From NCBI GenBank assembly GCA_021613535.1, contig CP075493.1:14384001-14448000 (forward strand): a stretch of 64,000 nt of DNA. Direction: 5' to 3'. Positions 1 through 64,000 of the stretch are shown here, piece after piece. The notes under the pieces were generated by a model. It had not been told where the DNA came from and did no database searches. It saw only the letters and a list, made by a program, of their open reading frames with translations. Numbering within the stretch: position 1 is the stretch's first letter; every line of letters starts with the position of its first letter. This DNA comes from Adineta vaga. Its lineage: Eukaryota; Animalia; Rotifera. The translations under genes were made by a program, and so were the position numbers.

Positions 1-3000
1 ATCAACGAGTATGGTCCATGGCCAGTTTCATACAGTTTTTGATCCTGAAATGTTCCATTTCCATTACCAAATATAATGCTAACAGTATTATCATCATAAT
101 TAGTTACGGCTAGATCTAGATGTTCATCATTATTAAAATTGCCTGATGTCACAGAAGACGGAGTTTTACCGACTGGATAGGTGTTCATAGTTCGAAGATA
201 TTCACGTTCAAAATTAAGCATTACACTAATAGTATTCGCGCCTTGATTGACCAGCACAAGATCCATTCTTGTGTCATTGTTCAAATCAGCTGAAACAGCT
301 GCTACAGGTCTTTTACCAACGTCAAATGTCAATTGAACATCGAATACTTTTTCGTTGTTTGCAAGTAATAGGCCGATATTATCGTCACCATTGTTTACTA
401 TTACTAGATCTTGTATATCATCGCCATTGAAATCATTTAATATGATAAACATTGGTCTCAAGCCGGTCACATATGTTGGTCGTGTTAGAAAGTTTCCTCC
501 ACCAATACCAAGCAGAATGCTGACAGTATTATCACCATAACTAGCCACTGCCATATCTAATAGACCATCATTATTAAAATCGCTTGATGTCACGTATCTC
601 GGATGATAACCGGCTGGAAATCTAGGTTGCATGTGAAAAGTTCCATTTTCATCGGCCAGTAATATATCAATCGTATGAGTACTAAGGCTGGCCACTGCTA
701 AATCTGGAAAGTTATCATGATCGATATAACCTGATACTACAGAGAATGGAGAATTACCAACGGTATTACTCTTTGAAGGCAGGAAAGTTCCATTGCCATT
801 ACCTAGTAGCAAACGTACGCGATTGTCACCATAGTTGGCCACAACGAGATCTGGTTTTTTATCACTATTAAAATCATTTGACGTGATAGACGCTGGAGCA
901 AAACCAACTGCAAAACTCGCTAATTTCTGAAATGTTCTATTTCCATTACCTAATAATATGGTAACGCTATTTTCGTTATAATTGGTTATGGCTAGATCAC
1001 GTTTTGTATCATTATTAAAATCATCAGCTATCACTGCAGATGGTACACTATTTACTGAATAGATCATATGTTCTTGGAATGTTCCATTCTTATTACCAAA
1101 CAGAATACTGAGACTATCATTCTTATAATTACACACAGCTAGATCGAGACAGTCGTCTCTGTCGAAATCATCTGATATTATCGAATATGGACCGATACCC
1201 ACACGATAGATTATTTGTTTCTGAAATGTTCCATCTCCAATTCCAATCAATATGCTTACACTGTTATCATCATAGTTAGCAACTGCCAGATCTACATGCA
1301 TGTCATTATTAAATTTACCCGATACGATAGAACGTGGACCGTTACCAACTGAATAGGATCGTTGAGTTTCAAAACGTCCGAACTCACTACCGAGTAAGAT
1401 GCTGACAGTTTTATCATCTGCATTTGTTACTGCCAAATCCAATACAGTATCATGGTTAAAATCATGTATTGTTACTGATGACGGTTTGTTGCCAGTTGGA
1501 TATGTAGTTTGTAAAAGGAATAATCCACGTCCTTCACCATAGATGACGCTAACAGAATTATCGCCATCATTGACCACCACTAAATCTAATTTTTGATCGT
1601 CATTTAGATCTTGCAATTTTATACAAATGGGTCGCTGACGAACCGGAATAGTGAATAGACCTTGAAAAAATCCTTCACCATTACCGAATAGTACAGCGAC
1701 CTCATTATCTTGCTGAGTTGCCACCACGATATCTATAGTATGATCATTATTGAAATCGCCAATGGCTGCCGAAACTGGTATGTTGCCAGTTTTATAGAAT
1801 TTTGCATCCGAAGTATAGGGTTTGTAGCAGCGTTTTTCTAAAACAAATAATAATAAACTAGTGTGTACTAAAATAGATTGTGAACAATTGTGCCTGCTAG
1901 GTTTGTTGATTTATCATTAAGTTTTATTCCTAAGACAAACCCAAGGATGATCACTGTAACGAACAAAGCAAGTGTTAAGCCGAACGGAATCCCGAATCTT
2001 TTCCTGCTATACCATGGACGTCTTATAAATGAAATGAAGAATTTCATAGAGAATTTAGTCTAAAAAAGATCATGTTAGACTTACTCAGGTTTTGGAAAAA
2101 GTTGCGCACCTAAATGTAAAAAACATCAAAACAAATAATCAATAACCACATGATTACCTTCAAACGGTGGCATCAATAACATTTGCTTTGGTATTATCTG
2201 TTTCAAATGAATTATATGAAGGCCAGGAGCTGGACTAAGTTGTGATTGAACTATCATGCGAGTACCAGGCAAGAGAAGTATTTCATCTTCGGCGACGAAA
2301 TGCGAATGAGCACGTATTGTTCGACCATTAATAGCTTCGACCGAAAACAGTGTACGTTCGCCCGTATTGCCCAAATACGTACTATTCTCGAGTACAGTTA
2401 GTGACGTTGTACACGATGAAAAATGCCACCAAGTTACAGGAGTACCGGGTGGAAAGTCGTCACTGATATTCTTTGTCACTCCGCGCCAAACAGTTGCTTG
2501 TGGAATGCATGGTATTTTGACGAGAGCTGTTAGAAACAGTTTCATATACTTGAAATATGGTCGTAGATTCTGACGATTGTCTAGTTTGAGAGTGTGATTA
2601 AGCATTCTATAAAGACTTTTGTCGGGCTCATCCCATTCAAAGGTGTAGAGACGAATAGCAGCACTCTCATTAGTTGTAAGTCCATCGGATGGTTCATTCG
2701 GCGTTTCGTCAAGTGCTTTTTGAACATAGAGCGGTAAATTATGAAGGATATCATATAATGGAACGCATGCTTCAGCGAGTGATAACAATGGTTCGTTGGC
2801 ATATTCTACAATAGGTTCTACTGTTCTTTTTAAATCATTTATAGTTTCTGTAGTAGAAAAATTGCATTCATCATATCGATAGTTCACCACCCGACAACCG
2901 TTTGTTCCACAGTCGTTTGATATAACATTCAAGTTATTTACTGATATTAACACTTCTGGTTGATTTTGTTGATCAGTTGTTTCTATCCTATTCGAGTGCA

Positions 3001-3142
3001 GATGTAAGTTGTTGTGCTTGTATATTGGATTATGTCTGGTCTGCATATTCTCGTTGACTTCTTTATCGCGATTAATCGATAATTCATCTGCAGCTGCAAT
3101 TGCTACTAGTTCAATTGCACCAATATTACCTTTTCTGTCCAT
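1..3142 (-). CDS. ARTC-family (R-S-E) ADP-ribosyltransferase - transmembrane helix - FG-GAP/VCBS repeat protein (3' end runs out of window)
   Basis: Exons 3142-2158, 2109-2085, 2021-1894, 1837-<1 join in frame (introns 48, 63, 56 bp). ART motifs TVWRGV / FSSCTT / AEDEILLLPG. TM segment RKRFGIPFGLTLALFVTVIILGFVLGI. Then 12 complete ~49-aa repeats of type D(F/L)NND..(L/I)D(L/I)AV...V.+LLG.G.G.F; this exon has no start codon so the ORF track misses it. Confidence 0.88.
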
Positions 3143-4316
3143 AGTTGATTGTATTATGTCAACGCAAACATCAATCTGAGGATACAGAAAAGTAATCGAT
3201 ATCGAAAAAAAAGTCGTTAAAATTATTTGCTTATGCGTATATAGAAGATAGAAATAAATCTATAAAAAGCAATTTCTTTACCTCCGATTGTTTATTATTA
3301 TATTCAGTAATGTACAGGTCGTTTTTATCCTTCAATAATATAGACATAAGCGCAATCAAGCAGGTAAAAAGTCCGCATATAACGTCATTATTTGCAATGA
3401 ATGTATGAGAAGAAAAGAAAAGATTATAGAAGAGGTTTTGTTACATTAACGCAAGCACTTGGTGTATAATCTGTTTTATTCATAATAATTGTTGAACGTT
3501 TCAGTTTCATTTAATAATTGCTCGATTGTGTTTTCTTGCATTCTGTTGAAGCAAAATGTAAAGATTCACTTATTAGACTACATATACATTCCAAAAATCA
3601 ATGAATAATTTACTTAGCATACGAATTATATGTTAGTCTATAGGATATAAACATTATTTTTGGTATTTGATATTAATCTTGTGTTTCATTATCATGTATC
3701 TTTGCTTTATACAGATGAATAGAAAAGTATAGTCTTGTAATTTTTATTTAAAGTGTGGATCGATTAATATGCAAATGAATATGAAAAGCAAGAATACAGA
3801 TAGGTGAGTGAAAGTCGATTATTTTTGTTCGAAATGTGGATATGATGTAAACATCCTCATCTGCACTCATATCTATATATTATTAATATCTAATAAAACA
3901 ACCTCAGATATTGAAAATGTTGGTGTATTCATAGAAAAATTGCCTTGGGAAGCATGAAATGGAAAGCTAATGTAGAGAAATTATAATTACTTTCGAAGTT
4001 CTCGAACATTCTGTTAGAAAAAAAAGAAAACAGCGTCAAATAAGATCTTGTTTTTGTACTAAAGATTCAGACTATACTAATGATGAGAAAAAAAAGCTAC
4101 GAACGAAGTAATTGAAAGTTTTTCATAATATTTGATAGCTTTGTTATTGAAAAGAGTAGAGAGAGAGAGAGTAATAATGGCATTGCTTCGAGTATTTTAC
4201 AATATTGAACGCGTAATAAATACTTTATTATACAGAGCAACTAAACAAACTATTCAAACATTTTAAAAGATTGTCTTAACTACCAACAATTCTTCATATT
4301 TACGTATTGATCTAAC

Positions 4317-5309
4317 ATGTCTCTCTTATCATTGATTGTCATTCAACAAGAAATGACTCGTTATGTTTTGCCCATTTCATTGGGATTCGGTAATATTGGT
4401 AATTTTATTTTAATTGGATATTTTTCTCAAAAACATAATCGTACTAATCCATGTTCACTCTATTTACTTGCTGCTGCCGTCTTCAGTATTGTCGGAAGTA
4501 ATTGGGGTGTCATTCCTACTGTCTACGCTATTTTTTATTCTGATCCACTTTCTAAATCGATCGTTTTGTGCCGTATTCGATTATATATCATTTACATTTC
4601 TGCAATGTCTTATCGTACAATGATCGTTCTAGCTACTATTGATCGTTATGCTTTAACTAATGCTCGATTAATATCTCGAGCTTTTTCTTCAATTACTGTA
4701 GCTAAACGAGCAATTATCATAATGTTCCTATTCTGGTGTATGGCTGGTTTTCATCTTCTCATCTGGCCGACTATTGAATATAATCGATGTTTAGTATACG
4801 GACTCTATGGTTTTGTATACAGTATTATTCAATTAATTACCTTGGGTGTTCTTCCGAACGCTCTTATGATTCTTTTTGGTGTACTCTTAACAAAAAATCT
4901 ACGTCTATCTCGAATTCGCTTTGAAATAGCAACAAGACAAGCAATTAATACAAATAGTAGAGCTCTTCGAAGACGAGATAAGAATTTGATCGTGCTCGTC
5001 TTTACTGAAATTCTACTGACATTCATTTGCACATTTCCCTATTCATTACATGCAATATATACGGCACTCACAAATAATATTCCAAACAAAAGTGTTGAAC
5101 GACAACAAATTGAATCATTCTTATACTTTTTCTTCGTACAATATCTACTCTATTTAGGTTACTCAACAACCTTTTATGGATACATGGCAACATCAAAATC
5201 ATTTCGACGCGAAGTCCAAATTCTCCTGCTGAAACTTATTGGAAAGACATCGACAGCCATAGAACAAGAACCAATAGAAATAAATGTACCACGTATTATA
5301 ACTCGATGA
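4317..5309 (+). CDS. Orphan rhodopsin-like (class A) GPCR, intronless
   Basis: 330 aa, seven hydrophobic segments, GNIGN in TM1, IDRY in TM3, C(T)FPY in TM6, SKSFRRE helix 8. Confidence 0.88.
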   Translation: MSLLSLIVIQQEMTRYVLPISLGFGNIGNFILIGYFSQKHNRTNPCSLYLLAAAVFSIVGSNWGVIPTVYAIFYSDPLSKSIVLCRIRLYIIYISAMSYRTMIVLATIDRYALTNARLISRAFSSITVAKRAIIIMFLFWCMAGFHLLIWPTIEYNRCLVYGLYGFVYSIIQLITLGVLPNALMILFGVLLTKNLRLSRIRFEIATRQAINTNSRALRRRDKNLIVLVFTEILLTFICTFPYSLHAIYTALTNNIPNKSVERQQIESFLYFFFVQYLLYLGYSTTFYGYMATSKSFRREVQILLLKLIGKTSTAIEQEPIEINVPRIITR

Positions 5310-5923
5310 AAAGTTGTTAACTTAATGCTGACTCACACAATGAATACAATAAATATTGAAAATACATACTCAAGATCTCCTATTTATTTCAAAAATCAAT
5401 GTATTTTATCTTGTGAATTTATTAACTATAATGATCTTTATCTATGCATTTTTTTCATTACAATCATCCATATTTAACACAAACTATAGATTTTGATCGA
5501 TGTGATAACGGTTCGTTAATATTCGAAAAAGATTAGTTTATCTATGTAATATCAAAGTTAAAATATATGTCATTTTATTTTCTCCAAAACAAATCTTTAA
5601 TGAAACGTATTCAGTTGTCTCTTCAGAAATTCTAAGTATTTTATTCAATAAAACTAGATTGCTAATCGCTCCTAACAAATAAAGTCTTTTGACTTTCTTT
5701 TTCTTCATTTTTAAATCAATCTTCAATAGATTTGTTGAATCTTAATCCTAAAGTCTATAATCATAACATTTTGTACTGTTATCTTTCGATGCATTAATCC
5801 GTATTTCTATATGACAAGAGTAATAATACTAGAAAATAAAGATTATGTTCTTTTTTGTCAAATAGTTCTCAGGATAAATAAATATATCAAAATCAAACGT
5901 ATAGAATATCACTTGAATCGACG

Positions 5924-7304
5924 ATGATGGTGGTGAAGTTATTTTGGTCAATAATCATTGTATCTCTAACTACAATAGATGTATATGGAATGGAATGTCC
6001 TCCAACGAGAGCCTCCATACAACATCTTTTGGATGAAGCTTATATTCCTGGAGCTGCAGTCATCGTTGTTAATTCCACTGACATCGTCTATGAACAAGGA
6101 ATTGGTTATCAGTCTCCTCTGATTTCAAAAGATCGTCGATCTATTGATCCTTCAACATCAATTTTTGTTTTAGCCTCGATTTCAAAAACATTTGTTGGTG
6201 TAGCAGCAATGCAAATGGTTGAATCACATCATCTTAATCTTGATCTCGATATTAATCAATATCTATCACCTGAAATGAAAATTATTCATCCACGTTATCC
6301 TAATATTACAATTACTACGCGACATCTACTATCTCATATGGCAGGTATTGGACAACATCCTACCGAAGAATTTAAACTCTATGTTCCGGGTGATGATTTT
6401 ACTAAGAGAAAATTTAGTGATGTGATAAAGATGTATTTAAGTTACGAGGAAAGTTGGTTACCTGTACCACCTGGTCATATAACATATTATTCAAATATAG
6501 GAAATGGTTTAGCTGCACATATTATTGAACGTTTAGCGGGAATATCTTTTGAAGACTATGTTCGAGAGAAAATATTAAAACCTTTAGATATAGATGAGAC
6601 AAAAGCAAGTTATCGATTGAGTACTTTTCAAGATAATCAAATGAATCTTGTTGATCATTATATTTACAATGTATCATTCTTAGAAGTTTTTAATCAAATA
6701 GCACCACAATTGAATGCATCTCGAGTAAGTTTCACGTAATAATTATTCTTTTTTGATGATATGTAATTAGATTTATATGTTATATTAGGTAGAAAATTCG
6801 TCTGATTGGCTTTATGTTCCATTGTTTAGCTATAGTATATATCCAGCTGGTATGTTACGGATGTCAGCATATTCACTTAGTAAATATCTTCGATCATTTC
6901 TTAATAATTTTCCTAATCTTCTTCATAATTCACAATCAATCGATGAAATGCTTTCGATTTCTTCTCAAACGAGTTATGTCAATATGACAGATGTTGAATT
7001 TAGTCTTGGATGGTATTGGCAAGTTTACAATGGACGACGTTTTATTGGACATGATGGTTCTTTACCTGGTTTGAGAACAGCAATGATGGCAAATGAAAAA
7101 AGAAATTTAGGTGTAATCATATTAACAAATGGGGATATTACAAGAAATGATATGCAAGCATCGAAAGTCAAAGAAACGATTGTTCAATTGATGACTGAAT
7201 TGTTCGATTGTTTTGAAATGAAGACAAATATTGCTTTTCGGCTACATGCAAACATCAAATACATCGGGTGGACGATTATTAGTCTTTATTTCTGTTTTTA
7301 CTGA
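5924..7304 (+). CDS. Beta-lactamase-related (class C / PBP-like) serine hydrolase with signal peptide and hydrophobic C-terminus
   Basis: Exons 5924-6724 and 6789-7304 (GT-AG intron 6725-6788). Catalytic motifs SISK (SxxK), YYSN (YxN) and GHDG, plus LLSHMAG. Confidence 0.88.
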
Positions 7305-8008
7305 TGATACAATTTGTATATTAGTGATTTTGTGGGTATTGATCTTTTGTAACAACAAGAGATCAAACCAAACTGATCCTTCTATGATATAGTAAGAATA
7401 AGTCATCAACATGAATGAAACATTTTTACAGTTACTTTTACTGCGACAATAAAATGAAAAGAGAAGACTTGGTTGAAGTATATAAAATAAGAACAGAACG
7501 AAAAATATAAACATATTTTTACTGCTGTCTATGCAATCGATGCAAACGGAAGACCATTAGGAAGAGCTATATAAAATATTGTAAACGACAACTTGTTTTG
7601 TTTTAAACAACAAATCATACAGTAATATTAAAAATTCATCAACTATATGAGATATTCAGAGAGTTAATACGTACATCAGACTCTATATTTCTGTTAATGA
7701 TTTTCATCCAACCCCTCTAAGGTAACAAAATACGAAAACAAATATAAAAATTTCTTCTTTCGTTCTTGTTTCAATAGAACATTTCAGTCATTTTTCTTGT
7801 ATTTCACTAGTGAAATTATTATAGGAGACTGTTTTTTTTCTGTTTCAATACCTATCAAATCATATACATAAACATTTTTTTTTCATTTTCCAACTACTTA
7901 AGCTTTTCTAATCGACGATTTTGATCAGCAACGTATTATTGGCGTATGAAACATTCTAAATTTAGAGATAAAAATCATTGTTTCTTCTTTCTATATTAGA
8001 AGTCTTCA

Positions 8009-10251
8009 ATGGCAGAACTTCCTTTTCAAGATAATAACGATGAAATCATTAAACTTTTGGGACTACAAGATGATATTAAATATCAAGTGGTTACTGATCT
8101 GTTAAGCAATGGTCGACAAGCATTACACCAATATCAAGAAGAACTTATTCCCAAAATATACAAGAAAGAAATCAATACTGCCGATGGACAATTGCTTCAG
8201 TTATTAAAACAATACTTCGATCGACAATGGCATAGCCAATATGATTCTGTAAATCAATGGTTCACTTCATTCATTACAACTTATCAAAATGACAAAAATC
8301 CTCAACAATACGAACGTGTTTTAACTCGTACAGCTGAACATGGAAATCGATACATGAAAGATTGTCCAGTATTGTCGATAGTTCTACAACTTCTTTTCGA
8401 ATTAATCGATGATGAATGTTTACTACGAAATACAACGATCTTTGATGATCTTTGGTCGACATTCACGAACGAAGGTTTGAAGTCAATAGGAAAATATTCG
8501 AATTACATGAAAGAGGAAGTGCTGAATGAAGAAGTTGATAAACATCGCTCGACATTATATCGAGCATTGTGTGAATATTATCGTCCACGGTTAGTCGCTG
8601 TACTGAAAGAACATCATATTGGTGAAGAAGAAATTGATCATGATGTGGCACTCGATCGGATTGCTGAGAATGGTGTGAAAAAAGGTATTGATTTGATTCA
8701 ACAGGAGATTGTAACTAGAAAACAAAAACAAGTGCTATCGGAAAATCTTCATTCCAATGAACAAGTCGACGAAAATAGAACACTTCTTAATACATATTCA
8801 ACACCCACCACATCAAACATAGTCGAGGGTATATTTAATAGAACTAACGATGATTTCGCTCAAAATTCAACGGTCGATGCAACAATTAAAGTATATGTGA
8901 AAAGAACTGGTGAAACTATTCATGTTCCAATAACATTGGTATCTACAGTAAGAGATGTGATTAAATATGTCTGTGAGAACAGCGTATGTGATGCGACAAG
9001 TGACTACGACGATTATTTTCTTGCAGGAGCGTCACTTGAAAATGAGCAAATGCTCGATCATAACACGAAATTAGAGGACATGAAGGAATCTTTGGCTGAA
9101 AATCTTGAATTTCAGTTATGTATGAAAACTTCAAAGGAAAGCGAGACGAATAATGGGGATGAAGAAGTAAGTTGTCGTCTATAATACTGCATTGTTCTCT
9201 CAAAGATTATCGTTTAGATTATAAAATCAAATGTACCAATGTTCAACAATGATAAGGGATTTGTTGTAAAAAGTAAGAGTTTCGAAGAACACAACAACTC
9301 AAGTTCCAATCCTGATCAAGCTGCATTTTCATTACCTGTACAAAACAATTTGATTGACAAATGCAGATGTACATCGTCAAAAGATGATCGTACAAATCTT
9401 TTGCAAAAAGAAGATTTAGCTAATAATTATCATCAACTGCAAAAGAAAATTCAAGAACTTAGTGAAAAAATTACTCGTGATCCTATTTTACGTCAAAAGA
9501 TTGTCGAAAAATTCAACGAGATCAATATTGTTGTATGCGGTTCGCCACGAGTAGGAAAAAGTGCGCTCATCAATGCTTTATGCCAACAGAAACTCGCTAG
9601 AACAAGTCCTGGTCTTCATAGTTGTACAAACATTATTTCACCGTATTATTTAAAGGGTAATACCGATCTCGGTGACGGAACAATTAATTATCAATACAAC
9701 TTTTGGGATACACCCGGATTTGAGAATTGGAATCAAGAAGCCATTCGTAGAATTTAAATCTCATCAAAGAAAAACCAAAATCTGATATAATATGTATGAT
9801 CTACTGCGCTTCGCCTGGTTCATTTGCTAATCTCAAACAACTCGAATGGCTATTAGATGAATGTATCGAACAGCATATATTTTGTGCACTTGTATGTACG
9901 AATAAATGGAGTGGATTCAAAGAACAACGAGATGCTGTTATAAAAGATTTCCAACAAATACTCGGAAAAAAGCAAGAGAAAACTGGAGATGAAAATGGTG
10001 TGACGTACTTTGGAAATGTTGGTTTATGTACAAGTGTTAATAGTATTCCAATTAAAGATGAAGAAACTGGTAGAGATTTTGAAGAATCCGGTATTAACGA
10101 ACTTATGTATGGTATTATGAAATCACTTGATGAAGAAAAAGTAGCACAATGGTGTATGCTCGCATTTGAAAAGAAATCTTTCTGGAAGCAGCTTCCTGAG
10201 TATCAGACGCAGTTGAAAAATTTGTGGAATTCTTTTTTTCGAAAGACATAG
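8009..10251 (+). CDS. Copy A: uncharacterised N-terminal helical repeat domain + ubiquitin/RA-like domain + P-loop GTPase; 1-nt frameshift near 9750
   Basis: Intron 9167-9217 joins ORFs 8009 and 9239 in frame. G1 GSPRVGKS, G2 SCT, G3 DTPG, G4-like TNKW. Alignment with copy B shows one base missing at ~9749-9751 (pseudogene or sequencing error). Confidence 0.8.
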
Positions 10252-10745
10252 ACGAATGAAAGAACGATGAAATTAATCTTGAAAGACTGAATCTTTTTAG
10301 TTTGTCTATCTTTATACTCTGATAATAAAAGAATAAAACGTTTTTGACGGTGAATAATCAAACCGAATAAAAAAGTTGTTGAAGTTATTTTTACTTCCAT
10401 ACAACGAATAAAAACAAGAAACAGAGTTTGCGCTATTTGAAAAGTGAAAGAAAGAGAGAAAAATATGAAAGCACTTTTACAAATATTTCTAGAAGCGATA
10501 AAGTTCGTTTTATTTTCTTCTTCTAAAACAACCGAAGAGAGAATTGAATGAAATAATAATAAAGTGTTTCTTTTGCTCTGTGATTTTGTCCATCGAATTT
10601 TTAAACATGTTTTACTGTATTTCATAAATAAATTATTATCAAAACCATCATTCACTTCCGCTTCTAACTACCCACGCGTACGTGTAAATTACTGATTATT
10701 TTAGAATACATAACTATATCGATCAAGATATTCGAGTGTTTTTTT

Positions 10746-13049
10746 ATGGCAGAGCATTCGTATAATAGTATTGAAGATGAGATAATTAATGTCTTACGAC
10801 CACAGGATGATGATATTAAATATCAAGTGGTTACTGATCTGTTAAGCAATGGTCGACAAGCATTACACCAATATCAAGAAGAACTTATTCCCAAAATATA
10901 CAAGAAAGAAATCAATACTGCCGATGGACAATTGCTTCAGTTATTAAAACAATACTTCGATCGACAATGGCATAGCCAATATGATTCTGTAAATCAATGG
11001 TTCACTTCATTCATTACAACTTATCAAAATGACAAAAATCCTCAACAATACGAACGTGTTTTAACTCGTACAGCTGAACATGGAAATCGATACATGAAAG
11101 ATTGTCCAGTATTGTCGATAGTTCTACAACTTCTTTTCGAATTGATCGATGATGAATGTTTACTACAAAATACAACGATCTTTGATGATCTTTGGTCGAC
11201 AGTCACGAACGAAGGTTTGAAGTCAATAGGAAAATATTCGAATTATATGAAAGAGGAAGTGCTGAATGAAGAAGTTGATAAACATCGCTCGACATTATAT
11301 CGAGCATTGTGTGAATATTATCGTCCACGGTTAGTCGCTGTACTGAAAGAACATCATATTGATGAAGAAGAAATTGATCATGATGTGGCACTCGATCGGA
11401 TTGCTGAGAATGGTGTGAAAAAAGGTATTGATTTGATTCAACAGGAGATTGTAACTAGAAAACAAAAACAAGTGCTATCGGAAAATCTTCATTCTAATGA
11501 ACAGACGAATCGAAAGACCATATCGGCTAATGCACATTTAACAGTAACCAAATCAAACGTAGTCGAAGGTAAGTTTAATGAAAGTAATGACTTGAGAATA
11601 ACTATGAATTTTATAGTTGAGGAACCAACGAGTGCTACGATAATCAAAGTATATGTGAAAAGAACTGGTGAAATAATTTATGTTCCAATGAAATTGGTAT
11701 CTACAGTAAGGGATGTGATTAAATATGTCTGTGAGAAAAGTATATGTAATGCAAAAATGGATTACAACAATTATTATCTTATTTCATCGAAAAATGATCA
11801 AATGTTATATGATGATCAGATATTAGATGAAATGAGTATTCGTTGCGAAGAAAGTTTCGAATTTAAATTATGTGTAAAAGCAGCAATGAGACAACAAATT
11901 ATAACTCTTGCACTGACAAAATTAAATATAAGCCGCAATGAAGATGTTTCGAATCTACAAACACCAGTGGATAAAGTAAGTTTTCATCTTTAATATTTGA
12001 TAGTTTCTATAAATATCTGTGTTTAGACTGAAAACTCAAACGAACCGATATATAGCACTGTGCAGAAAAAGTTGTCGAAAATGAGTGAAGTTGATGCAAG
12101 TCCGGATTCAGTACCAAATTCAGTGTCTAGCATATCAAGATTGGCTTTATCGAAAAAAACAAATTCAGATCTATTACAAAAAGAAGATTTAGCTAATAGT
12201 TATCGTCAACTACAAAAGAGAGTCGAAGAAATTAGTGAACAGCTCATTGTTGATCCTATTTTACGCCAAAAGATGTTTGATAAACTGGGTGAAATAAATG
12301 TTGTCGTATGTGGTTCACCACGAGTAGGAAAAAGTGCTCTCATCAATGCTATATGCCAACAGAATCTAGCTGGAACGCATGCTGGTCTTCATTCCTGTAC
12401 GAACACAATGTCGTGTTACTATATGAAAGGTAATATTGAAATTGGTGACGAAACAATCGATTATCAATATAACTTCTGGGATACACCTGGATTCGAGAAT
12501 TGGGATCGAGCAGCTATTCGTACTAGTATGAAACATATTAAGAAGAAGCCTAAGTCAACTATAACATGCATGATTTATTGCGCTTCACCTGGTTCATTTG
12601 CTAATCTTGAACAGCTCGAATGGGTATTAGATGAATGTATAAAAGAGCATATATTTTGTGCACTCGTATGTACAAATAAATGGAGTGGATTCAAAGAACA
12701 AAGAAATGCTATCATAGCAGATTTTCACCAGATACTCGAGAAATATCATGAAAAAACCGAATACAAAAATGGTGTGACATACTTTGGAAATGTTGGTTTA
12801 TGTACAAGTGTTAATAGTATTCCAATTAAAGATGAAGAAACGGGTAAAGAATTCGAAGAGTCTGGTATAGAGGAGCTTATATTTGGTATTATGGAATCAC
12901 TGGACGATGAAAAAGTAGCACAATGGTGTATGGTTGCATTTGAAAATAAATCATTTTGGAAAAAACTCTCTGATTATCCGGCACAGTTAAAGAACTTCTT
13001 AATCAAATTTTTTCAAGGAGCAGCAACAAACGAAACAAATGATAGTTAA
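10746..13049 (+). CDS. Copy B (intact): uncharacterised N-terminal repeat domain + ubiquitin/RA-like domain + P-loop GTPase
   Basis: Intron 11976-12026 joins the ORFs in frame. Same GTPase motifs as copy A; tandem paralog of 8009-10251. Confidence 0.85.
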
Positions 13050-13364
13050 TCGAAAAATTCACGTTTTATTTTTTGAAAGTTTTCACATTTTGTATCCGTA
13101 AAAATATATGAGTAAAACCTTTCAACAATGATCTTCGACAGGACTTCTTTGCACATATATTTTCAAATTGTTTATCTTTTTCTCACCTTTTTCATTGTGA
13201 AAGAAAGGAAACGTCTCATTCTTATCGCTCTACTAACATTTGTTGTTGACATCGTGGATAGATCTATAAGCAACAAGAAAAAAATTTCGAAGAACAGAAA
13301 AGGAAAAAAATCAATTCTTTACACAACGCTTTACTTCTTTTTATATTTTATTCACGATAATAAC

Positions 13365-13874
13365 ATGTCAACACCTAATATATTTATATTCGTAACAGGT
13401 TCTGGTCGAGCAAAAGATGTACCAGAACTTGTTCGTGAAACTGTCGCTGCTGGATGGAATACATATACAATTTTAACATCCAATGTTAGTTCAGTGTTAC
13501 CTCCAGATGAAATTTCTGATATACCTGGTAGTCATTCTATTCATGGTTATGAAGATCCAATATTGAAGAAATATCCATTCGGTACAATACTTGTTGCACC
13601 TTGTACATTCAATACATTTAATAAATTAGCATTAGGTTTAGCTGATAATCTTGCAACAGCAATGATTGCTGATGCATTAGGTGCAAAATGTCCAATAATA
13701 ATCGCTCCAGCAATGAATAGTGGCCTATGGAACCATCCACAGACTCGAATATCAGAAGCAAAATTAAAAGAATGGGGTTGTACTATAATTCCACCATATA
13801 TTGATGAAAAAATTGTTACCATGGCACCAATTAAGGATATTTTACAGTACTTGCATCAACATTTTCAATCTTAA
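13365..13874 (+). CDS. HFCD-family flavoprotein (PPC-decarboxylase/EpiD/Dfp fold), intronless, bacterial-like
   Basis: 169 aa from ATG 13365; VTGS, LVAPCTFNTFNKLALGLADN and PAMNSGLWNHP motifs. Confidence 0.85.
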   Translation: MSTPNIFIFVTGSGRAKDVPELVRETVAAGWNTYTILTSNVSSVLPPDEISDIPGSHSIHGYEDPILKKYPFGTILVAPCTFNTFNKLALGLADNLATAMIADALGAKCPIIIAPAMNSGLWNHPQTRISEAKLKEWGCTIIPPYIDEKIVTMAPIKDILQYLHQHFQS

Positions 13875-14402
13875 GGATACACGTGAGAGTGCTTGTTCTT
13901 TATTACAAGGATATCTATTCATGTTTGCTATGATCTTATCATTCTTTTTCTTTTTTCGTTTCATTTTATCCTTGTCAATTAGAGTCTATGGTCTTTTATA
14001 TATCAAATTGAATTTTGAAATCAAAGTTGAATCACTTTCATTCTGCGATACTGATAGAATCAGGGAGACTTTATAGATTAAGTGAATTATAGAAGTCCAA
14101 TGCTTTTCTTGACAATTAGATAAATGCTGTGAAGCGAATGAATTTTGATTGAAACATATACTCTACATAGCTTCTGAACAAACACTTTTCTCAGTAGAAG
14201 CTTCTGTGTCATGTAAATTGCTAGATATTAAAAAATGAATCAGAAATACTGATTTTTTAATTGGCAAAAGTTTGCACGATTGAACCACTAAGGTTTTCTA
14301 TTCCATTTATTGCTGCTGATACACTTGATGAAATTTTCCATCATCGGTAGCGACACTTAATGACACCCTCAAGTATTCCTAGTCTCGTCATCTTGATTGT
14401 AA

Positions 14403-17203
14403 ATGAAGTCTGTTGAATCCTATACTTATATCGGCTACACTCATTTTTAGTTGCTTAAGTGTACCATCAAAGCCATCCGATAGCTGCGGTTACAATGTTA
14501 GTATATAAGAGATGCAATTTAGGTCAATCGAACAAATTAAATGTTCATAATGTCCCACATACTCACAATGATGTTAGTTGGTTAAAAACGATTGATCAAT
14601 ATTATTACGGTTGCGAAAAAAATGTATTTGAACATGGAACGGAGAATACCATTGTTATATTTTAGCTCGTAATAATATTCAACATATTCTTGATTCAGTT
14701 ATCCAAGCTCTAACAGAAAACCCTGATCGTCGATTTATCTATGTTGAAATTGCTTTTTTCTGGCGTTCGTGGAGACAACCAAGTGGAGAAGTACAAAATA
14801 CAGTTCGACAATTAGTCAATGAAGGTGAATATCTTGAGATATTTATGTAAATTATTATTGTGACTAATGTATAGGTCGTTTGGAATTTACTTCTGGTATG
14901 GATGGTCAATGAATGATGAAGGTGTTACGCATTGCAATTCGATTATTGATCAACATAGTTTAAGAGCAGAAATTTTACGTGATCAATTTGACCATTCTAA
15001 ACAAGTTGCTTCACTTTTTGCATATGTAAGTCATTTGATTAAAAAGACGATATAATTTACTGAATAAACTATGCTTTCTAGATGAGTTTTGATGGATTAT
15101 TTTCTGGTCGATTAGATCTTCAAGATTTTTCTCATCGATATCTTACACAAACAATGGAAATGATATGGAATGGAAGTGCGAATATTGGTGTGACATTCAG
15201 AACTTATTGTCCACCGGAATCATTTTGTTTTGATGTGTTCTGTCAAGATGAACCAATAAAAGTCAGTTTCTTCGGGATTTTTTTTCTTTTTACTTTGAAA
15301 GATTCTATGCATTCGTAGGATGATCCAAAATTAAAGGATTAGAATGTTCCTGAACGCATTCAAGAATTTATCAATACTGCACATACCTATATTTGTTTTA
15401 CATTGATTTACGTGGTGATGAATAATTCCTTATTTCGATCTAATTTAGGCGATGGCTTATGCAACAAATCATATCATGATGACTATAGGAGATGATTTTC
15501 AATATGAAAATGCTTATGAGTGGTATAAAAATTTAGATAAATTAATAAAATATAGTGATATAAATGTCTTCTATTCTACTCCAACTGTGGTAAATGTTTA
15601 CCAATTGAACGGCAAGATAATGTAAGTAAAGAAAAATTTTTCTCTCTGATCTTTACATTTTTTGAAGAAAGTAGTTTACATTAGCAATCTGGAATCCAAT
15701 GATACAGTCATTAGATTATATGGTACGTGTACCTGTGACCGATAAATATACCGTTCGTAGTCCAACAGGATCATTTATTACAGCAGATGTAAATATTGCT
15801 TATTATGGTATCTAGTTTCGTTGAGAATAACTCCAATGAACTAGTTTGTACCAATTTTGACACTGATCAAAAATATCCCTGGCCGAACAAGTTCTGCTCA
15901 ATATGAAGCAGTTTCTCAAACAACCTTACCAGCACTTGGCTTTAATACATATTTTTTGAAATTAAAAAGGAAAAAGAAAAAGACTCGTCAATGGAAACAA
16001 CTCATAATGTAGCATGTATTATTCAAAATCAGGTATTGTTGAATGATACATTCGATCAATGTTCATTTATCTTTATTTAGCATCTGACTGCCGAATTTGA
16101 CAATCAAAGAAATCCGCAGAATATTACGAATCGATTACGAAGATTTTCAATACAATTTTCTGTCCAAGGTTTTTATTGGTACCAAAGTAAAGATGATGAT
16201 CATCATTATGTAATTTTCTGATGAAATAATTTTCAATTTCAGGTTTTCAAGAAAATAATTGTAGTCCAGAATTTCAATCATCCGGTGCTTATTATTTTCG
16301 ACCATTCACATCGAATCCATTACCAATCAGCACATCTTGAAATATGTATGTATAATAATAAATCACTTTCTTGATTTGAATGAATAAGCACGCGTCATCT
16401 CATTCAAAACATGTTCATATACAAGTCAAGTTCAAACAGTTCTAATTGTTTATAATGAATGGGCCAGTCAAGAAGTTCGAATTTATGCTCAATTGCAGAT
16501 TGTGGAAATTGAATGGATTGTTGGACTGATACCGATTGCAGATAATCTTGGTAAGGAAATCATCATGCGCTATAACACAGATATTAAAAGTAATGAACGT
16601 TTTTATACGGATGCTAATGGACGTGAAGTTCTTGAACGTAAACGAGATTATCGACCCTCATATAATTATACAATTTATGAAAGTGTCAGTAGAAATTATT
16701 ATCCAGTAGTGAGTCGATTTGGATAAAAGATAATGAACGACAATTAAAAATATTAACAGATCGATCTCAAGGTGGTTCAAGTATTCATGATGGTTCCATA
16801 GAATTGATGATTCATCGTCATACACTTTACGATGATAATCTTGGCGTTGGAGAACCTCACAATGAAACTGCTTATTGTCAAGGTCTTGTTATTTGTGGTA
16901 AACATATTCTGATTATTGAACCACCCGAAAAAAGTGTAGAACATCATCATCCTATTACTCAAACCCGTTTTATGAGTCCATTTAGTACATATGCATTACC
17001 TAACTTGTCTTATACAAATTATTCTCTAAATTATCACCACACATGCTCAGCATTAATGAAATCATTACCATATAATATTCATTTATTAACTTTTGATTAA
17101 CTATCATCAAAAGTATTTCTTATTCGAATTAAATTCATTGAAAAGTACAATTGTAACATTGAATTCGATGGAAATTAAAACATTTCAAGTGACATTATTT
17201 TAA
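14403..17203 (+). pseudogene. Lysosomal alpha-mannosidase (GH38, MAN2B1-like) pseudogene retaining introns
   Basis: Fragments [55 protein letters not shown] and terminal MEIKTFQV. In-frame stops (~15339, ~16338, ~17098), frameshifts and internal deletions. Confidence 0.88.
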
Positions 17204-17700
17204 ATTCAATTCTTAGGCGAAAGAAAACTAGTTTTGAAATAAGAGTCATGCAGTTTATAAATTGGAACTTTCCAATCGATCGATTCCTTCTGTTTTCTAT
17301 GTGTATGATTCATAAAAAAAAAATTTATAATGATGAAACTCTTGTTTTATTGTGAAAATAATAATAAATCGAATGTTATGAAAGGTAGATATAATTCATA
17401 GTTTTTTTTGTCTTTTTTTTTCATTTTTATTATCATTACTGGTAGAACATACGTCAACATTCCAGCCATACTCACGTGGACACTTGCAAAATAAAAGAAG
17501 TCACATATTTATTTAAGTAAAACAAAAAAGACTTTTACGAAATGCTTAGAATGGGGGAAAACATTGCAACAAATTGTTTTTCTTTTCTATTACTCATGTA
17601 TTTTTTTAAAAGAATCGTAGCTGAGTAAAAAATATAAGAGAACAGACGAAAAAAGAGTTATGGCAATACTTTTTTTTTCGAATACTGATCACACTAAAAT

Positions 17701-18838
17701 ATGAAATTTGAGACAATCGTGTGTCTGAGCGTCCTTTTCGTATGTATAAAAGGTATGATCGTTTTATTTTCAATTTAGTCTAGTCATTCACAGAATCAAC
17801 TACTTTTAGGCCAAACGACGCAAATACCGAATTATTATTGTAATCAAACTAATGAAACTGTAGAATTTACATTATCTTCATTAGTTCATTCCGCGTGGAA
17901 TCCGATGACAAATTGTTCTCTCTCCAGATATATTGGTAGTTCGACTAATAATAACATTTGTCAATCATTATCTACACATTGTTTTGATTATCATACATCG
18001 AATAATACTAGCTTGTTTGCACCTGCTATCGAATGTTCTATTTTGGAAGCATGTGATAATATTACATATACTTGTGTATCAAATACATCAGTATGCATCA
18101 TTAACTCATGTTGCTCAGCACAGACAGTATGCTTACCATTATCAGTCACAAATTTCTGCATATCAGGTATGATACTCTTTGCAATAGGTGTGGACCCATT
18201 TTCTATGCCCTTTCCTCGTGTGAATTGTTTGTAGGTAATATGTCTGCCACAGCTAGTTCTACAACCAGCTCCATGACCACTACAAAATCTGGTAGGTGTT
18301 ATCTATTCAGATCAGTAAAACATACCTTCGTCATGCGACTTATTTTACTGCTATAGTTTGCGCAACACTTATTACGTTTGACGATATTCCTAGTCAATCA
18401 TCATCATCGGGTGTTGTTCCAAATGGATATAATGATCTCAATTGGACCAATGTCAACTATATTAATGCATCATCAACGCCAATTAGCGGTTTCCAGAGAT
18501 TTTTACCTGTGTCACCCTATGTTGCATATAATCCAGGAGGTGTCAATATTACGATAGCATCGGCGAATGGTTCGAGCTTTTCCTTTGATAGAATCACATG
18601 GATTTCTGCTTGGCGAGATAATCTCACAGTATCCATCGCATTATATCGATCAGGCGCGCTAAGATTGAGCAATAGTCGTGTACTAAATACAGTAAACTCG
18701 ACCACATTTTCATGCAGTATTTGTACGAATATAGACACAATTTCGTTTGCAGCCTCGAGTGGAACTCCAGTTTCTGGATGGAGTCAAAGTGGAACTGAAT
18801 TTGTTTTTGATAATTTATGTATTTCATTCGGATACTAA
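17701..18838 (+). CDS. Secreted protein: signal peptide + Cys-rich module + Thr/Ser linker + C-terminal 'ITFDD..VPNGY..LNW' domain
   Basis: Exons 17701-17752, 17810-18166, 18235-18291, 18357-18838 join in frame through phase-1 GT-AG introns; N-terminus MKFETIVCLSVLFVCIKG. Confidence 0.75.
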
Positions 18839-19421
18839 TATTGATAACTAAATAAATCTTTAATAGTGAATGCGAAAGAAAGAATATCTTAAAGTTTATA
18901 CTAGGAGAGTGAGAGATGATTGTAAGTGTGGCGAAGATGGTCATAAGAGTGCCAATGACGATGTATACCTTATCTGTTCACACACCCTCACCTTTAGGAA
19001 ATTTTCCATAATTTTCAGTGCGCTCCTCAAGTGTCTTTTTATATTTTGGTAGCCATTCCATTTTGTTTTTAGCTTTAGAAATCATGATACCGTTCTCGGT
19101 AGCATTTTCTGTACTGACTGCTTGCAATTGTTAGCCGTACATCATGAATTTAATTATTTGACGATTATTTTTATGCTGTCAATCGACCAACTCGAATGTG
19201 GTTGAATATCAGCTTAGTTGGAGATAGAACCGATACGAGGTGCTTTACCTACATTTTTGAGCTGAGAAATGCGGACTAACATTAGATATCTTCTCCAATT
19301 TCAATAGCATTAATGTCTATACTTGAACAACATTATCATTTGTTTTGATGAGTACATTTCAATTAAAAAATTAAAAAACAATTTTATTTATTAACAATGA
19401 GTCAACGTATAAACTAAAATG

Positions 19422-20793
19422 TTAGATCCATATTCGGATGACTTTAGAACAACATGGATCTCTAGTAAGAAAACATGTTGGTGATAGATAGTATTTTAAA
19501 CATCGAGTAAGTTCATCGGAGACTTCCTCTTCACAATAAACATGTGCTGCTTGAAGATTGATCCTTTTTTTAACAAGAGTGATGACACAATAACGATTTT
19601 TAACATCAATCAAACGTAATTGACATTGAATACCAAATAGTGAACGACAAAATATCAAACATTCTTCTTCATTAAAGCAATAATTTAATTCCGAAAAATG
19701 AATAGTATAAAGTGAAGAATGTCTCAATTTAAACAATGACATTTGCAGAGGTAATGATTTTTTTTGATTGATACGTAACGAATAAAGATTAGGTGCTTGA
19801 TCTAATAAATTTTGCAATTCAGATTGATAAGCATCAGTATAAGAAGAAATATGCAATGTATTTAAATGATTGAAACTTGATATCACCGACCAAAATTGAT
19901 TGTGAAGAGGAAGTTTTATACTAATATAATGAATATTGGATAAATAAATATCGGATGGTATTGGTTGATCAAAAAACGTTTTCATCAATTATATTATATT
20001 TATAGCACTATAAATCTTTTTTTCATTATCATTGGAATATGTTGATTTTCATATGGAAGAATTGTATTCGTCATGTCAAGTTTAAAGATATTAAGTTTAG
20101 GAAGATACATATGAATAATTTGTTCCCATTGATAACCATCAATGAAAATGTTAAATAAAGTCATATTTAAATAACGTAGATAAGATAAATTTTTCAAGAA
20201 TAAAATCATCTTGGACAAATCACATTTATAAAATATAGAAATATTTAAACTAATTAAAGTTGAAAGATATAATCGTCATTAACATTATTGGAAGTATCAA
20301 GGCTGATTGAAGAGTAGAGGATATTCTTTTTGAAAACGAACATTTGCATAGATGTTGATCAAACAGAGTTAAAGAACAAGAATCAATTGATAATCAATGA
20401 TACGTTTTTGTAGACGAAAACAGGTGATGGTTAAATGAGTAAGATTCAATAAATGTGGTAATTCCTGAATAAGTTTTCTGATTATTTCAGATGAAAAGTT
20501 AGATGATATTGTAATTGATCGTAATCCAATAAATTCACGAAATGTTGAATATAAGCGAAAAATAAATCAGTTAGTCCAGGAATTGTATCCTTTTCGAAAA
20601 AACTTCGATCATAAATTCGAATAATAAGATATGGAAGATGTTGTTGACATATTTCATCAAATTGACTTTTTTTTATAGAAGAAAACTTGAACCAATGTAA
20701 TGGATATTGTTTATAGATAAGATCATTTAAAATACTATTGAAATAATCGAATAGTTCAAGTAAGATTTCATTTGGTAGTGATTCGAAATTCAT
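19422..20793 (-). pseudogene. F-box + degenerate LRR protein, fragmented
   Basis: F-box start MNFESLPNEILLELFDYF; typical internal IDGYQWEQII..LPKL segment; split over three ORFs by stops and frameshifts. Confidence 0.72.
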
Positions 20794-21489
20794 GATGTTA
20801 TACTAATGAAAGACATCAATTTTCGTAGATAATATATGATACATCAAAACAAAAGATTATAGGAAGAAAGTTTATCATCGGTCATGCTTTGTCTAGGCCA
20901 TGTGTCAAACAGATTGGTGCTATCTAATGACTTTTCCCGAAAAGAATGTTCGTTTATTAGTTTTATTCTTCATATGAAAGAAAAATATCAAATAAACAGT
21001 TTGACATATTGCTCTAGGTACATTCTATGCCTTTTTTTCTTCCTTCTATCGAACCACTCATAATATTTACAATGATACGCATTTTTATTTCAATTTCTTT
21101 TCCATTTTATAATTCCACATCTTCTTATATAAGACAAATTTTTATTTTCGACAACAACATAATTACATAAATTACCATATTTTTCTTCGTTTCGTTTTGA
21201 TATTTTGTTTTTATTTTTTCCATCCTTTTTAAAATCGAATAAAAATAAATGTTTTCCCCACACATTCCTACGAGTTTCTACTACATAAGGAAAGAAATAT
21301 ATGTTCCACATAAACGAAACAGCATTACTTTTTCCTTTCGTTCACATGCACAACTGTGCAATCACAAATATCATCAATTTCTAACTGCAAAACCATGAAT
21401 GAACAATTATACATGAAAATAACGAGTCTATAACAATATATATATATATATACATCTTACACGTTTACTTTTACATAGTAAAAAGAAAA

Positions 21490-21819
21490 ATGTCTTATAT
21501 TGTTGTCGATGACAGTAGAAGAAATACCATACTTCCAGTTTATGATCATGGAGCAGTTCGAAGACTTGGATATGGTGCTACTGGAAGAAATAGATCACGC
21601 GGAGTAGCTAGAGGACCTGTATATGGAAATCGTGGAGGAATGGCTCAAGGATCTCCAATGACTATTTTTGTTCAATGGACACCAGAATTTATCAAGGCTT
21701 ATCAACAATTTATAAATAGTGGCATGCGCGCTGCGGTTGTTCAGCCGGCGAGTGGTTTTCCGAATTATGGACGAAGAATGCAAGGAGTTTCAACTGGACC
21801 TGGTTTACAAATCCGTTAG
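21490..21819 (+). CDS. Small basic Gly/Arg-rich orphan protein (109 aa)
   Basis: GC-elevated single-exon ORF with an A-rich start context, in an otherwise AT-rich flank. Confidence 0.6.
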   Translation: MSYIVVDDSRRNTILPVYDHGAVRRLGYGATGRNRSRGVARGPVYGNRGGMAQGSPMTIFVQWTPEFIKAYQQFINSGMRAAVVQPASGFPNYGRRMQGVSTGPGLQIR

Positions 21820-22121
21820 ATTCCTTACAACCAATTTTATAAATCAAAATGAAAGTAAACTAAGACGTTCATGTATATCGTTTGTGTATTGTTTCTTTTT
21901 TTTCATACACTAAAAATAGGATGATAAAAAGAATGTGATTATTCATTGTTTTTCGATAGCTATATTTACACGATTTTTTAAGAATATATAGTACGAGATT
22001 ACGATTTATCAGTAGCTATCTCAAAGAAGCATAATTGTGTTCGATAGAATTTCTTCTACAAGAGAAAGAGTAAAAAATTAAATACATGTATGAACAAATC
22101 AGTTCTTTTATCTAAATAAGA

Positions 22122-22484
22122 TTAAATGAAACGAATTGAACATGGCGAAATTTGAGCACATTGTCCATTTAAACATAAGCCTTGAGTACACTGTGGCTCC
22201 ATATGTTTCTTACATTTTTCACACAATCTGTTTGTTATACATGAACTACCAGCAGAACATGAACCATATAAATCAAGAGAACATGCTTGAATTGTAACGC
22301 ATTCTCCATCGAGACATATTCCAGTTGTGCATCCCGGTCCTTTTCCTTGTACACAAAAAGCGCAAATTTTATTGGACATCGAACATTGTGAATCGTCCGT
22401 GCAAGAAGTAGATTTTGTATTTGCAACTTGACTAATTACGATTAGACTGAAAACGCAGGAAACTAAAACGTTGATGCCTACCAT
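22122..22484 (-). CDS. Secreted cysteine-rich protein with two 8-Cys repeats
   Basis: Signal peptide MVGINVLVSCVFSLIVISQVA; repeats CTDDSQC..C..C..C..C..C..C and CSAGSSC..C..C..C..C..C..C. Confidence 0.75.
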   Translation of the reverse strand: MVGINVLVSCVFSLIVISQVANTKSTSCTDDSQCSMSNKICAFCVQGKGPGCTTGICLDGECVTIQACSLDLYGSCSAGSSCITNRLCEKCKKHMEPQCTQGLCLNGQCAQISPCSIRFI

Positions 22485-23305
22485 TTTTGATAAATATACA
22501 AACTGCGACAATTTTATCGCATTTTATACTCTCTCCATTGTTCTTTCATGACGCAGTAATTTTTTCTCAAACGTAAAATATTACTCATATAAAGGCGTAT
22601 AGTTCTTCGTCGTTTATTTACTATATACAGTATAGATGATGTTAGGTCTTAATATCAAATACGTCGATTACTTATCATTCATTGTGCAGTAATAAATTAA
22701 AACTTTGGAAAAGATATATTTCTGTATAACTGTTACCCACACCATCTACAGTCTTGTGATGTATTGAGTCTGTGATTGAATGTTTTACGATGTATAAAGG
22801 TACAGGTATTTTACACTTCAGTATAATTAATGAAGAAATACATGAGAAAAAAAATATGCATATAAACACTATACATACGTACACAACTGTAAAAAAGTAG
22901 CAGTGAAATTATCATACTCCCTTTTTATTGGACTTTTTAAATGAAAAGAATAATAAAATTAATCGATAAAATGCAATCTTTTCTCTATACATTTGAAATT
23001 TAATGTATTAAAATACTTTGCTGTTTTGTTAGATATTGTATATTAAAAACATCATTGATTACCGAGAAAAACTAGAATACGATCTGGTTATGTATATATT
23101 GTTTTTTTGCATGTGTAAGGAAAGGAAAAAAGATACAGTACAACGATTAGAATCTGATGATCACATTGGGCGTGGCATATAACTGGTATGAACTGGTATA
23201 TGAAACCAGTTGTTGTTTTGATTAATGAAATAATATTATACCGCTGGGATACGTATAAAAGCTGAATATTTCATTCTTTTTTTCTCAACGAACAAATATA
23301 CTACC

Positions 23306-24875
23306 ATGGTCGACATATTTGCTGATCCATCTACGGATGCTAACTATTGGCCTCGTTTTCTTATGCAAATTTTTATTATTCTTGTTCTCGTTCGAATCAT
23401 TGGAGGATTATTGGCTTTAATAAAGCAACCATCAGTAAGTGAGATTTTTTAACGAAATATTCATTTATTATTATCATCTCGCTTTTCGTCTAGGTCATCG
23501 GTGAGATTATTGCTGGAATACTCATTGGTCCTTCAGTATTAGGAAATATCAACTTTTGGTCAACTCATATATTTCCTCCGTCATCATGGAATTATTTTAC
23601 ATTAGTTGGCAATATTGGTTTGATTTTATTCATGTTCAATTTAGGTTTAGAACTCGATCGAAAAGAACTTCTACATCAATGGAAATCGTCTCTGCCAGTC
23701 GCAATTTCGACTATAATCGTGCCGTATGCTGTTGGTGTTGCATTTTCTTTTTATTTATATGATATTAATAATCGTGATGGATTCGCAGCACCTGATCGTG
23801 TTGCATTTATTTTGTTTATAGCATCAAGTATGTCATTTACAGCTTTTCCTGTTCTTGCTGCTATACTTTCATCCACCAAACTGATGTCAACACCAATTGG
23901 TTCTTTAACAATCAGTTGTGCAGCTTTAGATGATATTATGGGTTGGTGTTCCTTAGCTATTGCCGGTGCATTTGCCAAAGGTTCGGGCATTATTGGTTTA
24001 TGGTACGTATAATATGAAGATATACGAGAAATTATCGATAAATCTTCTATTTTTTCTATAGGGTGATTTTAATTTCGATTGGCTATGTTATTTTTATGTT
24101 TACTATTGTTCGATGGTTAGTTTTAGCTGCACATAATATTTTAGTTAAACGCAATGATGAGATGAATCATATTTATCTCGTTGCCATTTTTCTTCTTCTT
24201 CTTGCTTCAGCCTTCTTTTGTGATCTACTTGGTATTCATTCATTTTTTGGTGCATTCATTGTTGGTATTATTTGTCCGAAATCGGGTCAATTTAAAACTC
24301 ATTTATTTCCAAAAATAGAATTAGTTACTGTCGAACTATTACTACCTTTATTTTTCGCTTCCAGTGGTATGCGAACAAGTCTTGGAACATTGAATGATAA
24401 GTTCTATGGTGGTATTACTGTACTAATTCTTTTTGTTGCTACTTTTGCAAAATTCTTGCCTGGATGTCTCATGACGAAAATTATTACTCGCCGTCCATGG
24501 AAATTTTCCATTAGTGTTGGTATATTGATGAATACACGTGGTCTAGTTGAATTAATTGCATTGAATATTGGTCTTCAACTTGGAATTCTATCGCCACGTC
24601 TATTTACTATGTTCATCATTATGGCATTGGTCACTACATTTATAACATGTCCTTTGCTTTGGCTTGTTTATCTTCGAAAATACAAACCAGAAACAGAATC
24701 ATTGCTTCCGAACAATAAATCTGATCCAACCCAGTTTGGTACCAATCAGCATAGATATCAAACTGTATGGTCTACTAGAAGACCAGTCGATCCTATTCTT
24801 AATACAAATCTGACAAAACCATCTAAAATGGGAGAACTCATCGTTAAAATAACTCCTAATAAAACTATCTTGTAG
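23306..24875 (+). CDS. Cation/H+ antiporter, CPA2 (fungal KHA1 / plant CHX / bacterial Kef-like)
   Basis: Exons 23306-23434, 23494-24002, 24062-24875. Motifs QPSVIGEIIAGILIGPS, TAFPVLA, AALDD, MNTRGLVELIALNIG. Confidence 0.9.
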
Positions 24876-25421
24876 GTGTGCGTCTCATTATAAAACTCAT
24901 ACGATAAACATATGCTCACCCAATATATCAACCTCTTGTATACCGATTAGTTTTTGTGTTCTTGTAGAATGTTCAAAGAAATTTAAAAAATCACTCTCTC
25001 TCTCTCTCTCTCTTAAATACTATCACTTAATAGCAGCTGTATATATGTGAACGAACCTCTATACATTTCTTCTTCTTCTCTGACATGCTGGAAACGACAG
25101 AAACAAGAAAAATTTTTTTCGTTGTGCTTGTCTTCAATTTGAAAACAGTGGTATTCAATAGATTATTCACAGTTATTTTTTATAATTGAATTGATGTGAA
25201 TGAGAACGATAAAATGATGTAAAATATCAATTTTAATCTACTTCTTTATCATTGATAAATTTTTGTATCCTATTTCAATTTTAATGACTATCTTTTCTTG
25301 TATTAATCTTCTGTATTGATTTTTCTTATCTTCAATCTGTGAAAACAATTACGAGGTGTATAAATTGGATGTAATATCGAAAAAATAACACACACAATAT
25401 TTTTTTTCTAAGTTGCTTATC

Positions 25422-25908
25422 ATGGCTTTTATTGTTCATGTTTCTCTTCTTCTCTTATTGATCAATACAATCGCAGGACGTAAAGAAAACTGTTTAAAAA
25501 TTGAATATTTATTTTCTTTTATTCTGAATAGAATCGATATGCAAGGCAAATGAAAGTTATCGATCATGTGGTTCAGCTTGTGCTGAAACTTGTGATGCAA
25601 AACCTCAAATGTGTATTGCTGTATGCAAGAGTGGCTGTTTCTGTAATGAAGGATATGTTCGTCAATCATCTGCCGCTGGAAGTCCTTGTGTTCAACGAGA
25701 AACTTGCAATAAGAAAGAAGAAGCTTCAATCTGTGGTTTAAATCAAGAATTCCGATCATGTGGTTCAGCTTGTTTTGAAAGTTGTGATTCAAAACCAGAA
25801 TTCTGTACTGAGCAATGTGTTGCTGGTTGCTTTTGTAAAAACAATGATTATGTTCGTCTTAATCAGCAGAAAAATAGTCCATGTATCAAACGTGAACTAT
25901 GTTTGTAA
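25422..25908 (+). CDS. Secreted double TIL-domain (trypsin inhibitor-like) protease inhibitor
   Basis: Signal exon 25422-25479, intron 25480-25531; two 10-Cys domains CGSAC.E.C...P..C...C..GCFC..YVR...C. Confidence 0.88.
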
Positions 25909-26299
25909 TGAACTATCATCATCATTTGATTATCAAAGAATAAACTAAAAAAAGAAACTTTTGAAAATAATTTTTCTTACGTTTTGATCGAACATGAGTT
26001 GTATCTTAATCGATGAAAAGAACGAAAAATAAATATCATTTCACCACGTGTCTATCGATCAACAGAAAGAAAGAAAGAACGAGTGAGATGTAATAATACA
26101 CAAAATAAATATATTTTTCTGTTTTCAAACATGTTATCATACAACGTCTATTTTATATTTCACTCTTATGAAAAATACTCGATAAACTTTCATTTTTCTC
26201 GATGATCGTTCATAATTGCTTTGTTTATTGTGTTGAAAATTGTTTTTAGATTTTCTAAAACATAATCATTTCATCATATTGCCAACATTGATTAAATCA

Positions 26300-27394
26300 A
26301 TGGAATCGTCAACAACAAATGATCGTATATTTGCTCCACTTCATATTCCATGGTATCGTCGTTGTCAAACATTAACAATTGTTGTCTGGTGGTTATTACC
26401 ATGGTTTTGTTTATATCTAGCTATTCATTTTCTTTTCTTTCACAATTGGTATTCCACGTTATTCATGATACTTTATATTACATGGATGGTTAAGTTTCGA
26501 ACATTTCCCAAAACAGGTGGTCATAGACAACAATGGTTTCGTCGATGTATTTGGTGGAAATGGTTTGCTGGTTTGTATTGATTATGATTTTGTAGGTTTT
26601 TGTTTTTAGTTTGTTTTTTTTTAGATTATTTTCCAATTCATTTACATAAAACATGTGATTTATCTTCTGATCGTCCGTATATCTTTGGCTATCATCCTCA
26701 TGGAATCATAGCTTTAGGAGGATTTGGTACTTTTGCGACAGAAGCTACTGGTTTTGAAAAGTTATTTCCTGGTATTAATGCTCGTTTTCTTGTATTGAAT
26801 TCGAATTTTCAAATACCATTCTACGATTTATTTTTAACAATGTTGGGTATATGTGATGCATCGAGAGAATCATGTAATTATATTTTAGAACAAGGTCAAG
26901 GAAATAGTATTGTCTTAGTTCTTGGTGGCTCAAAAGAAGCATTAGATGCACATCCATCATCAAAATATTATCTTACATTAAAAAATCGTAAAGGTTTTAT
27001 TAAAGTTGCTCTTCGAAATGGTGCAAATTTAGTTCCCGTATTTTCATTTGGTGAAAATGATCTTTATGAACAAGTATCAAATCCACGTGGATCAACATTA
27101 CGATCAATACAAATTTCTTTACAAAAATTCATGGGTTACTCATTACCATTGTTTCATGGTCGTGGAATTTTTCAATATAAAATTGGACTTTTACCTATTC
27201 GTCATCCAATCAATACATATGTTGGCGAACCAATTGAAGTACCGAAAATTCGTTCAGAACTGATCACATCAAAACTTATTGACGAATATCATACGAAATA
27301 TATGGACGGATTAGTACGTCTATTTGATAAACATAAAGCTAAACACAGTGATGCTAATTCGTCGATTGTATTCGTTGATGATCCTAGTATTTAA
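26300..27394 (+). CDS. DGAT2/MOGAT-family acyltransferase
   Basis: Intron 26571-26624; DYFP, HPHG, GG..EAL, RKGFIK.A and LVPVFSFGEN motifs. Confidence 0.92.
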
Positions 27395-27722
27395 AAACAA
27401 TTATTTCACATTTTTTGATTGTATTCAAATAGCAAAAGATTGATAAAAACATGTATTTGATTAAAACAATCGTGAGATATAGATGATTGACAAGGACGGT
27501 AATTCTGGCCGATCACAGTTAGATCAAGTGGCACTTGATAATTCCTTTCTAGATGAACTTAAGATAAAAGATAAAAGAGAAGTTTGATTTTCATGTCTAT
27601 GAAGAGATTAGATGTTTTACAACGTATGGTATTTTAATTTATTAAAATGTCAAAACATATTGAGAATATTATCAAATAAATCATTTTCATTTTTACATTA
27701 GATCATGCTAAAATTTGTTATG

Positions 27723-27980
27723 TCAATATGCATAATCATGGAAAGATATTGCATTGCAGCTAAGTGATACAGTAATTGTCGTATCATCTAGAATTCCATA
27801 GGATTCAAATGTTCGATTATTATCCATTCCATCTCCAAGATGATGAAGTCGAAGAGAATTACGATGACATGATACACGTAGCCATTCGGAGATTAATAAT
27901 CTTACTTTCAGAACTAAATCTGTTGGTTCTAGCTCGAATGTTTTCGTAGTAGAGGCTAATGTTTTAATAGTTATCTTCAT
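27723..27980 (-). CDS. Small ubiquitin-like protein lacking C-terminal di-glycine
   Basis: MKITIKTL...FELEPTD.V..V....RL.H.G..MDNNRTFESYGI.DDTTI matches the ubiquitin-fold pattern. Confidence 0.75.
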   Translation of the reverse strand: MKITIKTLASTTKTFELEPTDLVLKVRLLISEWLRVSCHRNSLRLHHLGDGMDNNRTFESYGILDDTTITVSLSCNAISFHDYAY

Positions 27981-28511
27981 CTTTGTATATGATACAAGTG
28001 TAAAAGTAAAGAAGAAAGAATCAAATATGGTGTTACAAATGTTATGGGTAAATGACTCAGTATGTTGTTGTTGTTATTGGATTTTTCTCTTTTTCCTTCG
28101 AAGTTGCTGTATTGACATAAGATAAACGTTAAAACGTGTTATTCTTACACTTCGAATCAGGATTTATTTAAGAACATTGAGAATAGCTAAGGTTTTCTTT
28201 GGTACATATTGAATATAATCTAAAAATTATGTAACATATTTCTTCAGTTCAACCTGTGTGTCTTGAATTTTTTACACCGATTTCTAAGATAGAGTGTTCT
28301 TTTCGCCGAAAACGATAATTTTCTATGAAAAACGGATCCTTTTCTATATTTATACAAGAGATTAAAAGTGTAATGTAATTGAATATGCACAAAAATAATT
28401 ATTGAGAAACACTAAGCTTAATCATGCAATTATTCTATCTTCATGATATAAATATCACTTCAATCAAATGACTCAAAATATTTTCTCTTTCAATCAGACA
28501 AACAAATTTTA

Positions 28512-29177
28512 ATGGCATTCGCTTGGTTCCTTAATTGTTTCGTTATCTCTTTAATGGTGAACTCGATCTCAACAACCAATCCAGATCGATTTGAATTTAA
28601 TGATTGTGGTTCAACAGGAGCTACAATACATAAAATTGATATGACACCCATGCCGTTAATATATCCAGATGCTATAAATGCAACATTGATAGCTACTGTG
28701 AAGCGACCGATATGTAAGCATTTATAGTTTGAATAGTAATAGATTCTGTTTGATTCCTGCCTGTTTTCAGCATTTTACACGGTTAGTTTGAAAATCGAAC
28801 GTACTATCAGTGGTATAAAACTTCCTATAAAATGCTATCTACTCGATGGAAATCAAGTTGGAGCATGCCAATATCGCAGTGAGACTGTATGCGATTATAT
28901 CAATTACTGGAATTTTAATGGATCTGAGTCGTTCATATGGTTGATACCTATGATGAAATTACTCGGACTCCTTGTAAATTGTCCAGGAAATAACATACCA
29001 GAACAGACGATCATCATCGATAAGCGTAGCTTTGTATTACCTACTATGTCAATTTATTACACTTCTTATACCAATGGCCTATTTAATGCTACTGTAACGG
29101 TGAATGAACTTGATGCACCAAGTGATCAACCTTTCTTTTGTGGAACATTCAAATATACTATGAGACAAAGAAAATAG
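28512..29177 (+). CDS. Secreted ML-domain lipid-binding protein (GM2-activator/NPC2/MD-2-like)
   Basis: Signal peptide; FEFNDCG...IDMTPMPL.YP; intron 28714-28770; LPIKCY...VGACQY; terminal FFCG. Confidence 0.8.
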
Positions 29178-29515
29178 TGAAAAAGGGAATGAAAAGAAAA
29201 CGATTTTTGAAATAAAGTTTTAATCGACTCGAACTACGAGAACATGGTATCAGAATATGATTAGTTAAACTATGATCGTGAAATGAGCAGTTCGATATGT
29301 TTCATTCAGACTTACACATACTTTATCAGATGGATTATTTCTCATGCGTAATTTCGAGTTGATGAAGACGGAAGAAAATATGAAAATGACTCATCCATGT
29401 TGCATAAACACATGACACAGTCTGCAGGACAAAAAGAAAAAACCCAGTGCGTTTTTGTTACAAATATCGAGACAAACTGCATTAATAGAAAGAAAGAAAA
29501 AAAACATACTAACTG

Positions 29516-31111
29516 ATGGCAACAATATTATCCTCAACCACAAACAATGATACAGCATTAGAAAATTTCGTTAAATGTGCAATTTGTCTCGATATTTACG
29601 ATGATCCTCGTTTACTTCCATGTTCACATACATTCTGTTATAAATGTATTAAAAAATTATGTGAAAATGATATGGGTCAATGTCCAATGAGAGATAATTC
29701 AATTATCTTCAAACAAACAATAGATCAACTACCAATTAATCGAGTAGCAAAAGATCTCGTCGAATCTTTACACAAATCCTCCTCCTCACAATCTCAATGT
29801 GGATCTTGCCAACAGACTTTATCTGAATTTCATTGTCAAACATGTTCAAAATATTATTGTACAATATGTTTAAAACTCGAACATAATTTAAACAAATTCC
29901 AAACTCATGTTATTCATTTGCTTATAAACGATAATTTCAATCGTTATTGTAAACAACATATGGAAGATAAACTAAAATATTGGTGTGAAAACTGTGAAGA
30001 AATGGTTTGTAGTGATTGTCTACTATTTCAACATAAACAACATTCATTTATTAGTTTAATTGATTTACAAAAAAGAATTCAAATGGAATTACAATCATCC
30101 ATCAAACAGATCGATAGCATGAAGGAAAATATCGACAAATTAAATAATAATACATCAAAAGCTTTGCAAAATCATTATGAAACACATTTACAAACTAAAC
30201 GAAATGTTGAACAAACATTTGAGAATTTACAAACACTTCTCGACAAACGGAAGACAGATTTAATTAATCAAATTACAACCAAAGATTATACAGAACAACA
30301 AATGATACGAGAAGAAAAAAATCATATTGAATCATTTTTCAAAACTCTTCTAATTCGTGAATTATTATTAAAACAATTATTAAAATGTGAAGATTCTTTA
30401 CAATTAATTGAAATGAATGATGATATCATCAATTATAATCAATTTATTGAAGAACAATATCAACAATTTCTTCAAGGACATACTTTTGATCTTCAATATT
30501 TTGTTCTAGGAAATTCATTAGAAAAATTTCAACAACAAATGGAAACTTTTGGAGATGTATCGATTGATACTTTTTTGAATGATATTAATCATATTCGTCC
30601 ATCAACAAAATTATCACAAATATTTGGTGAAGAAAAATCTCAAGAATTCGATGAAATTTATGCATATGGTTATCGATTTGATTTAAAAACTTCAATCGAA
30701 TTCAATGCTGTAAGAATCAAAGCAAAATTAGCTGATTGTAATGTAACTATTCTTATTCTCGATCATAATGATATTCTTCGAGAAAAAAAACTTTTCATTT
30801 CATCGAATAATACAACTACAATGGATTGGATTACAATTTCAATGAAATGTCAAATTGAACATAATTATTGTTTACTTCTATGGACGAAATCAAATGAAAA
30901 ACATATACCAATGATAGCATACAAAGATTCGGATCATAATTTACGTCAAATAAACGAACAAATATCTATTAGAAGTAAACGTGCAGAAATCAATCCATCG
31001 AAAGATCTTAATTTGAATTCAAAGATCAATGTGCTTTATGATGCTTTATATACTACAGATGATCAAAGTGAAAAAGCAATACCTGCATTAGAAATGATTT
31101 TATATATTTAA
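29516..31111 (+). CDS. TRIM/RBCC E3 ligase (RING, two B-boxes, coiled coil, unidentified C-terminal domain)
   Basis: RING CAIC..LPCSHTFC..C..CPMRD; B-box1 CGSC..C..C..C..H..H; B-box2 C..H..WCENC..C..C..H..H. Confidence 0.9.
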   Translation: MATILSSTTNNDTALENFVKCAICLDIYDDPRLLPCSHTFCYKCIKKLCENDMGQCPMRDNSIIFKQTIDQLPINRVAKDLVESLHKSSSSQSQCGSCQQTLSEFHCQTCSKYYCTICLKLEHNLNKFQTHVIHLLINDNFNRYCKQHMEDKLKYWCENCEEMVCSDCLLFQHKQHSFISLIDLQKRIQMELQSSIKQIDSMKENIDKLNNNTSKALQNHYETHLQTKRNVEQTFENLQTLLDKRKTDLINQITTKDYTEQQMIREEKNHIESFFKTLLIRELLLKQLLKCEDSLQLIEMNDDIINYNQFIEEQYQQFLQGHTFDLQYFVLGNSLEKFQQQMETFGDVSIDTFLNDINHIRPSTKLSQIFGEEKSQEFDEIYAYGYRFDLKTSIEFNAVRIKAKLADCNVTILILDHNDILREKKLFISSNNTTTMDWITISMKCQIEHNYCLLLWTKSNEKHIPMIAYKDSDHNLRQINEQISIRSKRAEINPSKDLNLNSKINVLYDALYTTDDQSEKAIPALEMILYI

Positions 31112-31149
31112 ACTTATCTACTTTTTTTATTTTATTTAATAAAAACTAA

Positions 31150-31650
31150 GAAATATCTTTCTACATGATCAAGTTCATCCATTTTCACAATGTCACATGC
31201 TTTCAATAGATGAACAAGTGCAATTTTCTTTTGGATGATGACGAATCTAATATCAATACAATTTCGTGGACCAGCACCTAATGTTATGTATGCAAGTAGA
31301 TGTTGTTTTGTTCGATGACGTTCAGAATAGAATTCATTTGTATCATTGGGTTCCTACAAATCTATATCAACTTGAATCACAGTATCTATAATATTACTTG
31401 TGTGATCATCAACTATAAGCTAAGAGAAATTAACTTTCTTGATTGAATTCTTTGATAATTTCATCTTGTAACTTTTGTTGGATACCAGGATGAATTGTCG
31501 ATGCCATTTCTGTTGCACCAGCAAGAAAGATGGATACATTATCCAAGATTGCATCATATTTTGCTTTTTTAATATTCAGATTCGATGAAGTATCTTTTTT
31601 TTCATCCATTACTGCATTGATCATTAAATGCAATAGGTCAACTCGACCTA
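31150..31650 (-). pseudogene. Cytochrome P450 C-terminal remnant
   Basis: I-helix IFLAGATE.AST, HPGIQQKLQDEI, and haem loop YITLGAGPRNCI at ~31255-31300; frame disrupted. Confidence 0.78.
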
Positions 31651-33008
31651 TATTCTATTTTAATCAAAAGTTAGAAGCTGCAATTGATAACGGGTAGTAA
31701 AATCCAGTTTAGAATGACACTTTAGATAAGGAATTTTTTTACATATTTTCAACGAGTAAATTTGTAATGATAACGTAAATAATCAAATAAACTAATCTTT
31801 GAATCTATACAACATAAAAAAAATCGTCATTACACACTCGCGTTTTAATCATCATCATCATAGAGCGAATGAAAAACTTCTAAAACTAATTATTTCGTTA
31901 ATAAAATCTAGATTGAAGTGTTTGTATTTTTATTTATACAATTGGAAAGATATTCTATGAATACTAGTCAATATGAATAGAGGGTGGGTGTTTCGTATCA
32001 GTGCCTGAGCTATTCCGGTCTGGAGTAGTGCTTCCATTCTCCTAGGATTTTCCATTGGGTTCTGTCAGGATCTGACTATAAACTTGTGGAAGGGTCTGGA
32101 AAGCGCTCGATTCTCTATATCTATGATTTTTCTGTACGAAAGTAGTAGTATCGACAGATAAGTTTTGTTTATTCTTTTGTTTTCATGTAGAAACGTGCCT
32201 AGGAATATGCCTTGATCACAAAAGTGACCAATATAGTCTTGTGATGATAAAAACGAAGATTAAAATGGAAAAGAGAGATAGAACTGATTCGAAAAGTGAT
32301 GATGAAATTAAAAAAAGTACATCATGATCTTAACTATCGTTTTGACTATTCGAATTTTGAAGAGACAGTTGTGTTGATCAAAGTAACCAGTATTGATATA
32401 TGTTACAAAGAATGCATTTCATCGATATATTTATCTACATTCGAAATCAACTGTGAAAAAGTTTTATTTTTCTTCGTCTAATTTCGATCGAAAAGAAACA
32501 AGTGATTGTCAGTAAAATTTTAATTTCTCCAGACGACCATCAACCAAACGATTACGTATAGAATTTGTTGATCTTACTGATGATGAAACATTTGGATTTT
32601 CTTTCTTTATACAAACTGATAAAGTGATTGATTCGGAAAATGTTTTATTTTTTCCAAGACGAATATAAGCACATCAAATATCAAAATTGACGAGTAGAAC
32701 CGACTTAATCATAATACAATATCAGTTTATTTCAATTATCGCGATTATATCGATATTGTACAGGATTAGAAAGAAAAACGCATCATCATATTTAGAAGAG
32801 CAAAAATAACATTTATTAATACGTAGAAAGTTGGGTAAAAAAGTTCGTGTATTTTCTAAATGTGTTTTTATATGAAGTCATTAATCATTATCAATGTTAT
32901 TCTTTTCTTTTTCTTCATTGAAATGTAAACTTTTCAAAAGAGATCATTTGTATTCTTCTCTAATAAGAACATACATAGAATTCAATTCTGCATCAGAACA
33001 AACAAAAA

Positions 33009-33913
33009 ATGCGTTTTATTTTCATTTTATTTATACAATTGATCAGATTTTGTTCAAGTGAAGAAGATTCTCTATGTTACTTTCGTATCTTTTTGTCAAA
33101 TGGAACTCAAGCATGGTGTCTAGATGAAGAATGTTTTAATCACTTAGATTTAATATCCATCGAAAACTTTCAATGTCGAACAAATTTTTTATCACTTCGA
33201 TTTTCATCTTATTCAACGTATTCAACATTTCTTCGTTCAACATCACTTTCATCATTTTTTTCTCTAAATCGTTCAAATTTAGAGCGTCTTCTTCAAATTG
33301 AATTTTTATCTCCACTTGAAAACATCAATCAACCGTTTCAATTAGATGAACTTAAATTATTAAGTTATTCAATTCCATCGAATATCGATACATATGAATT
33401 AATTTTTCATGGAAATCTTATTAAAAATCCTTCACAACTACTTTTCGATGAAGAAATTTTCTTAAGTAAAGAACAAAAATATATCGATACATTAAGATTA
33501 ATATTTAATTGTACTTCGAATGAACGAGTCGAATGGGAATTAGTCAAAAGTATTCAATCAATACCCAATTCACCATGTCCTCAACAAATTATCTTAAAAC
33601 AAAATTCTGATCAAAATCAAATTTATATTATTATCGTTGTAAGTATAAATCTCTTTGTATGTTAATGTATAGAGAAAATACCCTTTTTCAGAACAAATCA
33701 TGTTGGAGAGGATATACATTCTGTAAAACTAGCGACATCTTTCAGATACTTATCGTTTTATTTTTATTTTAGACAAGCTGTATTGCATTTCTATCTATTA
33801 TTATAATTATAATGATTGGTTTAGTTTTATTTTATAATTTTTATTTCAATAATGATCAAATTAAACAACGATTAATTTCAGATAGTTCAATTTCTATGAT
33901 TGAACGATTTTAA
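33009..33913 (+). CDS. Type I single-pass membrane protein, unknown Cys-containing ectodomain (paralog 1)
   Basis: Signal peptide; exons 33009-33638 and 33773-33913; TM IYIIIVTSCIAFLSIIIIIMIGLVLFY. Confidence 0.75.
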
Positions 33914-33983
33914 TTAGAAACTTGTATAAATTCTTGTTCTAAATAAAGATTCGTTATCCAAATGTATTTCTTCGTATACATGG

Positions 33984-35083
33984 TTAGGTTTCTTTGTAAA
34001 GTGATTCTTGATGGGGTGATGGTAAACGGGAAACTTGATATGGTCTGATATTTCCTCGACATTCACATTGTTCTCTACAATAAATAAACTTTATTCACAA
34101 AATTCTTAGCTAAGAATTACATATGTAATGAAAATATGATTAACTTTCTGAAGTTCGACTTACCGATTATTCGTATCAAGATTATGTGATATGGATGAAA
34201 GAGTGACATCTGTTTGTGAACATTCATTTCTTCGTAAATGTCGATAAACTAAAAACGAAAGAATAATTGTAATGAATAATATTCCTAGTGGTACTAAAAT
34301 CTAAATCAAACGTAAAAAGATTATGAAATATTATGAGAAGAAATTTTTTCTTTACAAGAAGAATTAAATGAATTGATCTTTCATTTTCTTGATTAGACTT
34401 TTGGTTGGTAAGAGTTGTTAGCAAGGGAAGAATTGATGGTGCTGGTAGTGGTAATGTAGTTTTTGGACGTTGAGGAGCAAATAATGATGGAGAGACGATA
34501 TGTGTAGTACATGGTTCTTCATCATATTGAATAAGTGAATTACAAATACTAAGAATAGCAAAAAAGAATGTATTGCTTTTCTTTTTCTTTTCAGAAAAAA
34601 AATTTACAATCGAATTTTAATGATAAACCATTGAGGATCATTTGGATCATAATGAATAAAACGTTGAAGAGAATTTTGAGTAGTCAAATTTTGAATATAT
34701 AATTGATAGATATCAATATGATTTCCTAAACGATTTAAATGATTTTCATGTGTTGGATAATCATTTGAATCGATCTGATTTAAATAGATTCTCAATAAAC
34801 GTATTTGTTGAGATTTTTTTGGAAATAAATTAGATAATTTCCATTGAATTCGATTAAGAAATAATTCATAAGTTTGAAATGATGAAAATGAAAGATAAAC
34901 AGAATGCGTTTTACAATCATTTGGTTTGACGCTTAATACATATGGATCAAGATATTTATTACATTCATTACTTAAACATAAATCGAATGTTGTATCGAAA
35001 TTTTTTATTAAATAATTACATAAATTCTCCAAACAATTTACGAAATTTATTGAGAATATTAATAAAAGAATAATCCCTTTCAT
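33984..35083 (-). CDS. Type I single-pass membrane protein, unknown ectodomain + Pro/Thr stalk (paralog 2)
   Basis: Exons 35083-34608, 34548-34356, 34300-34164, 34074-33984 join in frame; signal MKGIILLLIFSINFVNC; TM LILLILVPLGILFITIILSFLVY. Confidence 0.75.
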
Positions 35084-35488
35084 TTTCGAAAGATAGACAA
35101 ATAAATTTCTGAGAGATTCTTTTTCTTCTCTTCCTACGAAATTATTCGTTTGACATACCAAACATTCTTTTCTTATTCAGAAATATTCTTTTTTGTTTTT
35201 TGTATGAAGACATCGATTTTCCTTTTTCGCTCTTTTATTGAGAAAAGAGAGTTCAAACAGATGAACAACTTGAAACAAAAAAAGTGATAACGATTCTTTT
35301 TTTTCGTTTTGATATATTTGAACAAAATAATGTGTGAAGGAGAAACAATTGATTGATTGAGATAAATCTCGACGTATTCAATATGTATATGAAAGTATGT
35401 AGATAAAGAAGAGAAGAAGAGTATGACGTCAGATAAATGATATTCATTTCAAACATTCTATTCGTTTATTTCGCTTTTTTTCTATTCA

Positions 35489-36680
35489 ATGGAAGGAGAA
35501 TATGTATCAAAAATAGTACTTGAATTACAACCAAGGTTTGATTTTCTCTTATCAAAAACTAACATAGTCTCTGTTTTTTATATTTAAAAAAAACAACAAC
35601 AGATCTCGTCGTGGTTATCGTCGTTTATTTGGAATACGTGAAAATTTCTATTTCAATGAAGATTTCTTTAACAAAGATCGATTTACTGAACAATTTCTTA
35701 AAGAATACAATAGAAAAGTACTTCGACGAGGACAACATGTAAAGAAAATTGATTTTAACTAACAAAGTTTCATCGTTCTTTTATTCTCTTTAGGTCAAAT
35801 GCAATAACTTGATTATCGCCGTTAAACAAATCAAAAGTAAAGAAAAACTTGAGATAAACTAATCCTATTTGCTTTATTCAGATGCTCCGAAAACATTTGA
35901 AGGAAATACTCAAGTTGAATATCGCCTAAAAGGTCTTCCATTGAAGTTAGTATACACATTAAAATAGAAACTTTACGTCTGAGGAAATAAAAGTAGCCTA
36001 CTTTGAGGAGATTAAAATAGACTATAGAATCAGAATGCATCGATGAACTAAAAACTTTTCTCTATTTAAATAGAAATAAACGAAATCGTTCCATTAATGA
36101 TGATAAAGGCAAATTAAATGAATCTTTTTTAACTGATATTTCCCACAAGAATGAAAAAGATTTCTCATCAAAAAGTCGTCAAAGTAGTATCGATATTGAT
36201 CAACAAGAAGTTTATTCGTAAGTATAACTAAAAAACAGAAGTTTTTTTCTTCGGATTAATTAAAAGATGAAATCAATTCAGATGCTATTGTTCGGAATGT
36301 AAAAATTGTTTATCAAATGGAGATTATTTAATCAAAACAACAAATTGGAAGCGACCAATACTTTGTTTATCTTGTTATAATCTTTATCATACGTATAAAT
36401 GTGTTCGATGTTTAGAACCAATTACATTCGATCGTAAGAAAATCCATTCAAATTTTCATTTCGAATTATGATTGAACTTATTATATTCTTTATAGCGAAT
36501 TCTGTCACTTCAGATGGTTTAGTTCGTATTCATTATGTTGAAGCAAATGATTTCTATTGGCATTCGGATTGTTGTGTTTGTGTGACTTGTTCACAATCAT
36601 TAATTGGCAAACAGTTTTATCAAGATGAATATTACGATCTACTTTTTTGTCTTGAACATGTTCCCGTTCAATATCTTTAA
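35489..36680 (+). CDS. LIM-domain protein (testin/prickle/FHL-like), multi-exon, apparent frameshift near 36325
   Basis: LIM C-x2-C..WH..C..C..C..FC..H (KCVRC...YWHSDCCVCVTC...LFCLEH); a partial preceding LIM; the 5' exon structure is less certain. Confidence 0.6.
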
Positions 36681-37007
36681 GAAAAAAAAAAGGTTTTCTT
36701 TTTTTCCTATAGAAATAAAACGACGATTTATATAAACAAACAGAAAATTTATTCCAAAAAAGAGAAATGCGTTGGTGTAAAGAAAAAATCGAATATTTAT
36801 AGAAGAATGATTACATTATACTTTTATATGACCTCTTTTTTCTCTCTCTCTGTTTCTTTTGTTCGAAAATTTCTCTAATTAAACAGGAAATATGTTCATT
36901 TACAAATAAAACATCACGTCAAGTTATTTTTTTATTATTCACGAACGATAATAAAGTAACGATATAGATTTACATTCGATTTTAACATTTTACTTAGAGA
37001 TTGATCA

Positions 37008-37250
37008 ATGGCAATTCAGTTCAACTTTTCAACCCATAAATTAATCATCCTTTTTGTTTTATTATCTATTTGTGGAATGTCGTCAAGTCGATTCGTTTGG
37101 GATTTTGGTTCTTATTGTTTGAATAAATGTGCCAAGGCAAGATTTCAATCAACACCCGTCAGCGTTTGTTCATGTCAATGGATTTCATCAAACTATCGTC
37201 GATCAATATTCGATAGAATTTCCAAACATGATCAATTTAAAATTAAATAA
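37008..37250 (+). CDS. Small secreted peptide precursor, CxxxC...CxC (paralog 1)
   Basis: Signal peptide, then RFVWDFGSYCLNKCAKARFQSTPVSVCSCQWISSNY-RR; conserved in the neighbouring paralog. Confidence 0.8.
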   Translation: MAIQFNFSTHKLIILFVLLSICGMSSSRFVWDFGSYCLNKCAKARFQSTPVSVCSCQWISSNYRRSIFDRISKHDQFKIK

Positions 37251-37730
37251 CAAAACCTTTTTCTTTTCATTCGAAAAATAAAGAAATATAACTAACTTTG
37301 ATTTGTATTCTGACATAAGATCGGTCATATCTTTTCTCAAGAATATTGAAATGACTGACTTTTATTTTATCATCAACGATCGACCATTGTTCGAGAAGAA
37401 AAATTAAGATGGAGATTCATCCATGGAAAGCGTTGGTGTTGAGAAAAGAATTTCTAAATGAATGATTTTATTAGATTTATCATCGTCATGTTCTCTTTGA
37501 CGTCTAATTAACATGAGCCGGATATACCTTTTTTTTCGAATATTTTTAACAGAAAGAAACAAAGTTTTAATTGAAAATGAACACCATTGGCGTCATACTC
37601 TGTCTTACGTACGCCTTTTTTGTCAGAGATAAAAAAAGAAAAAATTCAATGCACTTGCTTCAAAGATCATTTGTAGAAAATTTGTCGTGTTATCAAGTTC
37701 ATCTTTTTTTTCCTATTTTAGAACGATTCA

Positions 37731-37982
37731 ATGGATTATTTCTCTAAATCATCGTGGAATAAAATTATTTTAATTCTTCTCTTTATTTCCTTATGTCAAA
37801 TATGTGACAGTCGTTTCGTTTGGGATTTTGGTTCATTTTGTTTCAGTTATTGTGCAAAAATGAAATATCGTCCAAGTCCTGTTAGTATTTGTTCATGTCA
37901 ATGGATTTCATCGAATCATCGACGAGGTTTATTCGAAAGATTTTTATTGAAGAATAACAATGACATTTTTCGAATTAAATAA
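37731..37982 (+). CDS. Small secreted peptide precursor, CxxxC...CxC (paralog 2)
   Basis: Signal peptide, then RFVWDFGSFCFSYCAKMKYRPSPVSICSCQWISSNH-RR. Confidence 0.8.
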   Translation: MDYFSKSSWNKIILILLFISLCQICDSRFVWDFGSFCFSYCAKMKYRPSPVSICSCQWISSNHRRGLFERFLLKNNNDIFRIK

Positions 37983-39349
37983 TATTTTCATCTATTGAAA
38001 TGAATTATTGTTTATTTCAAAATAAAATAATTGAAGATTTCAATCGAAACGAAGAAAAAAGTTGAAAAATTTGTCTTTCATTCAATGTATAAGTGAACGT
38101 ATGTGGATGTGGTTGAATGATTATTATCGTTTCATTTCATTTCATTTGTTTTGGTTTTACTTCAATTCATTTCGATCTGACTGTTAGCGTATCATTAGGG
38201 GCATCTTTTTCCGAGCAAGTAATAAACTTTGAAAGGGAAAGAGGAAATTTCTTCAAGCGAACAGCAAATACATGTACGTTGACATTATATCGAAAAGTTC
38301 AAAAATTCAACTATATAATATGTGTCTCAAAAGTGCCAAAAAATTTTTCAAAGAAAATAAATAACTCTGACAATCCAAGAATATTTCTGTTACTATCGAA
38401 GAAAGAAATCGATTAATTTCGTGGTAAAAATCCCATAAATATGTGCATCTTTTCATTGCCGTAGAGAAGCACGGAATGTTTTTGTGTTTATACAAGAGAA
38501 TGAACATGTAAGTCATGTCACAATTCTTTGAATCATAAATGTGCACTGCATCACTTGCTGTGTTTCAATGCATCCACTAATTAGATTCAATTGAAGGGAT
38601 ATGGGTACAAAGCAGAGAAGGATACCCGTACCTTTGCAAACAATGAGTAAATTTCAATGGATTTTTTACATACTTTGTTACTTGCATTCTTTTCTTATAT
38701 ATAAGCGATCCTAGAAATCGAATCTTGCTTAAACTGATTTTTATAATTTGTTTTTTCATAGAAGTCAATTTATTTCAATTACATTATTGGTTCTTTGTGG
38801 ATTTCTCTATTCTAATTATTTGTGTATTAATGATTAAATACTTTTCAATTAATCAATCGTTATTAAAATTTTATTGTCTATTCATATAGATATATGATTA
38901 TGCGAGTATATGTTGTTATGAAAAAAACAAGATCTAATAAATTAGAGAATAAAATACCGTAAATTAAATCGATTAATATTTAAGTATTATTCTTCTTACT
39001 ATATTATAATAATGGCTCGATGCTCATGCAACTATTCAACCAAAATTAACCTCTAAACAGCATTTGCATTAATTTTATTAACTGGACTACGTTTAATCAT
39101 CTCATTTATAAGTATGATTGTATGAAATCACTACAAAGTTCTTGATTATTTTACTATCGGAAAATTATAAAAAAAGAAATTACAAATACCAATGAACAAA
39201 CAATCCGACATGTTCATCAAAGTAAGAAAATTAAATGAAAAACAAAAACATGAGCAAAAGAATTATAATAATGTACGATAGAAGATGTAGGTGTAAGTTA
39301 AGAAAACTTATACGAAAAAAGTTTATTTCGATAATTATGATACTCTCAC

Positions 39350-39525
39350 CCATGCTGGTATCCATCTAAGAACATATCTTTCATTGGTGGTAGATGTGGA
39401 TGATGGACATCTATCACAGCAAGCACTTATGCCGATGCAACACAATCCTAGACCAATTATATCACTTATAGCAATTAGATTTCCTGCCGCTATGTTGGAG
39501 AAACGACTCACACTCTCGATGTACC
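39350..39525 (-). other. Probable isolated exon of a small membrane protein or gene remnant
   Basis: AG/GT-bounded open frame YIESVSRFSNIAAGNLIAISDIIGLGLCCIGISACCDRCP...RWIPAW; other exons not resolved. Confidence 0.35.
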
Positions 39526-40610
39526 TAGAAAATATAAAAAATTATCAAATTATGATAGAAATAAAGAAGTTATTTTACTGTTACTTTTTGACGAAAAGTC
39601 GTTAACATTTTCTTCTCTTACTTCAACAGCAAATTTCTTTATCATAAAAAAATTATTGACTTTATTATTCTGATAAAAATGTAACTTTTATTATTTTTCT
39701 ATAATACTAAAAAGTGAGTAGGTATGGATGAGGAGAGATATTTGATATCTTCTCCCATATCATCCCATCAGAATTCATAGGTTTCTGCAGACGGATTCGA
39801 TGCATGTGCGTAAGGCTATAATATAAAGTACCTAAAAACACTGCTCATCAAATTTGCAGCAATTGACATTTTGCCGATCGAATTCTATTGGTTTATGTAG
39901 GAAAAGATCTAAATCTGCAAACCTAGATTAATAATTAAGTGATTAATATCCATTTTTGGAAAAGAGGCGCTTGAGAGGAATGCTGATAACTTTAGAAGAA
40001 AACGTGATGAAGACTTGAGGCTTTCACTGTTCAAGAGAGGAGATCACGGGACGTTAAACGATGTATTCAAGCTTATCTAAACATCTTATCTTATGGTTTT
40101 GTGTTAATTTTTTTTTTTAAACAACGTGTTCATGAGCTGAAAAATTAACATGGAGCTATTAGTAATATCACTATATAACTTTTGATCGGTAAAAATATAT
40201 TTGTGAATGTATGAACAAACAATATTCAAAAAATAAACTAATTTTTTCTTTCGATTTGAATAGAAATACATATATTTGACGAGTCATTACTTCATCTATT
40301 ATAAAAAGTTTGATATTGAACAGTTAAACTATTAATTTAATGAAATAAAAAAATGATAAATATAATCAGATGTTCATTAATTATAATTATCTAATTTTTG
40401 TATTTATATGATATTTCATATTTATCTTAGAAATAAAAAAACGGAAATGTATAAATCATTTATAAACTAATGGCTTATAAGAATATTTTATGATATTCTA
40501 AAAGCAAAAAATGAAAAGCATATTTATCTTTACTTATGAACAAAGGAAGTTTCATAATATTACAAAAAGCTTACCGTAATATAAAACAAAATATATTCCA
40601 TTAGTAAAAC

Positions 40611-40907
40611 ATGTTACTTCTATATCTATTCACTTTTTTTGAATTATTTCAAATGATCAATGTTCATTATATAATGTATCATTCATCAAATTATTTCTCA
40701 TCTTCATTTGATTGTCTTTATGCTATTTGGAATATAGACAAACATTTCCCATCTAATGCACCTTGTATTCATAATTATTATTTAATTCCTTATTGTCGAA
40801 GACCAAATAAAGAAGATGATGAACAATTGATGTATACAATCGATGAAACTATTTCAACAAAGATTAGTTTTAAAGAATTAAAACAAAAGAACATAGATGT
40901 CGTATAA
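40611..40907 (+). pseudogene. N-terminal remnant of a large secreted/receptor gene
   Basis: Signal-like start, then DCLY...YLIPYCRRP...ISFKELKQKNI and an abrupt stop; resembles N-termini of rotifer LDLa/EGF/GPCR proteins (from recall). Confidence 0.45.
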
Positions 40908-40999
40908 ATTCATTGATAAAAAAAAACTTAGAAATCTATTTAATTGACTATTTGTTGAAGAGTATAATAAAATATTTCGTAATATATTTCCTGAATTGG

Positions 41000-42060
41000 A
41001 TAAAATAGATGATAACAGTGATATGCTTAATGAAATTCTCCATTTTATCTGAATGCATTGAAAAAATTCATGAAAATTTTATGTAAACTTGTCGATATTG
41101 TAATGAAACATTTCATCTTTTGTTTAAATCTGAACCAATTGGTTCTATTTGTGTTTTTTTCTGCTTTACTTGTACTAATTTAGTTCATAATTTATCTTTG
41201 AAAGACATCTTAAAATTTGATTCATCATAACAGACCAATATTGACATGTGAGCTATAGAGTTTTAGTTTCAAAGAACTTATAGTTACTTTCGTTTCGATT
41301 GTTTGAATAATCGTTTATTTTAAAAGTCAATAAACTGTACGTTTGACAATCTTTCAAGTCTATTGTAGGAAATTCAATTTTATCATTTAACTTCTTTGTA
41401 CATGAGAGTGTAATTATCAACTATCAATGGGCAAATTTGATTCAATTGACTTTGAATTCGAAGAGTATGGATTAGGAGTTTAAATTCAACGAAATCTTCT
41501 CATTTCAATCGTCATGGTGGTTAAATGAATTGAAAGCTTTCATTACAATACAAGAATTTTTTCTAAAAATATTCAATAATTCAACTTCATATCAATTGGA
41601 TTTGATAATTAATTCTCAACTTTTTTAGTTTTTTTATTACAGAAATGAAACTTACTTTAGGTAAATTCAATCAACTTGACAAATTTCTACTCAAAGATGA
41701 TATTAATCGACCTTATTTTTCTCATTTGAAACGTTTGACATTGAATGGACATATTTCAATGCATGTTTTCAATAAAATTCGAAATAATATTGATATGAAA
41801 TTAATTGAACACTTGGAAATTTTGTCAAAATCGAATACTTTACCTGGATATTCAGATTTGATTACGACGATGAAATCTCTTTCATATCTTTGTATTCACT
41901 TTAATTCATTTACCACTCGTATCTATTCGATATCTTGTATTAGTTGATGATGATGATGATGATGATGAAGGTAAACAAAGCACATGTATTTTCTCTCAAC
42001 TCGGTCGTGTATATCCTCGTTTGACTTATTTATCAATCAAATATCCTATACTGAATGATT
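41000..42060 (+). pseudogene. Degraded F-box/LRR-like gene remnant
   Basis: Fragments INYQWANLI, FQSSWWL, RPYFSHLKRLTL, RVYPRLTYLSI in broken frames. Confidence 0.4.
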
Positions 42061-42228
42061 TTTCGACTAATAAATAATTAAAGTTTTGATACATACTGAT
42101 ACATTCATCTCCCCGCATTCTCACATTATTTAGAGAAAAAAAACTTAAAAATAAATCACCATTGTATATATAATTTGTTAAGTGTTCAACTAAAAATGTA
42201 TTTGATCCCTGACATAATGTTTAATTTA

Positions 42229-44489
42229 TTAAGTATAAATACCAATTGGAGAAATATTGTCAAAGACACGACGGACAAAATCGTAGTCGTCTTCGGATGG
42301 TGCCGAAATCATTTGACGAGTGGAAAGGTAATTTAGAATATCACTGTAAGAACCGGGTCGCTCTTCCGCTACATTCTGCAATCTGAAAGACAAACTGCTG
42401 CTTACAGTGACTGATCATATAGATCTACTTACAAGTGCAAAACAAGTTTTTGCATCGGAGAAGAAACAGTTTCTGGAACTACTCGATCCCAACAGAGAAG
42501 TCTATCAAACGAGGGTTCATCACTTTGTGTCCAGTCGGCATGCGGATGTTTACCAACGATAATTTCGAGCAAACTAATACCCAATGCCCACATATCATTC
42601 TGAGTGGCTTGTTGTTCGTAGATAGGTGGTATATAAGAGACAGAACCTTTAAGTAATTCTGGTTTTAACATACTGCAACAGATATTGAAATCACATAATT
42701 TAACTACAATATTATCTTTCTTAATAAGCATATTTGCCGGTTTGACATCTCGATGAAGGATTTGTTTTGTTTCCAAAAATTGAAGTCCAGAAGTAATCTG
42801 TATAGAAAAATACGAATGATTTCAAATCAATATAAACGTATATTGACATTCAGGTTTGAGAATATACGTATATGCGCGTGGTTCTGCTCTACAACTCATT
42901 ATACTAAAGCTTAGAAGCATTCTTACATTATGGGTAACACGACGGATCACGAACTCGAGTTCCGCATTAGTAGTTCCATCCCCATCTGGTGAATGCATAG
43001 CTACATAGAAATCTTTCATTGATGCATCCATCAGTTCCATCCAAATGCACAGATGATCGGTTGTCTTCGTAGCAAATACAATAAAATACAGATATTTCAT
43101 ATGTATACTGTATCAATACGTACAGAATTAATCATGGCACCATAATAGTCAATAATATATGGATGATTACTGGAACTGATAGTTTGCAATATTTCCAGTT
43201 CGTTATTCGCGGATGAATGCCCATCTTTGTCCCTTTTGCGTGCTATACACTAAGAAGTAATAATATTTCATTAAATAATACAGTCGAATCATTCTTAATT
43301 CTTCTTCTTTTGATTGACAATACAGAGAAAATAATGGATGTAAACTTCAAAAATAGGAATGAGCTATGCTTCTAGGTAATAATTGCTTTGATAACAAGGA
43401 TGTTTTCATTCAGAAACTATACGTACTTTAACGGCCGTCGGGATAATTTCTTTTTGCTCATCAAGAATGACGGCATGAACGACGCCAAAGTTTCCATAGC
43501 CGAGTATCTGAGCATTACGTAAATTATCGACATTGACCGGAATATTTTGTCCGTAGTAATTTAGTTCCGTTGAGTTTATGCTTACTGATGGCCTATAAAC
43601 AAAACTGAGAAAAGATTGGTAAGTAGAAAATATCATTTTACGAGTTTTCTTCGGGCTCATCGTTCACAATAATATGAAAGGTTAATCCAAGACGTGATCC
43701 CGATGCTAAAAGAAAACCATTCAAATTAGTTGAGATTAAAGTTCAAAATTGAATATAATGGAAAGGCAACTTTTTTATATCCGACTCTAATCGGTCTTTG
43801 GAGAATGTGAGATACTCGAATTGCTTTAGCAGAATATCTTGAACTGAACAAGCTTTCTAGAAATAGTTTCTATTCCAGTATATACATTCTGTAGCTAATT
43901 ATTATCGAATGAATAAGAATCAATAAATTCCTGTATAGAGTTATATGTTAGCCCTGAAATCTTCATACTTCTTTTGAAATTGTTTTTCTTTTTATTTATT
44001 GTAGTTGGTTCTATCGGTACTAGAATTTGGGCTTCGATAGTGCTATTAAATTCCCGTTCATTTGTGGTGTGTCGAAAGCCCTCTTCCGCAATGTTAATCC
44101 TCTGTTCGACAACTCCATCTAAATCAGACAAAACAAATTATGTCTTGGTTTTCTTGAGAAAAATTTATCCAGAATTCACCGAAATTATGCGATTGCATCG
44201 TATGGAAATTGTCATCAGATCTAGTTGCTATTCCAACGATAGGTCTGACCATTCCAGTATCTATATTATCAATTGACTGGGACATTGATGAATTTAGCGT
44301 AGCTATAAGTATAGGATATAGATAAACAGAAATAATCATAAAGAACTTACGAGAGCCCTCCGTTTGGTCAGGCACCGATTCTGTGACTGATGTTTGAATT
44401 TCGTCATCAGCATCGAAAACTTGAGACTGCGTTGGTTGAGTATTAGTGCTGCTTTCGTCAAATGACTGCTGTTGATGTGACGAATTCAT
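42229..44489 (-). CDS. Divergent MAP kinase kinase (MKK3/4/6/7-like), about 8 exons
   Basis: LGYGNFGVV, AVK, HPYIIDYYGAM, IWMELMDAS, LHRDVKPANMLI, VKLCDFN, DMWALGISLLEI and EERP in spliced frame; stop at 42229. Confidence 0.82.
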
Positions 44490-45004
44490 TGATTCAGTTT
44501 ACGAAACTATTTCTATTTAATTTTAGAAAGATTTATTTTAACCTAGTCCACATCTAGAATTTGCGAACAGTTTTATATACTATTGTTTCATTCGTTACCG
44601 TGGGTTATCAACGAAAAAATACGTTATTCGTAATATAGATTGTTTTTCTCTACAGCAGACAATCGATGTCGGTACGCTTCATACATAAATCAAGATGAGA
44701 AATGATTTGTTACTTTATTACACCAAGTATATTTATTGTTAATAGACATGCAAGATGTCGCATTCATGTAGCGAGTATACTCAGAGCAAAAAAAGAAGAG
44801 ATTCCTACTCTCGCACTTACATACTCAATATGTATTTTTATACCTAATCAACATCTATATGCGTATTATTTATTAAAAAAATTAAAATCACAACTGAAAA
44901 CGATTACTAGTCAATAGTACGAAGAGTATCATTCTCTCTTTTACTACCAATCTAATGTGATCCATTCAATTGTTTGACTTGTTTGTTCACTTAACATATT
45001 CAAA

Positions 45005-48410
<3,406 letters not shown>

Positions 48411-49394
48411 TTGATTCACGTTAATACTGATCTAAAATGAGATCTTCTCTACACAATTGTAAAGTAATCGTACTGATGAAAAATGGGCTCCACTAGATTT
48501 TGTTGTCATCCAACATATACAACAAGTATAAGATAACCGATGGACTCTTTGGTCGCTTATCTCTACTGCTTGAAAAAACAAGACAAGGGGATGGTTCGAT
48601 TTATTCGTATAACACGGTGTTTATTATAATATGAGGTGAAGAAAGAAAGAAAGAAAATTTTGAGATAATATAATGCCTTGATATAAATAGTATATTGCAC
48701 TTTTTCTAAAGTAAAAATACAACAAAAAACGACATACACGAGTATCATGTAGAATAAAATGTTGAAGTTTCTCCATAAGAATCTATTTTTGCGACCACTC
48801 GCGTAATTATCTGCGTTCGTATGTTGGGTAGGCAATAAAATATTTGCTGATAAATACATTTGTAAAGAAAAATCGAAAAGATATCTCACATATTTGATTG
48901 TCAACACCATAGGTGAAATCATCAGTAAATATAAATGACAATGGATACATCAATCCACACATGTCTCGTTATACGCCTTGGCGGAGATATTCTCCAAAAT
49001 GGTTCAGTAAAACTTTCGCGACGGGGTTCGGCATAACAAGTATAATTTGGAAAAGTAAATGTTGTTGGATTTATAACAGGGAATGAAAATTCACTCGACC
49101 TGTAGTGCAGCTATGACTACAATTATTTTATGAAGAATTCTAATTTGATCACTTCTGATTCTTTGCTTATGTTGATTGATGAATTTATTTTTGAGAAAAA
49201 AATTAATCAGAACTTCAGAAAGTATATTGCGTTTTCTAATCTGACAATGTATAGACGGTGACCAAGTTGAAGATGTTTTGAGTGATCCTTGCAATTGAGA
49301 ACCATAAATCATAAGATGCTTTGGATTCTTTTCCTTGCATATGATCAAAACATTCACATAGAGTACTATTTTAGTCAACCGCTTTTATAAAATC

Positions 49395-50120
49395 ACTAGC
49401 GGAGATACCCGCTGCAAAAACGACACAATTTACGTTTTTCATCTACAGCAGTGCTTTTCTTATCACCCACAGGACCTCTCCGTTCGTATTTATCTGTCGT
49501 GTATCAAAAAATCCTCACACCCTCCTTTTCCGCCCTGACTTAGTTAGTGTAATCTTTCAGGTCGTCACTCAGCATACGTTACCTGTCTTCCACACGTCTT
49601 TCTCCTCCGTACTGAGATCCTTCCTATATCCCTTTTGGCGTCATGCACCAGGTCTTTTTTTCAAAACTTCGTATCTCTTCATTCGTTCTTTCCTACTGAT
49701 CTTGTCTCGCTATGCATACGATATACAGCTCTGCTCCTTTTAAATCCACTCCTACTGTCCCGCTGCAAGTCATTCTTTACTTTATAAACTTCACTTCTAC
49801 TCTATACAGGTAGAGTAGTTATTTCGCTCCAGATTCAGTTTTTTTGAGAACCCAACCCACGCTTTGTAGTTGTCTATCCTAGATGCAGACACCCACACAT
49901 ACCCCCATTTCTATATGCCATCTTGAGAGCGAAATTTCACACACGCCGCCACCCCGTCCCTTGATGGCCATTCTAACCCCTTGTCGACCTTCCTCTGGAT
50001 CGAGAGAAGCATTGTGGAAAGTTTGGTGACGTTAGCTGTTCCAGGGAACGTACGCATAACGAACAAACTTTCTTCTTTATATATATATATACATAGATAG
50101 ATAGATAGATAGATATAGAT
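49395..50120 (+). mobile_element. Non-autonomous rolling-circle-like (Lep1/DINE-1/HINE-like) repeat
   Basis: Starts ACTAGCGGAGATACCCGC and ends ...aacaaactttt..tatatata(gata)n-tagat; its 3' ~200 bp recur at 50450-50706 and 55640-55878. Confidence 0.55.
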
Positions 50121-50220
50121 TAAAGAACCTTTAATTGTCACATTTATTGCAAGAAATAAATAGTCTCAAATAAAAAAACCTCAAAACTGGAGCACATTCT
50201 GTAAGTTTCTACCAAAATAA

Positions 50221-50706
50221 CGACAATTGAAATTCAATACGACTTGGGTGAAATTTCACCCAGACACCGATTCCCACCCTCAAATCAATATATTTTGATA
50301 CGGAACGTGTAAATTATCGTAGATGTGCGCTCAGACGGCCTGCGGCCGCCTTCGCTATCAATTATTTAAAGTTTTTGAAATGCTGTAATCCTATTGGTCA
50401 GTTTCATAGATTGCCCGTAGGAAGCGTAGAATTCTTTTTTTTTAAAACAAAGTAAATGTCGACCTTCCCGTGGGCCTAGAGAAGCATTGTGGAAAGTTTG
50501 GGAATGTTAGCTATCATTGAACTGCCTGGGTGAAATTTCACCCACGCTCCCCACCCTCACCCCCTGATGACCATTCTAACCCTATGTCGACCTTTCCTAG
50601 GACCTAAGGAAGCATCGTAGAAAGTTTGGTGACGATAGCTATTACAGGGACTGAATGCATAGCGAACAAACAGACAGACAAACTTTCATTTTTATATATA
50701 TAGATT
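50221..50706 (+). repeat. Second copy of the same dispersed repeat family, with an internal tandem unit
   Basis: Unit gtcgacctt..gagaagcat.gt.gaaagtttgg.ga.g.tagct occurs twice; palindrome tgggtgaaatttcaccca occurs twice; ends cagacagacaaactttc..tatatatagatt. Confidence 0.7.
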
Positions 50707-50843
50707 CAAGACAAACAATGATAAATGTCATGCGAAGTATGATGAAGAAACTTTAAATGATAGTCATAAAGTTCTTGAAGATTTATTGAAATATTTCCGA
50801 TGTTAATATAAAGAATAACAATAAAATGATGATGTCATAAAAG

Positions 50844-52090
50844 TTAAAAGAAAACAGTAATTCGTGGATTTGTTGCAAAAATTGCTTTCAAACGTGCGAC
50901 TTCAGCTGGTGTTATTGGATTTCTTTCCAAAGATAAAAATCGTAATTTCTCCATTTTTACTAACACTTCGGCGGGTACAGTAGTTAACTTATTATTATAT
51001 AAAGTGAGTGATTCTAAACTATTCGATAGAGAGGTGACTGTTTCTGGCAGAGTTGTAATATTATTAGATCCCAAAAATAGAATTTTAAGAGGAGGTCTCA
51101 TTTGAAAAAGTGTTGACACATCAGCAATCAAATTATTACTCATATATAAAGTTGATAAGTTCTTATTTAGTAGAATTTGACTTGGAATTTCTCGGAATTG
51201 GTTAAGATTGAAAGAAAGTTTGTCGAAGTTTTTCGAAAAGTTCTGAGGTAAAGAAGAGAGTTCATTATTATCTAAATTGAGTTGACGTAATGCAGTGAGC
51301 TGTGTAAACTCCCAGGGAAATTCTTTTAATTTATCTGCATAAACAGTCAAACTAACTAATTGTGTTAAAGCTAAAAACTGATCTAAAGATGATAGATGTG
51401 TAATGTCAATCGTTAAACTTCTTAGTGAAGGATTCAAACGTTTGAAAAAATCCTCTGGAATCGAAGAATAAGTACTACGACGAAACAAGATCAGAGTTTC
51501 TAAAGGTATAAGAACAAGAAATCCCGGAATATTTTCTAAAGGCGCATCTACAAACAAATATTGAAGTTTGCGCAAGATACCAAAATAACCTGGTAAAGCT
51601 GTTATTTCATCTGCTTTGAATGTCATTGATTGTAACATTTTCAATTGACCAATTCCTGCTGTCATTCTGTTTCCAGCGATATTTAAATTTAATTTTGTTA
51701 AATTTGTCAATTCACTAATTTCTACTGGCACGGGCCATGCAGTTCTACTGTGAATTTCTAGACTTCGAAGATGTATCAGACAATACACTTGTAAAGATTC
51801 AGTTGTGTAAGTTAAATAGAGAGAAGTAACTTGCTTTTGTTGATTAATCCATGCACAATCAGAAGTTGGACAAGCATGTCCTTCATTGACCACAGATACT
51901 TTCGAAGGTAATGACTTAATTACGTCAAGATCATTGGAATATGGCCGACAACTTACAGGAGTTGGATCCACACTTGCAACACTTTCTCCTAAAATAATGA
52001 TAAGAACATGAAAGATAAAATATTTCTCTCTATCTTAACACCTTCAATTTGATAAACCAATAGTAATATCGCTAACACAATTTTTATCAT
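50844..52090 (-). CDS. Secreted leucine-rich repeat protein
   Basis: Signal exon 52090-52042 (MIKIVLAILLLVYQIEG), intron 52041-51989, about 12 LxxLxLxxNxL repeats, no TM segment. Confidence 0.88.
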
Positions 52091-52573
52091 GATTTTATTT
52101 TTTAGTAGAATGGTACTTACAGATTACTGCATCTTTATTTTTATAGGAACGTGAGAAGTGCTTGTTATTGATGCTATTAATTGATAAATACAATCTCTTG
52201 GATTAGTCATTTGATATACTATTCAATTATTTTTCTTTCATCATGAAACAATATTTATGTGACGAAGCTAAATATCTTGTAGATGCGAAGAAAAAGAAGT
52301 CGAAAATATCATCAGATTTCTCAATGATTTATAGTCACGTCGTATTTATATTTCACATTAAATATGTTACCTTTTTCTCGATAGGCAAATCAGATAGATA
52401 AAAAGAAAAAGAAAAACAACAACAAATGTCGACCTTGTATAAGTAATAAATGAATCATGTGACAAAAACAAAAACAAACTATAATACATTGATAATTATA
52501 CACATCAAATGTATTTCTGATCATTTGATTGAAGGTAAGTAAAAGGATCTTTTACTCTTATTCACACAAGATT

Positions 52574-54709
52574 ATGTCTTGGAAAGGAAAACTAAGCGGT
52601 ACATCAGGAGATAAATCATCTTCATCGAATACTGGAGGAACAACTCTTCCTGAACCATTAGCTCCTATTGAACTAGAAGGAAATCCTAATTCTACGCCAT
52701 CATCCTCTTTCTCAGTTCGTCAATTGAGATCAGTTGCTTCGTTTGCAGCATTGAGTTCATCAGCTCAACAATGGTCTTACCATAGAGGAGCACAATCTGC
52801 TGAGACAACTACCAAACAAATTGAAGCTGATATGCGAGAAGTGAGAAATATTATTGCAAACTATGCTTTAGAACCATTGGAAATCTTACATCTCGGTAAA
52901 TTGATTAAAAAAAACAAACGTATCTTGATTCTCTTATTTGTGATGCTTTTGTTTAGTGGATCGATGGATTCAACAACTTCTTTATGAATTTCTTCAACAA
53001 CGTGATCATTTCAAACATCAATTAGGTGAAATTCGGTCTAAACAAGAATTATCCAATACACAAATATGATGAAAATGAACGAATGCGAGAAATCTATAAC
53101 GGATATAGAGACTTAGAAAAAGTTCGTGATGGTATTCTTTCACAAGAATCATTCGAAGAATTAAATCATTTTCTCGGACAAATCAATGATACTAATTTAA
53201 ATGAAATGAAAGAAAAATTTCGTTCATTAATTGAAGATTTTGCTCTCTCTGGATATGATTGATCGAGAAGTGAATTCGAGTAATTATGATAATCCTATCA
53301 TTGATATGAAGGACAAATTATTACATTTAAAAAAATCAAATGAAAAAGAATTTCATACGATTTGTATTGTTGGATTGGAAAAAGCAGGAAAATCAACATT
53401 TATAAATGCACTTCTTGGTTATGAACTTCTCGATGTTCCTGGTTTCGATTCACCGATCAAAGAACATCGTGATGCTGGTCTTGAAGCTATCAAATTAGCT
53501 GATGCATTTTTTTTCCTAACAAATGGTCAACAACCAAGTCTAACTGGTCCACAAATTGATTTACTTCAAGAAATTCAACAAAATCATTTCGAAGCTATGC
53601 AACGTGCTTTTGGAATCATTACAAAACTTGATCTTTGTCAAACGGCATCAATATATCAAGAACATTATGATAAAACATTTGCGAAATTAATTGAAAAATG
53701 TTTTAAATCCGATCGTATTTATGCTACGTGTTTACGAATGGAAATTCTCAATGAAAATTCTGAATAATTTCATGTTATTACTCGAAAATTAGAAAAGTTT
53801 GGTGATAATTTAATTCATGGATTTGAACGATGTAAAAATGGTCTAAATCAATTTATTGAATATGATTTACCTAAAACACATTTAAAACAATTAATAGATC
53901 TTGGTAAAATGAAATTAATTCGATTTGTTAATGAACGAATCGATAAAATCAAAGAAAAACAAATTCTACCGGAAAATCTTTCAACAAAATCAATTGATGA
54001 ATATCTTTCACAGAAACATATGGAAAATTGGGATCGAATTTATTCTCAAGATATTTTTCAACCAGTTTTTGATCAAGCCAATTATTGGCATACAATGATA
54101 ATAACAAGAGAACGTGCTTTGTTTATTGATGATATTAAACAAAAATTTCATGATACATTTTTTGATTTAACAAAAGAATTTATTCAACGAAAATTTCCAA
54201 TTGAACAATTAGTTTTCGAAACGTATGGTGCATCGAAATTGCAATTAAATATTCATCCAATTGATGATCAAATACGAGAAAAATTATGTTTTGATTTAAA
54301 AAATCTTGTCAATTCAACATCAAATATTCTTGCAGAATATTTATATTATAAATATATTTGTGAATTAGAAAATATTCTTTATAAAATTTCATCACAATTG
54401 AAAGATTTTTATCAAATGAAATTAACTTTAGATAAATGTATTTATGAAACACATGTATTAGTTTTACGTGTTTGTCGACCAGTAATTATTGCAACTTTAA
54501 GATATTCTTATTTAGATTTATCTGTGAAACAAGATGCAGTCAATGAATTGATTTATATTGCACCAATTGTAGCATTTAATATTGCAAATATTCCAAATCA
54601 AGATGATAATGGTGAATTACTTGGTTCACAAATACTTGCATCAGCAGAAGCATTAGCTGATAGAAGTGAAATGACAACATCGATTATTAAAACACTTTTT
54701 AAGAAATAA
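52574..54709 (+). pseudogene. Dynamin-like (bacterial DLP-type) GTPase pseudogene
   Basis: G1 VGLEKAGKSTFINALLG directly abuts G3 DVPG (G2 region missing); G4 TKLD; frame break near 53260; in-frame TAA at 53765-53767 upstream of ORF 53909. Confidence 0.75.
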
Positions 54710-55639
54710 CTATATATATACTATCAACGATATCTTTTTCTTTTCATTATCTTTAGTTATATGCTTTTCTAATTAAGAAAAATAAGTATAAACGCAAGAT
54801 ATTATATCGAGCGGACAAAATCGAACACCTGCATATCAAATGTAAGAACAAGTTAGATACGTAAGCAAGCATCGAGAATTGTTGTTCGTGTTGATAAAAG
54901 TGTTTGAGAGAGTGATGATCATATTCATTTTGAAATGCTCCCTTAAAAGTGGATAGACATTATCAAAAGAATAAATGTACATTTGTTTTCTTATTCAGTA
55001 TTTTGATTTTATAAACAAGAATGAAAGATTTTTGTTCCAAGTAAAATTCAATCTAAAGTATATGTTTTTATGAACTTTTATAAATAACTCTATCTATACA
55101 AATAATGGTCATTTTTCTTTTCGTTCTCTTCTGTAAACACGTGTTTTAAACAATAGAGAGGAAAACAATAACGATTATTTGTTTCTCTTTATGTGATAGT
55201 CGATAAGTCTAATTCAGTTTGCATTTCAAATTTCGAAATATCTCGATGAAGACAAAATGGTTTCGATGTGGTCGGTTGATCGTTACCCGAAATGGTACAA
55301 TCGAACAACTTGCGCTTCAACGAGACGATGGTAGTCGATACTGTAAATGGTACAGTAAGAAAATGACATTAGAAGAAGTTCAACGTGAAATTCTTCAAGT
55401 GTATGGCTTAGGTAAATTATTAATTAGCTATATATGATCATATTTTATTGATTGATTCTTATAGGTAATTCAATAACTCGTACATCATTATATAATTATA
55501 AAAAAGAACCAATAAATTTTGAAAAATATAAAACATTTTATCAATATATGGATATACATGTCCAGCTTGAAATCGATATTCAATTGAACAAACAAGTTTC
55601 AATTGAATTCAAGTTTCAAGTTCGACACTACTGTAGTTT

Positions 55640-55878
55640 TCTTGATGTAAGAAAGCATGATAGAAAGTTCCGTGACGTTAGCTATCACAGAACTGTCTGA
55701 GTGTGATTTCACCCACGCTCCGTCTCCACCCCAACCATCATTACATCCATTCGTCGACCTTTCTTGGGACCTAGGGAAGCATCGTGGAAAATTTGGTGAT
55801 TGTAGCTATTACAGAGACCGAATGCATAACGAACAGACAGACAGACAAACTTTCTTCTGTATATATATATATAGATTT
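55640..55878 (+). repeat. Third copy of the dispersed repeat (3' end)
   Basis: Near-identical to 50480-50706, ending cagacagacagacaaactttc..tatatatatagatt. Confidence 0.7.
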
Positions 55879-56458
55879 TAAATAAGCACGTTGACTTATT
55901 TTATCAATTACAGTTAATGTTTCGTCATTATTAGGAAAGAAAATAACTTGTTCAGGAAAAAAGGATTGGAATGATTGAATGAAATATTGATGAAATATCA
56001 AAATAAACGTTTACACGATCACTCCTGAAGATGCAATGTCAATTATTACTAAGCTTTGCTACATAGGTTTCTTCTCAATGTTTCCATCGATGTTCAAAGA
56101 TGAAAAAGATCAATCGTAGCCTTACCGAATTATGAAAGAAATTCCAATATCTATACATCATTATATAAGAATCCGAAGATTAAAACCAAACATCTGAAAA
56201 AAAAGTTAATTGAAAAATATCGACCAACGATCTGAGTTCATTACGAAGGCAATCTTGGCCTTGTTGTACTATACTATAAGGATACCTTTGCTGAAATCCA
56301 AGTTTGAGATTAACTGCTCTTATTTTTTGAAGTACATACAACACTCGGATTTATAACATAAATCATCACAATAGTAAACATACTCTTATTCTCGTTCTCA
56401 TAAAGTTCATTCTTTTGAATGACTATTACAGTTTTGATCGTCGATCATGAAGCATTTC

Positions 56459-57832
56459 TTAATAAATCTCATTAATCCATTCAAATCCATGTTGTAATTC
56501 ATATTCACCTACTAGCAAGTTTATCAGCATTGACAACATCATATTTTTCCATCATTTTTTCTGTTTCTTCAAAAATTCGTTCATTCAACTTCATCCATCG
56601 TTGATGAATAGTTCGAGCAAGTTGTTTCTATTGAGGATATTGAATTAAACTTCGATAGACAATAAATTGAAGCGGTGCCCATCCATTTGGATAATCCCAT
56701 TGTTGTTTACTATATTTTGCTATTGTTGTTACAAGACCACCATCATATAAAAATAAAGATTCAATGTGTTCAACCACCGATTTCATTTGATCATTTGTTT
56801 AAATTTTAAACAACCTTGAAAATAAACTAGCTAAATTCATATGATTAGTTTATTTCTTTTGAATAAAATTATAATCTGGAAAAAATTTTAATTTATCCGA
56901 CCACATATATCTTCTTATTGCTATGATAACGACATTGTGCTTCAATTGTTTTACCTAAAATTAATTCTAAATGATATAATAAACAATTAAGATCTATTAG
57001 AGGAATATTTGTAATAATAATTGTTGGTCAATCAGTTTCATCTTTTAACCAACGTGAACTAAAGTCCCATTCACATTCACCAGCTGCTGTTAAATCAATA
57101 TAAACATTTGGATTTTTGATTTTTTACCTGTTTGAATATTTTCAATAAATGATTCTGGTCTTGGTTTATTTCTATTTTTAACATAATAACGATTTAAAAT
57201 AGTTCCATCATCTTATTTAATGGATCTTTTTTGTCATCCAAAACTGATATTCAATTTCTAATTCATTTTTATATCTTTCTGTTTCTCCTAATAATTCCGT
57301 CATTAAGGAAAAAAATGGTGGTTGACTTTGTTCAATATAATAAGATCGATTTCCACCTGGAATATGACCAATTGTTCGAATTAAATAAGCAAAATTTTTC
57401 TAACATATTATTTGCTAATTCAATTTTATTTGATCAAATTAAACCTAATATAGTAAAATAAGTATGCCAATAATAAAACTCTCTAAAACGACCACCTGGA
57501 ATGACAAGTGGATACGGAATTTCAATTAATGATGAATAATTTTCTTTTGTTATTGTTCGTGTTAATAAAGACCAAAGACAATAACAATATTCTTCGATTG
57601 AACATTTTTCAATCATAATATCGATTGAAGTTGGAATTATAAAATGCTCAGAAATAAATGAAGAAAGATTAAATGTTGATTTGATTTTTTCTTCATCATA
57701 TTTTTCAAGAATTCCATTGGGTATTAATTGTCGTGGAATTACATCACAGAACGTTTTAGAATCAGGAAATATTCGTGGTAATTAAATATCTTCAAATAAT
57801 TCTTCATAAATTTCATTGGGTGATTGAATCAT
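56459..57832 (-). pseudogene. Trehalase (GH37, bacterial TreA/TreF-like) pseudogene
   Basis: IFPDSKTFCD, IPGGRFREFYYW, RPESF.E, AAGE..DFSSRW, QQWDYPNGWAPLQ, MMEKYDV and GF.W.N motifs; many stops and frameshifts; no introns seen. Confidence 0.88.
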
Positions 57833-59113
57833 TAATGAATTAAATAAAGAAATTTTTTTGCTTAAAGTTTTAGAAAAGAACAGAGTAAGTCATCTAAAAT
57901 ATGGTATGTAAGAATAAGAAAGATTAATAATACCGTTAATATTATGACAGATAAGTGAAATGATATCAACGAAAGATAACAACGTCATACTCACATTTAA
58001 CTCGATGATACGAATCGTAAAAAAAAACATAATCGAAGCATTATTACGTTTATTCCCATGTGTCAAACACCTTGTCATACAGAATTACATCTTAAGCTTA
58101 TCTTTGATTCAATCATCGTCGTCATCTATAGAGATAATCATTTATGATCATTGACAATTAATTTGTCAAATGACATGACGACTTACATATGATAATCTTA
58201 CTTGTCGAGTTTTCCATTTACTTAAATAACACGAGTCAAATGACATTCATTGGTAGATTGGATCAAAGGTAATTATTTTCAGCGATTTTCTTTTTCTCGA
58301 ATTCTCGTTTCATGGTAGTATTTGTTTTAAATTCGATATTTGATAATGATTGGTTATGTTCTCTTAAACATAAATTCTTCAAACTTATGTCTCAAGATTT
58401 TCCTATTCTCAATAAATTGTAATATAAAAGTCAACAACAAAAAATGAAGCAACATTGATTTACATTGATTATTTTTCTCATCTCATTCATCTCAATCTAG
58501 TTAAAAAGTGTCGTCTAATCAATAAAAATATAATCAAATTATATATAAGATTTTTTCTCGGAAAATTTGTCATGCATTCTTTAAATGTAAACTAAATATT
58601 TTTCTTTCCACGTTTACTGTTAACTTATTTGACTTTATGATAGAAAGAAATTTATTCACATCCGGATTCTTGATTATATACTTGTTAAATTAAAAGCTAA
58701 ACAATTATAGGTTATCTTGAACATCAAAACAAACCGTCTCAAACGAGGTTTAACAAAAACTAATATGTAACTTTGACTTCTTTCATGAATAGTTTTATTC
58801 GAGAGCATAACAAAACTTTTCATGCTCTAAATGAATACTTTTTAAATAAAAAAAATCCTAATATATGTTTCAGAATAATAATGTTCGGCTAAATAGAGAA
58901 TAAAAAATGTTTAATAAAGCGCCCGCAACGCTTTAATAATGATATTCTGTGTAGGATTATTAACCATTCGATTGAACACATCGTAGATTGAATTGATAGA
59001 AATATCATCATCATCATTTGTTTCAGTTAGTTTACTTCCAATTCGTGCAACATTTTCAATAAATTTAAACATCGAATCACGAATGATTTTATAATCTTTC
59101 TCGACTAAAACAG

Positions 59114-59828
59114 TAGTGTCAAACTCGAAAGTTGAATTCAACTATTCACTTATTCAGTTACTCGACTATTCAGTAATAGACGGCGTGCGCAAGAGTCAGC
59201 GTAGGCCACACTAGGACTCACCCCACACATCCATCTATTTGCACCACGAGCATCCTCAGACTACTGGTACCCCGCTGCACGCTCCCATATAATGGTCTTT
59301 TAAATTTCAATTAGAATTTTAACGAAAAAAATGAATCTTAGTTAAAACTGAAATGGGAGGACTAGCGGATTTAAGAAAACACACATTTTTGTAACTCATT
59401 ATATAAAATGTTTTGTCTATAGTCTCTATTAACATGATAAGTTACGATAATTAAGAACACTAGGAGGACTAGGGGGACTAGAAGGAGTTACCATATTCAG
59501 AACATCAAAGCGATATCACGTATACATGTATGGATTCTTTTGATTGAAACCTTCAAAGATGCGAACTATCTCGCAATTTTCTTAGTCTCCTTAGTCCTCC
59601 TAGTCCACCTAGTCCTCCTAGTTCTCTTAGTTCTCTTAGTCCTCCATATTGAGGTTGTGGGAAGGGTGTGGCGGGGGTATTAGCATATTGAGGGTGCAGG
59701 GGTGTGTGGTGGGGGTATTAGTATATTGAGGGTGCGGGGAGGGTGTTGGCGGTGTAATGGAATAACTGAACAGTTGCATAAATAGGTAACTAAATAGTTG
59801 AATACTTGAGTTCTAGTTTTGAGCACTA
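59114..59828. mobile_element. MITE-like element with degenerate TIRs (TAGTG...CACTA) and internal inverted 10-bp repeats
   Basis: Left end tagtgtcaaactcgaa..attcaactatt matches the reverse complement of the right end; ctaggaggactag arrays (~59460) face ctagtcctcctag arrays (~59590-59645); G-rich direct repeats at 59655-59752. Confidence 0.55.
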
Positions 59829-59949
59829 TACTACGGGTATGGTTTCCACTCTAATATTGATTCCGTATGAAATGTAATATCTCTGATGCTAGTCGTTGTG
59901 GAAGGTGTTGTTCTGTTAGATCTCCAAGTTCCGCGGTATATGTATAAAT

Positions 59950-60465
59950 GGGGTCCGATTTTTTTTTAATTCAATTTGAAATATAAAAGACCATAGACTC
60001 CCATCATTCTACCGTCACCTCAATATGGTTTTTGGATGTTTTCCATCATTTTGAAGAAAATGTTTTTTTGACCTTTGACCCGCGACAGACATACATACAT
60101 ACAAAGGAAATTCCTGTTTTTTGGTAACTTTTTTTTCGCTATACCCTTCTTTCAGTCGAGGGAATATACTTTTTCAGTTCTTTGGTATTACCGTCCCTTC
60201 AGCCAAGGGAGCCTGTTCGTTTGGTCTCAGAACTCATCAAAGATCGAGTTTTTCCCACTTTCAAGGCGACTTCGAAAAACTGGTTTTTTAACCTTTGTCT
60301 TCCCTCTGCTACGCTCCTTCCCTCCTCACTCCAACTAGACCCATCCTATTATCATTTTTGAATGTTTTAGATGATTTTGAACAAATGGTTTTTTGACTTG
60401 CCACAAACACACAAACCATTTTAGTTTTTTTCGTATCACTCTCTCCCTTCAGTCGAGGGAATAAA
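59950..60465 (+). mobile_element. Non-autonomous repeat (HINE-like) remnant with duplicated 3' end
   Basis: Block cat(t)ttt..gtttttttgac...ttcagtcgagggaata occurs twice (ending ~60165 and ~60462); (cata)n microsatellite; small hairpins. Confidence 0.4.
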
Positions 60466-60905
60466 AAGTAAAGAGCAAAGAAAACGTTTTTATATATTTA
60501 TTGAGCAATAACTTTTGAGCTATTGGGCAATTGTCCAATGGCCACCCCCTAGCTACGCCACTGAGACTGAGTTTTCTCAACATTAATAAAAAAACTGTCA
60601 CAATGATCACACCAAATAAGAAGAAAAAATGGATGAAACATGTTGAAAAATAATTTCTCGTTGATTATATTTCTTTTATCTAAGGGTCAAGACAGAAAAT
60701 TTCTTGAGGTCTACTTTATGACGTAAATGTCATTTTCATTTTGACATATCCTACGTAATTCATTATAAAATATTTTTTTTATTACAATCATTTTATTCTA
60801 TAATCTAGTTTTTATCTTATAAAAACCTTTGGCAACGTCATTTTAAAATCTACTAACACATTTTCAAGTAAATATTCATTTTATATCGAAAGATTAACAA
60901 AACCA

Positions 60906-61810
60906 ATGACAAACATTATCAAATTTCTATTGTTATTAGTATTTGAAATTCCAGCTATTATCATATCGATTTTATTGTTTTTTTATTTTCTAACAAATCA
61001 AATCGTTAGTTTAAAACCTAAAAATCATATATGGATTGTTCTTCTTGTATTTAACTTTATTCAATTATTAGTTCTTATACCAATGCCAATTAGTTTTTAT
61101 TATTTTGAAAGAATATGGCCAGCAACAAATACTTATTGTGTTTGGTGGAATTGGTATGAATATTCGTCGAATACAGGTTGTGTTATTCTAATGGCATGGG
61201 CATCAGTTGAACGATACTTTTTTGTATTTTATCCGAGATTTTTAGTTGGCACATGGTGGAAAAATGGATCTTTCATTTTATTCCAATTCTTCTTTGTATG
61301 CTATGGCCAGGTTCATGGCATTTTGCTGTTATAGTTATTAGTCCAGATTGTGTTAATGTATGGGATTTTAATCAAGTTATTTGTGGTAATCCATGTTTTC
61401 AAACAGTTCATGGAGGTATTCTTGGTGTGCTTCATCTAGTTTTGAATATCATGATTCCAATTATTATTATTGTAACTACAAATATAACTCTTATTAGTCG
61501 AGTTATCTATGAAAAATTAGCTCGTCATCAAGCTGTAACCTGGCGTCGTCATCGTCGAATGGCCTTTCAATTATGGTTTGTTTCATCTCTTTATATGATT
61601 GGGTGGTTACCGTTAACATTAATAGGTTTCGTTAGATTTACTGGATATCCAGGATTTATGTATGAACATTTATCAACAATTTATTTTTTACTTTATTTTG
61701 TTCCACTTCTCTTACCTATTGTTTGTTTATGTGTATTTCCTAATGCAATCAAAAGTACACGAGATTTGCTTCAACGACGAATTAATAGTCGAGTTGGAAC
61801 AATCACATAA
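60906..61810 (+). CDS. Orphan class A GPCR with a 1-nt frameshift in an A-run near 61260
   Basis: MAWASVERY in TM3 and GWLP in TM6; adding one A to tggtggAAAAAtgg fuses the two ORFs into a 7TM protein (WWKKWIFH). Confidence 0.8.
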
Positions 61811-62024
61811 TTTCATCTTTTTTTTAAACTAATGAATATTTTCTCAATTATATCGTTAATAAAAAATACGCACTTTTCTTTCATTATGTCAAATTCATCT
61901 TTGTCATTGAAGTCCTTAAGAAAGATTCTCTTGTTTGACATTTCCATCAAAAACTATAATCTTGAGGGGTGGGTGGGTGTGGGTGTGGATGTGAATCTAT
62001 TCTTTCTACACCCACACCCACACC

Positions 62025-64000
62025 TTCATTATTATCATCAATGATATATCTCGATATTTCTTCTTGAATATAAGAATACGAATCATCCAGTTTTACTTTT
62101 TTTACCATTCTTCAGATCATGTTCGATGTTTGCAAATAGACTTTTTCTTTTGTGAACACTTGAGGATGATAACGATGTATTTAGAAGTTCTTGGTGTTGT
62201 TCTTTTGTCTTCAGATCATTTGAAAGGAGATATTTAGATTCATGCACCATTACTACACAATGATCAAACACCAGTTGTTTGATTTTCCCACATAATCGTT
62301 CTTTTGTGGCATCACCAAGTGATGATTGAGTAATCCAGCGAATTTTAAACATCCCATCGAGGAATGAAGAAAAAAGAAAAACCGGATCTTTGTATAGATT
62401 GTAGAACTTTTTGTTTGTTTTAAAATCGACATTAATATTAGTAAGATTCACATCCATTTGTTTGAGTAAACCACCAAATCTCGATAATAATGAATTTAAT
62501 AAACCTTCACATAATGATGTAGTATATTGTTCATTATTCTTGTCACTGACTAAATCCAAATAAATGGCCAAAATACTTGGTGCCACAATTGAAATTGATG
62601 GAGAATTTTGACATTGAGTAGCTGTTGTTGCTTGTGCAAATAAACAAAATAAATCGACAAATTCTCGCAACATTGTTATATCACGTGTATTTAAACATAA
62701 ATGTTTGTATTTAAATTGACCTAAAATATCATTTAATTCAATAGTTGGTATAGTAAGAATTCGTTCGACAGTCATAAACTGTGAATTCCACCTTGTAATG
62801 ACAGCACGTGGGATTGATACTTTCATCAAATCTAATTTTTCTGCAAATTTAGTAGATGTATGTGCAAGTTTTGCAATAGCAGAAACCTTTTCCAATGCAT
62901 TCACAATTGATTTGGCCTCTTTCAGACCGTCTTTGACAACGAGTTGGATTGTATGTACGAAACAAGGAATTCGAAATATTTCACTATTTTCCATTAAGCG
63001 ATTTATTGATTCTTGGATAAGATCTTCAGTTGCTACATCAGAGGTTGTTAATATATTTGTTGTTGATAATTGATCAACTGGATATTCATATTCATCACTT
63101 AATGTTCCATCATCATTTGTATCAGAATCATTTTCACCTTCATCAATTCCATTACCATTATCTTCAAAGTACTTCTCAAAGCCAGGATTAATAATATTTT
63201 GAAAAGCACTAATATTATTTGCTGCATTGTCAGTAACTAAACGAACAATTTTGTTTTTTATTCCGAATATACTAACGATTTCTTCATATTTTTCAAGTAA
63301 TAATGATCCAGAATGAGTACCCCATAGCGGCACAAAGCATAGAACATATATTTTAAAGTTACCACCAACGATTGCATGAGCTATAGAATAGGTGATCTAT
63401 ATTGAAGCATTTATTAACTATAATCCTACCTGTTGCAGCAAAAACAAATCTCATTCTTCTGTCACTCCAAACATCTAATGCTAATGATAAAAATGTAGCT
63501 GTTAAACAAAATATCATTAAATGGTCATGCATTTTGTCGATCAAATTGGGAACTATTTTTCGAGTTATAGTTCGTCGATTTACAACGGTAAATTTGGAAT
63601 CAATTTTTTGCATAAAACCAATGAATGCTGGACGTTCTACAATTGACAGTGGCAAACCCTAGGTAATAATTAAATCATTGACAATAGCCAAAGATAATTC
63701 CATTTGTCGAGGATGATTTGAACCATAAGATGCACGATTCGGTGAACCACTTTTTCTTGAAAAATCATTAGTAATTTTGTTGCTTTGTACAGTTGAGTCG
63801 ACCTTGTCAGATAGAGTCAACCATTTTTCATATTCTTCTTTATGATATTGACGAGCATGTCGAGTAAAGTTCGAGGTAACTCCTTGCTTGTCTATAACTC
63901 TTTTGGATTTCTTGCATAACAAACATTTAGCAGACCACCTATCCTTGTCAACTTCAGTTTGAAGATCGTCAAAGAATTGATCACGAGCAGTTTTAAATAC
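62025..64000 (-). mobile_element. hAT-superfamily transposase with BED zinc finger, inactivated
   Basis: BED finger CLLC..TSNFTRH..YH, first catalytic D in LALDVWSD, second in VTDNAAN, CFVH, TRWNS; intron 63381-63429; in-frame TAG at 63659-63661; frameshift near 62090; C-terminal dimerisation domain missing. Confidence 0.88.

Follow-up and report, generated by a model that had tools for sequence, protein, structure and literature searches.

A spliced bdelloid rotifer gene that links a toxin-type ADP-ribosyltransferase domain to FG-GAP repeats through a predicted membrane helix, and its possible receptor-like role

Structure and splicing of the gene

The window analyzed here, a stretch of 64,000 nucleotides from the Adineta vaga contig CP075493.1, contains at its start a minus-strand gene with four exons (3142-2158, 2109-2085, 2021-1894 and 1837-<1), which join into 991 stop-free codons and are separated by introns of 48, 63 and 56 nt. 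The exons encode, in this order, an ADP-ribosyltransferase (ART) domain, a basic motif with a single hydrophobic helix, and an array of FG-GAP repeats that crosses the window edge. No second ART was found within the 64-kb window. The features, all on the minus strand, are as follows.

3176..3200, minus: possible splice or trans-splice acceptor (pyrimidine tract and CAG), in frame with the ATG (sequence)
2822..3142, minus: 5' part of exon 1, starting with the ATG at 3142; variable N-terminal tail (aa 1-107) that lacks a clear signal peptide (sequence)
2158..2821, minus: exon 1, ART domain (aa 108-328), cholera-toxin-like R-S-ExE (Pfam PF01129, structure model)
2485-2483, 2419-2417, 2290-2288 and 2284-2282, minus: ART residues R220, S242, E285 and E287
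2110..2157, minus: intron 1, 48 nt, GT-AG, phase 1, at a family-wide position (sequence, RNA-type contigs)
2085..2109, minus: micro-exon 2, 25 nt, linker (sequence, RNA-type contigs)
2022..2084, minus: intron 2, 63 nt, GT-AG, phase 2 (sequence, RNA-type contigs)
1894..2021, minus: exon 3, PWYSRKR basic motif (RKR at 2005-1997) and predicted membrane helix
1981-1925, minus: helix core, aa 351-369 (hydropathy)
1838..1893, minus: intron 3, 56 nt, phase 1, GC-AG in the window and GT-AG in another allele
1..1837, minus: exon 4, 12 full 49-aa FG-GAP/VCBS-type repeats and the first part of a 13th, continuing beyond the window

An RNA-type contig (record 26 of run X6) extends over 818-2825 with each of the three introns removed; it thus crosses the junctions 2158/2109, 2085/2021 and 1894/1837 and bears out the four in-frame exons of an earlier sequence-only reading. 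Contigs from X10 and X12 likewise join 1837 to 1894, an X11 contig joins the first two junctions only, and those from X15, X17 and X18 are fragments that cross no junction. The RNA status of X6, X10, X11 and X12, which come from the one study on which the splice evidence rests, is a guess backed by the intron skipping and by the cover ending at 3176. The DNA contig X8 spans 1200-3400 with the introns retained. An RNA contig extends 433 nt past the window edge, and the 3' end of the gene lies outside the window.

The position of intron 1 has GT in 37 of 41 distinct family loci and GC in one. Intron 3 of the window begins with GC, a donor on which the sequence-only reading was silent. This GC has a weak consensus and is the sole donor, at about this intron length, that preserves both the helix and the frame; splicing from the neighboring GT at 1868 would not keep the frame open. 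Contigs bearing the exon 3 haplotype of the window are spliced at intron 3, and the X8 allele has a canonical GT at 1893-1892 (G>A at 1892, plus strand). None of the 49 allelic codon changes in the gene is a stop. The window gene is a real spliced fusion gene. The X12 contig ends at 3176, at the putative in-frame acceptor (3177-3176), and an extra exon upstream of the ATG at 3142 is possible from the sequence.

The ADP-ribosyltransferase domain

The ART domain matches Pfam PF01129 (E 9e-8), and its AlphaFold model (pLDDT 85.9; Foldseek E 7e-12) has as top structural matches ART2.2 (Z 17.4), HopU1 (16.4) and the toxin/immunity pair 6drh (16.2). A PDB sequence search with the domain gave no match at E<=1. 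The model shows the ART fold of the ARTC class, in which the three motif strands (E109-115, E135-138 and E180-183) carry R113, S135-S136 and E180, respectively (numbering of the modelled domain). The motifs WRG (aa 219), SSC (aa 242) and EDE (aa 285) are intact, as had been stated from the sequence, and RKR follows at aa 343. The R, the first S and both E residues are jointly retained in 109 of 124 family ART domains (singly: R, 123/124; S, 112/122; catalytic E, 123/124; E(-2), 121/124), and six of the seven allelic codon changes in the domain are silent. R-S-ExE is the published hallmark of arginine-specific ARTs, and in five enzyme pairs arginine is modified by the ExE member only, the hydrolase or DNA-modifying members having QxE (PMC3102197). 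The EDE of the window gene supplies the ExE mark at the catalytic loop. Judged by these motifs, the domain is very probably catalytically active, and arginine is a fairly likely acceptor residue.

Predicted membrane helix, topology and repeats

The only strong hydrophobic stretch is aa 351-369 (Kyte-Doolittle 19-mer 2.63; next best 1.25), and four of the seven allelic codon changes in the linker and helix alter the residue. Of 45 family models that continue for 120 aa or more beyond the ART, 35 have a helix within 70 aa of it and 10 have none; among the 35, K/R residues are in excess N-terminal of the helix in 32 models, C-terminal of it in one, and balanced in two. At the N-terminus of the window gene lies a 10-mer of borderline hydrophobicity (2.3), which one allele weakens by placing Glu at residue 9, and five of the six allelic codon changes in the N-terminal tail change the residue. 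No clear signal peptide was found by hydropathy, consistent with the sequence-only reading, and none of 32 chosen homologue models, several with only 25-30 aa before the ART, has a signal-like N-terminus.

The internal helix, the positive charges on its N-side and the absence of a visible cleaved signal peptide are those of a type II single-pass protein. This topology, proposed earlier, is supported by the K/R bias (32/35), the homologue N-termini (0/32) and the fusion of soluble relatives to cytosolic domains; on hydropathy and sequence, it is highly probable that the enzyme lies in the cytoplasm and the repeats outside. The layout is not that of an ecto-ARTC, as by hydropathy the internal helix is followed by more than 600 aa, and the ART does not lead into a C-terminal position for a GPI anchor. 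Glycosylation sites are in excess in the outer domains (255 vs 160 expected). Since the ART domain also has about twice the expected number (87 vs 42), the overall count says nothing on topology.

The repeat region matches FG-GAP_3 of Pfam (E 2e-60), and its model (pLDDT 91.7) has four strands per repeat; with 12 full 49-aa repeats and a 13th begun, the earlier estimate of at least 12 repeats, or about two propellers, holds. Four-stranded repeats of about 49 aa with a DxNxDxxxD loop are those of FG-GAP/VCBS propellers, and the exon 4 product is predicted to form tandem beta-propellers, in which the calcium-binding-type loop motif would be a putative Ca site. The best Foldseek matches of the repeats are multi-propeller proteins of low identity, which are generic and give no clue to the ligand. 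At the FG-GAP turns, the ratio of N-G-[TS] (a glycosylation site) to D is 21:7 in 12 rotifer or ART-fused proteins vs 9:63 in eight bacterial proteins, a preference that could also stem from AT-rich codon use. Named FG-GAP relatives are mostly bacterial surface-type proteins. Integrin alpha chains have a signal peptide, one N-terminal 7-blade propeller, thigh and calf domains and a C-terminal helix; we rejected this identity for the product, whose repeats, 12 or more, all follow the helix and whose best named matches are rotifer or bacterial FG-GAP/VCBS proteins.

The bdelloid family and likely exchange of outer domains

Among the 120 matches listed, 52 of the 53 named to organism are bdelloid, and an Atlas cluster holds 138 proteins with ART and FG-GAP. 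Of 30 distinct genomic loci, 27 have an exon with a basic motif and helix like that of the window (controls, 5/793 and 0/266); in one locus cluster no helix exon is convincing. The outer domains encoded after this exon are FG-GAP, LamG, PAN, NHL, LCCL, peroxidase and Cys-rich domains, whose types are intermingled over the ART tree; class I haem peroxidase and NHL domains are not confined to the outside of cells. In our trees, which are quick trees with rows chosen by likeness to the query, a single clade with 96% support contains five outer-domain types, and AU tests rejected monophyly for LamG (p 0.005) and FG-GAP (p 3e-5), that of PAN not being rejected (p 0.076). FG-GAP may be the ancestral outer domain. 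All 47 membrane rows fall in one clade (99% support) nested among soluble ART fusions. The soluble bdelloid set consists of ART-LRR/NHL/TPR/kinase fusions; 58 chosen long relatives include 30 with LRRs, seven with NHL, two with kinase domains, and one each with MACPF, Ras, UEV and Kelch.

Candidate introns of 40-75 nt after the helix were present in 12 of 23 loci, all 12 with a phase-1 candidate and spread across FG-GAP, LamG and PAN; the remaining 11 have none in this range. We suggest that the membrane family probably arose from a soluble ART-sensor fusion that gained the micro-exon and the helix exon, and that the outer domains were then likely swapped at the common phase-1 intron. The receptor idea is strengthened by this family-wide exchange of outer domains. 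A literature search did not find the ART-helix-outer-domain receptor design described, two broader ART/effector surveys being possible places where rotifer ARTs are mentioned.

Relatives outside rotifers and known systems

The closest non-rotifer sequences among the matches listed are actinobacterial proteins (Streptomyces, Nonomuraea and Embleya; 30-33% identical across 90% of the domain, with E values down to 1e-28, tblastn being among the searches), which carry the WRG, SSCT and ExE motifs as in the rotifer ART and have the ART fused to a uracil-DNA-glycosylase (UDG)-like domain, in one case also to a Macro domain. With the actinobacterial domain as query, the best 120 of 974 matches were only actinobacterial or unnamed proteins; the representative search was viewed for the best 150 of 3301 matches, a scope that bears on protist relatives and the donor. 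Pattern scans, which are insensitive, gave no ART relative among 36 candidates in GTDB genomes, although tblastn found the actinobacterial ones, nor among 67 candidates in viral contigs, and tblastn against phages found none. The earlier suggestion of bacterial-like modules is in line with the structural matches to bacterial effectors, the actinobacterial ART relatives and the bacterial FG-GAP relatives.

The rotifer ART resembles vertebrate ecto-ARTCs (ART1 and ART2.2; PF01129) in fold (ART2.2, rmsd 2.8 over 190 residues) and in R-S-ExE, but shares only 17% identity and differs in its internal helix, predicted cytoplasmic face and large variable C-terminal domain, the vertebrate enzymes being GPI-anchored or secreted ecto-enzymes (PMC3102197). 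It also shares the fold of bacterial arginine-type effectors (HopU1, the 6drh toxin, ExoS and Vis; Z 12.8-16.4), which act within cells (PMC3102197, in part); unlike those effectors, delivered into target cells, it belongs to an intron-bearing animal gene and has a membrane anchor. The actinobacterial UDG-like proteins are instead soluble, with a C-terminal ART and no membrane helix expected. PARP16/ARTD15 is likewise a membrane-anchored mono-ART, with its catalytic domain in the cytosol (PMC3372510), as predicted in the rotifer, but it is of the diphtheria-toxin-like clade, tail-anchored, without a large outer domain and encoded by a single gene. Receptor kinases, receptor guanylate cyclases and Toll-like receptors share with the rotifer family one helix, variable outer domains, a conserved inner domain and lineage-specific expansion. 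These receptors are type I with signal peptides, whereas the rotifer family is predicted to be N-in type II and would have an ADP-ribosyltransferase output.

Proposed function and alternatives

We read the gene product as a receptor-like ART (probability roughly 0.55). The predicted outer propellers would recognize a ligand, probably of microbial or environmental origin, whereupon the ART, predicted to be cytoplasmic, would consume NAD+ to modify a protein of the cell by ADP-ribosylation, probably at arginine. That ligand binding controls the ART, for example through clustering, is somewhat favored, and a role in microbe sensing is put forward tentatively. The infection data are at the level of GO:0003956 as a class under one fungal pathogen, not of the window gene: this class is enriched among the down-regulated horizontally acquired genes (A. 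vaga, 6/431 at 7 h and 19/431 at 24 h; A. ricciae, 8/366 at 24 h) and is absent from every up-regulated sheet of the same file (Nowell 2024 supplement). The desiccation GO file (PMC11258130 supplement) and one PMC10809525 supplement gave no match. For the innate-immune effector proposed earlier, the evidence is thus mixed, the class being enriched only among down-regulated genes under fungal attack.

A membrane-tethered ART without signal transfer, in which the outer domain just positions or adheres the protein (at a membrane domain, or in a gut or vesicle lumen) and the enzyme is constitutive or controlled from the cytoplasm, is unlikely but deserves weight, as the single helix tolerates allelic changes (the 4/7 above), any coupling element between the outer domain and the ART is putative, and PARP16 offers a tail-anchored precedent (PMC3372510). 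A conserved, fixed enzyme with at least seven exchangeable binding folds fits sensing better than anchoring, and the soluble relatives that join the enzyme to LRR, NHL or TPR likewise favor sensing.

We consider it improbable that the protein is a stored weapon, whose outer domain binds a microbe and whose ART is released by cleavage or in vesicles as a poison in the style of polymorphic toxins. Bacterial effectors among the closest solved folds, the mostly bacterial surface-type FG-GAP relatives, and the fungal down-regulation, which would fit constitutive antibacterial genes (a general idea in PMC11258130, not on ARTs), would agree with it; the predicted topology keeps the ART in the rotifer cytoplasm, the models scanned have no protease or translocation domain, and polymorphic toxins combine a variable toxin with a constant stalk, the reverse of the rotifer family.

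Slightly less probable still is the receptor layout with another chemistry, NAD+ hydrolysis or nucleic-acid modification leading to NAD+ loss or cell death. Some ExE-type enzymes modify RNA, and the UDG-like and Macro partners of the actinobacterial relatives point the same way. Against this, hydrolase and DNA-modifying enzymes have QxE (PMC3102197), and E(-2) is kept in nearly all family domains.

The reverse topology, with the ART outside the cell as in vertebrate ARTCs and the propellers in the cytoplasm, is very improbable: the ecto-enzyme ART2.2 is the best structural match, the N-terminus is borderline hydrophobic, an upstream exon is possible, and the ART domain has glycosylation sites, but the charge bias and the homologue N-termini oppose it, PAN, LCCL, LamG and Cys-rich domains lie C-terminal, and the soluble relatives carry cytosolic domains. 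An artefact that merges two genes, or a dead fusion in the form of a pseudogene whose splice site is broken, for which the weak GC donor without a usable GT at 1868 might speak, is largely refuted by the X6 contig splicing ART to the FG-GAP exon beside the unspliced X8, the splicing of the GC haplotype, the GT of another allele, the lack of stops and the Atlas cluster.

Significance

According to a 2010 review (PMC3102197), all vertebrate arginine-specific ARTs are ecto-enzymes, no intracellular one had been characterized, and insects, worms, plants and yeast seem to lack such ARTs. The two Adineta species have 431 and 366 genes of GO:0003956 (Nowell 2024 supplement); one animal group thus has hundreds of genes of this class, and one clade has the receptor layout with exchangeable outer domains. 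Enrichment of 'ADP-ribosylation' in rotifer stress transcriptomes, interpreted as PARP and DNA repair (PMC12220480), may partly reflect the receptor-like ART family. We suggest, as a possibility only, a bdelloid sensor system of hundreds of genes with cytoplasmic arginine-specific animal ARTs, in which one toxin-type ART, combined with exchangeable sensor domains in soluble proteins (LRR, NHL, TPR and kinase) and in a new class of surface receptors ('receptor ARTs'), takes the role that TIR, kinase or death domains have in other immune receptors. Should activity depend on ligand binding, single-pass receptors would have ADP-ribosylation as a direct output beside phosphorylation and cyclic-nucleotide synthesis, and bdelloids would have a testable route for microbe sensing with horizontally gained parts.

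Structure and splicing of the gene

The focal ADP-ribosyltransferase (ART) gene was modelled as four exons in one spliced reading frame, as follows.

3142-2158, minus strand, exon 1
2109-2085, minus strand, exon 2
2021-1894, minus strand, exon 3
1837-<1, minus strand, exon 4, running past the window end

The joined exons give 991 stop-free codons, and the introns are 48, 63 and 56 nt long. Pfam places ART in exon 1 (E 9e-8) and FG-GAP_3 in exon 4 (E 2e-60). The ART motifs WRG (aa 219), SSC (aa 242) and EDE (aa 285) are followed by RKR (aa 343), which stands N-terminal to the sole strong hydrophobic stretch (aa 351-369); the 12 complete 49-aa repeats and the beginning of a 13th agree with the at least 12 counted in the sequence-only reading. 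That reading, an in-frame ART-helix-FG-GAP fusion, was borne out by a 1841-nt contig from run X6, which spans 818-2825, lacks all three introns and crosses the junctions 2158/2109, 2085/2021 and 1894/1837. The last junction is also joined in contigs of runs X10 and X12, and the first two were seen in X11. These four runs come from one study and are presumed to be RNA, their coverage ending at 3176 and the introns being absent; three further runs gave fragments only. A DNA contig from a separate study is unspliced over 1200-3400 and has GT at the third donor.

The model is weakest at intron 3, which opens with GC, and no GT donor preserving the helix and the frame at an ordinary intron length was found for it. 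Since exon 3 of the window is identical letter for letter in the X6 and X12 contigs, and the GT allele differs from it at 8 positions, the GC allele is probably spliced as well. The GC/GT donor polymorphism lies at window 1893-1892, and spliced contigs exist for both exon 3 haplotypes. A GC donor also occurs at intron 1 of L008, a genomic locus with an ART relative. Between alleles, silent codon changes number 6/7 in the ART domain, 1/6 in the N-terminal tail, 3/7 in the linker and helix and 3/6 in the covered repeats, with no stop among the 49 differing codons.

At the 5' limit of the presumed-RNA contigs, a pyrimidine tract plus CAG resembles an acceptor (3200-3176, minus strand), with a short out-of-frame ATG reading frame downstream. 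This could be a trans-splice site or an upstream exon boundary; the possible acceptor at 3177-3176 is in frame with the gene. Trans-splicing occurs in bdelloids.

A conserved helix cassette with exchangeable outer domains

The high AT content and the short introns suggest a bdelloid rotifer as source, and so do the matches. Bdelloids (Rotaria, Adineta, Didymodactylos) account for 52 of the 53 organism-named matches among the 120 listed of 219, the other one being labelled Sphagnum, and Rotifera is the commonest phylum in an Atlas cluster of 138 ART plus FG-GAP proteins queried with the homologue P0033. Two Sphagnum-labelled proteins inside the family (P0008, P0482) are probably rotifer contamination of moss assemblies. 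In the metagenome set (76 loci from the best 80 of 132 retained, giving 41 distinct ARTs), the position of intron 1 is common to 37 of 41 ARTs with GT and one more with GC. For 30 of these ARTs the sequence extends at least 450 nt downstream, and in 27 of them it encodes a W-x-K/R basic motif with a hydrophobic helix, as against 5/793 and 0/266 control stretches (loose version, 29/30 vs 63/793). In 35/45 protein models that have a single ART and 120 aa or more beyond it, a helix follows within 70 aa. Several of the other 10 read as if both small exons were skipped; these total 153 nt, so skipping preserves the frame, and the models concerned may reflect misannotation or soluble isoforms. Tandem ART copies sharing a contig, with no convincing helix exon, were seen at L034, L036, L043-L046 and L058, and the tandem pair L052 and L053 comprises an ART-helix-PAN gene and an ART-helix gene with an outer domain of unassigned type.

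The helix is followed by FG-GAP, LamG, PAN, NHL, LCCL, haem peroxidase or a Cys-rich region with no Pfam match. In the haem peroxidase fusions (P0032, P0113, P0114, P0120), the helix is present or absent in the gene models. In a quick tree built from 64 ART domains, outer-domain labels need 16 changes vs a minimum of 9 and are more clustered than shuffles, and one clade (96% support) contains LamG, NHL, FG-GAP, LCCL and PAN. AU tests on 52 rows rejected a single clade for LamG (p 0.005) and FG-GAP (p 3e-5); a single PAN clade was not rejected (p 0.076). FG-GAP could be the ancestral outer domain. A candidate intron of 40-75 nt between helix and outer domain was found at 12/23 loci; the candidates include phase 1 in 12/12 (phase 2 also in 2, phase 0 in none). 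This would fit shuffling of outer-domain exons at a shared intron.

Soluble relatives

A full HMMER scan gave 422 clusters (50% identity) at E<=1e-30. Among the matches listed, 143 representatives were new (P0361-P0503), and a helix lies close to the ART in only 2 of the 67 that extend 120 aa or more past it; 10 representatives were looked up, 7 being named bdelloids and 1 Sphagnum-labelled. Their fusion orders include ART-LRR, ART-NHL, ART-kinase, ART-MACPF, ART-Ras, UEV-ART, ART-Kelch and TPR-ART. Among 58 hand-picked long relatives, LRRs occur in 30, NHL in 7 and kinase domains in 2 (one with MLKL_N), with single cases of TPR, MACPF, Ras, UEV, Kelch, PfkB and an adhesin head. The bdelloid soluble fusions resemble a set of intracellular sensor-effectors whose output is the ART. 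In an 89-row tree rooted on actinobacteria, a single clade (99% support), nested among soluble forms, takes in 47/47 membrane rows together with 5 models lacking the helix and 3 TPR-ART proteins. The membrane rows were picked by similarity to the focal gene, so there could be further membrane clades.

Enzyme domain, repeats and bacterial relatives

R-S-ExE is described as the mark of arginine-specific ARTs (PMC3102197, part of the text). The motifs, read as intact from the sequence, are in place, and 109/124 family ART domains keep R, the first S, E and E together. The predicted ART structure (pLDDT 85.9) matches those of ART2.2 (Z 17.4), HopU1 (Z 16.4), the 6drh pair's toxin (Z 16.2), XopAI and ExoS. 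The closest non-rotifer sequences among the top matches are actinobacterial (30-33% identity, E to 1e-28), with the ART C-terminal to a domain named uracil-DNA glycosylase (UDG) by the sources, and in one case a Macro domain. Three such actinobacterial genes, each with an R-S-ExE ART, are as follows.

L001:3213-5618, UDG-like + ART, with a Macro domain as well
L002:2897-4606, UDG-like + ART
L003:2813-4612, UDG-like + ART

UDG-like + ART proteins are conserved and common across Streptomyces and Kitasatospora, and may be a nucleic-acid-sensing conflict system. The repeat model (four strands per repeat, pLDDT 91.7) matches multi-propeller folds, and the named best matches of the repeats are bacterial FG-GAP/VCBS and rotifer proteins (31-44% identity). 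Judged from top matches, both modules look bacterial in origin, in line with the earlier suggestion of bacterial-like modules.

Proposed mechanism and topology

The layout, the transcript and the conservation were observed; the activity, the ligand, the coupling and any immune role are inferred. We favour, at a probability of about 0.55, a type II receptor-like enzyme. In this reading the outer propellers would bind a ligand, the cytoplasmic ART would be freed by clustering or by a shift at the membrane, and the freed ART would ADP-ribosylate a cell protein on arginine. Appreciably less probable is a tethered enzyme without coupling to the outer domain; a released antimicrobial is unlikely, and NAD+ hydrolysis or nucleic-acid chemistry in place of the arginine mark is a little less likely still.

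The sequence features favour the predicted type II topology of the sequence-only reading. An ART outside the cell would accord with glycosylation sites in the ART domain at twice the expected number, which count against an enzyme inside, and with the room that the possible in-frame acceptor leaves for an upstream exon. However, K/R are in excess N-terminal to the helix in 32/35 models, none of 32 chosen homologues has a signal-like N-terminus, and several have just 25-30 residues ahead of the ART. PAN, LCCL and LamG, typically extracellular, follow the helix, and LRR_6, kinase, Ras and UEV, typically intracellular, occur in relatives, so that an ART outside the cell seems very improbable. The focal N-terminus is borderline hydrophobic (2.3), and one allele adds Glu there. 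In 12 rotifer or ART-fused proteins, a repeat turn with N for D makes a glycosylation site in 21/28, and the same N occurs in 9/72 in 8 bacterial proteins. An artefact is scarcely credible.

Database names of family proteins are automatic, e.g. NAD(P)(+)--arginine ADP-ribosyltransferase, and no description of the architecture or family was found in the literature searched, the coverage of which is incomplete. The constituent domains and receptor-enzyme logic are already known; for the predicted combination with a cytoplasmic-side arginine-type ART and exchangeable outer domains, no precedent was found in that literature.

Other genes in the window

4311-5306, single-exon 7TM receptor adjoining the PF00144 gene
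5882-7301, plus strand, two-exon beta-lactamase-family (PF00144, Pfam) gene, possibly horizontally acquired
8000-13046, plus strand, two tandem septin/MMR_HSR1-like GTPase genes, long unannotated reading frames
29513-31108, RING-B-box gene (Pfam)
50847-52034, LRR gene (Pfam)
53231-54706, plus strand, dynamin-like GTPase
62086-63396, DUF659 gene (Pfam)
within 13116-63396, flavoprotein, GH38, Na/H exchanger, DAGAT, kinase, GH31 with trefoil, 7TM (Pfam)

Expression under infection and stress

The available supplement rows of Nowell et al. 2024 (PMC11258130; Supplementary Data 3 by numbering) give GO:0003956 gene counts of 431 in A. vaga and 366 in A. ricciae. These rows are at family level, with membrane and soluble forms pooled and the focal gene not identified. 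The term is enriched among horizontally acquired genes going down under fungal infection, in three sets (6, 19 and 8 genes; FDR 4e-5, 1e-12 and 0.02). Because it is in these sets and in no up-regulated sheet of the same file, the ART family, by these counts, responds to infection and seems not to be a class of antifungal effectors switched on by it; support for the suggested innate-immune effector role is mixed. ARTs are unmentioned in the available main text of that paper.

The available parts of PMC12220480 and PMC10809525 treat 'ADP-ribosylation' enrichment in stressed rotifers as PARP biology. In another annotation of A. vaga, 542 genes carry that ADP-ribosylation GO term and 431 the arginine-ART term. 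The rotifer stress signal may come partly from the ART family.
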